Assembly (NCBI GenBank): GCA_965197525.1 | Contig: OZ240211.1 | Location: 1,408,001 to 1,472,000 of the forward strand | Length of the DNA stretch: 64,000 nt | From: Nitrosopumilus sp. | GTDB taxonomy: Archaea; Thermoproteota; Nitrososphaeria; Nitrososphaerales; Nitrosopumilaceae | Direction: 5' to 3' | In this document: positions 1 to 64,000 of the stretch, in pieces | Layout: the number at the start of each line of letters is the position of its first letter | Position numbering within the stretch: the stretch's first letter is position 1 | Translations under genes and position numbers: made by a program | Notes under the pieces: model-generated | Seen by the model: only the letters and a program-made list of their open reading frames with translations | Told to the model about the DNA's origin: nothing | Databases searched by the model: none

Positions 1-1209
1 TGATTTTAGTGCCTTTTCTGCATTTTTTTGTATTCTAAACTGCACTAATCCTCCGAATCCTATCATTATTGCAGCAATTGTAATTTTTAATATAATTAAC
101 TGACCATAAACTGATTCAGTAATTAATCCTACATCACTTTCCAAGAACCATAACAGAGTTGGTCCCGTGATAATTACAACACCTATGGCAATAATAAACG
201 CAATTGAGAATCTTGGAATTAGCAACAAACTCATCTTTTCTCGATTTATCTCTTTTACTTTTGACAATGTTGGCAATAACACGAAAACAAAATAAAATAT
301 TCCTCCTATCCAGACTGCTGACACGAAATTATGTATATAATCAAGTACAACTGCAGGTGCTTGACCACTTGCAGCACCATGTCCAACAAAACTTGTTGTT
401 ACAGTTAACAACAGGATTACTACAAGCAAAAGTATATGATCTTTTTTTGTTAAGATTTTTTTTCTATCCATCACAAACCAAATTCCTATTAATACTATAG
501 TAATACCCATTCTGACTATCCAGAGTGTTCCAAAACTAGTTTGAATTGAATCAAATATTGTTGTCTCTAATCTTATAGTTTGTATTGCTATCATGAGAAT
601 GTTTGATACAAAAATTAACGTCAATCCAACTCCGGTTAAAAATATAAAATTGGTGTGATAATGCGTTTGTATCTTTTCTATTTCATCTTTGATTATACGC
701 TTGTTTTGTGTTCCCCAAATAATTAGAGATGCCATTACTGCTCCTAGCACTATTGTCTGACCTACCAATCCTAAAAATTTAGAACCTGCTTCGGGCAGCA
801 ATATCAACTCACCACAATTATAGCATTCATCTAGAGATTCAGTGATTATGGCATTTCCCACCGCAAACACAAAAGTGTTAGGAACTAGATGACCATCTAT
901 TTTTGATAAAACTTTTGTTGTAACTGTGTATATTCCATCATCTAATGGCGGTGTTGTAACAATAAGCGAGTTTTCATCTTCATAATACATAGTATCGTTA
1001 TAGTCAATCTGATCACCATTGTTATCAAAAACCTTAATTGTGCTAAAACTTATCTCTATGGGCTCTGATAAATATACGATTACTTTTGAAATTCCGGCTG
1101 ATGCAGATGTTGTTGAATCAGGAATAGTTTGTACTGTAAACGGATGTGCCATCGCAGATGGAGTAAATGTTAATGTTAATATCAACAAAATTATCACAAG
1201 TCCTTTCAT
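1..1209 (-). CDS. CopC/CopD copper-resistance fusion protein (3' end runs off the window)
   Basis: Not in the ORF track because there is no stop in the window. Manual translation from ATG 1209: MKGLVIILLILTLTFTPSAMAHPFTVQTIP...YTVTTKVLSKIDGH (CopC-like, His after signal peptide), then multi-TM GHGAASG..DYIHNFVSAVWIGG..IPRFS (CopD-like). Confidence 0.85.
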   Translation of the reverse strand, partial: MKGLVIILLILTLTFTPSAMAHPFTVQTIPDSTTSASAGISKVIVYLSEPIEISFSTIKVFDNNGDQIDYNDTMYYEDENSLIVTTPPLDDGIYTVTTKVLSKIDGHLVPNTFVFAVGNAIITESLDECYNCGELILLPEAGSKFLGLVGQTIVLGAVMASLIIWGTQNKRIIKDEIEKIQTHYHTNFIFLTGVGLTLIFVSNILMIAIQTIRLETTIFDSIQTSFGTLWIVRMGITIVLIGIWFVMDRKKILTKKDHILLLVVILLLTVTTSFVGHGAASGQAPAVVLDYIHNFVSAVWIGGIFYFVFVLLPTLSKVKEINREKMSLLLIPRFSIAFIIAIGVVIITGPTLLWFLESDVGLITESVYGQLIILKITIAAIMIGFGGLVQFRIQKNAEKALKS

Positions 1210-1302
1210 TTATTTTGTTGTTACTTTTGATAATTTAAACAATTTTGAATTTTTAAATTTATGACATGTACCATAAAGATAATAAATATACAATATAGGA
1301 CA

Positions 1303-1953
1303 ATGGTCATGAATCCAATAGTTCCTAGTGTTATTGTCACATTGATTCTTGTTGGAATGATATCTACATCATTTGCCCATACTACAGTAAATGTTGAGCA
1401 ATATAGGATTGAGGCAGGATGGGGAATCGAGCCTCCTATTGTTGGCATTCGAAATGATCTAGTCTTTAAAATTACCGAGCCTGGTGAGACTGAAAATTCG
1501 CACAAGGGAGTTGTTCATGCGTTTCAAAATTTAGAATCTACAGCTGTGTATGGTGGAGCTATTAAGAAAATTGATATTAGTTCTGATCCTAGACCTGGAT
1601 ACTATTTCTCACCTGTTATTCCAACCAAAACTGGTACCTATGCTGTAGAATTATCCGGAGAGATTGACGGTACCATAGTTGACATACAAATTCCTATTGA
1701 AGATGTAGAGAATACATCAATTCTAGATTTTCCTATTACAAGTGATAGTGATCAAACAGATATTTCTGCTCTCAAGAATGCAATATTGTCTTTACAGCAA
1801 GATATCTCTAAATTGGAATCAGGAGAAACGCCTGTAGCATCTAATCCTGACGGTAAGAATGGTAGTATGACATACGACTTTGCAGTCTTTGCATTATCTA
1901 TTGCAGGCGCAGCTATAATCTTGTCAATTATCGCTTTAATAAAAAGAAAATAG
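1303..1953 (+). CDS. Secreted, membrane-anchored hypothetical protein with N-terminal His
   Basis: Signal peptide ending FA-HTT; C-terminal TM plus KRK; divergent from copCD. Start placed at ATG 1303 rather than 1261. Confidence 0.75.
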   Translation: MVMNPIVPSVIVTLILVGMISTSFAHTTVNVEQYRIEAGWGIEPPIVGIRNDLVFKITEPGETENSHKGVVHAFQNLESTAVYGGAIKKIDISSDPRPGYYFSPVIPTKTGTYAVELSGEIDGTIVDIQIPIEDVENTSILDFPITSDSDQTDISALKNAILSLQQDISKLESGETPVASNPDGKNGSMTYDFAVFALSIAGAAIILSIIALIKRK

Positions 1954-1966
1954 ATAAAGAGAATTC

Positions 1967-2860
1967 CTAAATTCTTGGAATCACTCTAGATTTTGCAGTT
2001 ATTGCTACAACACTTATTATTGCTACAGCTAGTACCATCATTGCAATCGTTCCAAATTCTGGAACAATCATTGCAAATTCAACTTGTTCACCAACTGGTC
2101 CTGTTTTTACTTCTTCAACACCATAGCCTTGGAATGTGACCATGATATCAACTGGATCAGAAGATTCTAGTGCTGCTGTCATGTGTTTAGCTACACCCTC
2201 GTGATTATGTACGCCTTGTTCATTTAAGACTTCTACACGATCTTGGGTAACCATTATGTCGTAGTTAACGTGGGTTTTGTCGACGTATGTAAGAACGACT
2301 TTCAATTCTTCACCTGCTGTTGGCACTGATGTCCAGACTGTGATTTCTGTACCATCACTTAACATTCCTGTTGCAGATGCATCTTTTTCCATCATCATCA
2401 TCTTATCTTTGTCGTCCCTCATCATGTCACCATGATCTTTTTCCATCGTATCGCTAGCTCTTGCTTCTTGTACTATGATCGTTCCCACCATGTGTGGATG
2501 AACAAGACAGAAGTATGGATACTCTCCAACCTCAGTTGGAGACCATTCGTATGTGGATCCAGGCAACATTATACCGGAATTAAATATTTCTCCAACAACA
2601 TCGTCTGTCAATACACCTGAATAAGATGTGTGAGTTACGTTATCGGTGTTTGAGAAAATTACTTTTCCTCCAACATCAACTGTTGCCACACTTGGAAGGA
2701 AACATCCTTCTTCAGTGTCTTCACAACCTGGCACACTAGAACCCAGTGCATTCTCAATTGTGACCTCTGAATGATCTGCAAAAGCATCTGGAACTGCTGT
2801 AATTGTACCAGATACAATAGCAAATAGTACTAACAAAGAGCAAATTGCTTTAATCTTCAT
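1967..2860 (-). CDS. Blue-copper (cupredoxin/plastocyanin-like) protein with PEFG-CTERM anchor
   Basis: HT..G and YFCLVHPHM type-1 Cu ligands; C-terminal VPEFGTIAMMVLAVAIISVVAITAKSR; start at MKIKAIC (2860). Confidence 0.88.
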   Translation of the reverse strand: MKIKAICSLLVLFAIVSGTITAVPDAFADHSEVTIENALGSSVPGCEDTEEGCFLPSVATVDVGGKVIFSNTDNVTHTSYSGVLTDDVVGEIFNSGIMLPGSTYEWSPTEVGEYPYFCLVHPHMVGTIIVQEARASDTMEKDHGDMMRDDKDKMMMMEKDASATGMLSDGTEITVWTSVPTAGEELKVVLTYVDKTHVNYDIMVTQDRVEVLNEQGVHNHEGVAKHMTAALESSDPVDIMVTFQGYGVEEVKTGPVGEQVEFAMIVPEFGTIAMMVLAVAIISVVAITAKSRVIPRI

Positions 2861-3023
2861 TATTAATCCCACTTCTCTCACACATAAAAACTTCACTAGA
2901 ATTTCTAATAAATAACTCAATTCTTCTTCAAATTAATACGATTTTTAGCATAATACAGAAATCCCAAGATCTGTTTTAACATTCTAGTTATGTTATAGTC
3001 TGGATCATTAACAAAGCAAACTA

Positions 3024-3875
3024 TTACAAGTTCCTAATATTATCATTTTTTCTAAATTGGTGTAATTTTATGATCCCAAACACCGGAATCCCAACATACA
3101 TTCCCATATTTAGTACAATTAGAGAAATTCCATAGCCTAACATCTCTTGTTCTGAATCAATATCTACATGATTTAACAAAGATAATGACGATAGCATTGG
3201 GGTAAGCATAATTTGTACTGCTTGTCTAAATATTGGATGCTCTCTTTCCAAGTCTGCAACTGTTGGTGAAAATGAGTAATAAAACGAATTAAATCCTGCC
3301 ATAAACGCAGTACCTGATTCTGTTGACAGAATTGTATTGTCTCTGATCTCTCTTAACTGTTGAACTTGTGGTGCTAATTCTGAACCGTATGTTGCTGTTG
3401 CAATTAGACAACCATTGTTATTGTTATTGTTACCACTACCATCATCATCATCAACTATTGCTGCAGCATCCCCAACTAGAATATCAAAAGAAACAGTTTC
3501 TGTTGGAATTGGCTGAAACAAAATTCCCTTTATTTCAAAACCCATAGTGTATACCCCTTCTCCAAGATTAAATGTAATTGGGATCTTTGCAATTCCAGCT
3601 GATGTATGTGTTAGTGGAATTGGTCCAAAAACATTCTCCCCATCTTTTGAAACTATTATAGTGTAGTCAATATGCTCTTGTGTCTTCTCTGTTTGTGGAT
3701 TGATAAAATCTACATTTATCTTAGATTGTATATTTGGTTCAATCGTATCATACGTTAGCATTACGTTTAATGTTCCTTTGTCAGTAGGTAAGATCTGTGA
3801 TTCTGCAGATACCAGACTAGTCAATGATGGGGAAATTAATAATGGAATTAATAATATAACAAATAGACTTTTCAT
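3024..3875 (-). CDS. Secreted protein with CFI-box-CTERM domain
   Basis: GCLIATATYGSELAPQVQQLREIRD motif, C-terminal TM, signal peptide MKSLFVILL, HIDY..HTSAG in the N-domain. Confidence 0.82.
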   Translation of the reverse strand: MKSLFVILLIPLLISPSLTSLVSAESQILPTDKGTLNVMLTYDTIEPNIQSKINVDFINPQTEKTQEHIDYTIIVSKDGENVFGPIPLTHTSAGIAKIPITFNLGEGVYTMGFEIKGILFQPIPTETVSFDILVGDAAAIVDDDDGSGNNNNNNGCLIATATYGSELAPQVQQLREIRDNTILSTESGTAFMAGFNSFYYSFSPTVADLEREHPIFRQAVQIMLTPMLSSLSLLNHVDIDSEQEMLGYGISLIVLNMGMYVGIPVFGIIKLHQFRKNDNIRNL

Positions 3876-3979
3876 GTTCTTACTTGCGAATTCATCAATA
3901 AAAGTTATATCTTTAAATAAAATTATTATATCTGCAAATATCAAATCAGCTTTAAATAAGGAGTTGTCGCAAATAAAGT

Positions 3980-5698
3980 ATGTCTAATAAATTTTTAATG
4001 TTTATTGCAATTATTGGAGTACTTGTAATCTCAGTTGCTACTATTCCAAATGCCTTTGCCCATGGACTAGGTGGTGATCAAGCCGAACCACTATCTTTTG
4101 GTGACACGGAAGTTACCGTTCGTACTGATCTAACTCCCTATGACATTACACTGGGTGATGTTGATGAGGTAAACATGAAGATTCGATTCTTTGATGTTAA
4201 TACTGATACCACTTTGGAGCAAGTGACATACCGAATAGAAGTATGGAAGAGCCAAGACCTACTTGCGAGAAATTTATTTTACGACGATGATGGTAGATTA
4301 GATGTCGAAATTCGTCCTCGATCTGGCTGTGACGAATCTGATCTGTGGCGATGCGTCATTTATGGCGGATCTGAACATGCTGTAGCACCAGGCGCACTTT
4401 ATGTTTTTGGTGCATCATGCGATGATGAAAATTTGGATACTTGTGCAAGACCTACAATTACTGGACCAGTCTTTGATCAGGGTGGACTGTATAATATTAG
4501 AATAGATATTGAAAGCGCAACCAGTCCCAAAACTTTACTAACTGAATTACTCAGTTATACTACATTTGTTAGTATCGCAAAAGAACAAGACTTTATAATT
4601 CAAACCGCGAATGCAGAAGAAGTGCCAATAGTCGTAAAGACATATTACGATGATGTTGAAAATTTCCATTTTGATACAACTGACAACTCTATTAATTTTG
4701 ATATGCCATTTGACTGGGATCCAAGCTACATCGATCAAGTCGAACTAGTTCATGAAGAGGTCAGAGTTCCAAAATCATTTACACCATTTGCTGAAGGTAA
4801 ACAGTTCACAGGTTATGTGAATGGTGTACAAGTTGATCAAAGAGCATTACTATCTGATCCATACAACAATAATGTAACTAATATTCTTCATTTTCTTTTA
4901 ACAAACGCTGAATTAGACAAAATTAACGAATCTCTTGGCCCTGATAACTATGAAAGTAAGATAATGAATCTAAAACTTGTTCCATCTGATGAAGTTGAGA
5001 TGATATCTGCTGATTTTTATCTTGTTGACCTAGAAAATGAACAGGTTCCAACTGACGTAACTGTTTCATATGATGGTTCATATGGTGCGGATCAAGAGAT
5101 TCCATTTGAGTTTGCATTCTTTAATGAAGATGAAAAACTAATTACCGATATAAGATATGCATACGAAGTCTTTGATGAATCCAATCAAGAGATAACACGA
5201 AGTGGATACGATGGTACAGTAACTCCGGGAATTGTAGCAACTGAAGGATTAGATGTTCAAAACATCTACATCCCATCTCAAGGTAAAATTAGAATTGATG
5301 TTCGAGTACATGGCGTTGGGTTGGATTATACTCCAAAATACTCTGGAATAGGATCAGCATTTCTAGAAATTGGCGCCGGTTCTCCTCTAGTACCACAAGA
5401 AACACCACCACCACCACAATCACCATCAATCCCTAGTTGGGTTAAGACCAATGCAGGATGGTGGGCAGATGGGGCATTAGACGATGACACCTTTATTTTG
5501 GGAATCCAGCATTTGATCAAGGAAAATATTATACAGATTCCTGAGACTGATGTTACTTTATCTGATGCAAACACAGCTACAATTCCTGACTGGGTTAAGA
5601 CCAATGCAGAATGGTGGGCAGATGGTGTCATAGACGATGACACCTTTATTTTGGCAATCCAATTTTTAGTTCAAGAGGGAATTCTGAGCGTACAGTAG
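3980..5698 (+). CDS. Secreted thaumarchaeal surface protein with two C-terminal IPxWvKxxAxWW repeats
   Basis: Signal peptide ending FA-HGLGG; [15 protein letters not shown] and [15 protein letters not shown]. Confidence 0.85.
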
Positions 5699-5747
5699 AT
5701 AACGCCTATGATATATTTTTAAGTCCATTCTGCTATATGATAGTAAA

Positions 5748-5954
5748 ATGAAAGATATCAATGATATAATGCCTAACATCCCGAATATGAGATGGGGAGC
5801 TTTAATGAACAAAGCACCAACTAGTCATAAAGTTGAAGAGATGAATAAAATATTTCCAGCTAATGGCAAATGGCACACAGTCTTTGAAGAAAAAGATCAG
5901 ATCACAATTGATGGTAAAGAGATTCGTAAAAAAGATCCAAACAAGTGGACATAG
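5748..5954 (+). CDS. Small hypothetical protein (68 aa)
   Basis: ORF fills the gap exactly, with a TATA-like tract upstream. Confidence 0.65.
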   Translation: MKDINDIMPNIPNMRWGALMNKAPTSHKVEEMNKIFPANGKWHTVFEEKDQITIDGKEIRKKDPNKWT

Positions 5955-5955
5955 C

Positions 5956-7539
5956 TTGAACAGCACTTCTTTGATTATAGTTCTAATATTTTTCTGTCTA
6001 GCTGTCTTTTCATTTGATAATGATGTGTACGGTCATGGTGTAGGAAGTGAAACTTTTCCTCCTGTGGATTTGAATGGGAAACTTGTAACTTTGGAGGTCT
6101 CGTCATCTACTGAGGATAATGCAGATTCTCTTGATTCAGTTAATGACCAACAAATATCTTTTTCATTAATTGATTTTGATTCCAAGATTACTTTACGTGA
6201 TGTTACTTTTTTAATTAAATCTCATCTTGGAGAGCAATTTCTATTTGAGAAAGAGTTCAAAGCTGATAATGGATTTCTAGTCTTTAATTTCATATCTGAA
6301 GAAACTAATTCTATTATAGTTGAATCTCAAGAGAATAACGATAATTTTTTTGGTTCCTTGCTAGGATTTGAAAGCCGATTAATTGATGTCAAAGGACCAA
6401 ATCTTAACAAAGGCGGTTTATACAAATTCGATGTAAGTGTGTTAACGGCAGACGGATATTCTCAAATATTATCTACTCCACTAATGTTTGATGTAGGCAT
6501 TTCCATAGCGCAAACGACCCGGTACGATCTCGTCGACCCAAATTTTGGTGAACAAAATATCCGTGTCATAACATACTATGATGAAATTTCTAATTTTCAA
6601 TACGATTCTAGTTTAAGAGAGATTAGCTTTTCTATGCCGTTTGAATGGACCGAATCAAACATTAACCAAACATCTGTTGTTCATGAAGAGATCGTAATTC
6701 CAAAGGAATTCGGCGATCTATTGGTATCAGGTTTTAACATATACATCAATGGAATACAGTTGTCTGATGATGTTATTAATATAGATGACTTTACTGCAGA
6801 TGATAGAATAGTTCATTTTATTATATACAAAAAAGAATTGTTCAATGTCTTTGAAAATAATATAAATCCAAACAGGATGAATTTTCTAATTAAACCAGAT
6901 CGTGATGATACCCATCTAAGCTCTGTTACTGGTAACGGCCAATTTAGAATTCTTACAACTTGGGAGCCCCAAGACATTCGTTCTGATTCTAGCGTCAAGA
7001 TATTCTTTGATATTACAGATGTTTTCTTAAAGAACAAGCCTGTTGCAGTCAATTATGACTTTTCGATGACTCGTAACAATCAAATTATCTATCAGCAGAG
7101 CGGGGCAAGCAGCGATTCAAAAGACGAACATACCATTGCAGAATTTATAATTCCTAGTGGTGTATCTGGTGTTGTATATCTGAATTTTGAAAATTTAGAT
7201 GATAATAGCCACGCAAATACTGTCATTCCAATTATCGTTAACAGAGTTGAGGATAAAGTTACTATTCCCGGTTGGATTAAAAATAGTGCATTGTGGTGGT
7301 CTGAAGAACAGATTGATGATGAGACGTTTATTAGTTCAATTGAATATCTAATACAGAACAAGATAATTACTGTCTCAGCTACTATATCTGAAGATACGAA
7401 ATCCCAAACTGTTATTCCTACTTGGGTTAGAAATAACGCTGCATGGTGGGCCTCAGGTCAGATTGATGATAATACATTCATTGAGGGGTTAAAATTTTTA
7501 ATACAGCATGGAGTAATCAACATCCCTCCACATAATTAA
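5956..7539 (+). CDS. Secreted surface protein, paralog of 3980..5698
   Basis: Likely TTG start at 5956; signal peptide ending YG-HGVGS; shared FEW..I.Q..VVHEE..IPK segment; two IPxW..N.A.WW repeats. Confidence 0.82.
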   Translation: MNSTSLIIVLIFFCLAVFSFDNDVYGHGVGSETFPPVDLNGKLVTLEVSSSTEDNADSLDSVNDQQISFSLIDFDSKITLRDVTFLIKSHLGEQFLFEKEFKADNGFLVFNFISEETNSIIVESQENNDNFFGSLLGFESRLIDVKGPNLNKGGLYKFDVSVLTADGYSQILSTPLMFDVGISIAQTTRYDLVDPNFGEQNIRVITYYDEISNFQYDSSLREISFSMPFEWTESNINQTSVVHEEIVIPKEFGDLLVSGFNIYINGIQLSDDVINIDDFTADDRIVHFIIYKKELFNVFENNINPNRMNFLIKPDRDDTHLSSVTGNGQFRILTTWEPQDIRSDSSVKIFFDITDVFLKNKPVAVNYDFSMTRNNQIIYQQSGASSDSKDEHTIAEFIIPSGVSGVVYLNFENLDDNSHANTVIPIIVNRVEDKVTIPGWIKNSALWWSEEQIDDETFISSIEYLIQNKIITVSATISEDTKSQTVIPTWVRNNAAWWASGQIDDNTFIEGLKFLIQHGVINIPPHN

Positions 7540-7594
7540 GCGTGCAAAGTCTGAAGAGATAATATTAAAGTAAGAATATTCATTGATATGTTAG

Positions 7595-8884
7595 TTGATG
7601 ACTAAATATTCTACGTTTTTGACAAACATGCATTCAAACGTCAATACGACATCAAAGTTTACACTATTTTACACTGTAACGATCATATTTTTTGGACTCT
7701 TCTTTATATCTCCATTATATCCGACAGCATCAGCTCAGGTCTTTATTCCATCTGATGAATATACAGGATACTTTGATGCTAATGGAATCTATACCGTAGT
7801 TGGGAATGTCAAAAATAATAACGGTTTTGCAGTAATTCCAATCATTACTATCTCTGTAATTGACGGCTCCCAAACTCTCTCCCAAACTATTACGCATGTG
7901 CCGATACCATCATATGCTGAGATTCCGTTCAAAGTAAAATTTCCAACTATGTCTTCTCATGAACCTATACTTGAAGACCCAACCATATCCTTTGAGAGAA
8001 CAATAGCAGATAAGGTTCCAATTGACGTGATATACGATAACACGTTACTGTTGCATGATGACGGTCATCTCACTGGAAGAATTCAAAATAACGGCGATCA
8101 TACTGTCTATTATCCCAAGATATTTGCAGTAGTTCATGGATATGATAAAGTCTTAGATATTGCTCAAAATATTGAATACATTGAGATGATCCGCCCCGGC
8201 GAGATAGTTGAATTCTCCATGTATCCTGATCCATCAATCACTGATGATGTATTATATTATAGCTGCTTTGGACCTGTAGATACTACTGTGGTTCCAGTAC
8301 TTGCCAAGAAGAATGGCGGTGACTTTAACTTTAGATATGATTCAGGAGCTTGGTACTCAGCTGCAACATTTGATGAAACAGGAACAATAATGACTATCCT
8401 AGGCTACAATAGTTTTCCAATTGAAACTTATGCAAATTTTGAGATTCCTCCTATATCTGGCGATGAGGAATTTTACGTCACCTTAAATGACGAACCAATT
8501 GATTTTATCCAAAGTATAGATGATCTTGGGTTCTGGCATATTGCTTTTTCAGTTGATCCTCAATCACAACATACATTGAAAATTTCAGGATTTGCGCAAG
8601 GATTACCTGTAGAATTATCAAAGATACCCGCATGGGTAAAACTCAACGCTGATTGGTGGTCTTCTGATCAGATATCTGATACTGAATTTCTTGAAGGAAT
8701 CGATTATTTATTTGAGAAAGCAATAATATATGTTCCAGTAAAAGATATCGTCCAAAAACCACAATGGGCAATCCCTGAATGGGTGAAGGTACCTTCAGAG
8801 TGGTGGTACAATGAAAAAATTTCAGATGACGAGTTTCTTGATCTCATTACGTATCTTGTAGAACAAAAGATAATCATAGTTTAG
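7595..8884 (+). CDS. Secreted surface protein with C-terminal IPxW..WW repeats
   Basis: N-terminal hydrophobic segment; IPAWVKLNADWW and IPEWVKVPSEWW. Confidence 0.8.
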   Translation: MMTKYSTFLTNMHSNVNTTSKFTLFYTVTIIFFGLFFISPLYPTASAQVFIPSDEYTGYFDANGIYTVVGNVKNNNGFAVIPIITISVIDGSQTLSQTITHVPIPSYAEIPFKVKFPTMSSHEPILEDPTISFERTIADKVPIDVIYDNTLLLHDDGHLTGRIQNNGDHTVYYPKIFAVVHGYDKVLDIAQNIEYIEMIRPGEIVEFSMYPDPSITDDVLYYSCFGPVDTTVVPVLAKKNGGDFNFRYDSGAWYSAATFDETGTIMTILGYNSFPIETYANFEIPPISGDEEFYVTLNDEPIDFIQSIDDLGFWHIAFSVDPQSQHTLKISGFAQGLPVELSKIPAWVKLNADWWSSDQISDTEFLEGIDYLFEKAIIYVPVKDIVQKPQWAIPEWVKVPSEWWYNEKISDDEFLDLITYLVEQKIIIV

Positions 8885-8958
8885 AGAAGAGACAGATTCT
8901 GATAAATACCTAGACTCTATAAAAAATCTTATTATACAAATTTTCTTCAATAGATCGT

Positions 8959-9744
8959 ATGTTTCCCTTACGAGATGAGAATCCTACTCCTCCCGGATTC
9001 AAACCAAGAGTAACTTATGCTTTAATCATAGCTAATGTAATAGTATTTTTCTTAGAGGTTGCATATACAGGACAATTTTTTGATTTCACCAATCAGAATG
9101 CCTTTACCATGTTCTATGATTACGGCGCTGTTCCAGCTTGTGTGTCACATGATTTACAGGGAATAGATGTAAGCGATGGAATAATTATCGGACAGAACAT
9201 ACTATACTGTCCTGAATATCCTTCGCTTACCCTACTAACATCCACGTTTATGCATGGCGGTTTGATTCATCTAGGTGGTAATCTTTTGTTCCTATGGATA
9301 TTTGGCGACAACATTGAATACAAGTTTGGAAAGATAAAATATCTCGGAATCTATTTGATGTGGGGAGTTGCTGCAGGATTAATTCACATATTGGGCGATA
9401 TGAATAGCCCAGTTCCTGCAGTAGGCGCATCAGGCGCAATATCTGGCATATTAGGTGCATATCTTATCCTCTTTCCAAAAGCTAGGATTCAAACTTTCGT
9501 GATATTTGGTTTCTTTTTTAGAATGATGCACATTCAGGCACAATGGTTTTTGCCCTTTTGGTTTATCTTCCAAAATATACTTCCGTTTGTAGTTGGCGGA
9601 TTCGGTGTTGCAGGAGGCGGAGTAGCTTTCCTTGCCCATATTGGCGGATTTATAGTTGGCTTAGCTACCGGCTACCTTTACAAAATTACCCATCGCTCAA
9701 ACTTTACATATGGTACCCGATACGGCTATAGACCTGACTATTGA
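8959..9744 (+). CDS. Rhomboid family intramembrane serine protease
   Basis: FMHGGLIHLGGN, VGASG (catalytic Ser), AHIGG (catalytic His). Confidence 0.93.
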   Translation: MFPLRDENPTPPGFKPRVTYALIIANVIVFFLEVAYTGQFFDFTNQNAFTMFYDYGAVPACVSHDLQGIDVSDGIIIGQNILYCPEYPSLTLLTSTFMHGGLIHLGGNLLFLWIFGDNIEYKFGKIKYLGIYLMWGVAAGLIHILGDMNSPVPAVGASGAISGILGAYLILFPKARIQTFVIFGFFFRMMHIQAQWFLPFWFIFQNILPFVVGGFGVAGGGVAFLAHIGGFIVGLATGYLYKITHRSNFTYGTRYGYRPDY

Positions 9745-9777
9745 AAACATAAATCATCGATTTTCTTTACAGTTTTT

Positions 9778-9954
9778 ATGCCTTTGATTACTGTATCAAT
9801 GTATCCTGGCAGAACTCAGGAACAAAAAGACAAATACGCAAAAGCAATAACAAAATCAGCAGTTGAGATTTTAAAGACAAAAGAGAATCACGTTATTGTT
9901 GTTTTTGAAGACAATCCCAAAGAAAATTGGTTTCTAGCTGGAAATCAACTTTAA
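9778..9954 (+). CDS. 4-oxalocrotonate tautomerase family protein (58 aa, below the ORF-track cut-off)
   Basis: MPLITVSMYPGRTQEQKDKYAKAITKSAVEILKTKENHVIVVFEDNPKENWFLAGNQL; catalytic Pro1 and GRT motif. Confidence 0.85.
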   Translation: MPLITVSMYPGRTQEQKDKYAKAITKSAVEILKTKENHVIVVFEDNPKENWFLAGNQL

Positions 9955-10057
9955 CTATTTTTCCTTTTAAAATATTTGCTACGAGAAACATTGTTTATTT
10001 TAATTACTATTCCTATCACAAGTTTATCCTTTTATTACCATTCTATTAATTGATTTT

Positions 10058-10864
10058 ATGAAAATTGCAGTAGTTCAATTCAAGGCGTCTACTAACAAAG
10101 CAGTTAATCTTAAAAAAATTATCTCATTTATTGCAGATGCTGCATCTAAAGATGCAGTTATGTGTGCATTTCCCGAATTTATGATGTTTTATACAAGTTC
10201 AACCCAATCTCCGAAACAACTATCGAATTTATCAGAAACAATTAACGGAAGTTTTGTACGATCTATTGCAAAAGCTGCAAAAGACAACTGCATTCAGGTT
10301 ATAGGTTCATTTTATGAGAAGAGCAGGAAACAAGACCGTGTTTATGATACTACTTTTATAATTGACGAGTCAGGCACAACGATCTCTATTTATAGAAAAA
10401 TTCACCTGTATGATGCATTAGGATTTCGAGAATCTGACAAAATGATACGAGGATCTAAAATTACCAAACCCGCAAAGACATCTATTGGTAAAGTAGGCAT
10501 GCTAATCTGTTATGATTTAAGATTTCCAGAGATGTCAAGATCACTTGCAGCGTCTGGTTCTGAAGTGCTAGTAGTACCATCTGCTTGGGTTAAAGGTAAA
10601 ATGAAAGAAGATCATTGGATTACAATCAATAAAACACGAGCAATTGAGAACGGATGTTATGTTATCGCACCGGATCAAATTGGACATATTTACTGTGGAC
10701 GCAGCTTGGTAGTCGATCCTTATGGAAAGATTTTACTTGATATGAAAAAGAGACAGGGAATTGGTTTTGTTAACATTGATTTAGATAAAGTAAAACAAAC
10801 ACGTGAACTCTTACCACTACTTGAAAATAGAAGAACAGATGTTTATCCTACTCTGAAGATATAG
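10058..10864 (+). CDS. Nitrilase/carbon-nitrogen hydrolase (Nit1-like)
   Basis: FPE, YRKIHLYD and ICYDLRFPE catalytic motifs. Confidence 0.92.
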   Translation: MKIAVVQFKASTNKAVNLKKIISFIADAASKDAVMCAFPEFMMFYTSSTQSPKQLSNLSETINGSFVRSIAKAAKDNCIQVIGSFYEKSRKQDRVYDTTFIIDESGTTISIYRKIHLYDALGFRESDKMIRGSKITKPAKTSIGKVGMLICYDLRFPEMSRSLAASGSEVLVVPSAWVKGKMKEDHWITINKTRAIENGCYVIAPDQIGHIYCGRSLVVDPYGKILLDMKKRQGIGFVNIDLDKVKQTRELLPLLENRRTDVYPTLKI

Positions 10865-11414
10865 TCTTTCTACTTTCACAATTAAAATTTGCGCACTGTT
10901 TTGTCCATTTTTGATTTCGTGAATAACGAAAAATTATCATTGGCCATTTACATATATTACATGGAGTTTTTGTTGCTCTTAATCTTGCTTTTTGTAATAA
11001 CGGTGATGATGCTTTACACCCGCCATAAAAATTAGAGCATCCCATAAATCGTTTTTTTGTTGTCCTTGATCTAATTATCATAAGCTCTCCAAGCATACAT
11101 TCAGGACATTTTACAAGTCCATTTTTTGGAGAATTAGTTCCAAGAATAATGTATTTTTTTTCTTTGGCAGACCACGATAGATATCCTCCAGTATCTAGAT
11201 ATTGCATGATCTCTTTTTTGAAAATATCAGTTTTTGATTTTGTAATTTTTACTATGTCTCTTACCGGTTCTTTTTTATTCCGAGTATTTTTTACAGTTGT
11301 ATTCTTTGCTACCTTTTTCTTTAATGCCGATTTCTTTAGAGTTACCGTCTTCTCAATTTTTGCCCTTTTCTTTAACACCGTTCTCTTTTTATTTTGCCCT
11401 TTCATCTTTAACAC
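10848..11414 (-). CDS. Topoisomerase-type C4 zinc-ribbon protein with Lys-rich N-terminus
   Basis: CPECMLGELMII....RFMGCSNF..GC and CNICKWP...CANFNC. Confidence 0.72.
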   Translation of the reverse strand: MLKMKGQNKKRTVLKKRAKIEKTVTLKKSALKKKVAKNTTVKNTRNKKEPVRDIVKITKSKTDIFKKEIMQYLDTGGYLSWSAKEKKYIILGTNSPKNGLVKCPECMLGELMIIRSRTTKKRFMGCSNFYGGCKASSPLLQKARLRATKTPCNICKWPMIIFRYSRNQKWTKQCANFNCESRKTISSE

Positions 11415-11502
11415 TACCTTCTATGATGATGATGGTGCTTAATGGTATTCTCCTTTGTGATTACTAAAACAATTTTTATAGGGACATTCGTTAGTAGCGT
11501 TT

Positions 11503-12657
11503 GTGGAAAAAGTTTGCGTTCTTGGTGCCGGTAGTACCAAATATGGGAAATTAGAAGATAGTATAGGTGATATTACTACTCAAGCATCGGTTTTAGCCAT
11601 TGAAAGTGCTGGAATTGATCCAAAGGATATCAAAGCAGCCTATATCTCAAATGTTTTTGGGGTAGCCGATAAACAGGTTCACTTGGGCCCTGTATTGATG
11701 AGCAATCTTGGAATCTCAGATAAACCTTCTTTATCAATAGAATCCGCTTGTGGCAGCGGTTCTGTATCATTTAGAGAGGCATATGCTAATGTTGCAGCTG
11801 GGTTTTACGACTGTCTAGTTGTAACTGGTGTTGAAAAAGTCACTCATACAGGTACTGAATGGACCACAACCTACTTTGCATACTGTTCTGATTTTTTCTA
11901 CGAAGGCCAAGCTGGTGCATCATTTCCTGGCCTGTTTGCATCCATGGCACGAGCATATTTGACTGAATTTAACGCAACTGAAGAAGATTTTGCAAGAGTT
12001 GCGGTAAAAAATCATGAAAACGGAGTATTAAATTCCAAAGCACATCTACAAAAGAGGATCACCCTTGATGATGTAATGAACTCACCAGTTGTTGCTAGTC
12101 CCCTAAAACTTTATGATTGTTGTCCATTCTCTGATGGTGCAAGCTCTGTCATACTTTGTTCTGAAAAATTTGCAAAAGAACATGGCAATGACTATATCGA
12201 AGTAATTGGTTCAGGCAGAGGTGGTTCCCCTGCATCTCTGCAAGGACGTGATCATTTGACGACAATACCTAGTACAAAACTTGCTGCAAAAGCTGCATAC
12301 GACATGGCAGGTATTACTGCAAAAGATGTAGATTTTGCAGAAGTACACGACTGTTTTACTATTGCAGAGATTGTTGATACTGAAGATCTAGGATTCTTTG
12401 ATAAAGGACAGGGTGTTTCAGCTGTTCGTGAAGGCAGAACAAAACTAAATTCTGACATTTCTATTAATCCGTCTGGTGGTCTTAAATCTAAAGGACATCC
12501 AATTGGCGCTACTGGTGTTGGGCAAGTAGTGGAAGTATTTGATCAACTAACCGGAAGAGCTGGTAAAAGAACTGTTGACAATGCAAAAATTGGTTTAACC
12601 CATAACTTTGGTGCAACTGGTGCAAGTTGTGCTGTTCATTTATTCCAAAGTGTCTAA
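11503..12657 (+). CDS. Acetyl-CoA C-acetyltransferase (SCP-x-type thiolase)
   Basis: ESACGSG, EVHDCF, NPSGGLKSKGHPIGATG. Confidence 0.95.
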   Translation: MEKVCVLGAGSTKYGKLEDSIGDITTQASVLAIESAGIDPKDIKAAYISNVFGVADKQVHLGPVLMSNLGISDKPSLSIESACGSGSVSFREAYANVAAGFYDCLVVTGVEKVTHTGTEWTTTYFAYCSDFFYEGQAGASFPGLFASMARAYLTEFNATEEDFARVAVKNHENGVLNSKAHLQKRITLDDVMNSPVVASPLKLYDCCPFSDGASSVILCSEKFAKEHGNDYIEVIGSGRGGSPASLQGRDHLTTIPSTKLAAKAAYDMAGITAKDVDFAEVHDCFTIAEIVDTEDLGFFDKGQGVSAVREGRTKLNSDISINPSGGLKSKGHPIGATGVGQVVEVFDQLTGRAGKRTVDNAKIGLTHNFGATGASCAVHLFQSV

Positions 12658-12658
12658 A

Positions 12659-13024
12659 ATGTCTGTTAAAGAACAATTTATTGAAAATGCTAGACAAGGC
12701 AAAGTATTGGCTCATAAATGCACTAGTTGTGAATTATTACATCTCTCTACGGTATATTATTGTCAAAAGTGCGGTAGTAGCAAGTTTGAAGATGCTATAT
12801 TAAACGGTGTAGGCTCTATTGCTACTTATACTATCATAACTGTAGCTCCTGACGGCTTTGCCAAGTATACACCATATGCCTTTGTTGTACTTGCATTAGA
12901 TGATACAGCTTTAAGAATCTCGGGATTTATGGCAGGAATTGCTACTCCTGATGACTTGCCTGTAGGAACTAGAGCTAAAATTACTGGTTTTGACGAGCGT
13001 GGTATTATAATTGAAAAACAGTAA
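12659..13024 (+). CDS. DUF35 Zn-ribbon/OB-fold thiolase partner
   Basis: CTSC..CQKCG followed by an OB-fold; starts 2 nt after the thiolase stop. Confidence 0.9.
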   Translation: MSVKEQFIENARQGKVLAHKCTSCELLHLSTVYYCQKCGSSKFEDAILNGVGSIATYTIITVAPDGFAKYTPYAFVVLALDDTALRISGFMAGIATPDDLPVGTRAKITGFDERGIIIEKQ

Positions 13025-13093
13025 AATAATTTACCCTAATTATTAAAAAAATCCAAAGTACATTTTAATTATTTTGTATATCTGATTATTTTT

Positions 13094-13255
13094 ATGTCAG
13101 TAGAAATTATTTGTGGAAAATGCGGTGAAAAGATACATAACATGAAGATGCTCAAATCTTTGAAGGATGTACTAAATACATCCGATGGCAAATGTCCATC
13201 ATGCGGCCAAAAACTTTCTACAGCTGAGTTTTCACTTGACGTTCAAGAAAACTAA
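13094..13255 (+). CDS. Small zinc-ribbon protein (53 aa, not in the track)
   Basis: MSVEIICGKCGEKIHNMKMLKSLKDVLNTSDGKCPSCGQKLSTAEFSLDVQEN; two CxxC motifs. Confidence 0.7.
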   Translation: MSVEIICGKCGEKIHNMKMLKSLKDVLNTSDGKCPSCGQKLSTAEFSLDVQEN

Positions 13256-13307
13256 TTTCAAAAACTAGTTTGAATGCATGTAAAAACATCCTCGTCGTAG
13301 TCTAGAT

Positions 13308-13425
13308 GATGGATCGACCCCTTGTGAAACATGTGCTTCGCGCACTTTAGTTTGAATGGGGCAATCCGAGCTGCTGCGTTCCTGTGCTTCGCGCACTGAT
13401 AGGTGATTGCAGCCTCCGATCCATC
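13308..13425 (+). ncRNA. Putative bridge RNA of IS110 copy 1 (target- and donor-binding loops)
   Basis: Outer stem GATGGATCG/CGATCCATC; two internal loops, each with hairpin GTGC-TTCGC-GCAC; loop strands match the element ends and insertion site. Confidence 0.78.
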
Positions 13426-13456
13426 AAAAACAATCCGCAAGGAGGTGATAAAAAGG

Positions 13457-14557
13457 ATGAGAAATATTGGAATAGACATTAGCAAGAGAAAATGCGTAGT
13501 ATGTGTAATGGATGACAAGGGAAGAATACTAGAGGAAACTACATATGACAATACGCTAGAAGATGCAAAAGAGTTTGCAGGCAGGATGAAAAGAGAGTAC
13601 GGCAGGAGAAGAGGACAGTGCCGTGCTGCATGCGAGACTACAGGAAACATGTGGCTCAAGACATTTGAGGCATTTGAGGAACACGACATACCAATCCAGC
13701 TTGCCAACACCTACAAGATGAAGATAATATCAGATACCGACGTCAAGACGGATCCCATCGATGCACGAAAGATTGCCAACATACTTCGTGTAGAGATGAT
13801 TCCCCAGTGTTATGTGGCGCCACCTGCGTTGCGTGATGCCAGAGAGCTGCTCAGGTACAGAATAAGCATGGTCCAGGCAAGGACTGCACTTATCAACTAT
13901 ACACACGGTCTGCTTGACAAGTACGATGTAAGACTGAACGTCTCAAACATGTACAGCAAAAAAGCCATCGGACTGCTCTCACATACAGAACTGAAAAGAC
14001 CAAACGACAACCTGATACTGAAGAACTGTGCCAAAAGAATTGCACATGTCACAGAAGAGATAACAAATGTCGAAACAGAGATAGACAAACAGGCCGCAGT
14101 AAACGATGATGCAAGACTGCTTATGAGCATGACAGGACTGGATGTATTTGCATCAATGCTTGTCGTATCAGAGATTGGGGACATATCAAGATTCAAAACC
14201 CCCGAACACTTGGTCTCATGGGCAGGCATGTGTCCCACCGTCTACCAATCAGGTGATGTAACACATCATGGCCGCATGAAAAAGGCAGCAAACGGAAGAA
14301 TAAACTGGATACTTATTCAAGCAGCAAACGTGGCAGCAAGACACGATGACAAGTTAAAGGAGTTCTATGAGAGATGCAAAAAAAGACATGGCGGCAAACA
14401 TGTGATTACAGTAACACATGTGGCAAACAAGATGATACGAATCATTTGGGCCATACTGACCTTCAGGGAACCGTACAAGTCACGCAATGTACAAAGATAT
14501 GGCAGAAAGATGAAGAGAATGAACAGTGTTCGACAGTCTATGCAGGGCACAGAATAG
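13457..14557 (+). CDS. IS110 DEDD recombinase/transposase
   Basis: GIDISKR, ACETTG, KTDPID (DEDD), GMCPTVYQSG (Tnp-domain Ser); GGAGGTG upstream of ATG 13457. Confidence 0.95.
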   Translation: MRNIGIDISKRKCVVCVMDDKGRILEETTYDNTLEDAKEFAGRMKREYGRRRGQCRAACETTGNMWLKTFEAFEEHDIPIQLANTYKMKIISDTDVKTDPIDARKIANILRVEMIPQCYVAPPALRDARELLRYRISMVQARTALINYTHGLLDKYDVRLNVSNMYSKKAIGLLSHTELKRPNDNLILKNCAKRIAHVTEEITNVETEIDKQAAVNDDARLLMSMTGLDVFASMLVVSEIGDISRFKTPEHLVSWAGMCPTVYQSGDVTHHGRMKKAANGRINWILIQAANVAARHDDKLKEFYERCKKRHGGKHVITVTHVANKMIRIIWAILTFREPYKSRNVQRYGRKMKRMNSVRQSMQGTE

Positions 14558-14688
14558 CCAGCCAGTCACACATCCGTTGCAGTTTTGTTCCTAGCGATAG
14601 CTTTAAAAATATACACGTGTATTGTAGGCGTGGATCGAAGGCCAAATGGAAACCACGCGTGGCTGTGCCCGGATGTTTTAACATAGGT

Positions 14689-16048
14689 GTTTCATAACAT
14701 GCCACAGTTCTGACCCGATTGTATAGCATCTAGCCCATACTTTCATCATACCATTGAGATCACCCTCTGAGTTATGTCTACGAACTGGTTGTAGCGCTGG
14801 ATCTTTAACGCTATCTCTTGAATAATGTTATCCATTGTTTTTGCCCTTACCGAACTTCCAAATATTCTCTTGAACGCAGAGAAGAATATCTCCACCTGCC
14901 ATCGGGAACCGTATTCCGCACGTTTTTTCCACTCGTTTTGGTTTTCCGCACGTTCCTTGATATCCATCTCATGGAATTTGGCAAGGCTTGTAGTGCCGCC
15001 ACCCAGCTGGTCAAGCGCTGCAATACCGCGTTCCCTGCTTATCCCCATTGCCTTGTATTCTGCATTGCGTCTTATCCTGATGATAGGTGTAATGCCGTAC
15101 TCTTTGCATATCTGAAAATTCTCCCTGCTGTCATATCCTGCATCTGCCTTGATCTTAATTTTAACATGATCTGGCGGTGGCCCAGTACCTGCAGCCATTA
15201 CTGTTGCGCGTCGTACATCTGGATCTATTCCCTTGTTCCTCAGTGCCTGTCTTATCAGGGGCTCGAACTGTGGGGAATCACCAATCTTTTCGTCAGTTAC
15301 CGTGAATCCAAGCACCCGCATGGTGTCCTGCTGTATCATGACACTGAGTCTTATGAAACCTGACTTGGTCTTTATCTTGTATTTGTATCGTATGTAGTCG
15401 CCTTTGGCAGACGGGGACATGCCTGTTCCATCTATGATGATCTGCAACACACTGTCTTTGCTCCTGACGGTTATGGTTCTGTCTGTAATGGATGTATCAA
15501 GACTCTTCGTTCTTCTCCACAGGGTAACGTGATCAGGTGCGTTTTCCTCACCCAGTGCAGCTATTGCCATTCCTTCCACACATCTGAATGCAATGCCCAG
15601 CTGTAGACGTATTCCGATTATGGCCATTATCAGGCACTCTGGATAGATGAACGGATGACCGTTTTTGCCTGCATTCATCCGTTTAAGTTCATCTACCATG
15701 TTGTCAGGAAGAACCAAATGTATCATCTTTCCTCGTTCCACATATCTTGCATCATTTTGCGCATGGCTCATGTGTAGCCGCGATTTTTGTTTGGTTCTGG
15801 TACCATCATGCGTCATACCCGTCTACCTCCAGAACGCAGCACATAACTAATTTCGATTAACTTGCTGGAGAAAAGAAACTCACACGTAACATTAAATTGT
15901 CTTCCTGTGAAATATGGTTGGTGCGGATATCCTTTCATTTGTTGTGATCTGAAAGGATATTACGCTCCAGCTCTTTAAATGCGAAAGTTAGTTGCAGTTA
16001 ATCTGCAACTTGAATATCTATGACACTGTTTGTGGCAGGTTATGAAAC
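14689..16048 (-). mobile_element. IS5-family (IS903-like) element
   Basis: 18-bp TIRs GTTTCATAACATGCCACA (14689-14706) and TGTGGCAGGTTATGAAAC (16031-16048), 17/18 match; 6-bp direct repeat AAACTA at 13262-67 and 16049-54 once the IS110 is removed. Confidence 0.85.
14746..15816 (-). CDS. IS5-family DDE transposase
   Basis: PDHVTLWRR, IIDGTG, ADAGYDS, YGSRWQVEIFFSAFKRIFG. Confidence 0.9.
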   Translation of the reverse strand: MTHDGTRTKQKSRLHMSHAQNDARYVERGKMIHLVLPDNMVDELKRMNAGKNGHPFIYPECLIMAIIGIRLQLGIAFRCVEGMAIAALGEENAPDHVTLWRRTKSLDTSITDRTITVRSKDSVLQIIIDGTGMSPSAKGDYIRYKYKIKTKSGFIRLSVMIQQDTMRVLGFTVTDEKIGDSPQFEPLIRQALRNKGIDPDVRRATVMAAGTGPPPDHVKIKIKADAGYDSRENFQICKEYGITPIIRIRRNAEYKAMGISRERGIAALDQLGGGTTSLAKFHEMDIKERAENQNEWKKRAEYGSRWQVEIFFSAFKRIFGSSVRAKTMDNIIQEIALKIQRYNQFVDITQRVISMV

Positions 16049-16165
16049 AAACTATCAAAAACAAAACTAATAAAACAATTTTTCTATTTTTCAAAACAAT
16101 TATTTAAAAATATTTGAAATTATCCAGTCACAAGTCTTATTTACTCCTTTCTTTCAGAAACAACA

Positions 16166-18325
16166 ATGAAATCTAGTGACGATTTTGATGATGACGATAT
16201 AGATGATGATTTTGATGATGACGATATAGGTGATGACGATATAGGTGATGATCTAGATTCTGAACGAAGTGGCATTATGCAATCTCAGTCAAAGCGTGTT
16301 AAGATGATCTTTTCTGTTATGGCAAGTCCAAACAGAATCGATATACTTCGAATACTAAATTCTAAAGGCCCATTAACTTACTCTGAGTTAAAATCACATG
16401 CCGGATTCAAATCAAAAAAGGAAAGTGGCAAATTTGCATACCATTTGAGAAAATTATTACGTCAGTCACTTGTAGCGCTAAACAAATCTGAACGACGTTA
16501 CACTATTACAAATCTTGGAAAACTTGTTTTGAGTTTAGCACGACAAATTGAAGAAAGATCTATTATTGAAAGTGGCAAAATGTATGTTCGCACATCATCT
16601 GACTCAATTGAAGAGTTTAATTCACATAAAATAATTCAATCTCTAGTTCGTGAGGGAGGCCTTGCAGTAGAACTAGCACAAAAAATTACTGAAGAAGTCG
16701 AAAACCGGATTTACAAATATCAGACCACTTATCTTACCGGTGCCCTAATTCGAGAGATGGTTAATTCGGTGTTATTAGAACACGGTCATGAAGAGTATCG
16801 GAACAAACTTGCCCGTCTTGGATTGCCTGTATATGACGTTGAAGAGATGATCTCTAACTCAGATAGTGTTGATAATGGAGCCGAAGATCTGTTGTTTAGC
16901 ACAGGACAGCGAGTATTCACTGAGCATCTTTTAACAAACACGTTATCTAAGGATATAGCCGATTCTCACCTTTCTGGTGATTTACACATTACTAATCCTG
17001 GAATTTGGTCTATTATTCCAGATACAATATTTGTTAACGTTAAAGACTTGATCGAACACGGAATTGATTTTGGTGGGAAATACCTTGATGTATCAAGAAT
17101 TTCTGCATCAAAACATCTTGATGATATTGCAAGTTCATTATCTATAATTATCTCTCTTCTTTCAAAAGAAGCTTCTCAAGAAATTGTACTTGACGGATTT
17201 GTTTCACTGTTTACCAAACATCCAAAATTTTTACCAGATCTTGAACAAAAATTAACGAATATTCTTGCGACTATATCAACAACTTCCAAATATAATAAAA
17301 CTGGCACTGTTATTTCAATTCGTCTACACTTAGGAACTGATATGAAAATTGTCCGTTCCATCATCAATACGTATAGAAACTATACAAAGATGACACCAAT
17401 TCCAAGAATTGGTTTGATAATTGACGTAGATAAAGGAAAGCTAACTGATGTATCGCAAACATTATCTGAAATAATTTCACTTGGTGGCAAGATAACGTTT
17501 GCTAAAGATCAAACATCCAGTTACGGTATTACAAACAATTTTACAAAAACTTCTAGTCCACTCTCAATTGCATTACAATCTGTTTCAATAAACCTTCCAA
17601 GATTAGCATTTGAATCAAATAAAGATGAAACTTATTTTCGTGCAAGACTTGCACTATTAATGAAGCCTGTCCTAATTTCAATGGCATCAAGAAAAAAAGG
17701 GATCTCTGATCTTACCAGACGAGGCCTTAACCCAATTCTTGCTAAAAATACACAACATCTGCAAAGAAGTTCTGTCTCTCTTACTATAAACTTGATAGGA
17801 CTCAATGAAGCTGTTTTTAATATACTTGGACTATCTGATGATAGCCAAGGACGGGATATTCTTCACAAAGTAATTGAAACTGCAGTCGATGTTGGTGCTA
17901 AAAAAGGTAAAGAATTGGGCGAGACTGTATCTATCTCCATGATTGAATCTGACGGTTCTATTCGTTTTGCAGCCCTTGATAGTGAAAAATATGGCAAGAA
18001 CTCTGCTCCAAATCTAATGAAGGACGACTTTTACTCTCAAGGAATTGTATTTACTGCCTCTGATATCTCTGATCTTACTAGTAAAGACGAATCAATTCTT
18101 GAATGCAACAAACTCTTTAAATTACTTAACGGTGGACTACTTGTAACACTAAAGATTGACAACCGCGCCAAGGTTGAGGAGATTAAAAAATCTATAGAGC
18201 AGGCATCTAAACTCTTACCTTCCTTTAAACCTGTAAGACCTAGTATAGTTTGTGGTGAATGCGGTTTTAAAGACGAACCATTTGAAGAGAAATGCCCTCG
18301 ATGTAAATCGTCTTATATTATCTGA
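16166..18325 (+). CDS. ArsR-type HTH + ATP-cone + degenerate class III RNR (NrdD-like) fusion
   Basis: MASPNRIDILRIL..LTYSELK..FAYHLRKL (wHTH); VRTS..SIEEFNSHKI (ATP-cone); HLSGDLHI, SINLPRLA and a C-terminal Zn ribbon (NrdD-like); no glycyl-radical loop seen. Confidence 0.8.
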   Translation: MKSSDDFDDDDIDDDFDDDDIGDDDIGDDLDSERSGIMQSQSKRVKMIFSVMASPNRIDILRILNSKGPLTYSELKSHAGFKSKKESGKFAYHLRKLLRQSLVALNKSERRYTITNLGKLVLSLARQIEERSIIESGKMYVRTSSDSIEEFNSHKIIQSLVREGGLAVELAQKITEEVENRIYKYQTTYLTGALIREMVNSVLLEHGHEEYRNKLARLGLPVYDVEEMISNSDSVDNGAEDLLFSTGQRVFTEHLLTNTLSKDIADSHLSGDLHITNPGIWSIIPDTIFVNVKDLIEHGIDFGGKYLDVSRISASKHLDDIASSLSIIISLLSKEASQEIVLDGFVSLFTKHPKFLPDLEQKLTNILATISTTSKYNKTGTVISIRLHLGTDMKIVRSIINTYRNYTKMTPIPRIGLIIDVDKGKLTDVSQTLSEIISLGGKITFAKDQTSSYGITNNFTKTSSPLSIALQSVSINLPRLAFESNKDETYFRARLALLMKPVLISMASRKKGISDLTRRGLNPILAKNTQHLQRSSVSLTINLIGLNEAVFNILGLSDDSQGRDILHKVIETAVDVGAKKGKELGETVSISMIESDGSIRFAALDSEKYGKNSAPNLMKDDFYSQGIVFTASDISDLTSKDESILECNKLFKLLNGGLLVTLKIDNRAKVEEIKKSIEQASKLLPSFKPVRPSIVCGECGFKDEPFEEKCPRCKSSYII
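16178..16252 (+). repeat. Asp-rich tandem micro-repeat at the N-terminus of the HTH-NrdD gene
   Basis: GATTTTGATGATGACGATATA x2 and GATGACGATATAGGT x2, encoding DDFDDDDIDDDFDDDDIGDDDIGDD. Confidence 0.8.
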
Positions 18326-18549
18326 AATTCGTACATTAGAAACTAGTTACGTTTATTTTTAGAACTTGTAATAATGTTGTAACATAATCGATTTAAGTAC
18401 TAGTACTAATTTTCACCGCTATGTTTATTATCATATCATAAATCTGTTTTATATGATTTTCATATAATAATAATTTTAGTAATCAAAATTAAATCAATTG
18501 CTTAACAACTTGGCGATAAAAGGTTATAACTAGAATCATTTCACTTGTT

Positions 18550-21207
18550 ATGGGGATAATGGATAATCAAATAGAAAGCGCAATTAATAGGATCCGTAAA
18601 CGAAGCGGTGTTGTAACTGCTTTTAATAAGGATAAAATTTCAAATGCCATATTTCAGGCATTGTCTGCCACGTCTAAAGCCGATCGTGGTATTGCTGACC
18701 AACTTGCAAATGCTGTAATGAGCAAATTACATGAGCAAGGGTTTACAGATTCTAGAACGCCGACTGTTGAAGATATCCAAGATATTGTAGAATCAACTTT
18801 AATTGATAGTGGAAATAGTGATATTGCAAAAGCGTACATTGTCTATAGACACGAGAGACGGAAATTACGAGAGCAAAAAATGAATATACTAAATCTCAAA
18901 TCCCTTGATCCCGTATCAAAGAAATTTGATCTGAACTGTCTCCGAGTTTTGGCTTCAAGATACCTGTTCCGAAACGGAAAGAGTGAGATCATTGAATCCC
19001 CAACTGAGATGTTTGAGAGAGTTGCAGTACTAGTAGGAATAGGCGATCTCTTATATGACTCTGAGATCTTTGATAAATCCGGGAACTATAAACAAGACAT
19101 TGATGAAGCAAAATCATATCTTGAGAAATTAGATGCCTTTGATTATAAATTCAAGATAAAGGACTACTTTCTCAACAAATGGCATTTTAGATCTCTTATC
19201 AATCACTATGTGGCCTTGGCCGAACAAGGTCATATGAAGATAAGTTTTAAAAATGTCTTGACGTTACTTGCAGCAAAACAACTAGATATCTATGCAGATA
19301 AAATAACTGAATATTCTGAACTGATGACTACGCAAGACTTTCTACCAAATTCACCAACAATGATGAATGCCGGTGGAAGATTGGGTCAACTATCTGCATG
19401 TTTTGTGCTTGGAATGGACGATGGAATGGAACAAATCATGAAATCAACCTCTGATGCCGCATTAATCTTCAAATCCGGTGGTGGGGTTGGAATTAACTAT
19501 TCTAATCTTCGCGAAGAAGGCGATATTGTCGCATCAACCTCTGGTGTTGCATCAGGACCTGTGTCATTTATGAATATTATCAATACAGTAACTGAGGTTG
19601 TCAAACAAGGTGGTAAAAGACGTGGTGCAAACATGGGTATTATTGAGGCCTGGCATCCTGATGTTGAGAAATTTATTACAAACAAGACAGAACCCGGAAT
19701 TCTAGAGAATTTTAATATAAGCGTAGGTATATGGGAAGACTTTTGGAACGCACTTGTTAATACCGATAATGGTAACTATGTACTACGCAGTCCACGCAGC
19801 AGAAAACCAGTTAAAGAGATCAATGCACATCAATTAATTGATCTGATAGCATTGTCTGCATGGAAGAGTGCAGAACCAGGTCTGATCTTTTTTGATCAAA
19901 TAAACAAATACAATATATTTGCAAAAGCTAGGCAAGCACCACTCCGAGCAACTAATCCTTGTGGAGAGCAAAGTCTATACCCATACGAGTCATGCAACTT
20001 GGGTTCCATTAATTTGGCGAACCTCGTAAAACGCCAAGCAGACGGAACATATGAATTTGATTGGCAACGATACGAGGAGATAATTAGAAAAGCAACACGA
20101 TTCCTTGACAACATCATTGATGTCAATACATACCCAGTACCAGAAATTAACAGAGCATCAAAAGAATCAAGACGAATAGGATTGGGTGTTATGGGCGTTG
20201 CCGATCTTCTATACACACTGAGAATTCCATACAATTCTGAAGAAGGATATGAGCTGCAATCCAAATTAGCAGAAGCATTGACATACTATTCCATGGAAGA
20301 AAGCGTTGCTTTATCAAAATCTCGCGGTAAATTCCCATTGTGTTCCCTGACTGAATTTAACGATGGTAAGATTCCAATTGCTGGATATTATGAAAAACCA
20401 AAAGAATCCCACTGTTATGAATGGGTTCCATTGATTACCAAAATCAAAAAATATGGTATTAGAAATGTGTTGACTACCACTGTTGCACCTACTGGAACCC
20501 TGTCGATGATTGCGGACTGTTCCAATGGAATGGAACCTGCTTTTGCTTTAGTATTTGAGAAGAGAGTGACGGTTGGAAAGTTCTTTTACACAAACAAAAT
20601 TTTGGAAAAAGCATTGAAAGATGAAGGTCTGTATACAGATGATCTATTAGCAAAGATAGCAGACAATTATGGTTCATTGCGAGGTTTAGATGAAATACCC
20701 CAGTGGATGCAGGATGTATTTGTTACAGCCATGGATATTCATTGGGCTGATCATCTGATGGCTCAAGCAGTATGGCAAGATTGGATTGGTAATGCTATTG
20801 CAAAGACGATCAATATGCCATATGATGTAACTGCTGATGATGTAAAATCTGCATACCTGCTCGCACACGAGTTAGGACTAAAAGGAATGACTGTATATCG
20901 TGACGGTTCAAGACACACTCAAGTATTACACATGACCAGTGAGAATGCAGCAAAGACATTTACAGTTTCCCCAAGCAAGTATATGACTGCATATGTTTCT
21001 TCACACATCACAAATCCCTACATCAAATCTCAAGTCGATACCTCACTTGCATTGAAGACCCATGATGTAGATATTCCTCCTGACTCCTCAAAGGATGAAA
21101 ACATTTCAGATGATCGTCTGTGCCCTACATGTAAAAATGCTCTAGTCTTTGTAGAGGGATGCAGTATTTGTATTGAATGTGGGTACAGCGGTTGCGCGTC
21201 AGGATAA
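18550..21207 (+). CDS. nrdJ: Class II (adenosylcobalamin-dependent) ribonucleotide reductase with N-terminal ATP-cone
   Basis: PNSPTMMN, LSACFV, GGGVG, TNPCGEQ, CNLGSINL, VAPTGT, C-terminal Cys pairs. Confidence 0.95.
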   Translation: MGIMDNQIESAINRIRKRSGVVTAFNKDKISNAIFQALSATSKADRGIADQLANAVMSKLHEQGFTDSRTPTVEDIQDIVESTLIDSGNSDIAKAYIVYRHERRKLREQKMNILNLKSLDPVSKKFDLNCLRVLASRYLFRNGKSEIIESPTEMFERVAVLVGIGDLLYDSEIFDKSGNYKQDIDEAKSYLEKLDAFDYKFKIKDYFLNKWHFRSLINHYVALAEQGHMKISFKNVLTLLAAKQLDIYADKITEYSELMTTQDFLPNSPTMMNAGGRLGQLSACFVLGMDDGMEQIMKSTSDAALIFKSGGGVGINYSNLREEGDIVASTSGVASGPVSFMNIINTVTEVVKQGGKRRGANMGIIEAWHPDVEKFITNKTEPGILENFNISVGIWEDFWNALVNTDNGNYVLRSPRSRKPVKEINAHQLIDLIALSAWKSAEPGLIFFDQINKYNIFAKARQAPLRATNPCGEQSLYPYESCNLGSINLANLVKRQADGTYEFDWQRYEEIIRKATRFLDNIIDVNTYPVPEINRASKESRRIGLGVMGVADLLYTLRIPYNSEEGYELQSKLAEALTYYSMEESVALSKSRGKFPLCSLTEFNDGKIPIAGYYEKPKESHCYEWVPLITKIKKYGIRNVLTTTVAPTGTLSMIADCSNGMEPAFALVFEKRVTVGKFFYTNKILEKALKDEGLYTDDLLAKIADNYGSLRGLDEIPQWMQDVFVTAMDIHWADHLMAQAVWQDWIGNAIAKTINMPYDVTADDVKSAYLLAHELGLKGMTVYRDGSRHTQVLHMTSENAAKTFTVSPSKYMTAYVSSHITNPYIKSQVDTSLALKTHDVDIPPDSSKDENISDDRLCPTCKNALVFVEGCSICIECGYSGCASG

Positions 21208-21526
21208 ACAATTCCACCTTCTCTCATATATGATCGATTAGTGGTTTCTGTACGATAGTATGTCCATTGAAAGTTATGTGTAATACAGTATGAAAAATAA
21301 TACTTTATCTCCCATCAGATTTGTCCAATTAACTCGTAAAAATGTAAAGATGCTAGCTTTCATCAGTACTGATCTCCATGCCCGATATATTTGTCAGGTA
21401 CGTATCAAATGATCTTGGTTTTCTGGTGTTACAAGTATTGGTTGGTTGTTATATTGAATATAGTCGTATTTTTTACTTTGTATCAAATAAAAAGAATAAA
21501 TTACTATGTACAAACACTCAACTATT

Positions 21527-22681
21527 ATGGACAAGAAGATTTTAGGAATAGCATCATCTGCTAGCGCTGCTGTAATTGTTATTATTGTTATTATTTTTGC
21601 TACAGCTACGTTACCACCATCACCTGACTCTGTGGACGTTACCCAAAAAATTAATGAGAAGATCGGTCTTGTAATTAATTCACCTACACAAACAGTCTCA
21701 CTACAACAAATTGATTCTATTTATTCTGATGCCTCATTGACTGGTATAGGCAGAAGTAATGTGTATGTATTTTGGAATATCATTGAGCCACAGCGTGGAG
21801 AATATGATTGGGGCCAATATGATGTTTTAATGGGGTTAAGTGAGAAAAATAATCTCAAAGTTACGCTCTTCTTTTCGATAATTAATGGTGAGACATTAGG
21901 GCCTTTCCCAGATTGGATTGGAAATCCTTCTCTTAATGCAATTGGTCAAGACAGACTTGTAAATACGCTTGACGCCATTCTTTCACGGTATCATATAATA
22001 GACTCTGTAATTCTTGCAGGTGAGACAGAATCCCAATTTCGTTACTCTGAACAAAATATTCCAGTATACAACGAGTTATTTACCGATGTTTATGCAGAAC
22101 TAAAAGATAGACATCCGGATGTGAAATTTGGTAACTCGTTTGCTTTGCATCATGTATTGAATAAAAATTTAGAGCATATTGTTGATGATCTAGTAATTGG
22201 TGATTTTGTTGCATTCTCTTACTCTCCAGTTGATAATCTCAATGACATTGTAAAGACACCTCAAGATGCTGTCAATGATCTAAGTCAAGTCTTTGAGCTA
22301 GTACCAAACAAACCAATAGGATTGTTTGAGATTAGTTGGAGCACCTCTGACTTTGTAGGTGGAAATTCTACTTCTCAACATCAATTTATGGAGAACTTGT
22401 TTGATTTTTATTTAGCAAACGAATCAAACATTGAATTCATGACGTGGTACCGATATTATGACAAATTTGAGGGAACCTGTGTTGTAGAAGAGCAAACAAT
22501 TGGTACCAAAAATATTACTGTTGGAGGAGGCTCAATACTTGGTACCAGTGAGCATATTATCGAACGACTAAACCATTACAATTGTAATGCTGGTTTAGTT
22601 GATATTAATGGAGATCCAAAATCTGGACTCGTTGAATTTAACAATCAAATTGATATATTGACGATGATGATGACGAATTAG
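21527..22681 (+). CDS. Membrane-anchored clan GH-A-like (beta/alpha)8 glycoside hydrolase, putative
   Basis: N-terminal TM; VFWNIIEPQRGEYDW; candidate Glu residues in ILAGET and GLFEISW. Confidence 0.55.
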   Translation: MDKKILGIASSASAAVIVIIVIIFATATLPPSPDSVDVTQKINEKIGLVINSPTQTVSLQQIDSIYSDASLTGIGRSNVYVFWNIIEPQRGEYDWGQYDVLMGLSEKNNLKVTLFFSIINGETLGPFPDWIGNPSLNAIGQDRLVNTLDAILSRYHIIDSVILAGETESQFRYSEQNIPVYNELFTDVYAELKDRHPDVKFGNSFALHHVLNKNLEHIVDDLVIGDFVAFSYSPVDNLNDIVKTPQDAVNDLSQVFELVPNKPIGLFEISWSTSDFVGGNSTSQHQFMENLFDFYLANESNIEFMTWYRYYDKFEGTCVVEEQTIGTKNITVGGGSILGTSEHIIERLNHYNCNAGLVDINGDPKSGLVEFNNQIDILTMMMTN

Positions 22682-22682
22682 A

Positions 22683-23372
22683 ATGATCTCTTTTGTTTTG
22701 GCAGAATCCTCGTTGGAACTTGTCCCATTTGAATTACAGCATCATACATCAGTTGTATCACATGCCAGACGACGCAAAAAACATCCATCAGAGATTTTAC
22801 TTGATAACTCTTGGCATTTTGCAGCTATGAAAAAAATCAAAGATGAGCTAAAGAGAGGAAGACCTGACATCGTGCATTTTTCTATTCTTGAGGCCACAGC
22901 TATTCCTTTATACCTTCAAAACAAAATGAAATTCTTTGTTCATACAACAGATGATAAAGTGATATCCTTTGGCAAAAACGTTCGTCTTCCCAAGTCTTAT
23001 CACAGATTTGCAAATTTGATTGAAAAATTATATCAAGAAAAACAGATTATGGCCAATCGTAGTACTAATCATGACGATCCAAATATGCTACTTGAGATTA
23101 AAGAACAGACATTTACAGAGCTTGTAGATGAGATTAATCCCTCTAAAATAATCGGTCTCTCTACTCAGGGTCGCAGCAGTACATATGAGAAGATTGCAGC
23201 CGAGATCTCCGATAATATGTGTATCGTGCTAGGGGGATTTCAAAAAGGTCACTTTTCTGATTCAGTTACGCACCAACTTGACGATCTTTATTCAATAGGT
23301 ACAGAATCCTTCGAATCGCATGTTGTAGTAGCGCGCATTCTGTACGAGTATGAAAAAACCATTTTTATGTAG
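22683..23372 (+). CDS. nep1: rRNA small-subunit pseudouridine methyltransferase Nep1/EMG1
   Basis: LLDNSWH, RGRPDIVH, RLPKSYHRF, GGFQKGHF. Confidence 0.92.
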   Translation: MISFVLAESSLELVPFELQHHTSVVSHARRRKKHPSEILLDNSWHFAAMKKIKDELKRGRPDIVHFSILEATAIPLYLQNKMKFFVHTTDDKVISFGKNVRLPKSYHRFANLIEKLYQEKQIMANRSTNHDDPNMLLEIKEQTFTELVDEINPSKIIGLSTQGRSSTYEKIAAEISDNMCIVLGGFQKGHFSDSVTHQLDDLYSIGTESFESHVVVARILYEYEKTIFM

Positions 23373-23394
23373 GCTGTAAAATTTGCATTTTATT

Positions 23395-23468
23395 GCAGTC
23401 ATAGTATAGCCTGGTTAGTATTCGGGGTTTCCAACCCTGTGACGCGGGTCCGAATCCCGCTGACTGCA
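23395..23468 (+). tRNA. tRNA-Gly (TCC)
   Basis: Acceptor stem GCAGTCA/TGACTGC; anticodon arm CGGGG-TTTCCAA-CCCTG; T-arm GCGGG-TCCGAAT-CCCGC. Confidence 0.92.
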
Positions 23469-23512
23469 TTTTTTAGTAACCAATTTTTAGGTACAATTTT
23501 ACATATTATTAC

Positions 23513-23821
23513 ATGAAACCAGCAGTTAGGCAGATTGCAGTAGAGAGAATGCAGATTTTAATTGACAGTGCTATCAAACATGCAAACACCGATCCTGATC
23601 TATCTGAGCGTTATGCATTTCTTGCTCGTAGAATTAGTACAAGATATAAAATTCAAATGCCTTTTAACTTTCGAATGCTTTTCTGTAAAAAATGCAAATC
23701 CTTTATTGCTCCAGGAATTAATTCTAGAATTCGTCTAGGACGCACATCTGTAAAATCAATTCGAGTATCTTGTAATTTATGCGGACACACTTATCGTAAA
23801 ATCATACACAAAAAACCATAA
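23513..23821 (+). CDS. rnp4: RNase P protein subunit Rpp21/Rpr2
   Basis: IAVERMQIL, FCKKCKSFI, CNLCGH. Confidence 0.9.
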   Translation: MKPAVRQIAVERMQILIDSAIKHANTDPDLSERYAFLARRISTRYKIQMPFNFRMLFCKKCKSFIAPGINSRIRLGRTSVKSIRVSCNLCGHTYRKIIHKKP

Positions 23822-24562
23822 TAACTCGTACATATCTGAAATTTTTATTCTAACAAATCTCAGTGTCTGTTTGGTCTAATCATTAACCCATTCAAACATG
23901 TTTCTTTGTTTTCTTGTATAATGTAAACTAGACAGTTTTATTATACCGATTTGGCAATATTATATTGATCACTTTTTAAAAATATATTTCTAGTTTGGCA
24001 TGTTAATCTGTTGTCATATTTTTAATCTGAGAAATATTTTAACAAAGCTAACACATATTTTAAGAATGATTTACAATTAATTTCAAATTATTTGTTAAAT
24101 GTGTATTTTAATAAACAAAAATATCACATTTAAAACAAAAGACAGATTAAACCAAGAAGGAAGACCACTATCAATTCACAAATATTTCATATACGGTTCC
24201 AGATGTTATGTTATCTTATCTTATATACAGCATACTGGCACCATCTCTACCGTTCTTTTATCTGGCATGAAAAATTTCGATAACCTGTGATCTCATTCAT
24301 AAAACTATCACAATCTATTCAACATTTTTCTTACATTACAAGTTAAGAACAAATCTCAAAACTATTAAATTCATGTTTAACGTACAGATACTATGGGATT
24401 TTTACAAAACATGGGCAAATACTGTATTCTAAAGAAGGTTCGCGATAGAGCTGATGAACCTGAAGAAAAATAATCTACTATCTTGATATTTTTTACCTAA
24501 AGATTTGTTTTCAATTATTCTATCTCTATGATTTATAAGACGATTCTCAGTTTTTTGATCCT

Positions 24563-25015
24563 ATGGCAAAAGTATATGATGTACCGGCAGATGAATTGAT
24601 ACAAAGATTAGCAGCTGCTCTGAGGACTGAAGATATTCCTGCCCCTTCTTGGATACCATTTGTCAAAACAGGAACCCATGCAGATAAACCTCCTCAAAAT
24701 AGAGATTGGTGGCATACAAGATGCGCTTCAATCCTGAGAAAAATTTACCTTAACGGTCCAATTGGAATTAACGCTTTAAGAAATGACTATGGTGGTGGCA
24801 AACCATCAGGATATGGAGCTGCTCATCATAAAGATGCTGGTGGTGCAATCATTCGTAATGCTATTCAAGGATTAGAGAAACTCGGCTATGTGGAGCAAGT
24901 TGAGAGAAAAGGACGTATTATATCAAAACACGGGATGCAAAAACTTGATAGACTATCTACAGAGATTCTTAAAGAACTGATTGTTGAAAATCCTCAACTG
25001 AAAGTATACTCTTAG
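24563..25015 (+). CDS. rps19e: 30S ribosomal protein S19e
   Basis: VYDVPAD, WWHTRCASILRKIY, GAIIRNAIQGLEKLG. Confidence 0.97.
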   Translation: MAKVYDVPADELIQRLAAALRTEDIPAPSWIPFVKTGTHADKPPQNRDWWHTRCASILRKIYLNGPIGINALRNDYGGGKPSGYGAAHHKDAGGAIIRNAIQGLEKLGYVEQVERKGRIISKHGMQKLDRLSTEILKELIVENPQLKVYS

Positions 25016-25022
25016 ATTAAAA

Positions 25023-25304
25023 ATGAGCCTTCCAGAATCCAACGATCCACCCAACGATAACACAAATCATCAACTAGCTGCCCAAAAAGAGCAGATTCTA
25101 AAACAAGTTCTTACATCTGAGGCTAGAATGAGACTGAACAATATCAAAATGGTAAAACCCGAACTATCTGATATGGTTGAGCAGTATCTGATTGGAATGG
25201 CAAGCCAAGGACAGATTCGTGGACAAATTAATGATGAGCAACTAAAGCAAATATTACTCTCTACCCAGCAACCAAAACGCGATTTTAAGATAAACAGAAT
25301 CTAA
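25023..25304 (+). CDS. PDCD5-like dsDNA-binding protein
   Basis: ILKQVLTSEARMRLNNIKMVKPE; usual position after S19e. Confidence 0.9.
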   Translation: MSLPESNDPPNDNTNHQLAAQKEQILKQVLTSEARMRLNNIKMVKPELSDMVEQYLIGMASQGQIRGQINDEQLKQILLSTQQPKRDFKINRI

Positions 25305-25426
25305 CTATTATTACGGTATCTAAAAACTTGTAGCTTCTGTCCAGTTCTGACTCCACTAATATCAAATAATAATTCGACAGACGTTCCGATGAAAAATATA
25401 ATTATGGGTATAAAATCACCTAATAC

Positions 25427-26506
25427 ATGAAAGCCGTTGTATACCACGAATATGCACCAGATGATAATTTTGCTAAAATCCTCAAAGTTCAGGATATAGA
25501 TTCACCAGAACCAAAAGCAGACGAGGTAGTCTTTAAAGTAAAGGTTTCTGCCTTGAACTATAACGATATTTGGGGAATGCGAGGCCAGCCTGTCGCTGTT
25601 CCGCTGCCACATGTATCAGGTTCTGATGCAGCAGGAGACGTAATTGCCGTAGGCGAGGACGTCAAAAATATCAAAGTTGGAGATAGAGTAGTATCTCACT
25701 CTAATATGGCATGCCGTGTTTGTAAAGCCTGTACTGACGGCAGAGAATTTGATTGTATTAATAGAACTATTTGGGGATTTCAGACCGGCCCAACATGGGG
25801 TGCATTTTCTGAAATAACTCATTTACCTGAAGTTAATGTTGCAAAGATCCCAGAGGGTGTATCATATGAGGATGCAGCTGCTGCATCAATGACTATCTTA
25901 ACAGCTTGGCATATGTTGGTTGGAAGAGCCAAAATTATACCTGGTCAAACCGTTCTGATTATGGGTGGCGGTTCTGGTGTAGGTAGTTTCGGAATTCAGA
26001 TTGCAAAATTATACAACTGTGATGTTATTGCAACTGCAAGTCCTGACAAATTAGACAAATGTCTTGAACTAGGAGCTGATTTTGCAGTAGATCACAGAAA
26101 AGATGATTGGCATAAAGAGGTTAGAGCAATTACCAAGGGAATAGCAAAGAAGAAAGGGGAGATACCTGGAATCGATGTCTCTTTTGATCACATTGGTCAA
26201 ACACATTGGAACAAACAACTTACCTTACTCAAATACGGTGCAACTCTAGTCTCATGTGGTGCAACGACCGGATATGATGCACATACTGACCTTAGACATA
26301 TCTTCTTTAAAGGAACTAATATCTTAGGCTCAACACAAGGAACAAAAGCTGAGTTAGAACAAGGACTCTATTGGATGGGTCAAGGCAAGATCAAATCTGC
26401 AGTAGATTCAACTTATAGCTTTGAACAAGCAGCAGAAGCTCACACCAAGATGTTAACTGGAAAGGGTCTCTTTGGCAAAATCTTGTTAAAGCCTGAGAAC
26501 GCTTAA
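25427..26506 (+). CDS. Zinc-binding MDR alcohol dehydrogenase/enoyl-CoA reductase family protein
   Basis: GSDAAG, CRVCKAC..C, GGGSGVG. A role in the 3HP/4HB cycle is possible but not shown. Confidence 0.88.
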   Translation: MKAVVYHEYAPDDNFAKILKVQDIDSPEPKADEVVFKVKVSALNYNDIWGMRGQPVAVPLPHVSGSDAAGDVIAVGEDVKNIKVGDRVVSHSNMACRVCKACTDGREFDCINRTIWGFQTGPTWGAFSEITHLPEVNVAKIPEGVSYEDAAAASMTILTAWHMLVGRAKIIPGQTVLIMGGGSGVGSFGIQIAKLYNCDVIATASPDKLDKCLELGADFAVDHRKDDWHKEVRAITKGIAKKKGEIPGIDVSFDHIGQTHWNKQLTLLKYGATLVSCGATTGYDAHTDLRHIFFKGTNILGSTQGTKAELEQGLYWMGQGKIKSAVDSTYSFEQAAEAHTKMLTGKGLFGKILLKPENA

Positions 26507-26513
26507 TATTTTA

Positions 26514-27368
26514 ATGACGCAACAACTCTTTCGAAGCCTACTTTTTGTTCCAGGTAATAATCCTAGATTTATTGAGAAGTCAAAAAACATCCAAGCAGAC
26601 ATCATTTGCTTTGATCTTGAAGATTCAGTTCCTGATGCAGAGAAGGTTAATGCGCGCAAACTAATCAAATCTGCATTAAAATCTAGACAGTCGTATACCT
26701 CGTCCATTTTTGTACGTACTAACTCTCCTGCTTCAGGAGAAATTTCATCAGATCTTAAAGCCGTACTTCAAAAAGGCATTGATGGTATTGTTATTCCTAA
26801 AGTGAACAATACTGATGATTTAAAACATATTGAAAAAATTATGTCAAGATTAGAGACTAGACGTGAATTAAAACCAACTCAAATCATTCCATCCATCGAG
26901 TCAGCAACAGGTGTCGTCAACGCATTTGCAATTGCATCATTTGGAATACGTGTGGTTGCTTTAGTCTTTGGTGTCTTTGATCTATTAAATGATTTAGGAA
27001 TAGAATACACTAAAGATTCAGATGGGGCAAAATACTCTAGAAGAAAAATATCAGTTGATGCGCATGCTGCCGGCGTACCAATAATAGATGCAATCTGGCA
27101 AGATCTAAAAGATTCTAAAGGATTCAAAAAAGACTGTAAATCTGGTAAACGTCTTGGATATTCTGGTAAAAGCATCATCCATCCTGATCAAATCCCTGTT
27201 GTTCATAAATTATTTCATCCAAACAAAGGTGAAATCTTATGGGCACAAAAAGTGTGTAAAACCTATCTTGAATCAATTAAAAAAGGACGAGGTGCTACTA
27301 CAATTGATGGAAAGATGATAGACGAGGCCCACTACAAGCAAGCAAAAGCTATTTTAGAGATTCAGTAA
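26514..27368 (+). CDS. CitE-like CoA ester lyase (HpcH/HpaI family)
   Basis: RSLLFVPG, DLEDSV, VRTN, GKSIIHPDQI, GKMID. Confidence 0.88.
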   Translation: MTQQLFRSLLFVPGNNPRFIEKSKNIQADIICFDLEDSVPDAEKVNARKLIKSALKSRQSYTSSIFVRTNSPASGEISSDLKAVLQKGIDGIVIPKVNNTDDLKHIEKIMSRLETRRELKPTQIIPSIESATGVVNAFAIASFGIRVVALVFGVFDLLNDLGIEYTKDSDGAKYSRRKISVDAHAAGVPIIDAIWQDLKDSKGFKKDCKSGKRLGYSGKSIIHPDQIPVVHKLFHPNKGEILWAQKVCKTYLESIKKGRGATTIDGKMIDEAHYKQAKAILEIQ

Positions 27369-27426
27369 TAATGCATTCTAATTAGAATTTATTAAATATA
27401 AACAGTTTCAACTAAACTCTAGTAAG

Positions 27427-28131
27427 ATGGTTGATCTACTTGATCCTTCAGGCGTAATTACTAGGATGTTCAATGCCAGAAAATATGATGAAATGTATGT
27501 TTACTGTAAACAATTACTAGAAAAAATTCCAAATGACATGCTTGCACTGCAAAATATTGCTCTGGCTCTAATCTATCTAAAAAAGTATGATGAGGCTATT
27601 CTTTACTGTGACCAAGTTTTAAAAATCAGCGATTCTGATGTATATGCGCTTAAAAATAAGATTTATGCCCTTGAGAATTTAAAACAATACACCCAAGTTT
27701 TAGAATTATGTAAAAAAATCCTTGCAACCAATTCAAAAGATGTTTGGGCTCTGAACAGTATGGGGTTATCTCTCAACGAGTTAAACAGACATAAAGAAGC
27801 CCTTGAATGCTATGACACATCCCTTTTAATTGATCCAGATGATGTGACCGCATTGATGAACAAGGCTATCTCACTTGATCATCTTGGTAACTACAAAGAT
27901 TCCATTGATTATTATGATAAAGCACAAATAATTGATTCTACTCTAAAAGAGATACCACTTGCTAAATCCCGATTGTTTGAAAAATTAAAGATGAGTGATG
28001 ATGCATTCTTAGCTGCACAAGGTGTTTTAAACAAAGACATGCAACAAATCAAAGATAACGCAAAAAATAACAAATGTTCCGTGTTTCATCAGTTCTGTGA
28101 TGATGAATTTCAGAAATCAAAAGACCGATGA
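27427..28131 (+). CDS. TPR-repeat protein
   Basis: Repeated 34-aa A..N.G..L..L..Y.EA...YD pattern. Confidence 0.85.
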   Translation: MVDLLDPSGVITRMFNARKYDEMYVYCKQLLEKIPNDMLALQNIALALIYLKKYDEAILYCDQVLKISDSDVYALKNKIYALENLKQYTQVLELCKKILATNSKDVWALNSMGLSLNELNRHKEALECYDTSLLIDPDDVTALMNKAISLDHLGNYKDSIDYYDKAQIIDSTLKEIPLAKSRLFEKLKMSDDAFLAAQGVLNKDMQQIKDNAKNNKCSVFHQFCDDEFQKSKDR

Positions 28132-28172
28132 TTTTTAATTAGTATAAATGCGTATATCTTTTATTTTATACG

Positions 28173-28344
28173 TTAGCTAGTTTGAACGTGTTGTTGATGT
28201 TTACATTGACATTCTGTATCCTTAAAATTTAGTGCAACAGATACTATATTTCATCCATCTAGCAAATAGTGGTTTGTTTCTGACTCTGATTCTGTTGTTA
28301 TTTCTCTAACAACGTACTAGCTTCTTTTCTATCTCTTGACTCAT
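28173..28344 (-). pseudogene. Possible decayed small coiled-coil gene
   Basis: MSQEIEKKLV, then a frame with several stops (LEK*QQNQSQKQTTIC*MDEI*YLLH*ILRIQNVNVKHQQHVQTS*); weak. Confidence 0.3.
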
Positions 28345-28393
28345 CTATCACCTATCTGAAGAATTTTTATAGATAAAATTCATAGTTGATTTA

Positions 28394-28987
28394 ATGTTTA
28401 CTGGAATTATTGAGGGAACTGGAAAGATAGAAAAAATTTCTACAAATACAAAAAATAAAAGCGCAGTTCAAATGACCATAAATTTAGGCAAACAAGCACA
28501 GGGATTGAAGATTGGACAGAGTGTTGCTATAAATGGAACCTGTCTTACTGCAACAAAACTCTCTAAACCTAACTGTACCTTTGAAATGATTGACGAGACA
28601 GTAAAGAAGACCGATCTTGGAAATTTACAAGCTGGTGATATTGTAAACATTGAACGAAGTTTAAAAGTTGGCCAACGCCTAGAAGGACACTTTGTTTTAG
28701 GTCACGTTGATGGAGTGGCAACAATTAAGAAGATTTTAGAGAAGCCAAAAGAAGTTCAGGTTTGGTTTCAAGTTCCTAAAGCGCTATCCCAGTATATGGT
28801 AAAAAAAGGCTCTATAGCACTAGACGGAATTAGTCTCACTCTAGTTGATGTTAAAGGTACACTTGCATCAGTCTCATTAATTCCTCATACAATTAACGTA
28901 ACAAACTTTCATACCAAAAAAGTAGGGGATAAAGTCAATATTGAGACTGATATTCTTGGGAAATATATCTCACAAAAACAAACATGA
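28394..28987 (+). CDS. ribE: Riboflavin synthase, alpha-chain (bacterial/eukaryotic) type
   Basis: MFTGIIE N-terminus, SVAINGTCLT, GHFVLGHVDG, VNIETDILGKY. Confidence 0.95.
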   Translation: MFTGIIEGTGKIEKISTNTKNKSAVQMTINLGKQAQGLKIGQSVAINGTCLTATKLSKPNCTFEMIDETVKKTDLGNLQAGDIVNIERSLKVGQRLEGHFVLGHVDGVATIKKILEKPKEVQVWFQVPKALSQYMVKKGSIALDGISLTLVDVKGTLASVSLIPHTINVTNFHTKKVGDKVNIETDILGKYISQKQT

Positions 28988-29038
28988 TTTACTCGTATTA
29001 GATAATTTATTTCATATTCCTGTGACTACATACTTTGA

Positions 29039-29270
29039 GTAACCGTTCACGTCATTTAGGAGTTTAAATCATGAAAATTGGTTTGGTGTATTCTCATATG
29101 TCAAAAACTTGATGTAGATTACTTTGGTTTGTTATCAAATTTTTGTAATTAATCCTGCTATGTTAATTTTTTAGAAAACAAATATGATAATTAAAGTCAA
29201 TAATTCAGGTGACAATCAAAATGACCAAGAACATAGATCCTAGAAGAGAGATTGCAGAATTAAAGAATAT
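29039..29270 (+). mobile_element. Orphan IS66-type left-end remnant
   Basis: Starts GTAACCGTTCACGTCATTTAGG; ~230 bp homologous to 62991-63215, including the ORF start MTKNIDPRREIAELK. Confidence 0.6.
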
Positions 29271-29418
29271 CTCAAGGATGAAAAACCAATGTAATACATT
29301 TGTCAGATAATCTGATTTTGGCAGTGCAATACACTAATTTTCCATCCTTTATACATACGTCATTTTTTAAAATAATAAAATCTCGTATACTTATATAGTT
29401 TCATACCAAACCAACGTT

Positions 29419-30825
29419 ATGATGAAGAACAGGATGTTAAGACGCGGACTCTTGCTTCCTGTGTTTGTATTTGCACTCGTCGGTCTGACATCTTCAGCGT
29501 ATGCTGCATGTCCTGCAATATTTGTCCCTCCTCAATACACGATATTACCTGATAATGACGCCGCTGTATTTCTAACATATTCGGAGATAGACAGAATGGA
29601 GACGTTGGTACTACAACCAGAATTTTCTGGAACGGCGACAGAGTTTGGAATGGTTATGCCATTTCCAAACAGACCTGTAATTAATGAGGCCCCTGAAGAC
29701 ATGTTTGACACTCTCTTGGAATACACGACAATAACTTTCGATTCACAGATGATATTCGAAGGCGACTCGATGAACGAGATGGCTCCTGCCTTTTCACCAG
29801 GAGATGTAGTTGTGATCGAAGAAAAGGATGTGGGAGATTTTAAGACGACTGTTCTGACGGCAACTACAGCAATGTCGTTGATTGAATGGCTTGAGGATAA
29901 CAGTTTTGAGTTTAAGGATGAAGATCAAGAAAATTTTGAATATTATGTTGAGAAAGGAGGCTACTATTTTGTAGCCATGAAAGTTAACATGAACGAGGCC
30001 GACGTTGATGAGGATGGAAGAATAAATGGAACACTCAGGCCCATCGAATTCGTGTTTGAGAGTGAATATCCCATGTTACCACTTCGAATAATGGCACACG
30101 ATATGGATCCAATGAGTTTTACACTGTATACATTGGGAGTCTTTCCATATTATGTGCCGGGAGCTGATGTAATCTTTATAGATGTTATAGACAAACCTGC
30201 CCCATCTACAACTACCCTGATGTCATCTAGTGTAACGCCTGATCTTACAGGCGTCATAACACGGATGTCGTTGGAATATCCTATTTCTGATGTGGCACAT
30301 ATCCCTACACCATCGTTATCTGACGAGGTACGACTTGGTGCAGAGTTTTGGGATAAGTATGAGCCATTAGATAAATGGCTTGTACGTATGGATATCGGTT
30401 TTGATCCAAGGGCAATCGAGACAAATCTTATACTCAGACATATAGGACCTATAGATGGGATTATTGCAGATCCAGATCTAATTACACAAAATTTGAAATT
30501 TTCCCCATTTAGTGTCGTGGACCAAGACATTCGTTTGGAATACCCTGTAACCATAAATTCACATCTACTTCCTACTAACAGTGGAATTTTGCATCAACAT
30601 GCTCTTGATGAACTCTCAATCGTTTACGAGGTTGCATCTCCTCGTATCCAATCTGATTATGAAATTCCACCACAGAGTATTGATTGTAAACCAGATCGGC
30701 AATTAATGCTCAAGCCAAATGGGTATGATACGGCTTGCATATTGGAATCAAGTATGCCAAATCTGATCGAACGTGGCTGGCATATATCTACTATGAAGGC
30801 AGATGAATTGAATCGCTTAGGATAA
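29419..30825 (+). CDS. DUF2330-like secreted protein with a thaumarchaeal C-terminal Cys domain
   Basis: LVLQPEFSG.ATEFGMVMPFP..P, YYVEKGGYYFVAMKV, LRPIEFVF; C-terminal SP.IQ..C.....K....AC...L.ERGW. Confidence 0.7.
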   Translation: MMKNRMLRRGLLLPVFVFALVGLTSSAYAACPAIFVPPQYTILPDNDAAVFLTYSEIDRMETLVLQPEFSGTATEFGMVMPFPNRPVINEAPEDMFDTLLEYTTITFDSQMIFEGDSMNEMAPAFSPGDVVVIEEKDVGDFKTTVLTATTAMSLIEWLEDNSFEFKDEDQENFEYYVEKGGYYFVAMKVNMNEADVDEDGRINGTLRPIEFVFESEYPMLPLRIMAHDMDPMSFTLYTLGVFPYYVPGADVIFIDVIDKPAPSTTTLMSSSVTPDLTGVITRMSLEYPISDVAHIPTPSLSDEVRLGAEFWDKYEPLDKWLVRMDIGFDPRAIETNLILRHIGPIDGIIADPDLITQNLKFSPFSVVDQDIRLEYPVTINSHLLPTNSGILHQHALDELSIVYEVASPRIQSDYEIPPQSIDCKPDRQLMLKPNGYDTACILESSMPNLIERGWHISTMKADELNRLG

Positions 30826-30942
30826 ATAGCCTAGATATGTTCCAATGATCTACATTCTACAATAAACTATTTTAATTACTAATTTAGTGGTAATTACCAC
30901 TATTTTAGTAAACTTTATAATCAGATTAGAGAGTTTTTTCTT

Positions 30943-31608
30943 ATGAACTTAGAATCTGGACTAGAATCACTACGGCGTGGTGAATTCGTACTATTATTTG
31001 ATTCTGCAGGACGTGAGAACGAGGTTGATATGGTAGTTGCAGCCGAATTTGTTACTCCTGAACATGTCGCAAGAATGCGCAAGCAGGCAGGCGGGTTACT
31101 ATGTGTTGCCATAGATAATACATTTGCTGCATCACTTCAACTACAATACATGCATGAAATTCTCTCTGACTCTTCAGTTTCAAACAAGGAGATGATAATG
31201 GGTCTGGCACCATACGGTGATTATCCAACCTTTTCACTGTCGGTAAATCACTATCAGACGTATACCGGAATTACTGATAAGGATAGGGCTTTGACAATCA
31301 ATAAGCTATCTAAAATCTTTAATGTTGAGAATAAACAGAAAAAATTTGCCTCTACTTTTAAAACTCCTGGACATGTTCCATTACTAATCGGATCCAAGGG
31401 TTTACTAGCTGCACGTCAGGGGCATACAGAGATGTCAATCTATCTTGCCAAAATTGCAGGTTTGACTCCTATCACTGCAATATGTGAAATGCTGGATTCT
31501 GATACTTATCTTGCACTATCTATCGACAAAGCAGAAAAATTTGCAAAACAGAACGGAATTCCATTAATTGATGGGAAAGAGCTTTTAGAATACGCCAAGG
31601 TGCATTAA
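30943..31608 (+). CDS. ribB: 3,4-dihydroxy-2-butanone-4-phosphate synthase
   Basis: FDSAGRENEVD, GGLLC, FKTPGHV, GHTE, CEML. Confidence 0.93.
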   Translation: MNLESGLESLRRGEFVLLFDSAGRENEVDMVVAAEFVTPEHVARMRKQAGGLLCVAIDNTFAASLQLQYMHEILSDSSVSNKEMIMGLAPYGDYPTFSLSVNHYQTYTGITDKDRALTINKLSKIFNVENKQKKFASTFKTPGHVPLLIGSKGLLAARQGHTEMSIYLAKIAGLTPITAICEMLDSDTYLALSIDKAEKFAKQNGIPLIDGKELLEYAKVH

Positions 31609-31610
31609 TC

Positions 31611-32024
31611 TTGAATATTGCTCTAGTAGTTTCAGAATTTAATAATGATGTAACATCACGTATGCTTGCAGTAGCTCAGGAGAAAGCAGATCTCATGCAG
31701 TTGACGATATCTTATACTTGTATGGTTCCGGGCGCTTTTGATATGCCCATTGTTGTAGATTCATTATTACAAAAGAGTGATGTTGATGCAGTTGTAACAC
31801 TTGGTGCAATAATCAAAGGTCAGACAAAACATGATGAGATAATATCTCATTGTGCTGCTCAGGCTCTTACTAATCTGTCGTTAAAGTACCACAAACCAGT
31901 ATCTCTAGGAATTTCAGGACCCGGTATGCACCAACGTCACGCTTTTGCACGAATCAGACCGGTTGCAGAGCGTGCAGTAGCGGCTGTCGTAAAGATATCA
32001 GATGAGTTAAAGAGGATTAAATGA
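31611..32024 (+). CDS. ribH: 6,7-dimethyl-8-ribityllumazine synthase
   Basis: IALVVSEFN, VPGAFDMP, LGAIIKGQTKH; TTG start. Confidence 0.95.
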   Translation: MNIALVVSEFNNDVTSRMLAVAQEKADLMQLTISYTCMVPGAFDMPIVVDSLLQKSDVDAVVTLGAIIKGQTKHDEIISHCAAQALTNLSLKYHKPVSLGISGPGMHQRHAFARIRPVAERAVAAVVKISDELKRIK

Positions 32025-32779
32025 TGGCCATTCAACTTAGCATCTTAAAAATTGCAGAGTATGGTCCATGGACATTAACATTGGGAAATGATCGTGAACA
32101 TGAGCTTCAAATGCTTCAGGCATCACTATACCAGCAAGTACAAAAATTATTTTCTGACAAAAACTGTCTGGTCTTTCTTAATAGATGTGATGAGTTTTTT
32201 GCAATATCAAACGGTCTTACATTAGATGATCATATTCAAATCCAAAAGACTCTTGCTGAGTTATTTGATGTTAAATTACACGTATCTATTGGCTATGCCA
32301 ACTCTCCATTTGAAGCTAATCTCAAGGCATATGAAGGAAAGAAAAATCAAATAGTACTTGATGCAAAATACAACATCTTTGGTTTTATTAATGGTAAATT
32401 TGATTCCAAAATCTCTATCATGCATTTAGATGTTGATAATCTTACCTCACGCCGAAAAACTGAATCTCCATACGAGATCTCATCAGTAATTTTTGAACTA
32501 TATTCAAAAATGTCCCAGTATTTTCTAGAAAAAAACTCACTTACCTTTTTCATGGGAGGTGATAATTTTATGGTAATCTCTGATGATGCTGCAAAAGCGT
32601 CTGCACAAGATTTTATTAACATGATAAAAAACAATGATGGCATTTCTTTGAACTGTGGGATAGGAAATGCAGATACTGCAAGGGATGCTGTCAAATTGGC
32701 AACAAAATCCCTTGATACCATACGAGAAATTCGAGATTCAGGCAAAGAAAAACCTGAAGTTTATGAATTGTCATGTTAA
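32021..32779 (+). CDS. gch3: GTP cyclohydrolase III (IIa)
   Basis: YGPWTLTLG.DREH.LQ, HLDVD, FMGGDNF. Confidence 0.9.
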   Translation: MMAIQLSILKIAEYGPWTLTLGNDREHELQMLQASLYQQVQKLFSDKNCLVFLNRCDEFFAISNGLTLDDHIQIQKTLAELFDVKLHVSIGYANSPFEANLKAYEGKKNQIVLDAKYNIFGFINGKFDSKISIMHLDVDNLTSRRKTESPYEISSVIFELYSKMSQYFLEKNSLTFFMGGDNFMVISDDAAKASAQDFINMIKNNDGISLNCGIGNADTARDAVKLATKSLDTIREIRDSGKEKPEVYELSC

Positions 32780-33963
32780 TAAAAAATATCAGCATTTTAT
32801 ATGGTCAAGAATTAGATTTTATATCAAACACTGATGCCAGAATCCAAAATAGTCGATTCAAAAAAATTCAAAAGAAGATAAAACCAAATCTCAAAGAGGA
32901 ATCCATAGATTGTGAAGGTCTGTTGATGATACCAGGATTCATTAATGCACACACGCATATCGGAGATTCCATTGGGAAGGATATCTCTCTGAATAACTCT
33001 GTTAATGAAAAAATCCATCCTGTATTTGGTATCAAATCCAAGATCTTGAATGAAACACCTCAAGAGAATTTAAGCGATTTTATGAGAAATACCTGTCATT
33101 CCATGCTTAGAAAAGGCATTACCACCTTTGTTGATTTTAGAGAAGGTGGTATGGACGGTGTTATTTTACTTCAAAAAGTACTAGCAGATATCCCTTTACG
33201 CTCAGTCATCTTGGGCCGTATCGATTTTTATCAAAAAAGTACGGAAATTAAAAAAAATCTACCGTTTCCTAGTCAAAGATCCGCTGAATTTTCAAAACTT
33301 GTCAAAGCATGTGATGGAATCGGTATTAGTGGTGCAAATGAGAACAGCACCTCTACATTACAATATTATTCTAAAATATCAAAACTAAAAGCCATACATT
33401 CCTCAGAGACAAAGCAAAGCGTTGATGTATCAAAAAGACTCACTGGTCAATCAGAGACGATTCGCGCTCTATCCCTCAAACCTGATTTTTTAGTCCATAT
33501 GACTTTTGCATCAAAATCAGATCTTTTGTATGTATCAAAACAGACTGGAGGAGTTGTGATATGTCCTCGAGCCAACTCTTCCCTTGCTGAAGGAATTCCT
33601 GACATATCCTTGATGCAGAGATGTGGTTGTACACTTGCGTTAGGCACAGATAATGTAATGATAAACTCTCCTGATATGTTCAGGGAGATGGATTTTATTT
33701 GGAAAGCGACTATGGGGCTTTACAAAAAAAGAATTGCTCCTAAAGAAATTCTTAAAATGGCTACTGTCAATGGTGGAAAAATTCTAAAAAAAGATATTGG
33801 AGTAATTGAATCCGGAAAGATTGCCGATTGTATATTTTTAAACAAACATGCATTGGATTTAGAACCAATGCACAATCCCCATGCATCAATTGTTCACAGA
33901 GCATCAGAATCAGCAATAAAAGCAGTAATGATAGATGGAGAGATTGTACATGGGAATCTCTAG
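32773..33963 (+). CDS. Metal-dependent amidohydrolase (chlorohydrolase/deaminase-like)
   Basis: PGFINAHTHIGD, IHSSE, LVHM, LGTDN, EILKMATVNGG. Confidence 0.88.
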   Translation: MLIKNISILYGQELDFISNTDARIQNSRFKKIQKKIKPNLKEESIDCEGLLMIPGFINAHTHIGDSIGKDISLNNSVNEKIHPVFGIKSKILNETPQENLSDFMRNTCHSMLRKGITTFVDFREGGMDGVILLQKVLADIPLRSVILGRIDFYQKSTEIKKNLPFPSQRSAEFSKLVKACDGIGISGANENSTSTLQYYSKISKLKAIHSSETKQSVDVSKRLTGQSETIRALSLKPDFLVHMTFASKSDLLYVSKQTGGVVICPRANSSLAEGIPDISLMQRCGCTLALGTDNVMINSPDMFREMDFIWKATMGLYKKRIAPKEILKMATVNGGKILKKDIGVIESGKIADCIFLNKHALDLEPMHNPHASIVHRASESAIKAVMIDGEIVHGNL

Positions 33964-34609
33964 ACCACACATAATTTTGAGTGCAGCTCTATCCATAGAT
34001 GGAAAGATTGCTACTCGAAAAGGTGATTCAAAATTTTCATCAAGGCAAGACAGTATCAGACATCATAAATTAAGATCTAGAGTGGACGCCATACTTGTTG
34101 GAAAAAACACTGTAGTGCAAGATGATCCTATGCTAACTGTACGCCATGTTAAAGGAAAAAATCCCATTAGAGTAATTTTAGATTCCAAAGGTGAAATATC
34201 TTGTAATTCAAGAATATTGCAAACATCTACACAAATTCCAACTATAATAGCCGTATCCAAACAAATTCCTGAATCTAATCTTCGAAAACTATCCAAATTT
34301 TCTGTAGATGTTATTGCTACAGGTAACGATTCTGTAAACCTCAAATTATTGTTAAGACAGCTCTCAAAGAGGCAAATCACAACAATGCTAGTTGAAGGTG
34401 GGGGAACAACACATTGGGAGTTTATCAGACAAAACCTTTTTGATGAATTGATAGTTACTATCTCGCCTTTTCTGATAGGAGGCAGATCAGATGCAGTATC
34501 GTTTGTTGCAGGCTATGGATTTGATAAAATCTCAAAATCGCCAAATTTACGACTTGAATCCGTAAAGAGACTCGAAAATCATCTTGTTTTGAATTATCTA
34601 AAGGTGTAA
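33950..34609 (+). CDS. arfC: 2,5-diamino-6-ribosylamino-4(3H)-pyrimidinone 5'-phosphate reductase (RibD C-domain)
   Basis: AALSIDGKIA, AILVGKNTV..DDP, LVEGGG; no deaminase domain. Confidence 0.88.
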   Translation: MGISRPHIILSAALSIDGKIATRKGDSKFSSRQDSIRHHKLRSRVDAILVGKNTVVQDDPMLTVRHVKGKNPIRVILDSKGEISCNSRILQTSTQIPTIIAVSKQIPESNLRKLSKFSVDVIATGNDSVNLKLLLRQLSKRQITTMLVEGGGTTHWEFIRQNLFDELIVTISPFLIGGRSDAVSFVAGYGFDKISKSPNLRLESVKRLENHLVLNYLKV

Positions 34610-34630
34610 GTTATTATACTTTCATACAAG

Positions 34631-34861
34631 TTGAATTACAGTAAATTGGCAACAAAAAATAAGACACCGGCAAAAAAAACTGCTTCCAAAAAAAGTACTA
34701 GTTCAAAAACTAAAAAACCGGCATTTGGAGGATACGCAATCAATTTTGCAGGCAGAAAAGAAACCGTGGAGGAAGTATTTGGCAGTAAACCAATCGCCCC
34801 AAGTGAAATGACCAAAAAGATCTGGGCGTTTGTTAAAGCAGAAAACCTCTCTAATCGTTAA
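34631..34861 (+). CDS. Small basic protein with a SWIB/MDM2-like C-terminal motif
   Basis: Lys/Ala/Ser/Thr-rich N-terminus, then VFGSKPIAPSEMTKKIWAFVK; true start may be TTG ~34647. Confidence 0.7.
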   Translation: MNYSKLATKNKTPAKKTASKKSTSSKTKKPAFGGYAINFAGRKETVEEVFGSKPIAPSEMTKKIWAFVKAENLSNR

Positions 34862-34952
34862 ATCTATTTGTTAACAGATAACCGTTAACTATCTTTTACA
34901 TATTTTTAAAAAATAAAAAAGATATAGATGTACCATTTTATGTACAATTATC

Positions 34953-35363
34953 ATATCAACTGCTTCATTAAAACAAGATCATGAGTTAATAGAAAAAATA
35001 ATTAATGGAATCCACTATTCAACTATTATCTGACGGAAAATAAATTACTGAATCAATTTTATTACCTGTAATTGATTTTTCAAAAAACTTTACAGATGTA
35101 TGTCATCATAGTAAAGAAAAAAATTCATTATTTCCTGCTTTAGATCAACTGGTATGCATCATAATATGGGACCAACTGTAATGATGCTACTCGATCACAG
35201 GCGTTCAAGAGAAATTGCAACTCGCATGGAAGAATCTACAAAAAAATATCTTCTTACGCATAATTCTACAAACTTAGTTAATGATATGAAACAATACGTT
35301 CAGCATGTTACTGAACACTTACGGAAAGAGAATACTAGATTACGAAACTATGTGATTTTTTGA
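34953..35363 (+). pseudogene. Hemerythrin (HHE) domain pseudogene
   Basis: ASLKQDHELIEK, DVCHHSKE..SLFPAL, GP..MML.DH, Y.QH..EH..KEN recognisable across frameshifts and stops. Confidence 0.75.
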
Positions 35364-35810
35364 CGTAAAACCAGACCCTTACGCAGAGCCGTGACAAGAT
35401 CATCGTCCTTTGTCTTGCATGCATGTTTGATGTTCTCATTAACATGGCAATCGCATCTGCACCCTTCCCTGACCTGCTTCCGTTGCTGTTCTTGTACAGG
35501 ATGACGCATGGCCTGATAACACCCTCTACACAGTTGTTGTGGTATTCAACGCCGCCCGTCTCCAAAAACACAACTAGGTGATCTCCCTCTCATATCAACC
35601 TCTTGTGCACTCTTACAATACTTGCAGTTGCGGTTCTTCTCAAGCCTGCCGTTCAGTGATGCGATGCAACCATCCGACCTCTTCTTTGCTGCAAGCGCGC
35701 TGCAACCTTATCAACCTGCCCATAAGCACAAATCAAATGGGCGTGAACACTTACGAGTGTATTATACTGTCGAAATCAGATTATCTAGCCAAGATATTAC
35801 ACTAATTTTT
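35364..35810 (-). mobile_element. Degenerate IS remnants: IS66 TnpC C-terminal piece plus ISH3-type 3' piece
   Basis: FLETGGVEYHNN..E..IRP.VI...S.GSRS..GA..A.LM (IS66-like); 35710-35760 resembles 37041-37090 and the ISH3 3' end at ~50250-50400. Confidence 0.6.
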
Positions 35811-36087
35811 CATCCTTGGTATGGTACGTACTGTACAAAGTTCTGTTCATTTTTACGCACAAATTATAAAAATCAATGAACAATCTACTAGTTAGATACT
35901 ACGTACTTTACTAATTAGCCATGAATTCAAGAATACAAAAGATGTTTTTGTGCTTGGTCTAAACGGATAGGTGACCTCGTACAAACATTACGTCTGGCAC
36001 TAGGCATACTGAAGACCATCATAAATATTACATCTCATATTATTGAAAACACAATATTTTTAATAAATAATGATATGTAATATAATT

Positions 36088-36957
36088 ATGGTAAGCATAG
36101 TAAAAGAACGAGGATTCTACTATATGAAACACCACATACAAGGTAAAGAGAAGAGAAAATATCTAGGCAAGATAATTCCAAAGGACATTACCATAAGAAA
36201 AAAGATGTTTCTCAAAGAGTTTTACTGTGAAGATTGGGATAGAGATGTACAAAAGATAATCAAAAATTTTAAAAAAACAGCAACTAGTATAGAGAGATCA
36301 ATACAGTTAAAAAATTTTACAAGTTTTGGAATTGCATTTACATATAATACACAAAGAATTGAAGGATCAAGTCTAACAAAAAAAGATACGCAAAATTTAC
36401 TAGTACACGGATTAACTCCATTAAGAAAATCTTCAAGTGATGCAATCGAGACCCAGAAACATTATGAACTATTCATGAAACTAGTAACATTGAAAAAAAT
36501 TACAAAGATTACACAATCAACTTTACTTGAATGGCATAAAGAAATTTTTAATCAAACAAAGATTGGAGAAGCAGGAGTGTTCAGAGCACATACTGTAGGA
36601 GTAATAACAAATCCTGACATAGAATTTGCAACAGTTCCTGAAATTCCCAACAGAATGAAAGAGTTTGTTAATTGGTTAAACAAATGTCAAATAAATAATC
36701 CTATAGAATTCGCAGCTATGGCACATTACAAATTTGTCTCGATTCATCCTTTTGCTGACGGGAATGGTAGAATAGCCAGATTGATAATGAGTTACATTTT
36801 GTTTAAGGAATGTTGTCCACTTATGTTAATTAAAAGCCAAGATAAAAATAGATATTTTGAATCATTAGAAAAATCGCAGTTAAATAATGATGACGAGATT
36901 TATTTTTTAAAATGGTTTATGAAATATTATATCACAGATAACAAAAAATATCTCTAA
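36088..36957 (+). CDS. Fic-domain protein
   Basis: HPFADGNGRIAR catalytic motif; upstream TQRIEG matches the (S/T)xxxE(G/N) inhibitory motif. Confidence 0.92.
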   Translation: MVSIVKERGFYYMKHHIQGKEKRKYLGKIIPKDITIRKKMFLKEFYCEDWDRDVQKIIKNFKKTATSIERSIQLKNFTSFGIAFTYNTQRIEGSSLTKKDTQNLLVHGLTPLRKSSSDAIETQKHYELFMKLVTLKKITKITQSTLLEWHKEIFNQTKIGEAGVFRAHTVGVITNPDIEFATVPEIPNRMKEFVNWLNKCQINNPIEFAAMAHYKFVSIHPFADGNGRIARLIMSYILFKECCPLMLIKSQDKNRYFESLEKSQLNNDDEIYFLKWFMKYYITDNKKYL

Positions 36958-37040
36958 GATTATATAATTATGAATTCTAAAATCGTGTGGATGATGCATA
37001 GTGCTGTAGATAATGTTTCATTCATTGATTTTTAGTGGGC

Positions 37041-37127
37041 GTTCACATCCCCTCTTGATTCGTGCTTGTGAGCAGGTCGATATGGATTACAGTTAGGCAC
37101 GGATTAATGGATGACGTGAGCAGTTAC
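37041..37127 (+). repeat. Orphan IS right-end fragment
   Basis: Reverse complement is highly similar to 50218-50294 plus 50387-50397; ends in GGATGACGTGAGCAGTTAC (IS66-like IR). Confidence 0.75.
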
Positions 37128-37135
37128 CAAAAAAT

Positions 37136-38527
37136 TTATTCTACATAGTGATGGTGCGTTAGATTATCATAAAATCTAACCGATTTTATGTTTACAAATT
37201 CTAGCATTCCATATCTTGATAATTCTCTTCCAAACCCACTATTTTTTATTCCGCCAAATGGAATTCTTGGATCTGATATCACTACGTTGTTCACACTAAC
37301 GATTCCTGATTCTATTCTTCTTGACATTTTATCTGCTTTTTCTAGATCCCGTGTCCAGATACTTGCACCTAGACCAAATTCTATGTTATTTGCTAACTTT
37401 ATTGCCTCACTTTCGTTATCTACTATAGTTATTGGCGCAACAGGCCCGAACGTCTCCTCATCTACAATTCTCATATTTGGTTTAACATTGGTAAGAATCG
37501 TTGGTTGGTAAAAGTATCCTTCGCCTTCTATTTTTGAACCTCCCACAAGCACCTCGGCTCCCTTTGCCTTTGCATCATCTACAATTCCGGAGATTGTATC
37601 CAAACTATCTTTACTTGAAAGTGGACCAATATCTGTTTCAGTTGACATCGGATTACCTACCTTAAGTTGCGATGCTTTTTTAATAAACAACTCGATGAAA
37701 TCCTTTGCTATGTTTTTACCAACAAAAAATCTCTTAGAGGCTACACAGCTTTGACCACAGTTGATGAATCTACCTTTAACTGCTCCTTCTGCTGCTTTTT
37801 CAATAATTGCATCATCTAACACTATGAACGGATCACTTCCGCCTAATTCTAATACGCATTTTTTCAAATGTGTTGCAGCCCTTTGTCCAACCTTTGTTCC
37901 TGCATTCGTACTTCCAGTAAACGTTACGGCGTTAACTTCAGAATCTATCAGATGGTTTGCAGATTCTACTGTTCCTACCACTGTTTGAAATACGCCATCT
38001 GGTATGCCTGATTCAGTAAACGCTTTCTCAATTCCAATGCCTGATCGCATTGTTACTTTAGATGGCTTCATCACAATCACATTTCCTGCCATTAAACATG
38101 GAGCTGCAAATCTTAGGGCTTGCCAATATGGAAAATTCCATGGCATAATAGAACCAATAACACCTAGCGGTTCAAAGGTTAGAAAACTCTTTCTAGCATC
38201 TGTATTTAACACTTCGTCAGATAGAAAACTATCTCCATTATCTGCGTAAAATTCTAACGCCCATGCACATTTATCAATCTCCCCAATTGATTCTTTAAGC
38301 GGTTTGCCCATCTCAGTAGTTGCAACTTTTGCAAGTGCTGTTTTGTTCTTTCTTAGATACTCAACCAAATTGTAAATGTAACTTCTACGTACTTCATAAT
38401 CTCTCTTCCATCCAGGATAAGCCCTCTTTGCTTTCCCTACCAGTTCAAATATATGGTTTTTATCCATACATTGAAATGTTTCAATATCTTTACCTGTAGC
38501 TGGGTTTACAGTAGTAATTTGGTTCAT
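37136..38527 (-). CDS. NAD(P)-dependent aldehyde dehydrogenase (succinate-semialdehyde dehydrogenase-like)
   Basis: IMPWNFP, FTGS, LELGGSDP, GQSCVA, EETFGP, FGGIKNSGFGRE. Confidence 0.92.
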   Translation of the reverse strand: MNQITTVNPATGKDIETFQCMDKNHIFELVGKAKRAYPGWKRDYEVRRSYIYNLVEYLRKNKTALAKVATTEMGKPLKESIGEIDKCAWALEFYADNGDSFLSDEVLNTDARKSFLTFEPLGVIGSIMPWNFPYWQALRFAAPCLMAGNVIVMKPSKVTMRSGIGIEKAFTESGIPDGVFQTVVGTVESANHLIDSEVNAVTFTGSTNAGTKVGQRAATHLKKCVLELGGSDPFIVLDDAIIEKAAEGAVKGRFINCGQSCVASKRFFVGKNIAKDFIELFIKKASQLKVGNPMSTETDIGPLSSKDSLDTISGIVDDAKAKGAEVLVGGSKIEGEGYFYQPTILTNVKPNMRIVDEETFGPVAPITIVDNESEAIKLANNIEFGLGASIWTRDLEKADKMSRRIESGIVSVNNVVISDPRIPFGGIKNSGFGRELSRYGMLEFVNIKSVRFYDNLTHHHYVE

Positions 38528-38568
38528 AATATTTGTCTGATTTATGTTGTTTATTATACTAATCTCTA

Positions 38569-38970
38569 CTATAGTTTAGCTGAGAAATTTTTTAGTGCCT
38601 TAGAGTATACATCAATCATTATAATTGAATATTCTTCATACGTCTTCATACCTCCGATTCGTACTCGAGAATACCATTTTAGATAGTTGTTATAATTCTC
38701 AATCTGATTCAAAAAGATTGCTGTAATCGAATTCGATATTGTTGTACCGTTCTTCATTATACTCTCATCAATGTCTAATTTATCAATTAATTCTTTTTCA
38801 GCCATTATGCATACCTTGAAGATCTTCTCTAGATGACGAAGATGTTCTGTATAAATATTTGAGAGTAATTGATATTGTGTAGGTCCTATCATCTCTAATT
38901 TTTTAACTATTTTTGTACTATCGTCTTGTATAACATTATAAATTGAATTTGTTTTATCTTCTTCTGTCAT
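38569..38970 (-). CDS. Hypothetical helical protein
   Basis: 133-aa ORF filling the gap; no motif recognised. Confidence 0.65.
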   Translation of the reverse strand: MTEEDKTNSIYNVIQDDSTKIVKKLEMIGPTQYQLLSNIYTEHLRHLEKIFKVCIMAEKELIDKLDIDESIMKNGTTISNSITAIFLNQIENYNNYLKWYSRVRIGGMKTYEEYSIIMIDVYSKALKNFSAKL

Positions 38971-39102
38971 TCTGTTATTTATTGTGTCTGTCTTTATAAA
39001 ATTGCTTTTTTGTACTTTTGATGTTTTATATAAAAACTATATCGATCAAATTTTATTTCTATTTCTTTATTCTCAACTGACAAAAACCATAACGTCGTCT
39101 TT

Positions 39103-39618
39103 TTAGAATGTTTGTTGCATATCTCTTTTTATTCTGTCAATCTTCTTTGAATATGCTTTTTTCGATCTATCATTCTTTTTTAGATTCAATACGTTCTGAC
39201 ATGATGGGCATTTAAACATCCCATCAAGCGCATTCTCAAACGTAACTCTTGGACAATCTTTATTACCACAATGATAAAAATCAGACGCATTTTCGTAGTC
39301 TAATCTCTGCTGTAATCTCTCTTCAATCTTCTTCTTTTGGTTTTCGATAAAGTGCTCTACCTCTTCTCTCCTCGTTCTCCATCTGTAAACAAACCAGCCT
39401 TTTCTCTCATCTTTGACTCTGATGCCAGTAATTAGAGATTTTCCAAACAAGTCGTACAATACTTTTCTTACCATATTGATTCTCAAACCTGTAGAACTTG
39501 CTATCTCTTCATCAGTTGCGTCTTCAGCTTTTAAAAGAGATCTTGCTACCTTTAGATATTCTTCTCCCCCGATCATCGCAGCGATTCTGATAAATGGGTC
39601 TTCGTATTTGTCTATCAA
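39103..39618 (-). CDS. tfe: Transcription factor E (alpha)
   Basis: ATDEEIA..TGLRINMVRKVLY.L, WFVYRW, C..C..FKCPSC. Confidence 0.95.
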   Translation of the reverse strand: MIDKYEDPFIRIAAMIGGEEYLKVARSLLKAEDATDEEIASSTGLRINMVRKVLYDLFGKSLITGIRVKDERKGWFVYRWRTRREEVEHFIENQKKKIEERLQQRLDYENASDFYHCGNKDCPRVTFENALDGMFKCPSCQNVLNLKKNDRSKKAYSKKIDRIKRDMQQTF

Positions 39619-39621
39619 CTC

Positions 39622-40176
39622 TTAACATCTCTCATTTTCTTCTATTAATCCCTTGTCTCTCGTTTCTACGGTTTTTCCACGTTTTGTTGGTATGATTTTT
39701 CTTTCTGCGTCAATAAACACTCTATCAAACTGCTTTCCTTCTTGTATACGGTCTAAAAGAATTGCTAATGCACTAATCTCTGAATGCGGCTGACTTCCAA
39801 CCCCTACATTATAGTCTGCTAGTTCATAAATCTCTCTTGGAACTTTTTCAGCACCTACAACTACCAAGACGTCTTGCTCTTTTGCTATGCTGTCTTGTAC
39901 ATCATTAATACTCTGACCGTACATTGAGAGATGCACGATCTTGAATCCTTCCTGACTCCTCTTTTTTATTACGTCCTTCCATTTGTCGATAAACTCTACT
40001 TTAAAACTCCCTCCCCATGTCTTATTGATCTTCTCTAATGTATCCTTAATTTCAGGGTTAATTTCAGACATGTAAATTCTCTCAGCCCCAAAAGCTCTTG
40101 AAACAAGAGCTACATGTGTTGTGACTCTATCATCCCGTACAACCCGTTGTCCAATTCGTACTACTCTAATTACCAA
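39622..40176 (-). CDS. trm56: tRNA (cytidine56-2'-O)-methyltransferase aTrm56
   Basis: [41 protein letters not shown]; probable TTG start at 40176. Confidence 0.93.
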
Positions 40177-41290
40177 ATATCTCTCCAAATCCTTTTTTTG
40201 TATTATTTTGCAGTTTCTGAAAACTTTGATTTTCAATAATCTCTTTGACTAGATTTTTTAACTCTTCAATATTTTTACCAGTTTTGGCAGAGATTGCCAT
40301 TATTTTTTTAGTTTCATTTAAATTCAAAATTTCAATCTTTTGTTGAATTTCTTCTGTTTCCAACAGATCAGATTTATTTAATGCGTACACTATTTTCTCC
40401 TGCCGCACTCCTAATTCACTTAATGTTCTCATACAACTAGAGAATTTTTTCTTCAATTCAAATACTGTATCATTAATATCAATAACTAAAATAATGATAT
40501 CCGAATGTAATAGTTCTTCTAATGTTGATTTGAATGCATCAATCATATACGCTGGTAATTTACTAATGAACCCTACTGTATCTCCAATTAAAAATGGTTC
40601 GTGATTAATTGTTATTCTTCGTACAGTTGTAGTCAATGTTGTAAATAATTCCCCACTTTGAATCTTTGTTTCCCCTGTTGTTTTATTAAACAATGTTGTT
40701 TTTCCTGCTGATGTATATCCTGCCAACGATATTATCTTAAATCCTGCTCTCTTTCTCCCTTGTCTATGTATCTCTCTTTGCTTGCCCGCTTTTTGTAATT
40801 TAGATTTTATTGTCTGCATTCGATGCTTAATATCATTATAATATACATCTACTTCAAATTTTCCTATTCCCATAAACCCTGGTTGCTCACCCATGTTTGC
40901 AAGACGAACCTTTTCTTTTGCTCTTGACATCTCATATCGAAGCTGCGCCAATTTTACCTGCAATTTAGATTCTGCACTTGATGTTCTGCTCTCAAAAATT
41001 TCCAGAATCAACGCTTCTCTATCCAATATCTCTTTATGTAGTATTGTTGCAAGATTATAATTCTGACTAGGTTTTAATATTTCATCAAATATTATCACAT
41101 CTGGTCTGAGCTTCTCTGTTATCTCCTCTAGCCTCTCAGCTACTCCTCCCGTTATTCCGTATTTTGGACTTTGAAGATATCTTTGTGTTATGATGTGTAC
41201 CAGCTGGTACCCTGCTGCAGCGCACAATCCTTTTGCCTCATTTATTGAATCCTCTTGATCGTACGTTATCAAAATTGCAGTATTTGTCAC
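40166..41290 (-). CDS. hflX: GTPase HflX
   Basis: [33 protein letters not shown]. Confidence 0.94.
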
Positions 41291-41377
41291 AATATTGACT
41301 CCTTGATTTTACCCAACTCAAAACCTCTCAAATTATTTATTTTAATTTGTATTGATCTCCAACCCCTATATGATAAC

Positions 41378-42415
41378 TTAGTCTATTTTTTTTAGCATTT
41401 TTTCTACATTCATATTCAAGACAATCTCTGCTATATCACTTGCATATTCTGAAACTCTCCTAATATTCTCAGTCATTCTTCTAATCCTGTATATCTCTTC
41501 ATCATCTTTTAATGATCTTGCAGCATTTATGATGTCTTCTTCAAACTTGGCAATTTTATTTATTTTTATTATTGTTTTTTCTGCTTGACTGTTGTCTTCT
41601 TTGAACAGTGCTAAACATGATTCGTCTAAAACAGATAGACAAAAGTTATTCATGTTTTGCAGTTTTTCTACAATGTTTTTTTTAACTGGTTTTTTAAACT
41701 CTAAAAGATCTTTTGCGATAAATGCTGCATGGTCTCCGGTTCTCTCTATATTCTTTACAATTAGTCTATATCCTAAACAATTCCTTGCATTTCGTAAGCC
41801 CATTTCCTTTAACATATGTTCATTTTGTATTGCAATCTTTAACTGACGAATAATATAAAATCCGAATCTATCTACTTCGTCATCCGTATTGATTACTTCT
41901 TGGGCTAACTCTAAATCATTTCCTTTTACTGCAAGTATTGCATCATTTGACATTGATTTTGCCAAGTGAATCATACGCTTGAACGCTCCATCGACTGATA
42001 ATTCTAATAGATTCACAAGAACTTGAATTGTAATTCCTTGGGTCGAATCTGCAATGATCTCTGAACCCATAAGCATTCTCTTCACTGATTCCTTCACCGC
42101 ATTTCTTTGCTGTACACTCAATCTACCCACTTTTGACTTGACATTAATTGTCTTGAATCCTAAGAAATACACAGAGATTAGCTTTCTAACAATTGATGAT
42201 GACTCTTCTATGTCGTCTATCTCAATTACTGCATTATCTTTCTTTAGAGTACGTGACCCTGCTGTTGGTGGATAGATTTCTAATGATGACGATCCTTTTC
42301 TGACCATTCTTAACTGATCACCTCGTTTCAGACCCAATTCTGTTATCCACTGCTTTGGTAGTGAGATTATGTATGACGATTTGCCTGTAAATTGAATTTT
42401 TCTTGACTCTTCCAT
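41378..42415 (-). CDS. AbrB-PhoU phosphate-uptake regulator
   Basis: RKIQFTGKSSYIISLPKQW (AbrB) plus PhoU repeats (DDEVDRF, IERTGDHA). Confidence 0.92.
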   Translation of the reverse strand: MEESRKIQFTGKSSYIISLPKQWITELGLKRGDQLRMVRKGSSSLEIYPPTAGSRTLKKDNAVIEIDDIEESSSIVRKLISVYFLGFKTINVKSKVGRLSVQQRNAVKESVKRMLMGSEIIADSTQGITIQVLVNLLELSVDGAFKRMIHLAKSMSNDAILAVKGNDLELAQEVINTDDEVDRFGFYIIRQLKIAIQNEHMLKEMGLRNARNCLGYRLIVKNIERTGDHAAFIAKDLLEFKKPVKKNIVEKLQNMNNFCLSVLDESCLALFKEDNSQAEKTIIKINKIAKFEEDIINAARSLKDDEEIYRIRRMTENIRRVSEYASDIAEIVLNMNVEKMLKKID

Positions 42416-42504
42416 GATCTAAATAATACGACACATTCTATATAGTTTTTCATTTGTTATATAGTAAATCATTGAACTAATATTTAGAAATGTTAAACCA
42501 CTAT

Positions 42505-42981
42505 ATGATGGATCATAATCTTAAACTCGAGCATTCACTTGATGCATTATTTGGTAATGGTGCATCAAAACGATTGCCAAACGATATTGAGATAGCTTTT
42601 TCACCTAAAACCGGAAGAATAAGGACCGTTTCACATAAAGGAGAACTGCTTTGTACGCTGAGAATTGACGGCAGTTTGGCAATTAGTGTTTATTTTGCAC
42701 AAGTGCTATTAAAAGATAAAACATTCAAACAAAATTGTGTAGAGGTTAACCAAGATGCCGCTCCGTTTGTTCAGCAAGGCAGATCAGTATTTTGTAAGCA
42801 TGTAATATGGTGTGGCAGGAGAGTATCTGTCTCTGCTGACACGCCTATATTATTTAAAAATCAGGTTATTGCAGTTGGTAAAGCACTTTTATCGTATCAA
42901 ATGATTACCGATTTGAATCGCGGTGTTGCAGTCAAGGTTAGAGATAGTTTAAAAAGTCGTAATGAGGAGATATTGTTATGA
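42505..42981 (+). CDS. PUA-domain protein (TGT C-terminal-like)
   Basis: SPKTGRIR, GRSVFCKHV, AVGKA..S, GVAVKVR. Confidence 0.82.
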   Translation: MMDHNLKLEHSLDALFGNGASKRLPNDIEIAFSPKTGRIRTVSHKGELLCTLRIDGSLAISVYFAQVLLKDKTFKQNCVEVNQDAAPFVQQGRSVFCKHVIWCGRRVSVSADTPILFKNQVIAVGKALLSYQMITDLNRGVAVKVRDSLKSRNEEILL

Positions 42982-43334
42982 TGCGAGGAGGTGCAGGCGG
43001 CGGAAATCGTGGAATGCGAAGAATGATGGATAAGATGGGCTTGGATATGAACGACATTTCAAACGTTCAAGAGGTTATAATAAAGACCGATAAAAAAGAG
43101 ATAATCGTGTCCAAACCTACTGTTAATGAGATGTCAGCTAAAGATTCTGTTACTTTTATTATATCTGCCCCAGATTTTGAGGAAAGAGAGCTAGAGGTTC
43201 CATTCTTCTCTGAGGAGGACATCAAAGTGGTATGTGATCAGACAGGAGTTGATCAAGAGAGAGCGAAAAATGCTCTAGAGGAGTCTGATGGTAATATCGC
43301 AAGGGCCATATTACTTTTAACTACTCCATCATAA
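42978..43334 (+). CDS. nac: Nascent polypeptide-associated complex protein
   Basis: MRRMMDKMG, VQEVII, UBA-like EEDIKVV..QTGV....A..AL....GNIARAI. Confidence 0.92.
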   Translation: MMRGGAGGGNRGMRRMMDKMGLDMNDISNVQEVIIKTDKKEIIVSKPTVNEMSAKDSVTFIISAPDFEERELEVPFFSEEDIKVVCDQTGVDQERAKNALEESDGNIARAILLLTTPS

Positions 43335-43455
43335 GTGCAATAACCTGAATGTTGTGGTAATATCGCAAGGACCACCACATGATTAACAAATAATCACTGC
43401 ATTTGGGATTCAAAATGAATGATTTAAGTAATGGAATTATTAGATTTGAGATATA

Positions 43456-43791
43456 ATGTCTAGTATGCCAGAGTCCAAAGTTACTGGGATTATCACGTCT
43501 TTAAATCACTTGGAGGATTCACTTGATTCTCTAAACAGCAAAGTATCTGATATGAAGCAACAGCTTTCTGTGACGGCGCAAGCAGAGATTGATGCGCTGT
43601 TAAAGAAGACTCAAGAGATGGCCACAAAGGAGGCTGAGACTATTATTAACGCGTCAAAAGAGAAAGCGACTGCTGAATCAGAGGATATTGTCAAACAAGG
43701 TGATGCGAAACTATCTGAACTCCAATCAAACATTGATGCCAATTTTGATCAAGCAGTAAAACACGTAGTGTCAACTATTTTGAAGGCATAA
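43456..43791 (+). CDS. Coiled-coil protein, A/V-ATPase subunit G/H-like
   Basis: Long amphipathic helix, EA..II..KEKA..E..IV..G; weak. Confidence 0.55.
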   Translation: MSSMPESKVTGIITSLNHLEDSLDSLNSKVSDMKQQLSVTAQAEIDALLKKTQEMATKEAETIINASKEKATAESEDIVKQGDAKLSELQSNIDANFDQAVKHVVSTILKA

Positions 43792-43896
43792 ATCTAAATC
43801 ATGTGTTGCACTTTATAAAATATCGATCCTCTTCAAAGCATTCGCATTGGTGTTGCAACTGTTTATGGTAAACCGTACTATAGATTTTCAACCTGC

Positions 43897-44478
43897 TTGA
43901 AGACACTTGACTTGTCATTTGATTCCATTCTTCCAGAAGAAATTACTAACTATTGCGGTGATATTATATTTACCACTAGAATGGAATATTCTCAAAAATC
44001 TAAGAAAGTCATATTTTATGAAGATATTTCTAAGCAGTATCCTCCTAGCGTAATTAGAGGTATATTGATACAAAAACTTGATCTACATTTTCAAGAAGAC
44101 GATTTAATCATTGGAGTTGATCCAGGGCAAAGAATTGGTTTGTCTATATTATATTATGGAACAGAGATTGAGAATTCATTTTATTCGTCAGTTGACGGAT
44201 TGGTATCTCACATCATTAGAGTTTTAGGAGTACTTCGAGCTAGAAGAAAAATTTTAAAGATTGGTAATGGTCATATGGAGATTGCAACACAGATTGTAAA
44301 AACACTCAATCTAAAATTTTGTTCATCTTTTGAATTAGAGTTCGTCGACGAGTACAAGACAACTATGAAGATCAAAAATTTCAATCAACGAGGAAGACGT
44401 GATATGCTCTCTGCAAAGTTTATCTCTTCACGTCAGGGGTCTAGACGTTCTATCTTACCACTATCTATTATTGGCTGA
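43897..44478 (+). CDS. Hypothetical protein with an RNase H-like GVDPG motif
   Basis: IIGVDPGQRIG, IGNG, VDEY.T, RDMLSA; frame stays open upstream to ~43820 without a canonical start. Confidence 0.65.
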   Translation: MKTLDLSFDSILPEEITNYCGDIIFTTRMEYSQKSKKVIFYEDISKQYPPSVIRGILIQKLDLHFQEDDLIIGVDPGQRIGLSILYYGTEIENSFYSSVDGLVSHIIRVLGVLRARRKILKIGNGHMEIATQIVKTLNLKFCSSFELEFVDEYKTTMKIKNFNQRGRRDMLSAKFISSRQGSRRSILPLSIIG

Positions 44479-44803
44479 GTTATCTCTTTTGAGATGTCCA
44501 TTATAATCAACTTAACCATTAATTTTATCATACATCAACCAATATCTTGTTTTATTATGAATTTTACTCGTTTTTTAAACAAATATTGAAATTTTTTGTT
44601 AAACATCTATATTGATATTGTCTTATTTTGGATAAAAAATGCTTTCAAAAAAGCTATACATATTTATTGAAGTTTTTAATGTTTTTCTTGTAAAAATAAT
44701 TTTTAAGGCTATCTAATTTATAATATTTACAGTTTTTTATCAATTTTTCTATGGATTTTCTCGATCTATGCTTATATAGTTATGAATTCTATATGATCCT
44801 AGG

Positions 44804-45241
44804 ATGACATGTAAAGGAATTTGTGTTAGATACAAGGCTCAAAAGCCTGTTGGAACCGGAAGATATGCTTCAGGACAACGTCGATGCCAGATTTGCGAAA
44901 TATTCATCAAATGGGAAGGACTTTGGTGTCCATGCTGTGGATATAGATTAAGAACCAAACCACGTAATTTAAAATACAAAGCAAAATTACGCGCAAGAGT
45001 GGAAGCTGATTCTATTGAAGCAAAAACAACTAATGAAATCAGGACACAAGTTCAGGTAGTTGCAGCTAAATCAAAGACCAAGTCAAAAGTAAAGACTGCC
45101 AAGCCAAAGAGTAAAGAAAAAACTCCATGCAAGTACTGTGAAAAACTGTTTATCTATCCAGATAAGCATGAAAAGAACTGCAAGGTAAAGGCAGCAATTA
45201 CGACTTCTCAACTTGGTGAAACAATAGCAATAAAAGCGTAA
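44804..45241 (+). CDS. Cys-rich basic zinc-finger protein
   Basis: CKGIC, CQIC, CPCC, plus C-terminal CKYC..H...C. Confidence 0.8.
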   Translation: MTCKGICVRYKAQKPVGTGRYASGQRRCQICEIFIKWEGLWCPCCGYRLRTKPRNLKYKAKLRARVEADSIEAKTTNEIRTQVQVVAAKSKTKSKVKTAKPKSKEKTPCKYCEKLFIYPDKHEKNCKVKAAITTSQLGETIAIKA

Positions 45242-45258
45242 GACGTGTTCATAGTTTA

Positions 45259-45600
45259 TTGACCTCTCCAAATGGATTTTTCCAGAAAACGGTACATTTG
45301 GAGAGCCGTTCTTTTTCTTTAAGAATTCAAAAATTTGAAAATGGTTATTTTATCTCCGTTACTGAAGGTCCTGATAAATTGGGTTCAATGGTTATCTCTT
45401 TGATGTCAGGCCCTGTTCCTGTCACAACTAGTATTACTCCATCTAGAACAGATTCATTATTTTTAAAACTTGTTGCACAAAGAGTTAGTACAAAGATGGG
45501 CGGTATTGCATTAGTGTCTACCTTTGTTCAAAAACAATTAGAGCCTGCTATTGCAAAAGGCTTAATGCTTGAGATTATGAATGTAATTGAGAATGAATGA
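45259..45600 (+). CDS. Hypothetical protein (possibly proteasome-chaperone-like)
   Basis: TTG-start ORF overlapping the ubiD start; similarity call is weak. Confidence 0.6.
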   Translation: MTSPNGFFQKTVHLESRSFSLRIQKFENGYFISVTEGPDKLGSMVISLMSGPVPVTTSITPSRTDSLFLKLVAQRVSTKMGGIALVSTFVQKQLEPAIAKGLMLEIMNVIENE

Positions 45601-46928
45601 ATGATTTAAGAGACTATATATCACAAATTAAGAAAATCAAAGAACTAAAGGTCACAAAAACAAACGTTTCAACCAAATTTGAGATTGCGGGAATAACTGC
45701 CAAAGCCGACGGTCTGCATGCTGTATTGTTTGAAAATATCAAAGAGAGTAATTTTCGTCTAGTTGCTAATCTAGTTGGAACTAGAAGACGGTTTGGCATG
45801 GCAGTAGGCGGTACAGAATTTAATATTCACGAAAAAATTATTTCTGCAATAAAGCACGTAAAAAAACCTAAAATTGTTACAACTGGAAAGTTCATGGAGA
45901 ATTCATCAAAGAATCTTCTCTCTTTGCCTATTGTGACCCACTTTGAAAAAGAATCTGGTCCTTTTATTACATCCTCAATCGTGTATGTAAAAAATCCGGA
46001 AACCGGAAAACAAAATTCTTCTTTTCATAGATTAATGCCGATTGACAAAAATCATTTTTCGATAAGAATGGTAGAAGGCCGTCATTTGCATCGATGTTTT
46101 ATTGATGCCAAAGAACATAAAGAAGATCTCAACGTTGCTGTAACTGTTGGTGTCCATCCAGCTATATCAATTGCAGGTGCATATCAGGCAGATTGGGGGA
46201 AAGACGAGCTTGATATCGCTAATTCACTTTTACAAGGAAGACTAACTTTGGCTAAACTTCCCTTTACAGGATTGAATGTACCATCCGGTTCTGAAATTGT
46301 TATGGAAGGAAAGATACTGTCTGATAAAGCCCATCCTGAATGGATGGTTGAAATGCTTCAAACATATGATCACAAGAGATCTCAGCCTGTTTTTCAGCTT
46401 GAGAGTTTACACTTTAGAAATAATCCCATATTTCATGATATCTTATCTGGTTATTCTGAACACCGGTTACTAATGGGGATGCCAATTGAATCCAAACTAA
46501 ACGGAGAATTGAAGAAATCTTTTCCCCAAACATGCCAAGTTTCGATGACTAATGGTGGATGTAATTGGTTACATGCTGTTGTACAAATTAAAAAGAAAAA
46601 CAACTCTGATCCGATGAAGGTAATCAAAAAAACATTCCAATCACATCGCTCATTAAAGCAAGTCACGGTAGTTGATGATGATATTGATCCTAATAGTGCA
46701 GAATCTATTGAATACGCAATGGCTACACGATTCCAAGCAGATAAAGATCTCTATATTCTCAAAAATGTACGAGGGTCTAGTCTTGATCCTTCAAGTGATC
46801 AACGTAAATTACAAACTGCAAAGATGGGTATTGATGCAACAATACCTCAAAACAAGCGACCCGAGGGTTTTGAGCTGGCCAAAATTCCCAAGATTGGGAA
46901 GATCACGCTAGAGAAATATTTTAAATAA
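45597..46928 (+). CDS. UbiD-family prFMN-dependent decarboxylase
   Basis: ESGPFITS, RHL, EGK...E..VEM..TY, VVDDDID, GSSLDPS, KMGIDAT. Confidence 0.92.
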   Translation: MNDLRDYISQIKKIKELKVTKTNVSTKFEIAGITAKADGLHAVLFENIKESNFRLVANLVGTRRRFGMAVGGTEFNIHEKIISAIKHVKKPKIVTTGKFMENSSKNLLSLPIVTHFEKESGPFITSSIVYVKNPETGKQNSSFHRLMPIDKNHFSIRMVEGRHLHRCFIDAKEHKEDLNVAVTVGVHPAISIAGAYQADWGKDELDIANSLLQGRLTLAKLPFTGLNVPSGSEIVMEGKILSDKAHPEWMVEMLQTYDHKRSQPVFQLESLHFRNNPIFHDILSGYSEHRLLMGMPIESKLNGELKKSFPQTCQVSMTNGGCNWLHAVVQIKKKNNSDPMKVIKKTFQSHRSLKQVTVVDDDIDPNSAESIEYAMATRFQADKDLYILKNVRGSSLDPSSDQRKLQTAKMGIDATIPQNKRPEGFELAKIPKIGKITLEKYFK

Positions 46929-46976
46929 ACAATCTTAGCTACATTAAATTGGCTGTCTGTTGTTGATACAAACAGA

Positions 46977-47462
46977 TTGACCAAACAATCAAAAAATTCC
47001 CAAAAAAGCTCTTCTAAATCGCACGCTCAAGTAATTGTTAGAATGTTTCCATCTGATGCTAATCCTGCAGGAAATGTGTTTGGTGGTGAAATTTTAAAAC
47101 ACATTGATATGGTTGCAGGCATCGTTGCACAACGCCATTCACAATTACCTGCAGTTACCGTATCTATGGATAGTGTGACTTTTCTAAAACCAGTCTTTGT
47201 TGGCGATGTTCTCATATTGAATGCTCGGATAAACTATGTTCATAATTCGTCTATGGAGATTGAAGTAACAGTCAAAGCAGAAGACATGGTAACTGGCGTT
47301 ACAATTGTTACTGGAACTGCCTTTGTTACATTTGTAGCCATTGATAAGGATGGAAGACCCACACCTGTTCCAAAACTATCTCTTAAAACCGATTATGATA
47401 AGATAAAATTTGAAGAAGGCAGAATGAGAATGAATAGGAGATTAAAAGATCGGAAAAAATAA
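46977..47462 (+). CDS. Acyl-CoA thioesterase (HotDog fold)
   Basis: PSDANPAGNVFGGEILKHID, FVAID..GRP. Confidence 0.92.
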   Translation: MTKQSKNSQKSSSKSHAQVIVRMFPSDANPAGNVFGGEILKHIDMVAGIVAQRHSQLPAVTVSMDSVTFLKPVFVGDVLILNARINYVHNSSMEIEVTVKAEDMVTGVTIVTGTAFVTFVAIDKDGRPTPVPKLSLKTDYDKIKFEEGRMRMNRRLKDRKK

Positions 47463-47514
47463 TATTTTCTGGTAATTAGATTCATTTAAGAATAGTAAAA
47501 ACAATCATTAGTTA

Positions 47515-47928
47515 ATGTCTAAAACACAGAACAATAATGAGTGGGATTCTTTATGGCAAGAGTATGCCAAAGCACTTGAAAATTGGAAATCACTCTTTGA
47601 GCAGATCCAAAAAGCAAGTAATGATATGCAGACAAAGTTCAACGAAGTATGGGATAAGGCAACTGTTGAATCTAGTAGTGACACTATCAAATTATTTGGG
47701 GAAAATTGGCAGAAAGCTCTCAACGAAACGGGACTAAGTTCCTATAAAGAATTTACTGAAAATTGGCAGAAAGCTCTCAACGACACCAACGCATCTACTT
47801 TTAAGCAATTTACCGAGAGTTGGCAAAAGTCTTTTAGCTCATCCGGATTAGAACAGATGAATGCTTATGGTGAAATGATGAAGAAGTTTGCCGATACCTG
47901 GACTTCGATGTGGCCAAAATCCAGTTAG
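47515..47928 (+). CDS. Trp-periodic amphipathic helical protein
   Basis: ENWQKALN twice, ESWQK, DTWTSMW. Confidence 0.75.
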   Translation: MSKTQNNNEWDSLWQEYAKALENWKSLFEQIQKASNDMQTKFNEVWDKATVESSSDTIKLFGENWQKALNETGLSSYKEFTENWQKALNDTNASTFKQFTESWQKSFSSSGLEQMNAYGEMMKKFADTWTSMWPKSS

Positions 47929-48174
47929 ATTTTTGAATTGAGAGAAAAACTTCTCTTTTTTTGTACTTGCACTGGTTTAGAGATAATGACTGCTGTTGGC
48001 GTTGTTTCTTATTTGTTTTATCTCAATGCATTTATTCTCTCATTAATTTCTGGTTGTTTTTGGAAAATTGACTGTCTTTCATTTCATAATGCAATACTTT
48101 GATAACCAAAATCTAAAGAAACAGTATAATCAAAATATGAAAAGCATAAAACTGTGACTAGTCCATAATTTTTA

Positions 48175-48837
48175 ATGTCAGTTACTCAAAACGAATATTT
48201 TATAGAACTAGCTAGTTTTTCTGATTTAGCAAGGTATGCATGTGCTTTGCAAGAATACCCTAAACGAGTCTATTCACATCAGTTCAATAATTCCCGCATT
48301 ATTTCAAGCACTTTAACTTTAGCAAACACTTTACTAGTCTTTTATACCACTCTACCAAAATTTGGCAGATATGTTTCTTACAGGATTACTGCTAAAAAAG
48401 AGATCTGTGATATAGTGGATTCTACAAAAAGTATTGCAAATTATGCTCCAATTATTCATATGGAGTCTGGCATCTCTCCACTATTACCTGCAAAATCAGA
48501 TAAGATTGCTGATAAATTCTATCCGCTTAAAGTCAAAGATTTGGGAAGTTTGGCACGATTAACATACGATCATGAATTTCCAGAAGAGCATAATCTTACA
48601 CTTTATGCGTTCCCATATGATGATTCTTGGATACTAGGTTATATCACATCTCTTGATATGGATGAGGTGTATTATAATTTCAACTATATTGAACTGTCTT
48701 CTGAACCTGCAAAAAATTTTCTCAAATATCAAGGAAATCAAGGCAAAGATCCAGAATTTTTAGATGATTTTGCTAATGGATATTCGTATCTGCCGATTAT
48801 CAAAATAAAAGACGAGCATAGCATCTTTGGATTCTAA
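48175..48837 (+). CDS. Hypothetical protein
   Basis: 220-aa ORF with host-like composition; internal repeat DLARY / SLARL. Confidence 0.75.
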   Translation: MSVTQNEYFIELASFSDLARYACALQEYPKRVYSHQFNNSRIISSTLTLANTLLVFYTTLPKFGRYVSYRITAKKEICDIVDSTKSIANYAPIIHMESGISPLLPAKSDKIADKFYPLKVKDLGSLARLTYDHEFPEEHNLTLYAFPYDDSWILGYITSLDMDEVYYNFNYIELSSEPAKNFLKYQGNQGKDPEFLDDFANGYSYLPIIKIKDEHSIFGF

Positions 48838-48887
48838 GATTGAACGTATGTGAACACATGTAACCACCCTCCTCCTAGTATCTATGT

Positions 48888-49023
48888 GATAGGCTGACCC
48901 CTAAATCGACATGGGCTTCGCGCCCTTGTGCATGAATGGGGGGGGGGGGGAGAGGAGGAGGATCCGAGCTGCTGTGTTCCTAGGCTTCGCGCCCTGATAG
49001 GTAATTGCAGCTTCCGGTCTGTC
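48888..49023 (+). ncRNA. Putative bridge RNA of IS110 copy 2
   Basis: Same scaffold as 13308-13425 with compensatory changes (GGGC-TTCGC-GCCC; outer stem GATAGGCTG/CGGTCTGTC); G13 plus purine run between the loops. Confidence 0.72.
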
Positions 49024-49055
49024 AGATGAATCCCAAAGGAGGTGAAAATAAAGGA

Positions 49056-50129
49056 TTGACAATAATAGGAACGAAAAAGATAGGAACGAAAAGTGTAGGA
49101 ATAGACATCGGTAAGAGGAGATGTATAGTGTGTATTATGAATGAAGATGGCGCCGTAATGGAGAGAACAGAATATGATAACACGTTTGAAGATGCTACAA
49201 AATTTGCTAAAAAGATAAAACAAGAATATGGAGAGTGCAAAGCTGCATGTGAAACAACCGGTAACATGTGGATAAAAACATTTGAGGCGTTTGAGAGTCA
49301 GAACATACCAATCAAACTAACAAACACATTCAAGATGAAGATAATATCAGAGACTAGTGTAAAGACTGATATTATTGATGCACGCAAGATTGCCGATTTG
49401 GTAAGAGTTGACATGATACCAAGATGCTATGTTGCGCCTGCTGACATACGAGATAACAGACAGCTATTAAGGCACAGGATTAGTCTGGTCCAAGACAGAA
49501 CAAAGGTGATTAATCATGTTCGGAATCTGCTTGACAAGTATGATATCAAAATAGGTGGATCAGAAATACACTCAAAAAAGTCATTGAAACAACTTGCAGA
49601 CACCAATCTTCGTGGAGATAACGATCAGTTCATGCTAAGACAATGCGTCAGACAGATACAGTATCTGAATGATGAGATAGAACATACAGAAGAAAAGATA
49701 GCACAACAAGCTTCAAAAAATGACTATGCACAGATTCTACCTAGCATGACAGGAATAGAGATATTTTCAGCCATGCTTATCGCATCAGAGATTGGAGATA
49801 TCTCAAGATTCAACACTGCAAAACAGCTAGTGTCATGGGCAGGCATGTGTCCACGAGTGTACCAATCAGGTAATACGACACATCATGGAAGAATAAAAAA
49901 AGATTCAAACAGACGAGTCAACTGGATAATGATTCAGGATGCCAACACTGCAGTACGTCATGATGGTATAATGAAGAGATTTTACGAGCAGGTCAAACAA
50001 AGACATGGCGGCAATCATCCAATTGCAATAACACATGTTGCAAACAAGATGATTACGATAATCTGGAATATGTTGACTGCCATAACCACGTACTCTACCA
50101 AAAGTAACGATGTATCAAAGAGAGCTTAA
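49056..50129 (+). CDS. IS110 DEDD recombinase/transposase (C-terminus probably frameshifted)
   Basis: GIDIGKR, ACETTG, KTDIID, GMCPRVYQSG; TTG start after GGAGGTG; the alternative frame near 50100 gives MYQRELKKI, resembling copy 1 YGRKMKRM. Confidence 0.92.
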   Translation: MTIIGTKKIGTKSVGIDIGKRRCIVCIMNEDGAVMERTEYDNTFEDATKFAKKIKQEYGECKAACETTGNMWIKTFEAFESQNIPIKLTNTFKMKIISETSVKTDIIDARKIADLVRVDMIPRCYVAPADIRDNRQLLRHRISLVQDRTKVINHVRNLLDKYDIKIGGSEIHSKKSLKQLADTNLRGDNDQFMLRQCVRQIQYLNDEIEHTEEKIAQQASKNDYAQILPSMTGIEIFSAMLIASEIGDISRFNTAKQLVSWAGMCPRVYQSGNTTHHGRIKKDSNRRVNWIMIQDANTAVRHDGIMKRFYEQVKQRHGGNHPIAITHVANKMITIIWNMLTAITTYSTKSNDVSKRA

Positions 50130-50294
50130 AAAGATCAGTGACGCACAATGATGTAAGACTGGAATGCAATTGAGACAGACATAATGCTGTGAGCAATGGA
50201 TAGTTATCCACACAGGTGTTCACGTCATCCCTTAATCCGTGCCTAACTACAATCCACATCGACCTATCCATAAGCACGAATCAAGAGGGATGTG

Positions 50295-50386
50295 GTATGC
50301 ACTCAGGTCTCATTCGTTTATAGGTGTGATTTTACAGGATGCTACGTTTTTTTGTGCCTACGCAGACACCTGACCTGAGTGCATAC
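50295..50386. mobile_element. 92-bp MITE
   Basis: Perfect 15-bp TIRs GTATGCACTCAGGTC / GACCTGAGTGCATAC; 8-bp TSD GGGATGTG (50287-94, 50387-94); empty-site homolog at 37041-37060. Confidence 0.85.
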
Positions 50387-50679
50387 GGGATGTGAACAGC
50401 ATGGCGCTCTGTCTTTCAGTACCGTCAGAGATCATCGCCCTGACGATTATCCATTCATTGTATAATATCAGAGAATAGTAAAAGCGCAGCATTCTGGATT
50501 CTATATTCGTGATTCGCGTCTTGGTCCCACACTCTTCTATTTTGCCGTATCCTGTCTCTATTCCCCATCTTTTGGCATACACCTAGGTCTTGATTGCAGG
50601 ATGGTTTGTTGCAAATCCGATGTATCTCTCTTCCGGGGCATCAGAGTCCTTGGCATTTTTTCTGTCAGTTATCATGATA

Positions 50680-51769
50680 TAGAGTGGCGTCATTAAGTCT
50701 TTGCAATTGCTTTTCTGAACATATACTGTTCAATATTATGATTGAATGTAGCGGTTCTTAGATATATCATTGCGGCTCGTGCACGGTCACTAACATGTTC
50801 ATGGTGTTCATACATGAAAGGTTGAATCTTTAACTGGTGCCAACATTCTTCAATTGCATTAAATTCAGGACATCCTGTAGGCAAATACATTATTCGCAGT
50901 CTAGAACTGTTTGCTTTTACAAATTTTTTAAACTTTTTTGTTTTATGTTGGGGTGCTGCATCCATTACAATGGCTACCTTGTCAGATAGTTCCAATAGTT
51001 TTTTAACAAATTTGAGAAACGTCGGATCGTTGAATTTTTTTTTCTGTAAAAAATATTGATGTGAGTCTGATATTGCACCATAAATTACACGTCTCTGATG
51101 ATCTCCAAAATAAACTCGGAGTATTTTTTGACCCACCGGCGACCATGGATCGCGCTTTGTGACATAGTCATGCATCAATATTGATTCATCCTGTACATAC
51201 AGCTCAAAACCGTCCCGTTTTACGCATGAAATCCACCATTTCAGGGATTTTTGCCACTCTTCTATCTGTTCACTAGATGCCTTGTGTTTGTGTGTGGAAT
51301 CCGGGTACCTTTGGAGTAAAGTTATGACGACGCAATATGTCACGTATTCCAGATTCGGTGTATTTTACTCCTGTATCTTTTTTTATTTTATATACAAGCT
51401 GCTTTGGAAAAATACCGTTTTTGACATTTGTTAAAAATTCTGTAATCTTATGATTGGCTATTTTTGGCGGGCGTCCAGATCTTGGTTTCTCATACAATCC
51501 TACAACTCCAAATTCTTTAAATCGCATAACCCAATTTTTAATTGTGTTGTAAGATTTGTAAAACAGCTGTGCGATTGTTGAAATCGTTTCATCTTCCTCT
51601 ACGACATTTAACACTGCAAGCATTCGTTCTTTTGCCTTTGTGTTTAATTCCCTCTTATATACACATATTAATTCCACATTCTGGTTTTCCACGATGGGCG
51701 ATAAATGTTTCAAGCTATAAATGTTTCTAGTGTTTTTGAAAATTGCAAAGACTTTTTGACGTCACTCTA
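50680..51769 (-). mobile_element. IS630-family element
   Basis: 29-bp terminal IRs including TA (26/29 match): TAGAGTGGCGTCATTAAGTCTTTGCAATT / AATTGCAAAGACTTTTTGACGTCACTCTA; TA target. Confidence 0.9.
50693..51713 (-). pseudogene. IS630 transposase split by a one-base frameshift (HTH part 51273..51713, DDE part 50693..51343)
   Basis: WVMRFKEFG..GLYEKPRSGRP; QDES, VMDAAPQH, PEFNAIEECW; shift at GTACCCGGAT (~51305). Confidence 0.85.
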
Positions 51770-52333
51770 GTATGCGACAGAATGCCAATTGTTTTCAATC
51801 ACATTCTCCAAGATCTTCCCTCTCCTCCCTTGTTCAAACTCTTGCAGAGCAACATCCAAGCCGGCAGACAAGAACACAAAACGCATGACGCAGACACATC
51901 TGCGAATCGAGATAATAACCGTGCTTGCCCGGCACGAACCGCGCTATAAGACGCCGCCTGACATCGGATCACTGTGTTCGTACTAGACATCTACGACGTA
52001 CATCAAACATCAAATTTCAGACGTTCTGTTAGATGTACAAATAGATAGGATAAAAAACTGTTCATATTTTTAAAATGTTTGATACATCTATTATCAGAAA
52101 AGCCAGTACCTTTTCTGAAGATTAGGCTGTCATGTTCGGTTTTGCCTGCAGACGGATCTTTAAACTATACGCAATAGCCATCAAGCCTGTCTTTTTCTCA
52201 AAGATGACGATATTTGAAAGCACCGCATTGATTTTTAGACGTTAGATTAGGCTCACTTTTGGGTTAACTGTGGAATACCCAATCTTTTAAATAGCCACTG
52301 TGGATTATTGTATGATCATGGTGGAAATGTGAT

Positions 52334-55300
52334 ATGAATACATTAAGAATTCATCATACTATGACAGTCATGGCCATTGTGGTAGTGACTGTATCTTTGT
52401 TACTTTTCCAGTACTATGATGTCAGTTTTGCGTCTGCCTATATGACTGACCCTGTGATCACGATAACTTACAGCCCCCCCCTCCACCATACACCTGTAAC
52501 GGTAACTACCTCAGAGATACAGCAGTCGGCAGCCAGTTTTCTGAACCGTGAGTACGGGCGAATCGACGTACTCAACCCGCAGTCCTATCCTGTAGTGGGC
52601 GGGGAGTGGACGATAAACTTTAGGACATACGGTACCCATAACCTAACAATCTCTGTAATAAACGGCACCACGTTTGGGGACTCTTCTCCTGACGACGTGG
52701 GGTTTGTGGGGGTATTGTGCGGCAACGACTCCATACTGGATGCTACAGCACATGATGGGATCATTACGTTTGAGGACTATCAGTGCGACGGCATCGCAAG
52801 CCTCGTGCTATCGGTTCACACCCCTGGCATACACGACATACATCTAAGCTTTGGTGCAGATACTGCGTACGCATCAAACAACGCGTATCCAAACTCCGTA
52901 GTGGAGATAAACAGCTCCACTGCAAACGGTCCCACGCTATCAGACTTTGACCGTTTCGGCTTCTCCGTTACTCCCATAGGCGACCTTGACGGCGACGGGG
53001 TGACAGACCTTGCAGTTGGTGCTGCTCAAGATGACGGCGGCGGATCAGACCGCGGCGCAGTACACATAATGTTTATGAATACAAACGGCACGGTAAACAG
53101 CACAGTAGAGATAAACGACTCCACTACAAACGGTCCCACGCTATCAGACGATGACTTTTTCGGCAGATCCGTTGCTGCCATAGGCGACCTTGACGGCGAC
53201 GGGGTGACAGACCTTGCAGTTGGTGCTGATCGAGATGACAACAGCGGATCAAACCGCGGCGCAGTACACATAATGTTTATGAATGCTGACGGCACGGTAA
53301 ACAGCACAGTAGAGATAAACGACTCCACTGCAAACGGTCCCACGCTATCAGACAATGACCGTTTCGGCGTCTCCGTTACTCCCATAGGCGACCTTGACGG
53401 CGACGGGGTGACAGACCTTGCAGTTGGTGCTAATCGAGATGACGACGGCGGGCTAGACCGCGGCGCAGTACACATAATGTTTATGAATACAAACGGTACG
53501 GTAGACAGCACAGTAGAGATAAACAGCTCCACTGCAAACGGTCCCACGCTATCAAACAGTGACTATTTCGGCTTCTCCGTTGCTGCCATAGGCGACCTTG
53601 ACGGCGACGGGGTGACAGACCTTGCAGTTGGTGCTCATCTAGATAACGGCGGCGGATCAAACCGCGGCGCAGTACACATAATGTTTATGAATACCGACGG
53701 CACGGTAGACAGCACAGTAGAGATAAACGACTCCACTGCAAACGGTCCCACGCTATCAGACGATGACTATTTCGGCGTCTCCGTTACTCCCATAGGCGAC
53801 CTTGACGGCGACGGGGTGACAGACCTTGCAGTTGGTGCTTATCAAGATGACGGCGACGGCGGATCAGACCGCGGCGCAGTACACATAATGTTTATGAATA
53901 CTGACGGCACGGTAGACAGCACAGTAGAGATAAACGACTCCACTGCAAACGGTCCCACGCTATCAAACATTGACTATTTCGGCTTCTCCGTTGCTTCCAT
54001 AGGCGACCTTGACGGCGACGGGGTGACAGACCTTGCAGTTGGTGCTTTTCTAGATGACAACGGCGGATCAGGACGCGGCGCCGTACATATAATCTTCATT
54101 AATGACATGAGAACTGCCGGAAACGGCTCTGTTGACAGCACAGTAGAGATAAACGACTCCACTGCAAACGGTCCCACGCTATCAAACAATGACCGTTTCG
54201 GCGTCTCCGTTACTCCCATAGGCGACCTTGACGGCGACGGGGTGACAGACCTTGCAGTTGGTGCTAGTCGAGATAACGAGCGGCGGACGAGACCACGGCA
54301 CCGTACACATAATGTTTATGAATGCTGACGGTACGGTAAACAGCACAGTAGAGATAAACGACTCCACTGCAAACGGTCCCACGCTATCAAACGATGACTA
54401 TTTCGGCATCTCCGTTGCTTCCATAGGCGACCTTGACGGCGACGGGGTGACAGACCTTGCAGTTGGTGCTTATGGAGATGACGACCGCGGATCAAGCCGC
54501 GGCGCAGTACACATAATGTTTATGAATACAAACGGCACGGTAAACAGCACAGTAGAGATAAACGACTCCACTGCAAACGGTCCCAGGCTATCGAGCAGTG
54601 ACTATTTCGGCTTCTCCGTTGCTTCCATAGGCGACCTTGACGGCGACGGGGTGACAGACCTCGCAGTTGGCGCTTATCAAGACGACGGCGGCGGATCAAA
54701 CCGCGGCGCAGTACACATAATGTTTATGAATATGGACGGCACGGTAGACAGCACAGTAGAGATAAACGACTCCACTGCAAACGGTCCCACGCTATCAAGC
54801 TTTGACAATTTCGGCATCTCCGTTGCTTCCATAGGCGACCTTGACGGCGACGGGGTGACAGACCTCGCAGTTGGCGCTTATCGAGATGACGACGGCGGCG
54901 GATCAGACCGCGGCGCAGTACACATAATGTTTATGAATGCTGACGGCACGGTAGACAGCACAGTAGAGATAAACGACTCCACTGCAAACGGTCCCACGCT
55001 ATCAAGCAATGACCGTTTCGGCGTCTCCGTTACTCCCATAGGCGACCTTGACGGCGACGGGGTGACAGACCTCGCAGTTGGTGCTCATCAAGACGACGAC
55101 GGCGGATCAAACCGCGGCGCAGTACACATAATGTTTATGAATGCTGACGGCACGGTAGACAGCACAGTAGAGATAAACGACTCCACTGCAAACGGTCCCA
55201 CGCTATCAAACAGTGACTATTTCGGCGTCTCCGTTGCTTCCATAGGCGACCTTGACGGCGACGGGGTGACAGACCTTGCAGTTGGTGCTAGTCGAGATAA

Positions 55301-58300
55301 CGACGGCGGACCAGACCGCGGCGCCATCAATGTCATATATCTTGACAAAGAGGTACTGGTCCGTGCCGTATCCTCTACAACCGCAGACGGTACCTACGGA
55401 TCAGGAGATACAGTAGACATTACCATCAAATTCTCAGAACCAGTCACCGTAACTGGGACACCTCAACTCGCACTTGATACCAATCCTTCAAGGCAGGGCA
55501 ACTATTCATCAGGCTCAGGCACTGACACCCTTACCTTCAAGTACGAGGTACAGACTGGAGATACATCTGCAGATCTCCAATATGTTTCAGAGAACCCATT
55601 GATGCTGGTGGAGGGAGTGTCGACTGTTACTGCCCTAAAAAGCCCGAGTGAGGATGCTGTCCCTACACTCCCGGATCCTGTAGTAATGTTTGACTTTAAC
55701 CCTCCAGGCGCATTCGGATCCCTTGGGCAAAACAAAGATATTGTAATTGGTACCACCGCCACCAACCAGCCCCCAACTATCAGCAGCATAACCGGCGACA
55801 CTACAATCAACGAGGGCGCATCAGGCACGCTCACGGGTACTGCCTCCGATTCTGACGGCACCATATCCTCGTACCTGTGGAGCGTGGATGATACGTCTAC
55901 TATCACGATCACGACTGGCGATGCGGCTATCCTGCAATACACTGCATCACAGGTATCCTCGAATACCCAAGTTACATTTACCCTCACTGTTACCGACGAC
56001 GACGGGGCCACGGCATCTGCCACCTACGATGTCACGGTAAACAATGTGCCAGTCCCCAACCAGTCCCCAACTATCAGCAGCATAACCGGCGACACTACAA
56101 TCAACGAGGGCGCATCAGGCACGCTCACGGGTACTGCCTCTGACTCTGATGGTACAATATCCACATACGCGTGGAGCGTGGATGACACATCTGTTATTAC
56201 GATAACGTCCGGTAACGCAGCAACCCTGCAGTACACTGCGTCACAGGTATCCTCAAACACCCAAGTTACATTTACCCTCACTGTTACTGACGACGACGGG
56301 GCCACGGCTTTTGACACCTACGATGTCACGGTAAACAATGTGCCAGTCCCCAACCAGTCCCCAACTATCAGCAGCATAACTGGCGACACTACAATCAACG
56401 AGGGCGCATCAGGCACGCTCACGGGTACTGCCTCTGATTCTGACGGTACAATATCCACATACGCGTGGAGCGTGGATGACACATCTGTTATTACGATAAC
56501 GTCCGGTAACGCAGCAACCCTGCAGTACACTGCGTCACAGGTATCCTCGGACACCCAAGTTACATTTACCCTCACTGTTACCGACGACGACGGGGCCACG
56601 GCTTTTGACACCTACGATGTCACGGTAAACAATGTGCCAGTCCCCAACCAGTCCCCAACTATCAGCAGCATAACTGGCGACACTACAATCAACGAGGGCG
56701 CATCAGGCACGCTCACGGGTACTGCCTCTGATTCTGACGGCACCATATCCTCGTACCTGTGGAGCGTGGATGACACATCTGTTATTACGATAACGTCCGG
56801 TAACGCAGCAACCCTGCAGTACACTGCGTCACAGGTATCATCTGACACCCAAGTTACATTTACCCTCACTGTTACTGACGACGACGGGGCCACGGCTTTT
56901 GACACCTATGACGTCACGGTAACCGATGTGCCAGTTCCCACGGTAACAGACACCACTCCGCCCCGCGTTGCCTTTATTGTTGACAGGACAGTAGAGATAA
57001 ACGACTCCACTGCAAACGGTCCCACGCTATCAAACAGTGACCGTTTCGGCGTCTCCGTTACTCCCATAGGCGACCTTGACGGCGACGGGGTGACAGACCT
57101 TGCAGTTGGTGCTGCTCGAGACGACGACGGCGGACTAGACCGCGGCGCAGTACACATAATGTTTATGAATACAAACGGCACGATAAACAGCACAGTAGAG
57201 ATAAACGACTCCACTGCAAACGGTCCCACGCTATCAAGCAATGACCGTTTCGGCGCCTCCGTTACTCCCATAGGCGACCTTGACGGCGACGGGGTGACAG
57301 ACCTTGCAGTTGGTGCTTATCAAGATAACGGCGACGGCGGATCAGACCGCGGCGCAGTACACATAATGTTTATGAATACTGACGGCACGATAAACAGCAC
57401 AGTAGAGATAAACAACTCCACTGCAAACGGTCCCAGGCTATCAGACGATGACAATTTCGGCAGATCCGTTGCTTCCATAGGCGACCTTGACGGCGACGGG
57501 GTGACAGACCTCGCAGTTGGTGCTTATCAAGATGACGGCGACGGCGGATCAGACCGCGGCGCAGTACACATAATGTTTATGAATACTGACGGTACGGTAG
57601 ACAGCACAGTAGAGATAAACGACTCCACTGCAAACGGTCCCACGCTATCAAGCAATGACCGTTTCGGCGCCTCCGTTACTCCCATAGGCGACCTTGACGG
57701 CGACGGGGTGACAGACCTCGCAGTTGGTGCTCAGGGAGATGACGACGGCGGATCAGACCGCGGCGCAGTACACATAATGTTTATGAATACTGACGGTACG
57801 GTAGACAGCACAGTAGAGATAAACAGCTCCACTGCAAACGGTCCCACGCTATCAAACAATGACAATTTCGGCAGATCCGTTGCTTCCATAGGCGACTTTG
57901 ACGGCGACGGGGTGACAGACCTCGCAGTTGGTGCTTATCAAGATGATAACGGCGGATCAGACCGCGGCGCAGTACACATAATGTTTATGAATACTGACGG
58001 CACGGTAGACAGCACAGTAGAGATAAACGACTCCACTGCAAACGGTCCCACGCTATCAGACAGTGACAAGTTCGGCGCCTCCGTTGCTTCCATAGGCGAC
58101 CTTGACGGCGACGGGGTGACAGACCTTGCAGTTGGTGCTTATCGAGATGACGACGGCGGGCGAGACCGCGGCGCCATCAATGTCATATATCTTGACAAGG
58201 AAGTAGAGCAAAACAAAGATATTGATCCCACCGCCCCCACGGTAACAGACACCACTCCGCCCCGCGTTGCCTCCATACTGCGTGGTACCCCTCTAGCTCA

Positions 58301-61300
58301 ATCCACAACTGATACCACCTTGGTGTTTGCTGTCACGTTTGATGAACCGGTAACCAACGTGGATGCTGCCGATTTTACAGTAACGGGCACCGGCACCGGC
58401 ACAATATCTGGCGTATCAGGTTCCGGTGCATCATACCGGGTAACAGTCGCAGTAGATAATGTTGGAACCATCGGCTTGGATATCGCACAAAACCACGACA
58501 TACAGGATACCGCAACCAACCGTTTGGCCAACCTGGCACCTACCGGCTCTGATCAGACCTACACAGTCACGGTAACAGACACCACTCCGCCCCGCGTTGC
58601 CTTCATTGTTGACAGGACAGTAGAGATAAACGACTCCACTGCAAACGGTCCCACGCTATCAGACTTTGACCGTTTCGGCGTCTCCGTTACTCCCATAGGC
58701 GACCTTGACGGCGACGGGGTGACAGACCTCGCAGTTGGTGCTAGTCGAGATGACGACGGCGGATCAGACCGCGGCGCAGTACACATAATGTTTATGAATG
58801 CTGACGGTACGGTAGACAGCACAGTAGAGATAAACAACTCCACTGCAAACGGTCCCACGCTATCAGACGATGACTATTTCGGCGCCTCCGTTGCTTCCAT
58901 AGGCGACCTTGACGGCGACGGGGTGACAGACCTTGCAGTTGGTGCTCATCGAGATGACGACGGCGGATCAGACCGCGGCGCAGTACACATAATGTTTATG
59001 AATGCTGACGGCACGATAAACAGCACAGTAGAGATAAACGACTCCACTGCAAACGGTCCCACGCTATCAAACAATGACCGTTTCGGCGTCTCCGTTGCTT
59101 CCATAGGCGACCTTGACGGCGACGGGGTGACAGACCTCGCAGTTGGTGCTTATCAAGATGACAACGGCGGAGAAGACCGCGGCGCAGTACACATAATGTT
59201 TATGAATGCTGACGGCACGATAAACAGCACAGTAGAGATAAACGACTCCACTGCAAACGGTCCCACGCTATCAGACGATGACTTTTTCGGCGCCTCCGTT
59301 ACTCCCATAGGCGACCTTGACGGCGACGGGGTGACAGACCTTGCAGTTGGTGCTCATCGAGATGACGACGGCGGATCAGACCGCGGCGCAGTACACATAA
59401 TGTTTATGAATACTGACGGCACGGTAGACAGCACAGTAGAGATAAACGACTCCACTGCAAACGGTCCCACGCTATCAAACAATGACAATTTCGGCAGATC
59501 CGTTGCTTCCATAGGCGACTTTGACGGCGACGGGGTGACAGACCTTGCAGTTGGCGCTCATGGAGACGACGACGGCGGATCAGACCGCGGCGCCGTACAC
59601 ATAATGTTTATGAATGCTGACGGCACGGTAGACAGCACAGTAGAGATAAACGACTCCACTACAAACGGTCCCACGCTATCAGACGATGACTTTTTCGGCG
59701 CCTCCGTTGCTTCCATAGGCGACCTTGACGGCGACGGGGTGACAGACCTCGCAGTTGGCGCTTATGGAGACGACGAGGGCGGATCAAGCCGCGGCGCCAT
59801 CAATGTCATATATCTTGACAAGGAAGTAGAGCAAAACAAAGATATTGATCCCACCGCCCCCACGGTAACAGACACCACTCCGCCCCGCGTTGCCTCCATA
59901 CTGCGTGGTACCCCTCTAGCTCAATCCACAACTGATACCACCTTGGTGTTTGCTGTCACGTTTGATGAGCCGGTAACCAACGTGGATGATGCTGACTTTA
60001 CAGTAACAGGCACCGGCACAATATCTGGCGTATCAGGTTCCGGTGCATCATACCGGGTAACAGTCACAGTAACCGCTAGTGGAACCATCGGCTTGGATAT
60101 CGCACAAAACCACGACATACAGGATGCTGCAACCAACGGTCTGACTGACCTGACAGTGATCGGCTCTAATGAGACCTACACAGTCAACCGGTTACCCGTA
60201 CTGAATAATATCTCACCGCAGACTGGAGATGAGCTTACACTCCTCACATTCACTGCTGAAGCAACTGATCCTGATGATAACGATGCCCGGACATACTCCC
60301 TTATCGAGCCGATACCTGACGGTGCCGCGATGGATACCAACACCGGAGTGTTCTCATGGACGCCAACTGAGGAACAGGATGGCCGTCACACCATAACCGT
60401 ACAGGTCTCTGATGGTAACGGAGGCACAGACTCGCAAAACGTCACAATAACTGTAACTGAGGTAAATCAGAATCCACGACTTGATCCCATAGGTGCACAG
60501 ACCATAGATGAGACAGACACGCTTAGGTTTACTGCAACAGCCCATGACGTCGACATATATCAAGGCTCTCCTAACTCTTTGAGATTCTCACTTGACGGGG
60601 ACATGCCACGTGGTGCATCAATCACCCGGGAAGGCTCGTTCTCTTGGAGGCCTGACCAGTCCCAGGACGGCGTACACTCCATTAATGTGACCGTCTCGGA
60701 TGGTAACGGTGGCACAGCATCTGAACTGGTATCAGTTACAGTAAATGACATAGCTCCACGTCTTGTATCTGTACGGGGCTCTGGCTCTTCTATAACGCTG
60801 ACATTCTCTGAGCCAGTCAAAATCAATGGAGCAGGCCTCAACGGATTTACAGTATCCTCTTCTTCTGGTAGTACAGTCACAGTGGAATCCATCACCGGAA
60901 ATGGCACAAACACCCTTACGTTACTACTTGACGGTTCACTGTCTCGTGGGGACACGCTCTCATACGACAGCGGTACAGGCGATGTTGTAGACGAGTCAGG
61001 CAAACCTTTGGAATCATTTGTTGATGCGGCCATACTGCTCAAGTCCAAAAAGTCAGGTACCGCACCACCGCCATCTGTGGATACACTTGAGATAAACGGC
61101 CAGAGTTACAATGTTCAAAACAGGGTAAACCATCATGCCACGCCGCTGGAGGTTGCAGTAGACCAACAACCCATATCCATGAGTTTTACGGCACACGACA
61201 GACTTGACATACTCTACTTTGCAGTATACCTGAACCTGCAAGATGATGACATATCATACACGAACAGTGATACATACGTGGAATACAACAGAGGCCAAAC

Positions 61301-61859
61301 CAACATAGTTGATCCTCATAACCTGTTCTCAGATGCCTCCATCACTATATCAACTGACCCTGATGATCGCAATAAAAAGACAGTCGCACTTGATATCACG
61401 TTTGCAGATGCGATAGGGAATACCAACATGGTAATCAGAACTTGGAACGCAGACCGTCAGTCTTCAATAGTCATAATAGTTGATGCGCTAAACATCATAC
61501 CCTCAAAAGTAGATCCAGAGCCCCAGGCAACAACGGAGGCAGACCCAGAGCCCCAAGTAGCAGAGGCGAACCCAGAACCCCGGTCACCTGCTGCAGTACC
61601 TGATAATCCAGAACCTGTGATTGAAACTTTTGATGATGACTCAGACTATGACCGTGCATTGCTTGTACTGCGCATGTGGTCTGGATTTGAGTCTGAGGTG
61701 GCAGACGACGGCCAACTGTTAGATGTCATGGGCCTGACTCACATGGGAGCAGACATACCTGCCTGGGTCATGACTGATCTTGCACCACTAGTGGTAAAAG
61801 GACTGATAACCCTAGATGAGTTCAGGGTTGCGTTACAGTACGTGATGGGGAATACCTGA
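52334..61859 (+). CDS. Giant secreted FG-GAP/PKD/Ig-repeat surface protein (~3,170 aa if the +1 frameshift at ~54280 is corrected)
   Basis: Signal-like N-terminus; 24 IGD(L/F)DGDGVTDLAVGA repeats; 4 PKD-like units; Ig/cadherin-like units; C-terminal W..IPAWV..V.KG.I...EF..AL.Y. Track ORFs 52334..54328 and 54252..61859 join at an extra G. Confidence 0.88.
52900..55345 (+). repeat. FG-GAP array 1 (12 units of ~183-201 bp)
   Basis: Near-identical ATAGGCGACCTTGACGGCGACGGGGTGACAGAC core counted 12 times. Confidence 0.92.
55764..56939 (+). repeat. Four tandem 294-bp PKD/Ig-like units
   Basis: Units start at 55764, 56058, 56352 and 56646 (AACCAG(C/T)CCCCAACTATCAGCAGC). Confidence 0.92.
56940..60170 (+). 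repeat. Tandem duplication of a 1,629-bp module (6 FG-GAP units plus an Ig-like domain)
   Basis: ACGGTAACAGACACCACTCCGCCCCGCGTTGCC at 56940 and 58569; shared linker DKEVEQNKDIDPTAPTVTDTTPPRVASILRG. Confidence 0.88.
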
Positions 61860-61991
61860 AGAAGCATCTAGTTTTTCAGATACTATTTTAAAAAATCTCA
61901 TTGATGATTCTTTTTTTACATTTACAAGCGGCGTTGTCCAAATTTTTGATTCAAAATCAGCGAAAAGCTCAAAGATCAGATCGCACGCCGC

Positions 61992-62980
61992 TTGATGAAC
62001 AAAAAACGTGATACAAACACGAAACACAGCAAAAACAAGAAACGATGCAAAAGCAAGTCCCAACGACAAGAAATGGGAACGCCCCGCCGGATACTACAAG
62101 GAATACGAGACATGGAGGAGTGGGGGGAGGGAGGGAGGGAGAGAGAGGGCCACGTAACTAGATTGCAAATCAAGGCCCTCACTGCCCTGTTGTATGAAAT
62201 CTACCCATCTGCCACCCCCCTGGCAAGGTGCGTATGATCCCATACATGGTATGCCTTACAGACCGGGAGTTCTGCTGCTGCCATTCATACCGTCAACATG
62301 TCTCATACCTGCAGACACATCAGGGAACACTGCACATGTATGGATTAAAAACCGCTCCATCAAAATCCTGCCTGCGCCACGCAGCCACCGTAATCGCAGA
62401 TTATGGGTGGCTGCACAAAGTAATGGAATGGCAGGCAGAATCCCACGCGCGCGGTTCCCTCTGGGCGACTCCACGGGGGTTGCCATAAACCAATACGCAG
62501 ACTGGGAAGAAGACGCCAAGAGGAGGACTTGTCTTCAGGCGCGAATTCGTCAAATTATACGTGATCGTCGATTCCAAGGGAAGAAAGATCGTCTCCTGTG
62601 CAGTCACCAAAGGATACGCGCACGACTCTCCCATATTCTGAGAGAGATTCGAGAATGTTCCAGACGGCACCGGATGCGCGATGCTTGATGCAGGATATGA
62701 CGCACACAAGAACTACAAGATGATCCGTGACTCGGACAGAAGACCCGTCATCTGCACCTGCAAGAACCACGTCGCAAGGGGATTCAGTCCTAGGGCAGAG
62801 ATGATCAGATGGCAGGAGAATAACCCCGAAGAGTTTGAAGACGTGCCACCAGTGCAGCATAATAGTCCGTGTTCTCGTCGTTCAAGTCATGTTCACTGCA
62901 ATGATTTGCGCAAAGACACTGCGGGTCCAAAGGCCGCTGCTCAGGCGCGTCTGCTACAACGTGCTGTCGTGATGGAATGA
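61992..62980 (+). pseudogene. IS5/IS4-type DDE transposase pseudogene
   Basis: GDSTGVAINQYADW, REFVKLY, VT.GYAHDSP, LDAGYDAHKNY, FSSFK spread over several frames. Confidence 0.75.
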
Positions 62981-62990
62981 CGCAAAAATG

Positions 62991-63400
62991 GTAAGCGTTC
63001 ACGTCATTTAGGCGTTTAAATCATGAAAATTAGTTTGTTGCATCTCTATGTCAAATTTGATGTAGGTTATTTTGTGTATTACCAAATTTTTGTAACTAAT
63101 CTTACTAAATAGTAGTTTTTTGGAAGGCAAATATGATAAAGTCAACGATCAAGGCGACAGTCAGAAATGGCCAAAAACTCAGATCTGAGAAGAGAAAATG
63201 CAGAATTGAAAAGCGCGCTTGCGAATGTCAGACGAGAAATGGTAGAATTTAAGATAAAGTTTATAGATCAGTTAACCCAAATGTCTCCATATTCTAAGGC
63301 CAGATCGCGTCAGGTGGAGGCTCTGGCGGAATTATCATCTCGTTACCGTTCTATCCAATGCTATTTTGATCATCCCCTGCGTGATTATCGGTTTTTTTAG
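62991..63400 (+). mobile_element. IS66-type left end with truncated coiled-coil ORF (63167..63400)
   Basis: Begins GTAAGCGTTCACGTCATTTAGG; ORF MAKNSDLRRENAELKSAL; homologous to 29039-29270. Confidence 0.6.
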
Positions 63401-64000
63401 GCGTAGCCAACCATGCATGATCGCCATAAGAGCGTGTTGATCATCACCCACGCATTATAAAACAACAGAGAATACACAAAACAGAACATTCTGGCAGCAG
63501 AATTCTTGCTTTTGGTTTTGGCTCTAATATTTTCTAACATTCTGTAGCCGGTCTCTATGCCCCATCTGCTGGCATAGATCTCAACGTCTACACTGGGTTG
63601 ATTAGTAGCAAAATCCGATGTATCTCTCCTCCGGCCGGAGCTCGCGATTCTTGATCTTTTTTCTCTTCTTTCTTGTCACTATGATCATATGGTATACAGC
63701 TACTGTACCATCATATCCTGCGATCTCAACTTTGGATTCTGCAGGACCGTTCTCTTTATCGAATTTTCTTATACATCGTACCACAGTATCCGTATTCTTG
63801 CATGGTGTGATGTATAATACAACCCCATCTTGTCAATCATGTCTAGAATTTTGGCGTTGAAGAATTCGCGATCAAGTAAGACATATCTGATCTTGACTCC
63901 AATATTTTGGCATGAAACGAGGATTTTACGCACGAAATTGTCTATGGATTCAAGTGCAGGCATGTGATACGCACATAGATTCAGTCTGATTCCCGAAGTG
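63397..64000 (-). pseudogene. ISH3-family transposase, 3' part, frameshifted; runs off the window
   Basis: VLLDREFFN, YIGF, RWGIETGYRMLE, FYNAW. Confidence 0.8.

Follow-up and report, generated by a model that had tools for sequence, protein, structure and literature searches.

Does the IS110-family element found in this archaeal genome carry its own guide RNA, and do the guides of this RNA read the element's ends as well as the site where it is inserted? Bridge and seek RNAs are understood from work on bacterial elements, and archaeal IS110 recombinases have been catalogued. An archaeal element with its guides mapped was not found in the searchable literature. The initial annotation of the window (the whole stretch of DNA that was analysed, 64,000 nucleotides) proposed an intact IS110-family element with a bridge RNA in its non-coding left end, built on a scaffold of its own. 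This main claim is supported by covariation within the genome and across relatives. Judging from the sequence, the element is intact and moves by bridge-RNA-guided recombination with a probability of about 0.9.

Boundaries of the element and crossover core

Positions 13273-14689 are an IS110-family insertion sequence of 1417 bp (one core copy counted), apparently intact, in the genome of an ammonia-oxidising archaeon of the Nitrosopumilaceae. Its recombinase gene is bordered by non-coding stretches of 184 nt upstream and 130 nt downstream. The ends and core are as follows:

13271-13272, + strand: left core copy TG, the only sequence common to both junctions and the empty site
13273-13291, + strand: left end, made of a 5-nt terminal extension AATGC (13273-77) and the subterminal inverted repeat ATGTAAAAACATCC (13278-91), of which 13/14 positions match the reverse complement of 14671-84
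14671-14687, + strand: right subterminal inverted repeat GGATGTTTTAACAT (14671-84), reverse complement of 13278-91 at 13/14 positions, and 3-nt extension AGG
14688-14689, + strand: right core copy TG, placed from the copies and empty sites

The genome harbors four copies (c1 to c4) that are 96-100% identical and have different flanks. Together with uninterrupted copies of the target, they fix the ends and the core. Since TG is found at both junctions of c1, c2 and c3 and in the empty sites, without target duplication, the crossover core is TG. The right junction of c4 reads CG instead of TG; no empty site of c4 was found in congeners, and the flank of c4 is itself repetitive. The element had initially been placed at 13268-14690 with GT as its core (13268-69 and 14689-90, read AC/GT). 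The IS110 element stands, but its exact bounds do not, and the core was off by 1-3 nt: the four copies and the empty sites give TG, which is CA from the RNA's viewpoint.

In homologs, the left-end TG lies at a conserved position in 50 of the 54 parsed elements, and the right-end site was located in 39 elements, all with TG; since the regular expression used for the left end required TG and the right-end search required the core dinucleotide of the guide, this identity is partly built in, and the independent result is that sites exist at conserved positions (50 and 39 elements). The core positions of the 3' guides are TG in 52-54 of the 54 elements. Furthermore, inverted repeats of 11-19 bp occur at the same offsets in nearly all homologs.

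Recombinase gene

13441-13448, + strand: Shine-Dalgarno-like GGAGGTGA, 8 nt before the ATG
13457-14557, + strand: IS110-family DEDD/Ser recombinase, 366 aa, intact ORF (Pfam and NCBIfam)

The protein matches both Pfam domains, PF01548 (DEDD_Tnp_IS110, 3.4e-24) and PF02371 (Transposase_20, 5.9e-24), and the NCBIfam model NF033542 "IS110 family RNA-guided transposase" (230.8 bits for a cutoff of 140). Its catalytic residues lie in conserved motifs that align with those of ISCro4: D7 (GIDIS), E60 (CETTG), D99 and D102 (TDPIDA) and S265 (GMCPTVYQSG). The sequence AGGAGGTGA precedes the start codon in nearly all homologs. Matches obtained by tblastn against plasmids carry only generic "IS110 family" names.

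Insertion into the end of an IS5-like element

13266-13270, + strand: left half of the target, TAGTT, i.e. TA flank and the IS5-like inverted repeat's first 3 nt; same sequence as the TBL 3' guide (13348-52)
14690-14697, + strand: right half of the target, TTTCATAA, nt 6-13 of the IS5-like inverted repeat
14690-16052, - strand: interrupted IS5-like element (Pfam DDE_Tnp_1, DDE_Tnp_1_5), whose first 5 nt (GTT and TG) are now at 13268-72
14746-15816, - strand: IS5-like transposase ORF (Pfam)

An IS5-like element provides the target of the window copy, namely the tip of its terminal inverted repeat. At the empty sites L009 and L012, the sequence is ACTAG(T/C)T-TG-TTTCATAAC, and the right half of the target occurs at both ends of other, uninterrupted copies of the IS5-like element. 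The other end of the interrupted element (~16040-16054) is a perfect and unoccupied 15-nt target. Three perfect targets without insertion lie at C1:1061630, 1063001 and 1424054. The end of an IS5-like inverted repeat is also the target in a congeneric genome (L027) and on a haloarchaeal plasmid (L091); the element on the haloarchaeal plasmid (32% protein identity) shares this layout and likewise lies in the end of an IS5-family element. As cited in PMC11208160 (ref. 10), IS4321 and IS5075, which belong to the IS1111 family, enter the terminal inverted repeats of another transposon in a single orientation. The element described here resembles them in targeting a transposon inverted repeat, in this case the IS5-like tip, whereas theirs is a Tn21-family inverted repeat in bacterial hosts and their RNA is located downstream.

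A conserved RNA scaffold in the left end

13308-13425, + strand: bridge RNA scaffold, 118 nt (compensatory changes, RNAalifold, covariance model)
13308-13316 and 13417-13425, + strand: outer stem, 9 bp, GATGGATCG pairing with CGATCCATC
13318-13321 and 13358-13361, + strand: TBL stem
13333-13345, + strand: TBL hairpin GTGC-TTCGC-GCAC
13370-13374 and 13409-13413, + strand: DBL stem
13384-13396, + strand: DBL hairpin GTGC-TTCGC-GCAC

The 9-bp outer stem that encloses two loops, each split by GTGC-TTCGC-GCAC, is present where the initial annotation had drawn it, and this fold is conserved in homologs. Across 34 homologs (38-100% protein identity), 95.5% of the cells are paired, a value reached by none of 500 shuffles, and 19 of the 26 pairs show compensatory changes on both sides. 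RNAalifold returned the same helices. The folding z-score is -3.35 for the RNA alone and an uninformative -1.18 for a wider region of 193 nt. With the covariance model, the window copy scores 135.8 bits, the best score in the genome; the model matches the left end only, and the 130-nt downstream region holds no two-loop RNA. Rfam 15 gave no family match between 12500 and 15500.

Solo copies of the RNA were considered as possible mini-elements. None of them has a right end within 1.7 kb; they resemble truncated left ends, and this possibility was rejected.

No RNA run holding the element was listed by the run searches. Neither the circle joint nor the empty-site joint was found in the Logan contigs of three DNA-like runs and one sponge metatranscriptome, whose depths are a mixture from several organisms. 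A metatranscriptome contig that is about 93% alike and comes from a relative spans a left junction, and its own flank CCTTGAT-TG agrees with its guide TTTTGAT-TG; this contig may be DNA carry-over.

Guides for the target and for the ends

13322-13331, + strand: TBL 5' guide TTGTGAAA-CA, pairs with + strand TG-TTTCATAA (14688-97)
13348-13357, + strand: TBL 3' guide TAGTT followed by core TG and handshake AAT, the same sequence as the left junction 13266-75
13375-13381, + strand: DBL 5' guide TGCGTTC, pairs with + strand GAATGCA (core G and left end, 13272-78) through 6 Watson-Crick pairs and one G:T
13399-13405, + strand: DBL 3' guide ATAGG and core TG, same as right end and core, 14683-89

All four guide strands covary with the flanks or ends of the element. 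Three of them had been recognized largely as they are. The left target guide, annotated with 8/9 pairs plus a G:T, is real: TTGTGAAAC (13322-30) is complementary to 14689-97, and the match grows to 10 nt (13322-31 with 14688-97) with 9 Watson-Crick pairs and one G:T, of which 13322-29 and 14690-97 contribute 7 Watson-Crick pairs and the G:T. Both donor assignments were correct, namely TGCGTTC against the left end at 13272-78 (6/7 plus G:T) and ATAGGTG (13399-405), identical to the right end and core (14683-89). By contrast, the right target guide, proposed as TTTAGT at 13346-51 (4/6 plus a wobble), exists but was misplaced, the true match being TAGTTTGAATG at 13348-58, identical at 11/11 positions to the left junction 13266-76. 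Likewise, the 2 nt that seemed to separate the donor left guide from the core were an artefact of the mis-set core; with TG, this guide abuts the core and includes its G.

The sister copies show guides changing together with sites. The TBL 5' guide differs between c1, c3 and c4 (GT, AG and GG), in step with each right flank: positions 5-6 of the right target are A/T (wobble) in c1, C/T in c3 and C/C in c4. On the left side, the target of c1 and c2 is TAGTT, and c3 and c4 have AACTT guides behind AACTT and AACTC, respectively. The bridge RNAs of c1 and c3 differ at five positions, four of them in the two target guides (hypergeometric P ~8e-4), and each variant fits its own flanks. Copy c2 has guides identical to those of c1 and the right half of its site, TTTTGGAG, pairs poorly (4 Watson-Crick pairs and 3 wobbles), which implies either that targeting is not strict or that a half-match was used for that insertion.

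The covariation of guides and flanks across homologs, whose absence was to count against the proposal of the initial annotation, was found in about 40 independent insertions and exceeds 100,000 permutations on both sides. For 43 left insertions, guides match their own flank at 4.70 of 7 positions and the flanks of other elements at 1.53 (0/100,000 permutations as high), and target positions -4 to -1 agree with the guide in 93-95% of these 43 insertions. For 36 right insertions, the values are 4.67 of 8 and 2.04 for cross pairings (0/100,000); these right-flank statistics omit the G117 and G335 subfamilies, L074, L084 and the second element of the window, whose right ends were not located. Several homologs need a 1-nt bulge to match the right flank. 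The handshake AAT corresponds to the first nucleotides of the left end, and a handshake of AA or AC covaries with the start of the left end.

The donor guides follow the ends in the same manner. In 26 distinct combinations of guide and left end, the DBL 5' guide matches its own end at 4.9 of 6 positions vs 3.1 in cross pairings, with co-changes such as AAAGC/GCTTT and CTTTA/TAAAG. In the window copy, the DBL 5' strand has a C instead of an A opposite the second core position. For the DBL 3' guide, the identity of the 5 nt before TG is partly made by the method, since the right end was located by a match to the DBL 3' 7-mer; independent support comes from the constant position of the matched site beside the right subterminal repeat, where ATAGG, ATGGA, ATAGA or ATGAG is found in step with the guide. 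A handshake in the DBL (columns 110-112 compared with the first right-target nucleotides) was not significant, with 28% vs 18% at position 1 (permutation p ~0.07).

Proposed mechanism

By analogy with IS621 and ISEc11, transcription of the left non-coding end on the recombinase strand would give an RNA of ~118 nt, in which the 9-bp outer stem surrounds two internal-loop modules with identical hairpin caps. The first module would read the target: its 5' strand, UUGUGAAA-CA, would pair with the recombinase-sense TG-TTTCATAA, and its 3' strand, UAGUU-UG, with the other strand of TAGTT-TG. The AAU that follows would act as the "handshake" and fits the recombinant left junction. The second module would read the donor, i.e. 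the joined ends CATAGG-TG-AATGCA, its 3' strand AUAGG-UG covering the right end and core and its 5' strand UGCGUUC covering the core G and the left end. The circle junction is predicted to read …AACATAGG-TG-AATGCATG…. The DEDD/Ser recombinase would then swap strands at the TG core, and exchange at this dinucleotide would leave TG at both junctions and no target duplication.

Alternative explanations

A guide RNA encoded antisense to the recombinase, on the other strand, would give a layout that looks like that of IS621, and the stems are largely symmetric under reverse complement. However, the stem cells of the 34 homologs include 34 G:U, which pair only in an RNA of the + strand, and 8 A:C, which would pair only in an RNA of the - strand. 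This 34:8 ratio favours an RNA made from the recombinase (+) strand. In addition, an antisense RNA would carry the core-pairing nucleotides at the 5' ends of its guides and the handshake before the guide, the opposite of the solved IS621 geometry, and the left-end A/T box, the RNA and the ribosome-binding site of the recombinase follow each other in that order on one strand. We consider this orientation highly improbable and rejected it on the basis of the G:U and A:C counts and of the guide geometry. Even less credible is that the likeness between loop strands and junctions arose as a DNA-level by-product, for instance by copying of a junction during aberrant recombination, and has nothing to do with RNA guidance. 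The TBL 3' strand is indeed a literal copy of the left junction (11/11), and odd truncated copies end at the junction point, such as L010, which diverges directly after TTTAGTTTGAATGC. Yet the three other guide strands are complementary to, or match, different places, all four lie in loops of a fold kept by compensatory changes, and the same logic recurs in about 40 independent insertions and in haloarchaea. Moreover, the use of RNA has been demonstrated experimentally in homologous systems (PMC11208160, PMC11187229).

The element could also be a decayed or immobile relic whose guide and flank matches record its last insertion, with an RNA that is no longer made or used. Six left-end/RNA remnants without recombinase in the genome, and the perfect target sites that stay unoccupied, would fit such a view. 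Against it, c1 and c2, which occupy different sites, share 99.7-100% identity over 1.4 kb; the ORF, catalytic residues, fold and both ends are intact; no other copy of the genome surpasses the window copy with the covariance model; and metagenome contigs include at least one right flank that matches none of the inspected copies. Decay is thus unlikely, and an intact element guided by its own bridge RNA is the reading that we retain.

Comparison with known systems

Read from the sequence, the architecture of the ends and the order of the guides are of IS1111 type and the location of the RNA upstream of the recombinase is of IS110 type; the layout is not that of IS621. The element shares with IS621 and ISCro4 (IS110 group; PDB 8WT6 and 9T56) a DEDD and Ser recombinase (the proteins match weakly but significantly, E ~1e-8), a left-end RNA encoded upstream of the recombinase, a target module followed by a donor module, both with internal loops, a 5' guide (6-8 + 2) longer than the 3' guide (4-5 + 2), and a 2-nt core at both junctions without target duplication. 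As in IS621 (PMC11208158), every guide closes at its 3' end with a core-pairing dinucleotide, and the target 3' guide is followed by handshake nucleotides. The core differs, being TG (CA from the RNA's viewpoint), whereas it is CT in the IS621 clade. The subterminal inverted repeats are 14 bp long (13/14), whereas those of IS621 and ISCro4 are 2-3 bp or absent, and a common 9-bp outer stem encloses both modules, whereas theirs are tandem stem-loops behind a 5' stem-loop. Furthermore, taking the direction of the recombinase gene as reference, the 5' and 3' sides have exchanged the DNA strands that they read: in this element, the + strand is the pairing partner of the 5' sides, and its sequence is found in the 3' sides. 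This strand reading, opposite to that of IS621, had been rightly noticed in the initial annotation. It is, however, a trait of a subgroup and not a novelty, since PMC11187229 already describes for IS1111-type seekRNAs that the complement of the top strand comes before that of the bottom strand.

With the seekRNA elements of the IS1111 family (ISEc11, ISPa11 and ISKpn4), as presented by Siddiquee et al. 2024 (PMC11187229), the element has in common subterminal inverted repeats of at least 11 bp (usually 11-13), terminal extensions (here 7 nt on the left, TGAATGC 13271-77 with the core counted, and 3 nt on the right, AGG 14685-87) and the top-strand complement placed first in the RNA. In contrast, their guide RNA lies downstream of the gene for the transposase, within a long non-coding region, and that of the present element lies upstream. 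The present element also has an extra 130-nt downstream non-coding region, which holds only a promoter-like box and one strand of a closing helix. The same paper mentions exceptions among IS1111 relatives, i.e. ISMtsp17, with an upstream non-coding region, and ISHvo10 (from a haloarchaeon) and ISAcp5, with long non-coding regions on both sides; by their descriptions, these resemble the window element.

A possible RNA gene split by the junction

14602-14609, + strand: TATA-like box TTTAAAAA, putative promoter, in the right non-coding end
14630-14641, + strand: right-end block GTGGATCGAAGG, about 26 nt downstream of the TATA-like box, complementary to the linker and 3' outer strand of the bridge RNA (13413-24)

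In the 30 right ends that were aligned, an A/T-rich box precedes the right-end block by a constant ~24-30 nt. A sigma-70 promoter scan was set aside, the host being archaeal. With an alignment built independently of the RNA, the block is 74.7% paired, whereas shuffles give 63.2 +/- 1.9% (0/2000 as high) and slid partners 22-37%. The block could replace the 5' strand of the outer stem, with 11-12 bp vs 9 bp for the left-end strand; in structure predictions of the circle-junction RNA it forms the closing helix in 6 of 7 homologs, but not in the window copy.

These observations raise the tentative possibility, which we consider rather doubtful, that the full bridge RNA gene of this archaeal clade is split by the element's own junction, with the promoter and the closing strand in the right end. 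Since only the excised circle would join these to the guide modules, a long, insertion-competent RNA would be made only after excision, and integrated copies would make the short left-end RNA. The order in the circle would be recombinase, closing strand, junction and guide modules, which would make the layout intermediate between the IS1111 type (RNA before the junction) and the IS110 type (RNA after it).

Significance

The mechanism is a known one; what is unusual here is the layout. Its hybrid nature (IS1111-type ends and polarity, upstream RNA, outer stem) bears on the relation of the two subgroups and on the proposed descent of archaeal Nop5/C-D box RNPs from IS110-like systems. Sister copies whose guides were re-programmed and fit their new sites, within a single complete genome and across ~50 relatives, constitute a natural experiment, from which a targeting rule can be drawn: ~4-5 nt, then TG, then ~6 nt. 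If the pairing of the right end is real, it would represent a circle-dependent control of the RNA, which is not described for IS621. Finally, a compact protein of 366 aa and an RNA of 118 nt, from a mesophilic archaeon and with a TG core, would be a possible tool and may widen the choice of bridge recombinases.

Ends, core and target site

The genome, one contig of 2.21 Mb (C1), carries four copies of the IS110-family element (c1 to c4, c1 lying in the window) that share 96-100% identity and have different flanks. On its right, c1 is flanked by one end of an IS5-like element (DDE_Tnp_1), uninterrupted copies of which read ACTAG(T/C)T-TG-TTTCATAAC. Since filled and empty sites have only TG in common, the junctions of this 1417-bp element were set as follows:

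13271-72 (+): core TG of the left junction, ...ACTAGTT-TG-AATGCATG...
14688-89 (+): core TG of the right junction, ...AACATAGG-TG-TTTCATAAC...

All the sequence strings listed in the initial annotation were found where it had placed them. By contrast, its GT core gives way to TG in the comparison of filled and empty sites, and the donor guide TGCGTTC, thought to lie 2 nt off the core, adjoins it once the core is TG. The right target guide, only weakly matched in that annotation, is a guide, but with another match: 13348-58 is identical to the left junction (13266-76) over 11/11 nt.

The interrupted IS5-like element (1368 bp, 13268-13272 plus 14690-16052, inverted repeat GTTTGTTTCATAAC..., TA flanks) received the IS110 element 5 nt into its left repeat. 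Its other end (~16040-16054) forms a perfect 15-nt target that is unoccupied, and two further perfect targets are found at C1:1061630 and C1:1063001.

Recombinase and relatives

13457-14557 (+): recombinase ORF, 366 aa, two IS110 domains

The protein matches NCBIfam NF033542 (IS110 family RNA-guided transposase) with 230.8 bits, retains intact catalytic motifs (D7, E60, D99, D102, S265) and aligns weakly with the recombinases of ISCro4 and IS621, whose structures are solved. Its ORF is preceded by 184 nt of non-coding sequence. Relatives at E <= 1e-40 occur in 56 of the 401 sampled genomes of the class, the named ones being Cenarchaeum, Nitrosopumilus and Nitrososphaerales MAGs. Three further IS110-family ORFs of C1 (865123-866091, 1260966-1261958 and 1841869-1842909) are 26-29% identical to it.

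Fold and strand of the bridge RNA

34 upstream regions from elements with 38-100% protein identity were aligned, and five specified helices were scored on the alignment. They are 95.5% paired, with changes on both sides in 19 of 26 pairs; none of 500 shuffles reached the observed pairing values and slid partners were 31-50% paired. RNAalifold independently predicts the same helices and the RNA of c1 folds into the conserved structure (z = -3.35). The covariance check proposed initially shows a fold kept with compensatory changes. Furthermore, G:U exceeds A:C among the cells of the stems (34:8), which argues for a bridge RNA transcribed in the sense of the recombinase gene.

The covariance model matches 11 RNA copies in this genome: those of the four intact elements, one of a second family (48882-49029; protein 57% identical) and six remnants devoid of recombinase and right end:

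C1 1712351, 2186921, 2177492, 161865, 2168589 and 352408: left-end/bridge-RNA remnants

Remnant 352408 lacks all sequence between two identical hairpins, as if these had recombined. The second-family element (~48882-50330) has its own bridge RNA (87.5 bits), in which a G-rich 18-nt insert separates the two modules. Its guides agree only in part with its flanks, the core position of its donor loop is TA, and it may be decaying.

Target guides follow the flanks

The four copies provide a case of natural reprogramming. Five differences separate c1 from c3 in the 118-nt RNA, and four of them fall in the target loop's two strands (P ~8e-4, hypergeometric, for 4/5 changes in ~15 programmable positions). 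In each copy, the variable guide positions agree with its own flank.

Target-loop strands and flanks of the four copies
5' strand: TTGTGAAACA in c1 and c2; TTAGGAAACA in c3; TTGGGAAACA in c4
3' strand: TTTAGTT-TG in c1 and c2; TTAACTT-TG in c3 and c4
Left flanks, c1 to c4: TAGTT, TAGTT, AACTT, AACTC
Right flanks: TG-TTTCATAA, TG-ATACCTGA and, in c4, CG-TTTCCCAA

c2 has the same guides as c1, yet its right half-site is poorly paired, which fits a tolerated or half-matched insertion.

Among relatives, left ends were placed by a conserved left-end motif and right ends by the 3' strand of the donor loop. In 43 distinct insertions, agreement between the 7 nt 5' of TG and loop columns 47-53 averages 4.70/7 (1.53 with guides of unrelated elements), with identities by position of.14,.21,.60,.93,.93,.93 and.95. 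In 36 insertions, comparing the 8 nt 3' of TG with the reverse-complemented 5' strand gives 4.67/8 (wobble included, 5.5; control 2.04), with identities of.83,.83,.78,.64,.64,.50,.22 and.22. On both sides, 0/100,000 permutations were as high as the observed mean, so that the covariation of guides and flanks expected from the initial annotation is found in homologs. Because of this per-position matching, the programmable target is ~4-5 nt, then TG, then ~6 nt.

Moreover, the right end and the donor-loop 3' strand change together from one subfamily to another (ATAGG, ATGGA, ATAGA, ATGAG); as that strand served to place the right end, their identity is to some extent inherent in the approach. Pairing of the donor-loop 5' strand covers the left end from +1 or +2 to +6 (4.9/6 versus 3.1). 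The 3 nt behind the target 3' guide vary in step with the start of the left end (AA... or AC...), as predicted by the handshake described for IS621 (PMC11208158).

In two elements of a Cenarchaeum sp. MAG (L051 and L052, G012), the left end is 8 nt short at its start (TG-AACACATG-G to TG-G), as if a second TG had been used for the exchange; the guides of both nonetheless agree with the flanks (ATTCATT-TG; TG-GTTAT). Another element (L038, G226), with guides TTGTTGT-TG and ACCCACA-CA, lies where a (GTT)n meets a (GTGTGGTT)n microsatellite, its target being a simple repeat.

The same layout (upstream two-loop RNA, TG core, subterminal repeats) is found in an IS110-family element with 32% identity on the Halanaeroarchaeum plasmid pHSR2-01 (52293-54721). 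Its left flank GGGCCT-TG-ACT faces guide AGGCCT-TG-ACT and its guide GTGTCTAAA-CA the right flank TG-TTTAGAC; it likewise lies within an IS5-family element's end.

Expression and activity

Homology, the intact parts and the nearly identical sequences of c1 and c2 suggest that the element would be expressed, excised and active. Searches of sequencing runs listed no RNA dataset containing the element, and neither the circle joint nor the empty-site joint was seen in sequencing-run contigs over it. A contig from a sponge metatranscriptome, ~93% alike over 13270-13409, spans the left junction of a related element (flank CCTTGAT-TG, guide TTTTGAT-TG); it weakly hints at transcription in a relative, unless it stems from DNA carry-over.

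Right non-coding end

Three places of the element's 130-nt downstream non-coding region are conserved among 30 right ends, aligned without reference to the RNA:

14602-09 (+): A/T-rich TATA-like box
14630-41 (+): block GTGGATCGAAGG, ~24-30 nt beyond the box
third place: the right subterminal repeat

The linker and 3' outer strand of the RNA (13413-13424) are complementary to the block: 74.7% of cells are paired, slid partners give 22-37% and shuffled partners 63.2 +/- 1.9%, with 0/2000 shuffles reaching the observed value. Positions change between A-T and G-C, block and strand covarying across the 30 relatives. This complementarity could tentatively point to a full bridge RNA gene divided by the element's own junction, whose promoter-like box and closing strand would meet the guide modules only in the excised circle; in predicted folds of circle-junction RNAs, the block closes the RNA in 6/7 homologs, but not in c1. 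It may instead reflect a panhandle of the mRNA or a repeat at the DNA level.

Relationship to IS621 and IS1111 types

In IS621, the 3' side has the complementary sequence of the core and right half, "top" being the RNA/recombinase strand (PMC11208158). Here, the strands read by the 5' and 3' sides are swapped relative to the gene, whereas the geometry is equal from the RNA's viewpoint. The initial annotation was thus right that target and donor are read opposite to the recombinase ORF, but this is no novelty: Siddiquee et al. described the reversed guide order for IS1111-type seekRNAs (PMC11187229). Their definition of the IS1111 family combines 11-13-bp subterminal inverted repeats and terminal extensions measuring 7 and 3 bp (PMC11187229). 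The present element carries such a repeat (ATGTAAAAACATCC, 13278-91, 13/14 with the reverse complement of 14671-84) and extensions TGAATGC and AGG; in homologs, repeats are 11-19 bp with unchanged offsets. Unlike usual IS1111 elements, its RNA lies 5' of the recombinase, the IS110-type position, known among IS1111 relatives from exceptions alone (PMC11187229). In addition, one outer stem encloses both modules, whereas IS621 has tandem stem-loops (PMC11208158). Since bridge RNAs of many non-canonical classes have already been reported in large surveys, and catalogues of archaeal IS110 recombinases exist, we consider this element as a variant within a known kind rather than a new kind.

Follow-up and report, generated by a model that had tools for sequence, protein, structure and literature searches.

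A bridge-RNA-guided element of the IS110 group has very probably integrated into the left terminal inverted repeat (TIR) of a resident 1372-bp IS5-family element in an archaeal genome, with a TG within that repeat as the core. Sequence comparison of the copies and their sites supports the view that targeting of IS5-family ends is encoded in the guides of a predicted RNA upstream of the recombinase gene. The genome is a single contig of 2.21 Mb and 39.6% GC, of which the window, the whole 64,000-nucleotide stretch of DNA analysed here, occupies positions 1408001-1472000. The nearest named relatives that carry the recombinase are Cenarchaeum sp. and Nitrosopumilus MAGs, and sponge metagenomes are among the public runs carrying the stretch; the host is therefore taken to be a member of the Nitrosopumilaceae that is probably sponge-associated.

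Anatomy of the nested elements

The overall arrangement is that of one insertion sequence (IS) within another. The sequence-only reading had an IS110-family element nested in an IS5-family element at its left end, and both the open reading frames and the profile matches agree with this nesting (Table 1). A second full copy of the resident element, IS5a, lies at genome positions 1061630-1063001 and encodes a transposase 100% identical to that of the window copy. Its ends give a length of 1372 bp and TIRs of 24 bp, TAGTTTGTTTCATAAC(A/C)TGCCACA, which match at 23 of 24 positions, are uninterrupted and are flanked by the 8-bp direct repeat ATGTAAAC. Assignment to the IS5 family rests on the DDE_Tnp_1 transposase, the TIRs and an 8-bp target-site duplication (TSD) in both full copies. 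Within the family, and going by the ISfinder groups, IS5a is a putative member of the 8-bp-TSD, ISH1-like subgroup. The genome also holds IS5b, a second IS5-family element of 1425 bp with three full copies and the TIR AACTCTGTTTCCTAA, and a MITE of ~131 bp flanked by 8-bp TSDs; the TIRs of IS5a, IS5b and the MITE have TG-TTTC in common.

In the left TIR of the window copy the order is TAGTT-TG, IS110, TG-TTTCATAAC, with the core TG at 13271-72 and again at 14688-89, and excising 1417 bp with one TG kept yields the exact TIR, TAGTT-TG-TTTCATAAC. The intact IS5 copy revises the boundaries that had been read from the window, namely 18-bp TIRs within a 6-bp TSD of AAACTA, an insertion at the very tip of the TIR and a core made of its first two bases. 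The TIRs are 24 bp long, the TSD is 8 bp (TCAAAAAC here), the TG core occupies TIR positions 6-7 and IS110 lies 5-7 bp inside the TIR. In the left AAACTA, the first 4 nt are the end of the true TSD and the other two are TIR bases 1-2, and the right AAACTA is TIR bases 1-6 read in reverse complement; the apparent duplication is an artefact because the deletion from which it was derived is 4 bp too long (1421 bp vs the correct 1417 bp). An empty allele downstream of the Zn-ribbon gene with a single AAACTA had also been anticipated. The reconstructed empty site is indeed collinear with the intergenic region of three congeneric species, in which the Zn-ribbon gene directly adjoins the downstream gene without an IS. 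As the intact 8-bp TSD brackets the whole composite, the IS5 insertion predates that of IS110.

Table 1. Features of the nested IS110 and IS5-family elements, in window positions
Feature	Position	Strand	Basis or remark
Left 8-bp TSD of the IS5-family element, TCAAAAAC	13258..13265	.	Same 8-mer at 16055-16062; 8-bp TSDs also at second IS5a copy and MITE copies
IS5a left TIR, outer 7 bp (TAGTT + core TG), severed by IS110	13266..13272	+	Agrees with the right TIR and with the intact copy (genome 1061630) at TIR positions 1-7
IS110-family element, 1415 bp + one TG core copy = 1417 bp inserted	13273..14689	+	Four genomic copies
Predicted bridge RNA core, outer stem around target-binding and donor-binding loops	13307..13425	+	MFE fold; covariation across 16 relatives
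Right target guide (RTG), TTGTGAAACA	13322..13331	+	Complementary to TIR top strand TG-TTTCATAA
Left target guide (LTG), TAGTT-TG, then AATG	13348..13358	+	Guide proper 13348-13354, equals left target
Right donor guide (RDG) candidate, GCGTTCC	13376..13382	+	Complementary to (T)GAATGC, IS left end
Left donor guide (LDG), ATAGG-TG	13399..13405	+	Equals IS right end + core, 14683-14689; 7/7
IS110 recombinase gene, 366 aa	13457..14557	+	Pfam and NCBIfam matches; catalytic motifs by alignment
Conserved IS110 right end, GGATGTTTTAACATAGG, + right TG core	14671..14689	+	Identical in Cenarchaeum sp. and congeneric copies despite differing flanks
IS5a left TIR, inner 17 bp, TTTCATAACATGCCACA	14690..14706	+	Equals TIR positions 8-24 of the intact copy
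IS5-family DDE transposase gene, 356 aa, intact	14746..15816	-	Pfam DDE_Tnp_1 (PF01609), NCBIfam IS5 (NF033579)
IS5a right TIR	16031..16054	-	23/24 match to left TIR
Right 8-bp TSD copy, TCAAAAAC	16055..16062	.	

The IS110 element is present in four full copies in the genome, A to D; copy A is that of the window. The four are 96.7-100% identical and run from (TG)AATGCATG at the left end to CATAGG(TG/CG) at the right. As in the IS110 group, the element lacks TIRs and a true TSD and carries the same core on both sides. The recombinase contains the Pfam domains DEDD_Tnp_IS110 (PF01548) and Transposase_20 (PF02371) and scores 230.8 bits, vs a cutoff of 140, with the NCBIfam model of the IS110 family RNA-guided transposase (NF033542). 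Alignment with the ISCro4 transposase places D7, E60, D99, D102 and S265, all of which are conserved; IS621 is a second PDB match, at a distant similarity (E about 1e-8). A conserved TTTTAACATA in the right end could act as a putative promoter element once the ends are joined. The window holds a second IS110, at about 48.85-50.33 kb, whose guides are without a clear match to its own flanks.

The predicted bridge RNA and its guides

Between the left end of the element and the start codon, a non-coding stretch of 184 nt lies upstream of the recombinase gene. In its MFE fold, 13307-13316 pairs with about 13416-13425 to form an outer stem around two internal loops, and the same GTGC-YTCGC-GCAC hairpin caps both loops. 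In a filtered set of 16 relatives, drawn from this genome and others, compensatory changes maintain pairing in the outer stem, in both hairpins and in the donor-loop stem. An Rfam scan of 13000-16300 returned no bridge RNA family, and the two weak matches that it gave look like chance.

According to the published bridge-RNA layout (PMC11208160), the LTG matches the left target in sense and the RTG the right target in antisense, and both guides include the core. The guides of the present element follow this arrangement, which counts for guided integration. The AATG that follows the LTG corresponds to the first 4 nt of the IS, and the RTG pairs with the TIR through 9 Watson-Crick pairs and one G.T. 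Jointly, LTG (7/7) and RTG cover TIR positions 1-15, forming 14 Watson-Crick pairs plus one G.T wobble, and the earlier observation that a guide-like stretch of IS110 matches TIR sequence present at both IS5 ends stands. Among copies A-D, 13348 and 13350 change together with the left flank, a covariation between LTG and flank that extends to the relatives in other genomes, and 13324-25 change among the copies in step with the right flank or TIR type.

The donor side is organized similarly. The LDG is conserved or co-varying in relatives (ATAGA-TG types). The candidate RDG pairs with the left end at 6 of 7 positions, counting one wobble and with one core mismatch, and is placed relative to its own hairpin as the RTG is to its hairpin; its assignment to 13376-13382 follows the layout of IS621 and is provisional. 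The loops contain strands complementary to the target flanks as well as to the joined IS ends.

Guides and sites of the four copies

Copy B is 99.6% identical to A, and C and D are each about 96.7% identical to A. The left non-coding regions (187 nt) of the four copies differ by five substitutions, four of which fall at guide positions 13324, 13325, 13348 and 13350; at the sequence level, these comparisons show that four substitutions retarget the guides between TIR types. The exact 15-mer of the A/B guides is found in this genome solely in IS5a TIRs. Its sites are vacant at genome positions 1061630, 1063001 and 1424054, the last being the outer 15 bp of the right TIR of the window copy (16040-16054) and a perfect target, and one site is occupied. 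In the guide versions of C and D the left part is AACTT-TG, and the right part is TG-TTTCCTAA in C and TG-TTTCCCAA in D. These versions match the TIRs of IS5b and of the MITE; the C guides fit the IS5b TIR (AACTC-TG-TTTCCTAA) with one wobble, and the wobble pattern of C has eight matches genome-wide, seven of which are IS5b or MITE TIRs. This match is not circular, because C itself is inserted elsewhere. Copy D has inserted into a MITE TIR at the equivalent point (5 nt + core), with a right guide changed to TTTCCCAA that fits this individual MITE copy perfectly. Copies A, B and C have TG as the core dinucleotide on both sides; D has TG on the left and CG on the right, which would fit recombination across a mismatched core.

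A further junction comes from a separate run, in which a sponge RNA library contig carries a C-like right end with the C variants at 14614, 14618 and 14622 and continues into TTACATGTAACACAGACCACC, the interior of the IS5b TIR. The independent IS110-in-TIR junctions are thus three (A, D and this contig), all at TIR positions 5-7 and with the left end outward. The proposal that the guide is tuned to the end of another IS is accordingly borne out by the joint reading of TIR positions 1-15, by the restriction of the 15-mer to IS5a TIRs and by the match of sister guides to other TIRs.

The tuning has limits. Copy B carries the guides of A at a unique intergenic, non-IS site, where the LTG matches 7/7 and the RTG forms 6 Watson-Crick pairs, 3 wobbles and 1 mismatch. 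Since neither an inverted partner within 3 kb nor another genomic copy of this site was found, B is not demonstrably in a relic TIR. The B site is similar to the IS5a TIR in its first 10 bp and in a TG(Y)CACA motif, a resemblance that we do not count as evidence. Copy C occupies a unique intergenic off-target site with two RTG mismatches, and neither the B nor the C insertion breaks a sizeable ORF. The sequence-only reading had held that copies with the same guide at sites unrelated to the IS5 TIR would speak against tuning, and in part this applies, B being such a copy. Because B and C are off target (2/4 copies), targeting is preferential, not exclusive. In this genome one of the four perfect IS5a TIR targets is filled, and none of the IS5b TIRs.

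Related elements extend beyond this genome. A genus-wide scan with the conserved right end recovered them in 7 other genomes; their right flanks differ from those here, and none is recognisable as an IS5 TIR. The Cenarchaeum sp. relatives adjoin inverted-repeat sequences of another kind, and the copies of two congeners have other recurrent right flanks in common. As these relatives carry other guides beside other flanks, TIR targeting is a trait of a sub-lineage and not of the clade. A metagenome-wide scan for junctions (right end + core + TTTY..AA) gave 11 matches, all of them without IS110 sequence upstream, and these were set aside as chance.

The off-target copies would be expected if IS110 entered any AT-rich sequence that resembles its short guides, the IS5 TIR being merely one such sequence, and the A/B pattern with wobble does match 13 genomic sites without mismatch and 167 with one. 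Such a coincidence is nonetheless quite unlikely, given that the exact 15-mer is confined to IS5a TIRs in this genome, that two further guide variants fit two other IS5-family TIR types and that three independent insertions share one TIR position. Nor does the locus appear to have been reached passively. The 8-bp TSD encloses the whole 2.8-kb IS5::IS110 unit, which retains the outer 7 bp of the TIR, as would befit a composite transposon moved whole by the IS5 transposase, with IS110 never having chosen the locus. However, a second composite copy was not found, the TIRs of the other IS5a copy are uninterrupted and solo IS110 copies 99.6% identical to A exist; even a composite would require a prior entry of IS110 into an IS5 TIR, and we consider this origin very improbable.

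The flanks of the relatives bear on a broader possibility, that the element seeks repeats in general, REP-like palindromes, MITEs and IS ends alike, and that IS5 TIRs are just the commonest repeats here. The other inverted repeats beside the Cenarchaeum sp. copies and the recurrent right flanks of the two congeners favor it. Against it, the three guide variants of this genome converge on IS5-family TIRs having TG-TTTC, and the guide substitutions track the differences among those TIRs, so we hold a general preference for repeats to be unlikely. Repeat seeking is less an alternative to guide-encoded targeting of IS5-family ends than a view that overlaps with it.

Proposed integration and relation to known systems

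IS5 inserted first, with its 8-bp duplication, and IS110 then landed inside its TIR. Judging from the biochemistry of IS621, IS110 would excise as a circle bearing right end-TG-left end, a putative RNA would bridge the circle donor and the TIR, and the recombinase would swap strands at the core; the RNA is presumed, on the same analogy, to be made and to act as in IS621. No circle or excision joint is present in the assembled contigs of four public runs, a form of data that cannot show rare forms. IS5-family ends would provide repeated, gene-free landing sites that are renewed with each transposition of IS5 or the MITE. With TIR bases 1-7 parted from bases 8-24 by 1.4 kb, the IS5 end would be disabled, and precise excision might restore it. 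A putative influence of IS110 on IS5 mobility is as such plausible. Much more tentatively, the IS110 lineage may parasitise IS5-family elements, its guides diversifying after the TIR variants, and place a reversible lock on IS5 transposition, a scenario that we regard as possible but somewhat doubtful.

Targeting of IS ends by DEDD elements is already established in bacteria. In Pseudomonas putida H, the inverted repeats of IS1384 are a specific integration site for IS1383 (Muller, Lauf & Herrmann 2001; ref. 13 in PMC11208160). To the extent that the title of that report allows comparison, IS1383 is likewise an IS110-family element targeting the inverted repeat of another IS in the same genome. 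Unlike IS1383, which is bacterial and was described before guide RNAs, the present element has an archaeal host, readable guides and sisters retargeted to other IS or MITE ends. IS4321/IS5075, which target the TIRs of Tn21-family transposons, are similar in being ISs with a DEDD recombinase that enter the TIR of another transposable element always at one position and in one orientation. They are members of the IS1111 group and have subterminal inverted repeats, a guide RNA downstream of the gene and Tn3-family targets, whereas the element here is of the IS110 group, carries its RNA upstream of the gene and is directed at IS5-family elements and a MITE.

RNA-guided target choice is likewise already established for IS621 and IS1111-type elements. 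Like IS621 (Durrant et al. 2024; Hiraizumi et al. 2024), the present element has a predicted two-loop RNA upstream of the recombinase gene, an LTG/RTG plus LDG/RDG layout, a core dinucleotide in every pairing and a DEDD + Ser active site. It differs in its core (TG here vs CT in IS621), in a longer RTG (core + 8), in the 4 nt after its LTG, which repeat the IS left end, and in its natural target, an IS end here vs a REP element for IS621. A recent survey of archaeal ISs is without mention of such IS-on-IS nesting.

The finding leaves the known mechanism unchanged and adds, to the IS-end targeting established in bacteria, an archaeal example in which every guide is readable, extending such targeting by DEDD elements to the Nitrosopumilaceae. 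Four guide strands, the core, the target and the retargeted sisters can all be read in one small archaeal genome, where the guide variants form a series that tracks three IS5-family TIR types and where, going by the sequences, a bridge RNA has been moved between target families by as few as four substitutions. The nested pair offers a testable system for asking whether one IS can control how another moves; if the reversible lock is real, IS110 would regulate the movement of another transposon in an archaeal symbiont.

Guide-adjacent sequence and insertion junctions

The tetranucleotide AAUG lies directly 3′ of the left target guide of the bridge RNA, always so, including at the equivalent positions in relatives, and the TGAATG made up of the 3′ end of the guide and this AAUG is kept in all of them. 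Because AAUG of the guide strand is identical to the first four nucleotides of the IS left end, the guide strand matches the product junction formed by left target, core and left end. For the bottom strand, AAUG may provide an extended handshake; in the IS621 bridge-RNA system, the handshake guides instead adjoin the right target and right donor guides (RTG and RDG).

Related IS110 elements have left seven relics that retain only a left end. In six of these the TG core is preceded by TAGTT or by an AAC-type pentamer (AACTN, once AACGT), which are the two tip types of the IS5-family TIRs; in the relic at 2177465 the sequence is too degenerate for these five nucleotides to be read. The relic at 1892604 comprises 46 nt of IS110 left end, then fused to an inverted 82-bp IS5a end. 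Copy D, a full IS110 that sits in a MITE TIR, has a CG core at its right junction versus TG at its left, and C precedes the left core at the position of a U in the guide. Such junctions would fit an integration event in which target and donor had different cores.

Coordinates of the features described
Feature	Scope	Position
AAUG	window	13355-13358
HTH/DUF7347 + ATP-cone + NrdD-like protein gene	window	16166-18325
Acidic repeat	window	16185-16264
Second IS110, more distant (57% identical to the first in amino-acid sequence)	window	48850-50330
IS5a-IS5b pair	genome	1061622-1064442
Copy D	genome	1599293-1600713
Inverted IS5a-like end pairs	genome	223310-223400, 1340661-1340751, 1832866-1832956, 1966307-1966397, 2142519-2142609
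IS110 left-end relics	genome	1712320, 2186889, 161833, 2177465, 1812750, 474707, 1892604

IS5-family sequences and the downstream gene

Paired inverted IS5a-like ends (TAGTGTGTTTCATAAC and variants), spaced by about 90 bp at five loci, look like an IS5a-derived MITE family of roughly 106 bp. The guide pattern shared by IS110 copies A and B has one mismatch to these ends, and none of the five loci is occupied by IS110. Elsewhere in the genome, outside the window, a head-to-tail pair of IS5a copy 2 and one IS5b copy has the 8-mer ATGTAAAC before, between and after its members; one 8-bp site was apparently hit successively by two different IS5-family elements.

Downstream of the IS5::IS110 composite, the acidic D-rich repeat forms the N-terminus of the NrdD-like protein, and its repeat number differs between congeners. 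An sR5 snoRNA match here is weak and looks like chance.

IS110 relatives

The second IS110 of the window has a two-loop RNA region of its own, broken up by a G/GA run at about 48934-48962. Its guides (LTG, GTGCA-TG; RTG, for TG-TCGATTTAGG) showed no clear match to its own flanks.

IS110 relatives in Cenarchaeum sp. OZ242221.1 (protein identity 72%) have in common the right flank TG-GTTATG(Y)CTGTAGGACACAGCC, a portion of a palindromic or inverted-repeat sequence. A repeated element may therefore be the target in this lineage too.

What the first reader, a model, noticed from the sequence alone, without database searches (positions are those of the whole stretch)
48846..50219. Second IS110: same RNA scaffold with compensatory changes, retuned donor guide, different target guides
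Seen: hairpin GTGC/GCAC becomes GGGC/GCCC; the outer stem is rewritten yet fully paired with G:U; stems CCCC/GGGG and GCTGC/GCAGC are kept. The donor guide changes to TGTGTTC (48973-79) and the left end changes with it (GAACACA, 48852-58, 7/7). ATAGGT (48997-49002) fits the right end ACAGGT (50212-17) with one wobble. The target guides are wholly different (TAAATCGAC, TTGTGCATG). This is a natural two-allele demonstration of a fixed scaffold with variable guides. Caveat: these target guides fit the present site poorly (GACGTGAAC, about 4/9). That site is again an IS terminal repeat entered at GT. The guide's complement GTCGATTTA resembles GTCATTTA in the IS66-type left IR only with a bulge. 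A G13 run lies between the loops.
Basis: partly seen in the sequence, partly recalled or inferred. Interest (0 to 1): 0.8.

Follow-up and report, generated by a model that had tools for sequence, protein, structure and literature searches.

The report
Archaeal IS110 with mismatched bridge RNA
This is an intact IS110-type jumping gene of an ammonia-oxidising archaeon that carries the known kind of "bridge RNA"; the RNA's donor arms match the element's own ends, but its target arms do not match the place where it now sits.

Summary
Window 48853-50218 is a 1366-bp IS110-group element ("B"). It has a DEDD/Ser recombinase and a structured RNA in its 203-nt left end.

- **Scaffold.** An outer stem encloses a target loop and a donor loop, each capped by a similar hairpin. 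B shares this with four "A" copies in the same genome and with 29 other distinct relatives in Nitrosopumilaceae. Over 34 sequences, 95.3% of cells pair, 13 of 26 pairs show compensatory changes, and 0 of 500 shuffles reach the observed values.
- **Donor arms.** They fit B's ends: 7/7 at the left end, and 5 Watson-Crick pairs plus 1 G:U of 7 at the right end. They covary with the ends across the family.
- **Target arms.** They are at non-cognate level for B's site (2/7 and 3/8). Family cognates average 4.4/7 and 4.4/8; non-cognates average 1.9 and 2.3.
- **The site.** It is the terminal TG of an ~80-bp MITE. Two decayed B-type left ends elsewhere in the genome carry 5' target arms that fit this MITE end (8 and 7 of 10). 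B's arm differs from one of them by two bases. So B sits in its lineage's usual target, and its present guide has diverged or was never the one used.
- **Polarity.** Arm-to-end polarity is flipped relative to IS621.
- **G-run.** The G13 run is specific to the B lineage and may vary in length.

This is a known kind of system, with variant details.

The parts
48851..48852 (+). Left copy of the TG core, the last two bases of the left flank
   Evidence: TG precedes the left end in all 29 family elements tabulated. The same TG follows the right end at 50217-18.
48853..49055 (+). Non-coding left end (203 nt) that holds the bridge-RNA gene. It begins AACACATG.
   Evidence: nhmmer and alignment with 33 relatives. 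No Rfam family matches.
48852..48858 (+). Donor half-site at the left end (G+AACACA), read by the 5' arm of the donor loop
   Evidence: 7/7 Watson-Crick pairs with 48973-79. In the family, the left end AnnCA covaries with the arm TGnnT in four states.
48889..48896 (+). Outer stem P1, 5' strand. It pairs with 49015-49022.
   Evidence: RNAalifold. Seven of 8 pairs show double changes in the family and 92.9% of cells pair.
48898..48941 (+). Target-binding loop module: stem CCCC 48898-901 / GGGG 48938-41; 5' arm 48902-11 (TAAATCGACA); cap 48913-25; 3' arm 48926-34 (TTGTGCATG)
   Evidence: In the family, the 5' arm is antisense to core plus right flank and the 3' arm is sense to left flank plus core. 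For B the fit is 3/8 and 2/7.
48938..48961 (+). G13 run (48938-50) and the purine-rich insert GAGAGGAGGAGG (48950-61) between the two loop modules. Only the B lineage has it.
   Evidence: It is a gap in all 33 other sequences. The relic at G000 313 kb has G11. A contig from a second sample reads two G fewer, at depth 3.4. In B's minimum-energy fold, GGAGGAGG pairs with CCUCCUCC 48868-75.
48967..49012 (+). Donor-binding loop module: stem AGCTGC 48967-72 / GCAGCT 49007-12; 5' arm TGTGTTC 48973-79; cap 48982-94; 3' arm TGATAGGTA 48995-49003
   Evidence: The 3' arm is sense to the right end plus core. ATAGGTG and ATAGATG covary between arm and right end in the family.
49015..49022 (+). Outer stem P1, 3' strand
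49036..49045 (+). Ribosome-binding site AAGGAGGTGA, nearly invariant in the family
   Evidence: Alignment columns 226-235.
49056..50129 (+). Recombinase gene, with a TTG start in the place where relatives have ATG. It holds an in-frame 15-nt tandem duplication near the 5' end.
   Evidence: Pfam PF01548 (1.9e-24) and PF02371 (5.5e-23). 57% identity to A. D33, E83, D121, D124 and S288 align with IS621 positions 11, 60, 102, 105 and 241.
50130..50218 (+). Right end. The last bases ACAGG plus core TG (50212-18) form the donor half-site read by the 3' arm of the donor loop.
   Evidence: Right-end profile match. Element length is 1366.
50217..50296 (+). MITE (~80 bp; inverted ends TGTTCACGTCATCCC... 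/ ...GGGGACGTGAAC in intact copies). Its terminal TG is the insertion point.
   Evidence: About 9 other copies have different left flanks. Other copies' contigs diverge exactly at 50217 (table 7).

Best explanation
B is an intact insertion sequence of the IS110 group in a Nitrosopumilaceae archaeon.

**RNA and recombinase.** The left end encodes, on the recombinase strand, a bridge RNA of about 135 nt. An 8-bp outer stem encloses two stem / internal-loop / hairpin modules. By analogy with IS621, the recombinase binds this RNA.

**Donor loop.** It pairs with the joined ends of the excised element. [quoted passage not shown] **Target loop.** It pairs with the target. [quoted passage not shown] Exchange happens at a TG core. 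Each arm ends at the core with its 3' end, as in IS621. However, the arms that read 'left' halves in IS621 read 'right' halves here. The RNA-recombinase cassette is therefore inverted relative to the crossover polarity.

**How B reached its site (inferred).** B's donor arms are cognate and its target arms are not. B sits at the terminal TG of a MITE, and that end is the habitual target of the B lineage. Most likely B arrived with a target loop whose 5' arm matched this end. That loop was either its own ancestral arm, two substitutions away from today's, or the RNA of a sibling copy acting in trans. The present target loop has since drifted or been exchanged.

**Shown:** family membership, scaffold, donor pairing, mismatch with the site, fit of sibling arms.
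**Inferred:** transcription, strand, RNA ends, RNA-protein binding, the history.
For: - **Recombinase.** Domains and catalytic residues are present.
- **Scaffold.** 34 distinct sequences, 95.3% of cells paired, 13 pairs and 74 cells with double changes, 0/500 shuffles, slid controls 29-52%. A1's minimum-energy fold equals the consensus.
- **Target arms in A.** A copies carry three target-arm pairs that fit their own flanks. One example is A2: 5' arm against right flank, 9/9.
- **Family statistics.** Cognate fit is 4.36/7 and 4.36/8 against non-cognate 1.88 and 2.26. B scores 2/7 and 3/8.
- **Donor covariation** across the family.
- **Sense strand.** G:U against A.C is 43:23 in stems and 20:8 in guide:DNA duplexes. 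The loop order target-then-donor and arm 3' ends at the core match IS621.
- **Sibling relics.** Counting the core, the 5' arm at G000 352 kb gives 8 Watson-Crick pairs plus 1 G:U of 10 with B's site. The arm at 313 kb gives 7+1. B's own gives 5+1. Over the 8 non-core bases, the 352-kb arm scores 6 Watson-Crick pairs; the best of the 22 distinct 5' arms of the tabulated elements scores 4.
- **Divergence.** B and the 313-kb relic are 88% identical overall. Two changes in a 10-nt arm are therefore no more than background divergence.
- **In trans.** A bridge RNA supplied in trans works for IS621 (PMC11208160, section 8).
Against: - No RNA data are available. The only RNA run held short contigs 90-95% alike to the recombinase gene, and contigs give no strand or ends.
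- B's minimum-energy fold does not give the consensus. The purine-rich insert pairs with the C-rich leader, and the z-score is 0.31. The RNA may therefore be impaired.
- The left half of the site fits no known B-type arm. The 3' target arm is deleted in the 352-kb relic, and the 313-kb arm scores 2/7.
- MITE left flanks are not conserved, so a full two-arm match to MITE ends may never have existed.
- Other family elements also sit at poorly fitting sites. L064 scores 0/8 on the right and L067 scores 2/7 on the left.
- The history cannot be resolved from one genome.
Confidence: 0.6

Rival explanations
1. Pure trans-mobilisation. B never carried a MITE-directed target loop. A sibling B-type element with the same donor arms supplied the bridge RNA that placed B at the MITE end. 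B's own loop is aimed at some other sequence.
For: The 352-kb relic has the best-fitting 5' arm (8+1 of 10) and a compatible left end and 3' donor arm. Trans bridge RNA is functional for IS621 (PMC11208160). The genome held at least three B-type target loops.
Against: B's 5' arm is 8/10 identical to the 313-kb relic's MITE-directed arm, which points to common descent rather than a different aim. No good cognate site for B's arms exists in the genome; the best non-self score is 11 of 13. Among 300 family genomes, matches are at chance level.
Confidence: 0.25
2. Off-target or 'half-match' insertion by B's present RNA. Recombination needed only the TG core plus a partial match of one arm, including donor-like half-sites.
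For: Half-site matches suffice for IS621 insertion in vitro. They explain 47% of non-target insertion reads (preprint 10.64898/2026.08.31.748434). By hand count, the site is weakly donor-like: GTATGTG against the arm ATAGGTA is 4/7, and G+TTCACG against the arm UGUGUUC gives 5/7 with a wobble.
Against: No arm gives a full half-match. The site is exactly the one that sibling arms specify, which would be a coincidence under random off-targeting.
Confidence: 0.1
3. The functional RNA is transcribed antisense to the recombinase. Two earlier first-reader notes on the A3 and A4 copies proposed this, so that 5' arms are identical to left-hand DNA as in IS621.
For: The stems are near-palindromic in pairing, so the reverse strand folds similarly. 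9 of 26 pairs have some A.C that would become G:U.
Against: The sense strand has about twice as many G:U as A.C in stems (43:23) and in guide:DNA duplexes (20:8). On the antisense strand the arms would meet the core with their 5' ends and the donor loop would come first. Both are opposite to IS621.
Confidence: 0.05

Closest known systems
IS621 (E. coli) bridge recombinase and bridge RNA (Durrant et al. 2024, PMC11208160; Hiraizumi et al. 2024, PMC11208158)
   Same: DEDD plus Ser recombinase, 25% identity with catalytic residues aligned. The RNA lies in the left end upstream of the gene. The target loop comes first and the donor loop second. Each loop is split by a hairpin into two arms that pair with opposite strands and meet a 2-nt core with their 3' ends. 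The core is present on both sides of the insertion. One donor arm has a natural mismatch at the last core base: ACAGTATCA against ACAGTATCT in IS621, ATAGGTA against ACAGGTG in B.
   Different: The core is TG, not CT. The 5' arms read the right flank and the left end here, but the left flank and the right end in IS621. Here both modules lie inside a common covarying 8-bp outer stem, and their caps are often identical. No Rfam model matches. The host is an archaeon.
IS1111-group elements (IS4321/IS5075; seekRNA elements)
   Same: Same recombinase family. They characteristically insert into the terminal inverted repeats of other transposons, as cited in PMC11208160 (refs 10, 24). A does this with an IS4/IS5-type end and B with a MITE end.
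   Different: In IS1111 elements the RNA lies in a long right end, and they have 7-17 bp subterminal inverted repeats (PMC11208160). Here the left end is long (203 nt), the right end is 89 nt, and the RNA is upstream of the gene.
A-type copies in the same genome (window 13273-14689 and three others)
   Same: Same scaffold, same TG core, same right-end motif. The recombinase is 57% identical.
   Different: A has four intact copies with cognate target arms and many unoccupied matching sites. B is single, has non-cognate arms, and carries the G-run insert.

Membership tests
IS110 family (IS110 group) insertion sequence | N-terminal RuvC-like DEDD domain with the four acidic residues | tested here: met
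   PF01548, E 1.9e-24. D33, E83, D121 and D124 align with IS621 positions 11, 60, 102 and 105. That these are the catalytic positions in IS621 is from my own knowledge.
IS110 family (IS110 group) insertion sequence | C-terminal Tnp domain with the conserved serine | tested here: met
   PF02371, E 5.5e-23. YQSG S288 aligns with YESG S241 of IS621.
IS110 family (IS110 group) insertion sequence | No long terminal inverted repeats; a short core repeated on both sides; left end longer than right end | tested here: met
   TG at 48851-52 and 50217-18. Left end 203 nt, right end 89 nt including the core.
Bridge-RNA-guided recombination system | Conserved structured RNA with two internal loops in the non-coding end | tested here: met
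   Five helices, 95.3% paired, 13 compensatory pairs, 0/500 shuffles.
Bridge-RNA-guided recombination system | Donor-loop arms complementary to the element's own two ends | tested here: met
   7/7 at the left end. 5 Watson-Crick pairs plus 1 G:U of 7 at the right end. Covariation in the family.
Bridge-RNA-guided recombination system | Target-loop arms complementary to the occupied site | tested here: not met
   B scores 2/7 on the left and 3/8 on the right, which is non-cognate level. The feature is met for A1-A4 and most relatives.
Bridge-RNA-guided recombination system | The RNA is expressed and bound by the recombinase | not testable with these tools
   Only contigs of public runs were available. 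They give no strand or ends.
IS621-type layout | The 5' arm of each loop is sense to the left half (left flank; right end of the element) | tested here: not met
   Here the 5' arms are antisense to the right flank and the left end. The IS621 layout was verified on a real copy.
IS1111 group | RNA in a long right end and subterminal inverted repeats of 7-17 bp | tested here: not met
   The RNA is in the left end and the right end is only 89 nt. The terminal similarity seen by eye is short (GTGAACAC at both junctions). No repeat search was run.

The most novel reading that the evidence does not exclude
The B lineage may show a natural guide-sharing or guide-turnover network. Sibling IS110 copies with identical donor arms would mobilise one another through different target loops, so a copy's own target loop need not match its site.

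In addition, the slippage-prone G11-G13 run and the GA-rich insert between the loops could act as a length-variable switch. The RNA would toggle between the active three-way fold and an inactive fold paired to the C-rich leader.

Together with the flipped arm polarity, this would make the clade a mechanistically distinct, naturally regulated bridge system in archaea.
Probability: 0.15. Interest if true: 0.7.

Novelty: new variant of a known kind. Interest (0 to 1): 0.45.

Why it matters
Bridge recombinases are being developed as programmable genome-writing tools, and almost all mechanistic work rests on IS621 and close bacterial relatives. This archaeal clade offers several things:

- **A compact, well-supported alternative scaffold.** A shared outer stem encloses both loops, the caps are often identical, and the core is TG.
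- **A different gene orientation.** The cassette is inverted relative to the crossover polarity. This shows that the orientation is not fixed by the mechanism.
- **A natural series of reprogrammed target loops within one genome.**
- **An element whose guide does not fit its site.** This bears on open questions: how often elements are guided in trans, how guides turn over, and how much one-arm recognition suffices in nature.

None of this overturns the known model. It extends the model to archaea and supplies testable natural variants.

Tried and rejected
- **Rfam.** No family matched at gathering thresholds over the whole window or at E up to 10 over 48800-49100.
- **Close B relatives.** A protein-pattern scan of metagenome contigs found none. 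A 17-mer of the B-specific stem found 14 contigs, none RNA-like. In 300 family genomes, the B-specific first half matched only distant relatives at 71-79% identity.
- **Cognate site for B's present arms.**
  - The exact 17-mer with up to 4 mismatches gave a best of 3 mismatches.
  - A wobble-aware scan gave a best non-self score of 11 of 13. Three of these hits lie in the end of a ~1.3-kb TnpB element (GTACC-TG-TTGATTTA). This is a lead only.
  - The 15-mer with up to 1 mismatch in 300 family genomes gave 13 hits against 21 for the reversed control, which is chance level.
The match to GTTCACGTCATTTA is real: 12/15 with one gap, three copies. It needs a CG core and a bulge, so I rate it suggestive at most.
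- **Shifting B's left boundary.** Moving it to the upstream look-alike TG|AACGTATG does not rescue the fit; it stays at 4/9 (hand count).
- **Reads.**
  - The second sample (X3) gave no cover of the left flank, so neither an empty site nor another location could be shown.
  - The sponge metatranscriptome (X12) held only two short contigs 90-95% alike to the recombinase gene. This does not show transcription of this element.
- **Not run.** Structure or complex prediction, because the domain and residue evidence sufficed. A covariance-model search, because nhmmer already recovered all copies.

Full report
**What is there**

The window lies at G000:C1:1408001-1472000 of a complete 2.21-Mb genome. 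Relatives found by protein and DNA searches are all Nitrosopumilaceae. The window is 38.8% G+C.

Positions 48853-50218 form a 1366-bp element. Its ORF carries Pfam DEDD_Tnp_IS110 (1.9e-24) and Transposase_20 (5.5e-23). The ORF aligns with the IS621 recombinase at 25% identity. The four acidic residues and the serine fall in the same columns.

The likely start is TTG 49056, eleven bases after a near-invariant AAGGAGGTGA. Relatives have ATG there, or TTG in L045, L048 and L062.

Its protein is 57% identical to B's. The genome has four intact A copies, one B, and at least nine decayed left ends of both types.

**The observation**

Two small corrections apply:

- B's donor-loop cap starts with an A.C (AGGC/GCCC).
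- The base after ATAGGT in the 3' donor arm is A, where the core has G.

A real IS621 copy shows the same kind of last-core-base mismatch: ACAGTATCA in the RNA against ACAGTATCT at the right end.

**Is the scaffold real?**

I collected left ends from the genome, from one-genome-per-species contigs and from 300 family genomes. Of 301 genomes searched, 19 have a match.

I aligned 34 distinct sequences. RNAalifold returns an outer stem that encloses a target module and a donor module.

Counting my 26-pair version of that structure:

| Measure | Result |
|---|---|
| Cells forming standard pairs | 95.3% |
| Pairs with changes on both sides | 13 |
| Cells with changes on both sides | 74 |
| Shuffles reaching any observed measure | 0 of 500 |
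| Pairing when 3' partners are slid by 1-3 columns | 29-52% |

The outer stem alone has 7 of 8 pairs with double changes. The caps occur as GGGC/GCCC, GUGC/GCAC, GCAC/GUGC, GAUC/GAUC, GGUC/GACC and others. A1's single-sequence minimum-energy fold reproduces the consensus.

**Are the ends right, and do the donor arms read them?**

The four A copies fix A's ends to the base. In 29 tabulated elements the left end starts A-A/T-n-n-C/T-A/G-T-G directly after TG.

B's right boundary coincides with the first base of a repeated ~80-bp MITE. Other MITE copies' contigs diverge exactly at 50217.

Across the family, the 5' donor arm TG-nn-T tracks the left end A-nn-CA in four states:

| 5' donor arm | Left end |
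|---|---|
| TGTGT | ACACA |
| TGTAT | ATACA |
| TGTCT | AGACA |
| TGCGT | ATGCA (one G:U) |

The 3' donor arm tracks the right end in two states, ATAGGTG and ATAGATG. B's "retuned" arm is thus one of several natural states.

**Target arms and polarity**

In A copies the 5' arm of the first loop is antisense to core plus right flank. The 3' arm is sense to left flank plus core:

- A2: 9/9 on the right; 7/9 plus two U:G on the left.
- A1: 9 Watson-Crick pairs plus one G:T of 10 with the core on the right.

Three different arm pairs occur among the four copies, each fitting its own site.

Over the family:

| Pairing | Left (of 7) | Right (of 8) |
|---|---|---|
| Cognate mean | 4.36 | 4.36 |
| Non-cognate mean | 1.88 | 2.26 |
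| B | 2 | 3 |

I fetched a real IS621 copy. There the 5' arm of the first loop, ATCGGGCCT, is sense to the left flank ATCAGGCCT. The 5' arm of the second loop is sense to the right end.

In both systems each arm meets the core with its 3' end, and the two arms take opposite strands. The geometry is therefore the same, but in the archaeal clade the RNA-recombinase cassette is inverted relative to it.

Two earlier first-reader notes proposed an antisense RNA instead. I rate this unlikely for three reasons:

- G:U outnumbers A.C 43:23 in stems and 20:8 in guide:DNA duplexes.
- The antisense RNA would meet the core with arm 5' ends.
- The antisense RNA would have the donor loop first.

Only RNA data can settle it.

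**Why does B not fit its site?**

The site is ...ACGTATG-TG-[B]-TG-TTCACGTCATCCC. The TG and what follows are the end of the MITE. MITE left flanks are not conserved.

Two decayed B-type left ends survive. They are 84-88% identical to B.

- **The relic at 352 kb.** It has lost the segment between the two identical caps and is cut by an IS630-type element.
- **The relic at 313 kb.** It is truncated after a G11 run.

Fit of the 5' target arms to B's site, counting the core:

| Copy | 5' target arm | Watson-Crick + G:U of 10 |
|---|---|---|
| 352-kb relic | TGCGTGAACA | 8 + 1 |
| 313-kb relic | TACATGGACA | 7 + 1 (8 + 1 on the common TTCATGTC variant) |
| B | TAAATCGACA | 5 + 1 |

The arms of the other tabulated family elements (22 distinct) give at most 4 of 8 outside the core.

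So the MITE end is the lineage's usual target, and B sits in it. B's arm differs from the 313-kb arm at two positions. That is no more than the 12% background divergence between these copies.

The simplest history has B arriving with a MITE-directed arm, its own or a sibling's in trans, and the present loop having changed since. Trans RNA works for IS621 (PMC11208160). One-arm "half-match" insertion is reported for IS621 (preprint 10.64898/2026.08.31.748434). That would also explain how ends with unconserved left flanks can be targets at all.

I could not separate these histories. No other B copy exists in the collections searched.

No convincing cognate site for the present arms was found in the genome or in 300 relatives. 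Two leads remain:

- The end of a multi-copy TnpB element, GTACC-TG-TTGATTTA, in three copies.

**The G-run**

All 33 other sequences have GGGG followed by a 5-6-nt linker. B has G13 plus GAGAGGAGGAGG, and the 313-kb relic has G11.

Contigs of the likely source sample read G13 at depth about 25. One contig of a second sample reads two G fewer at depth 3.4, which is weak evidence of length variation.

In B's minimum-energy fold, GGAGGAGG pairs with CCUCCUCC of the leader and displaces the outer stem and target stem. The fold is no better than shuffles (z 0.31). Whether the leader is transcribed at all is unknown.

**Verdict**

This is a correct and careful observation of a known kind of system, an IS110 bridge RNA, in an archaeal clade with variant architecture and polarity.

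The claimed "two-allele demonstration" holds and is superseded by a 34-allele one. The interesting residue is the non-cognate target loop of an otherwise intact element and the lineage-specific G-run.

Noticed in passing
window 13273-14689 (A1); G000:C1 1599.3-1600.7 kb (A2), 712.2-713.6 kb (A3), 1995.7-1997.2 kb (A4): Four near-identical A-type copies carry three different target-arm pairs: TTGTGAAACA/TTTAGTTTG, TTGGGAAACA/TTAACTTTG and TTAGGAAACA/TTAACTTTG. Each fits its own flanks. The genome holds many unoccupied matching sites at the ends of other insertion sequences.
   Followed up: yes
L087 (G000:C1:352000-352700, minus strand) and L038:1358-1491: Two independent decayed copies, in different genomes, have lost exactly the segment between the two identical loop caps. 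What remains is one hybrid loop: the 5' target arm plus the 3' donor arm. As written, that loop would match a right-end/flank junction. It is probably recurrent deletion between 13-15-bp direct repeats, but it is the layout one would want for recognising an inserted copy.
   Followed up: partly
G000:C1 2186896, 1712328, 161843, 2177474, 1812662, 2168566, 474713: Seven further decayed A-like left ends (bridge-RNA genes without an intact recombinase). Several have yet other target arms. One (1812 kb) still matches its left flank 9/9.
   Followed up: partly
window 50217-50296; also window 29043 and 62995: An ~80-bp MITE family, about 9 copies with ends TGTTCAYGTCATCCC. A larger element in three copies starts GTTCACGTCATTTAGG and shares the terminal repeat. 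It is probably the autonomous partner.
   Followed up: partly
G000:C1:864.6-866.4 kb (L016); also 390.7 kb and 2084.4 kb: A third, distant IS110-family gene (419 aa, 33% identity). Its downstream end ...GATAATAGGTG abuts the same MITE end at the same TG. Two further places hold the same end-plus-MITE junction. No A/B-type RNA lies upstream of this gene, and its ~300-nt downstream non-coding end was not analysed.
   Followed up: no
L086 (G000:C1:427900-429450) and about 30-50 other places: A ~1.3-kb element encoding a TnpB-like protein (Cas12f1-like TNB and RuvC domains) is the most abundant repeat found. Three copies are at 97-100% identity and about 30 at ~82%.
   Followed up: partly
window 49060-49105: An in-frame 15-nt tandem duplication (ATAGGAACGAAAAAG / ATAGGAACGAAAAGT) adds five residues (IGTKK/IGTKS) just before the first catalytic aspartate of B's recombinase.
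   Followed up: no
run X3, loose end at window 48962: A second sample of the same study holds an A-type target loop with a 3' arm, TTCGAATTG, that is not present in this genome. Guide sets therefore differ between closely related populations.
   Followed up: no
window 48840-48860: The left flank TGAACGTATG directly repeats the pattern of the left end TGAACACATG (8/10). It could be a remnant of an earlier end or chance. It does not improve the guide fit.
   Followed up: partly
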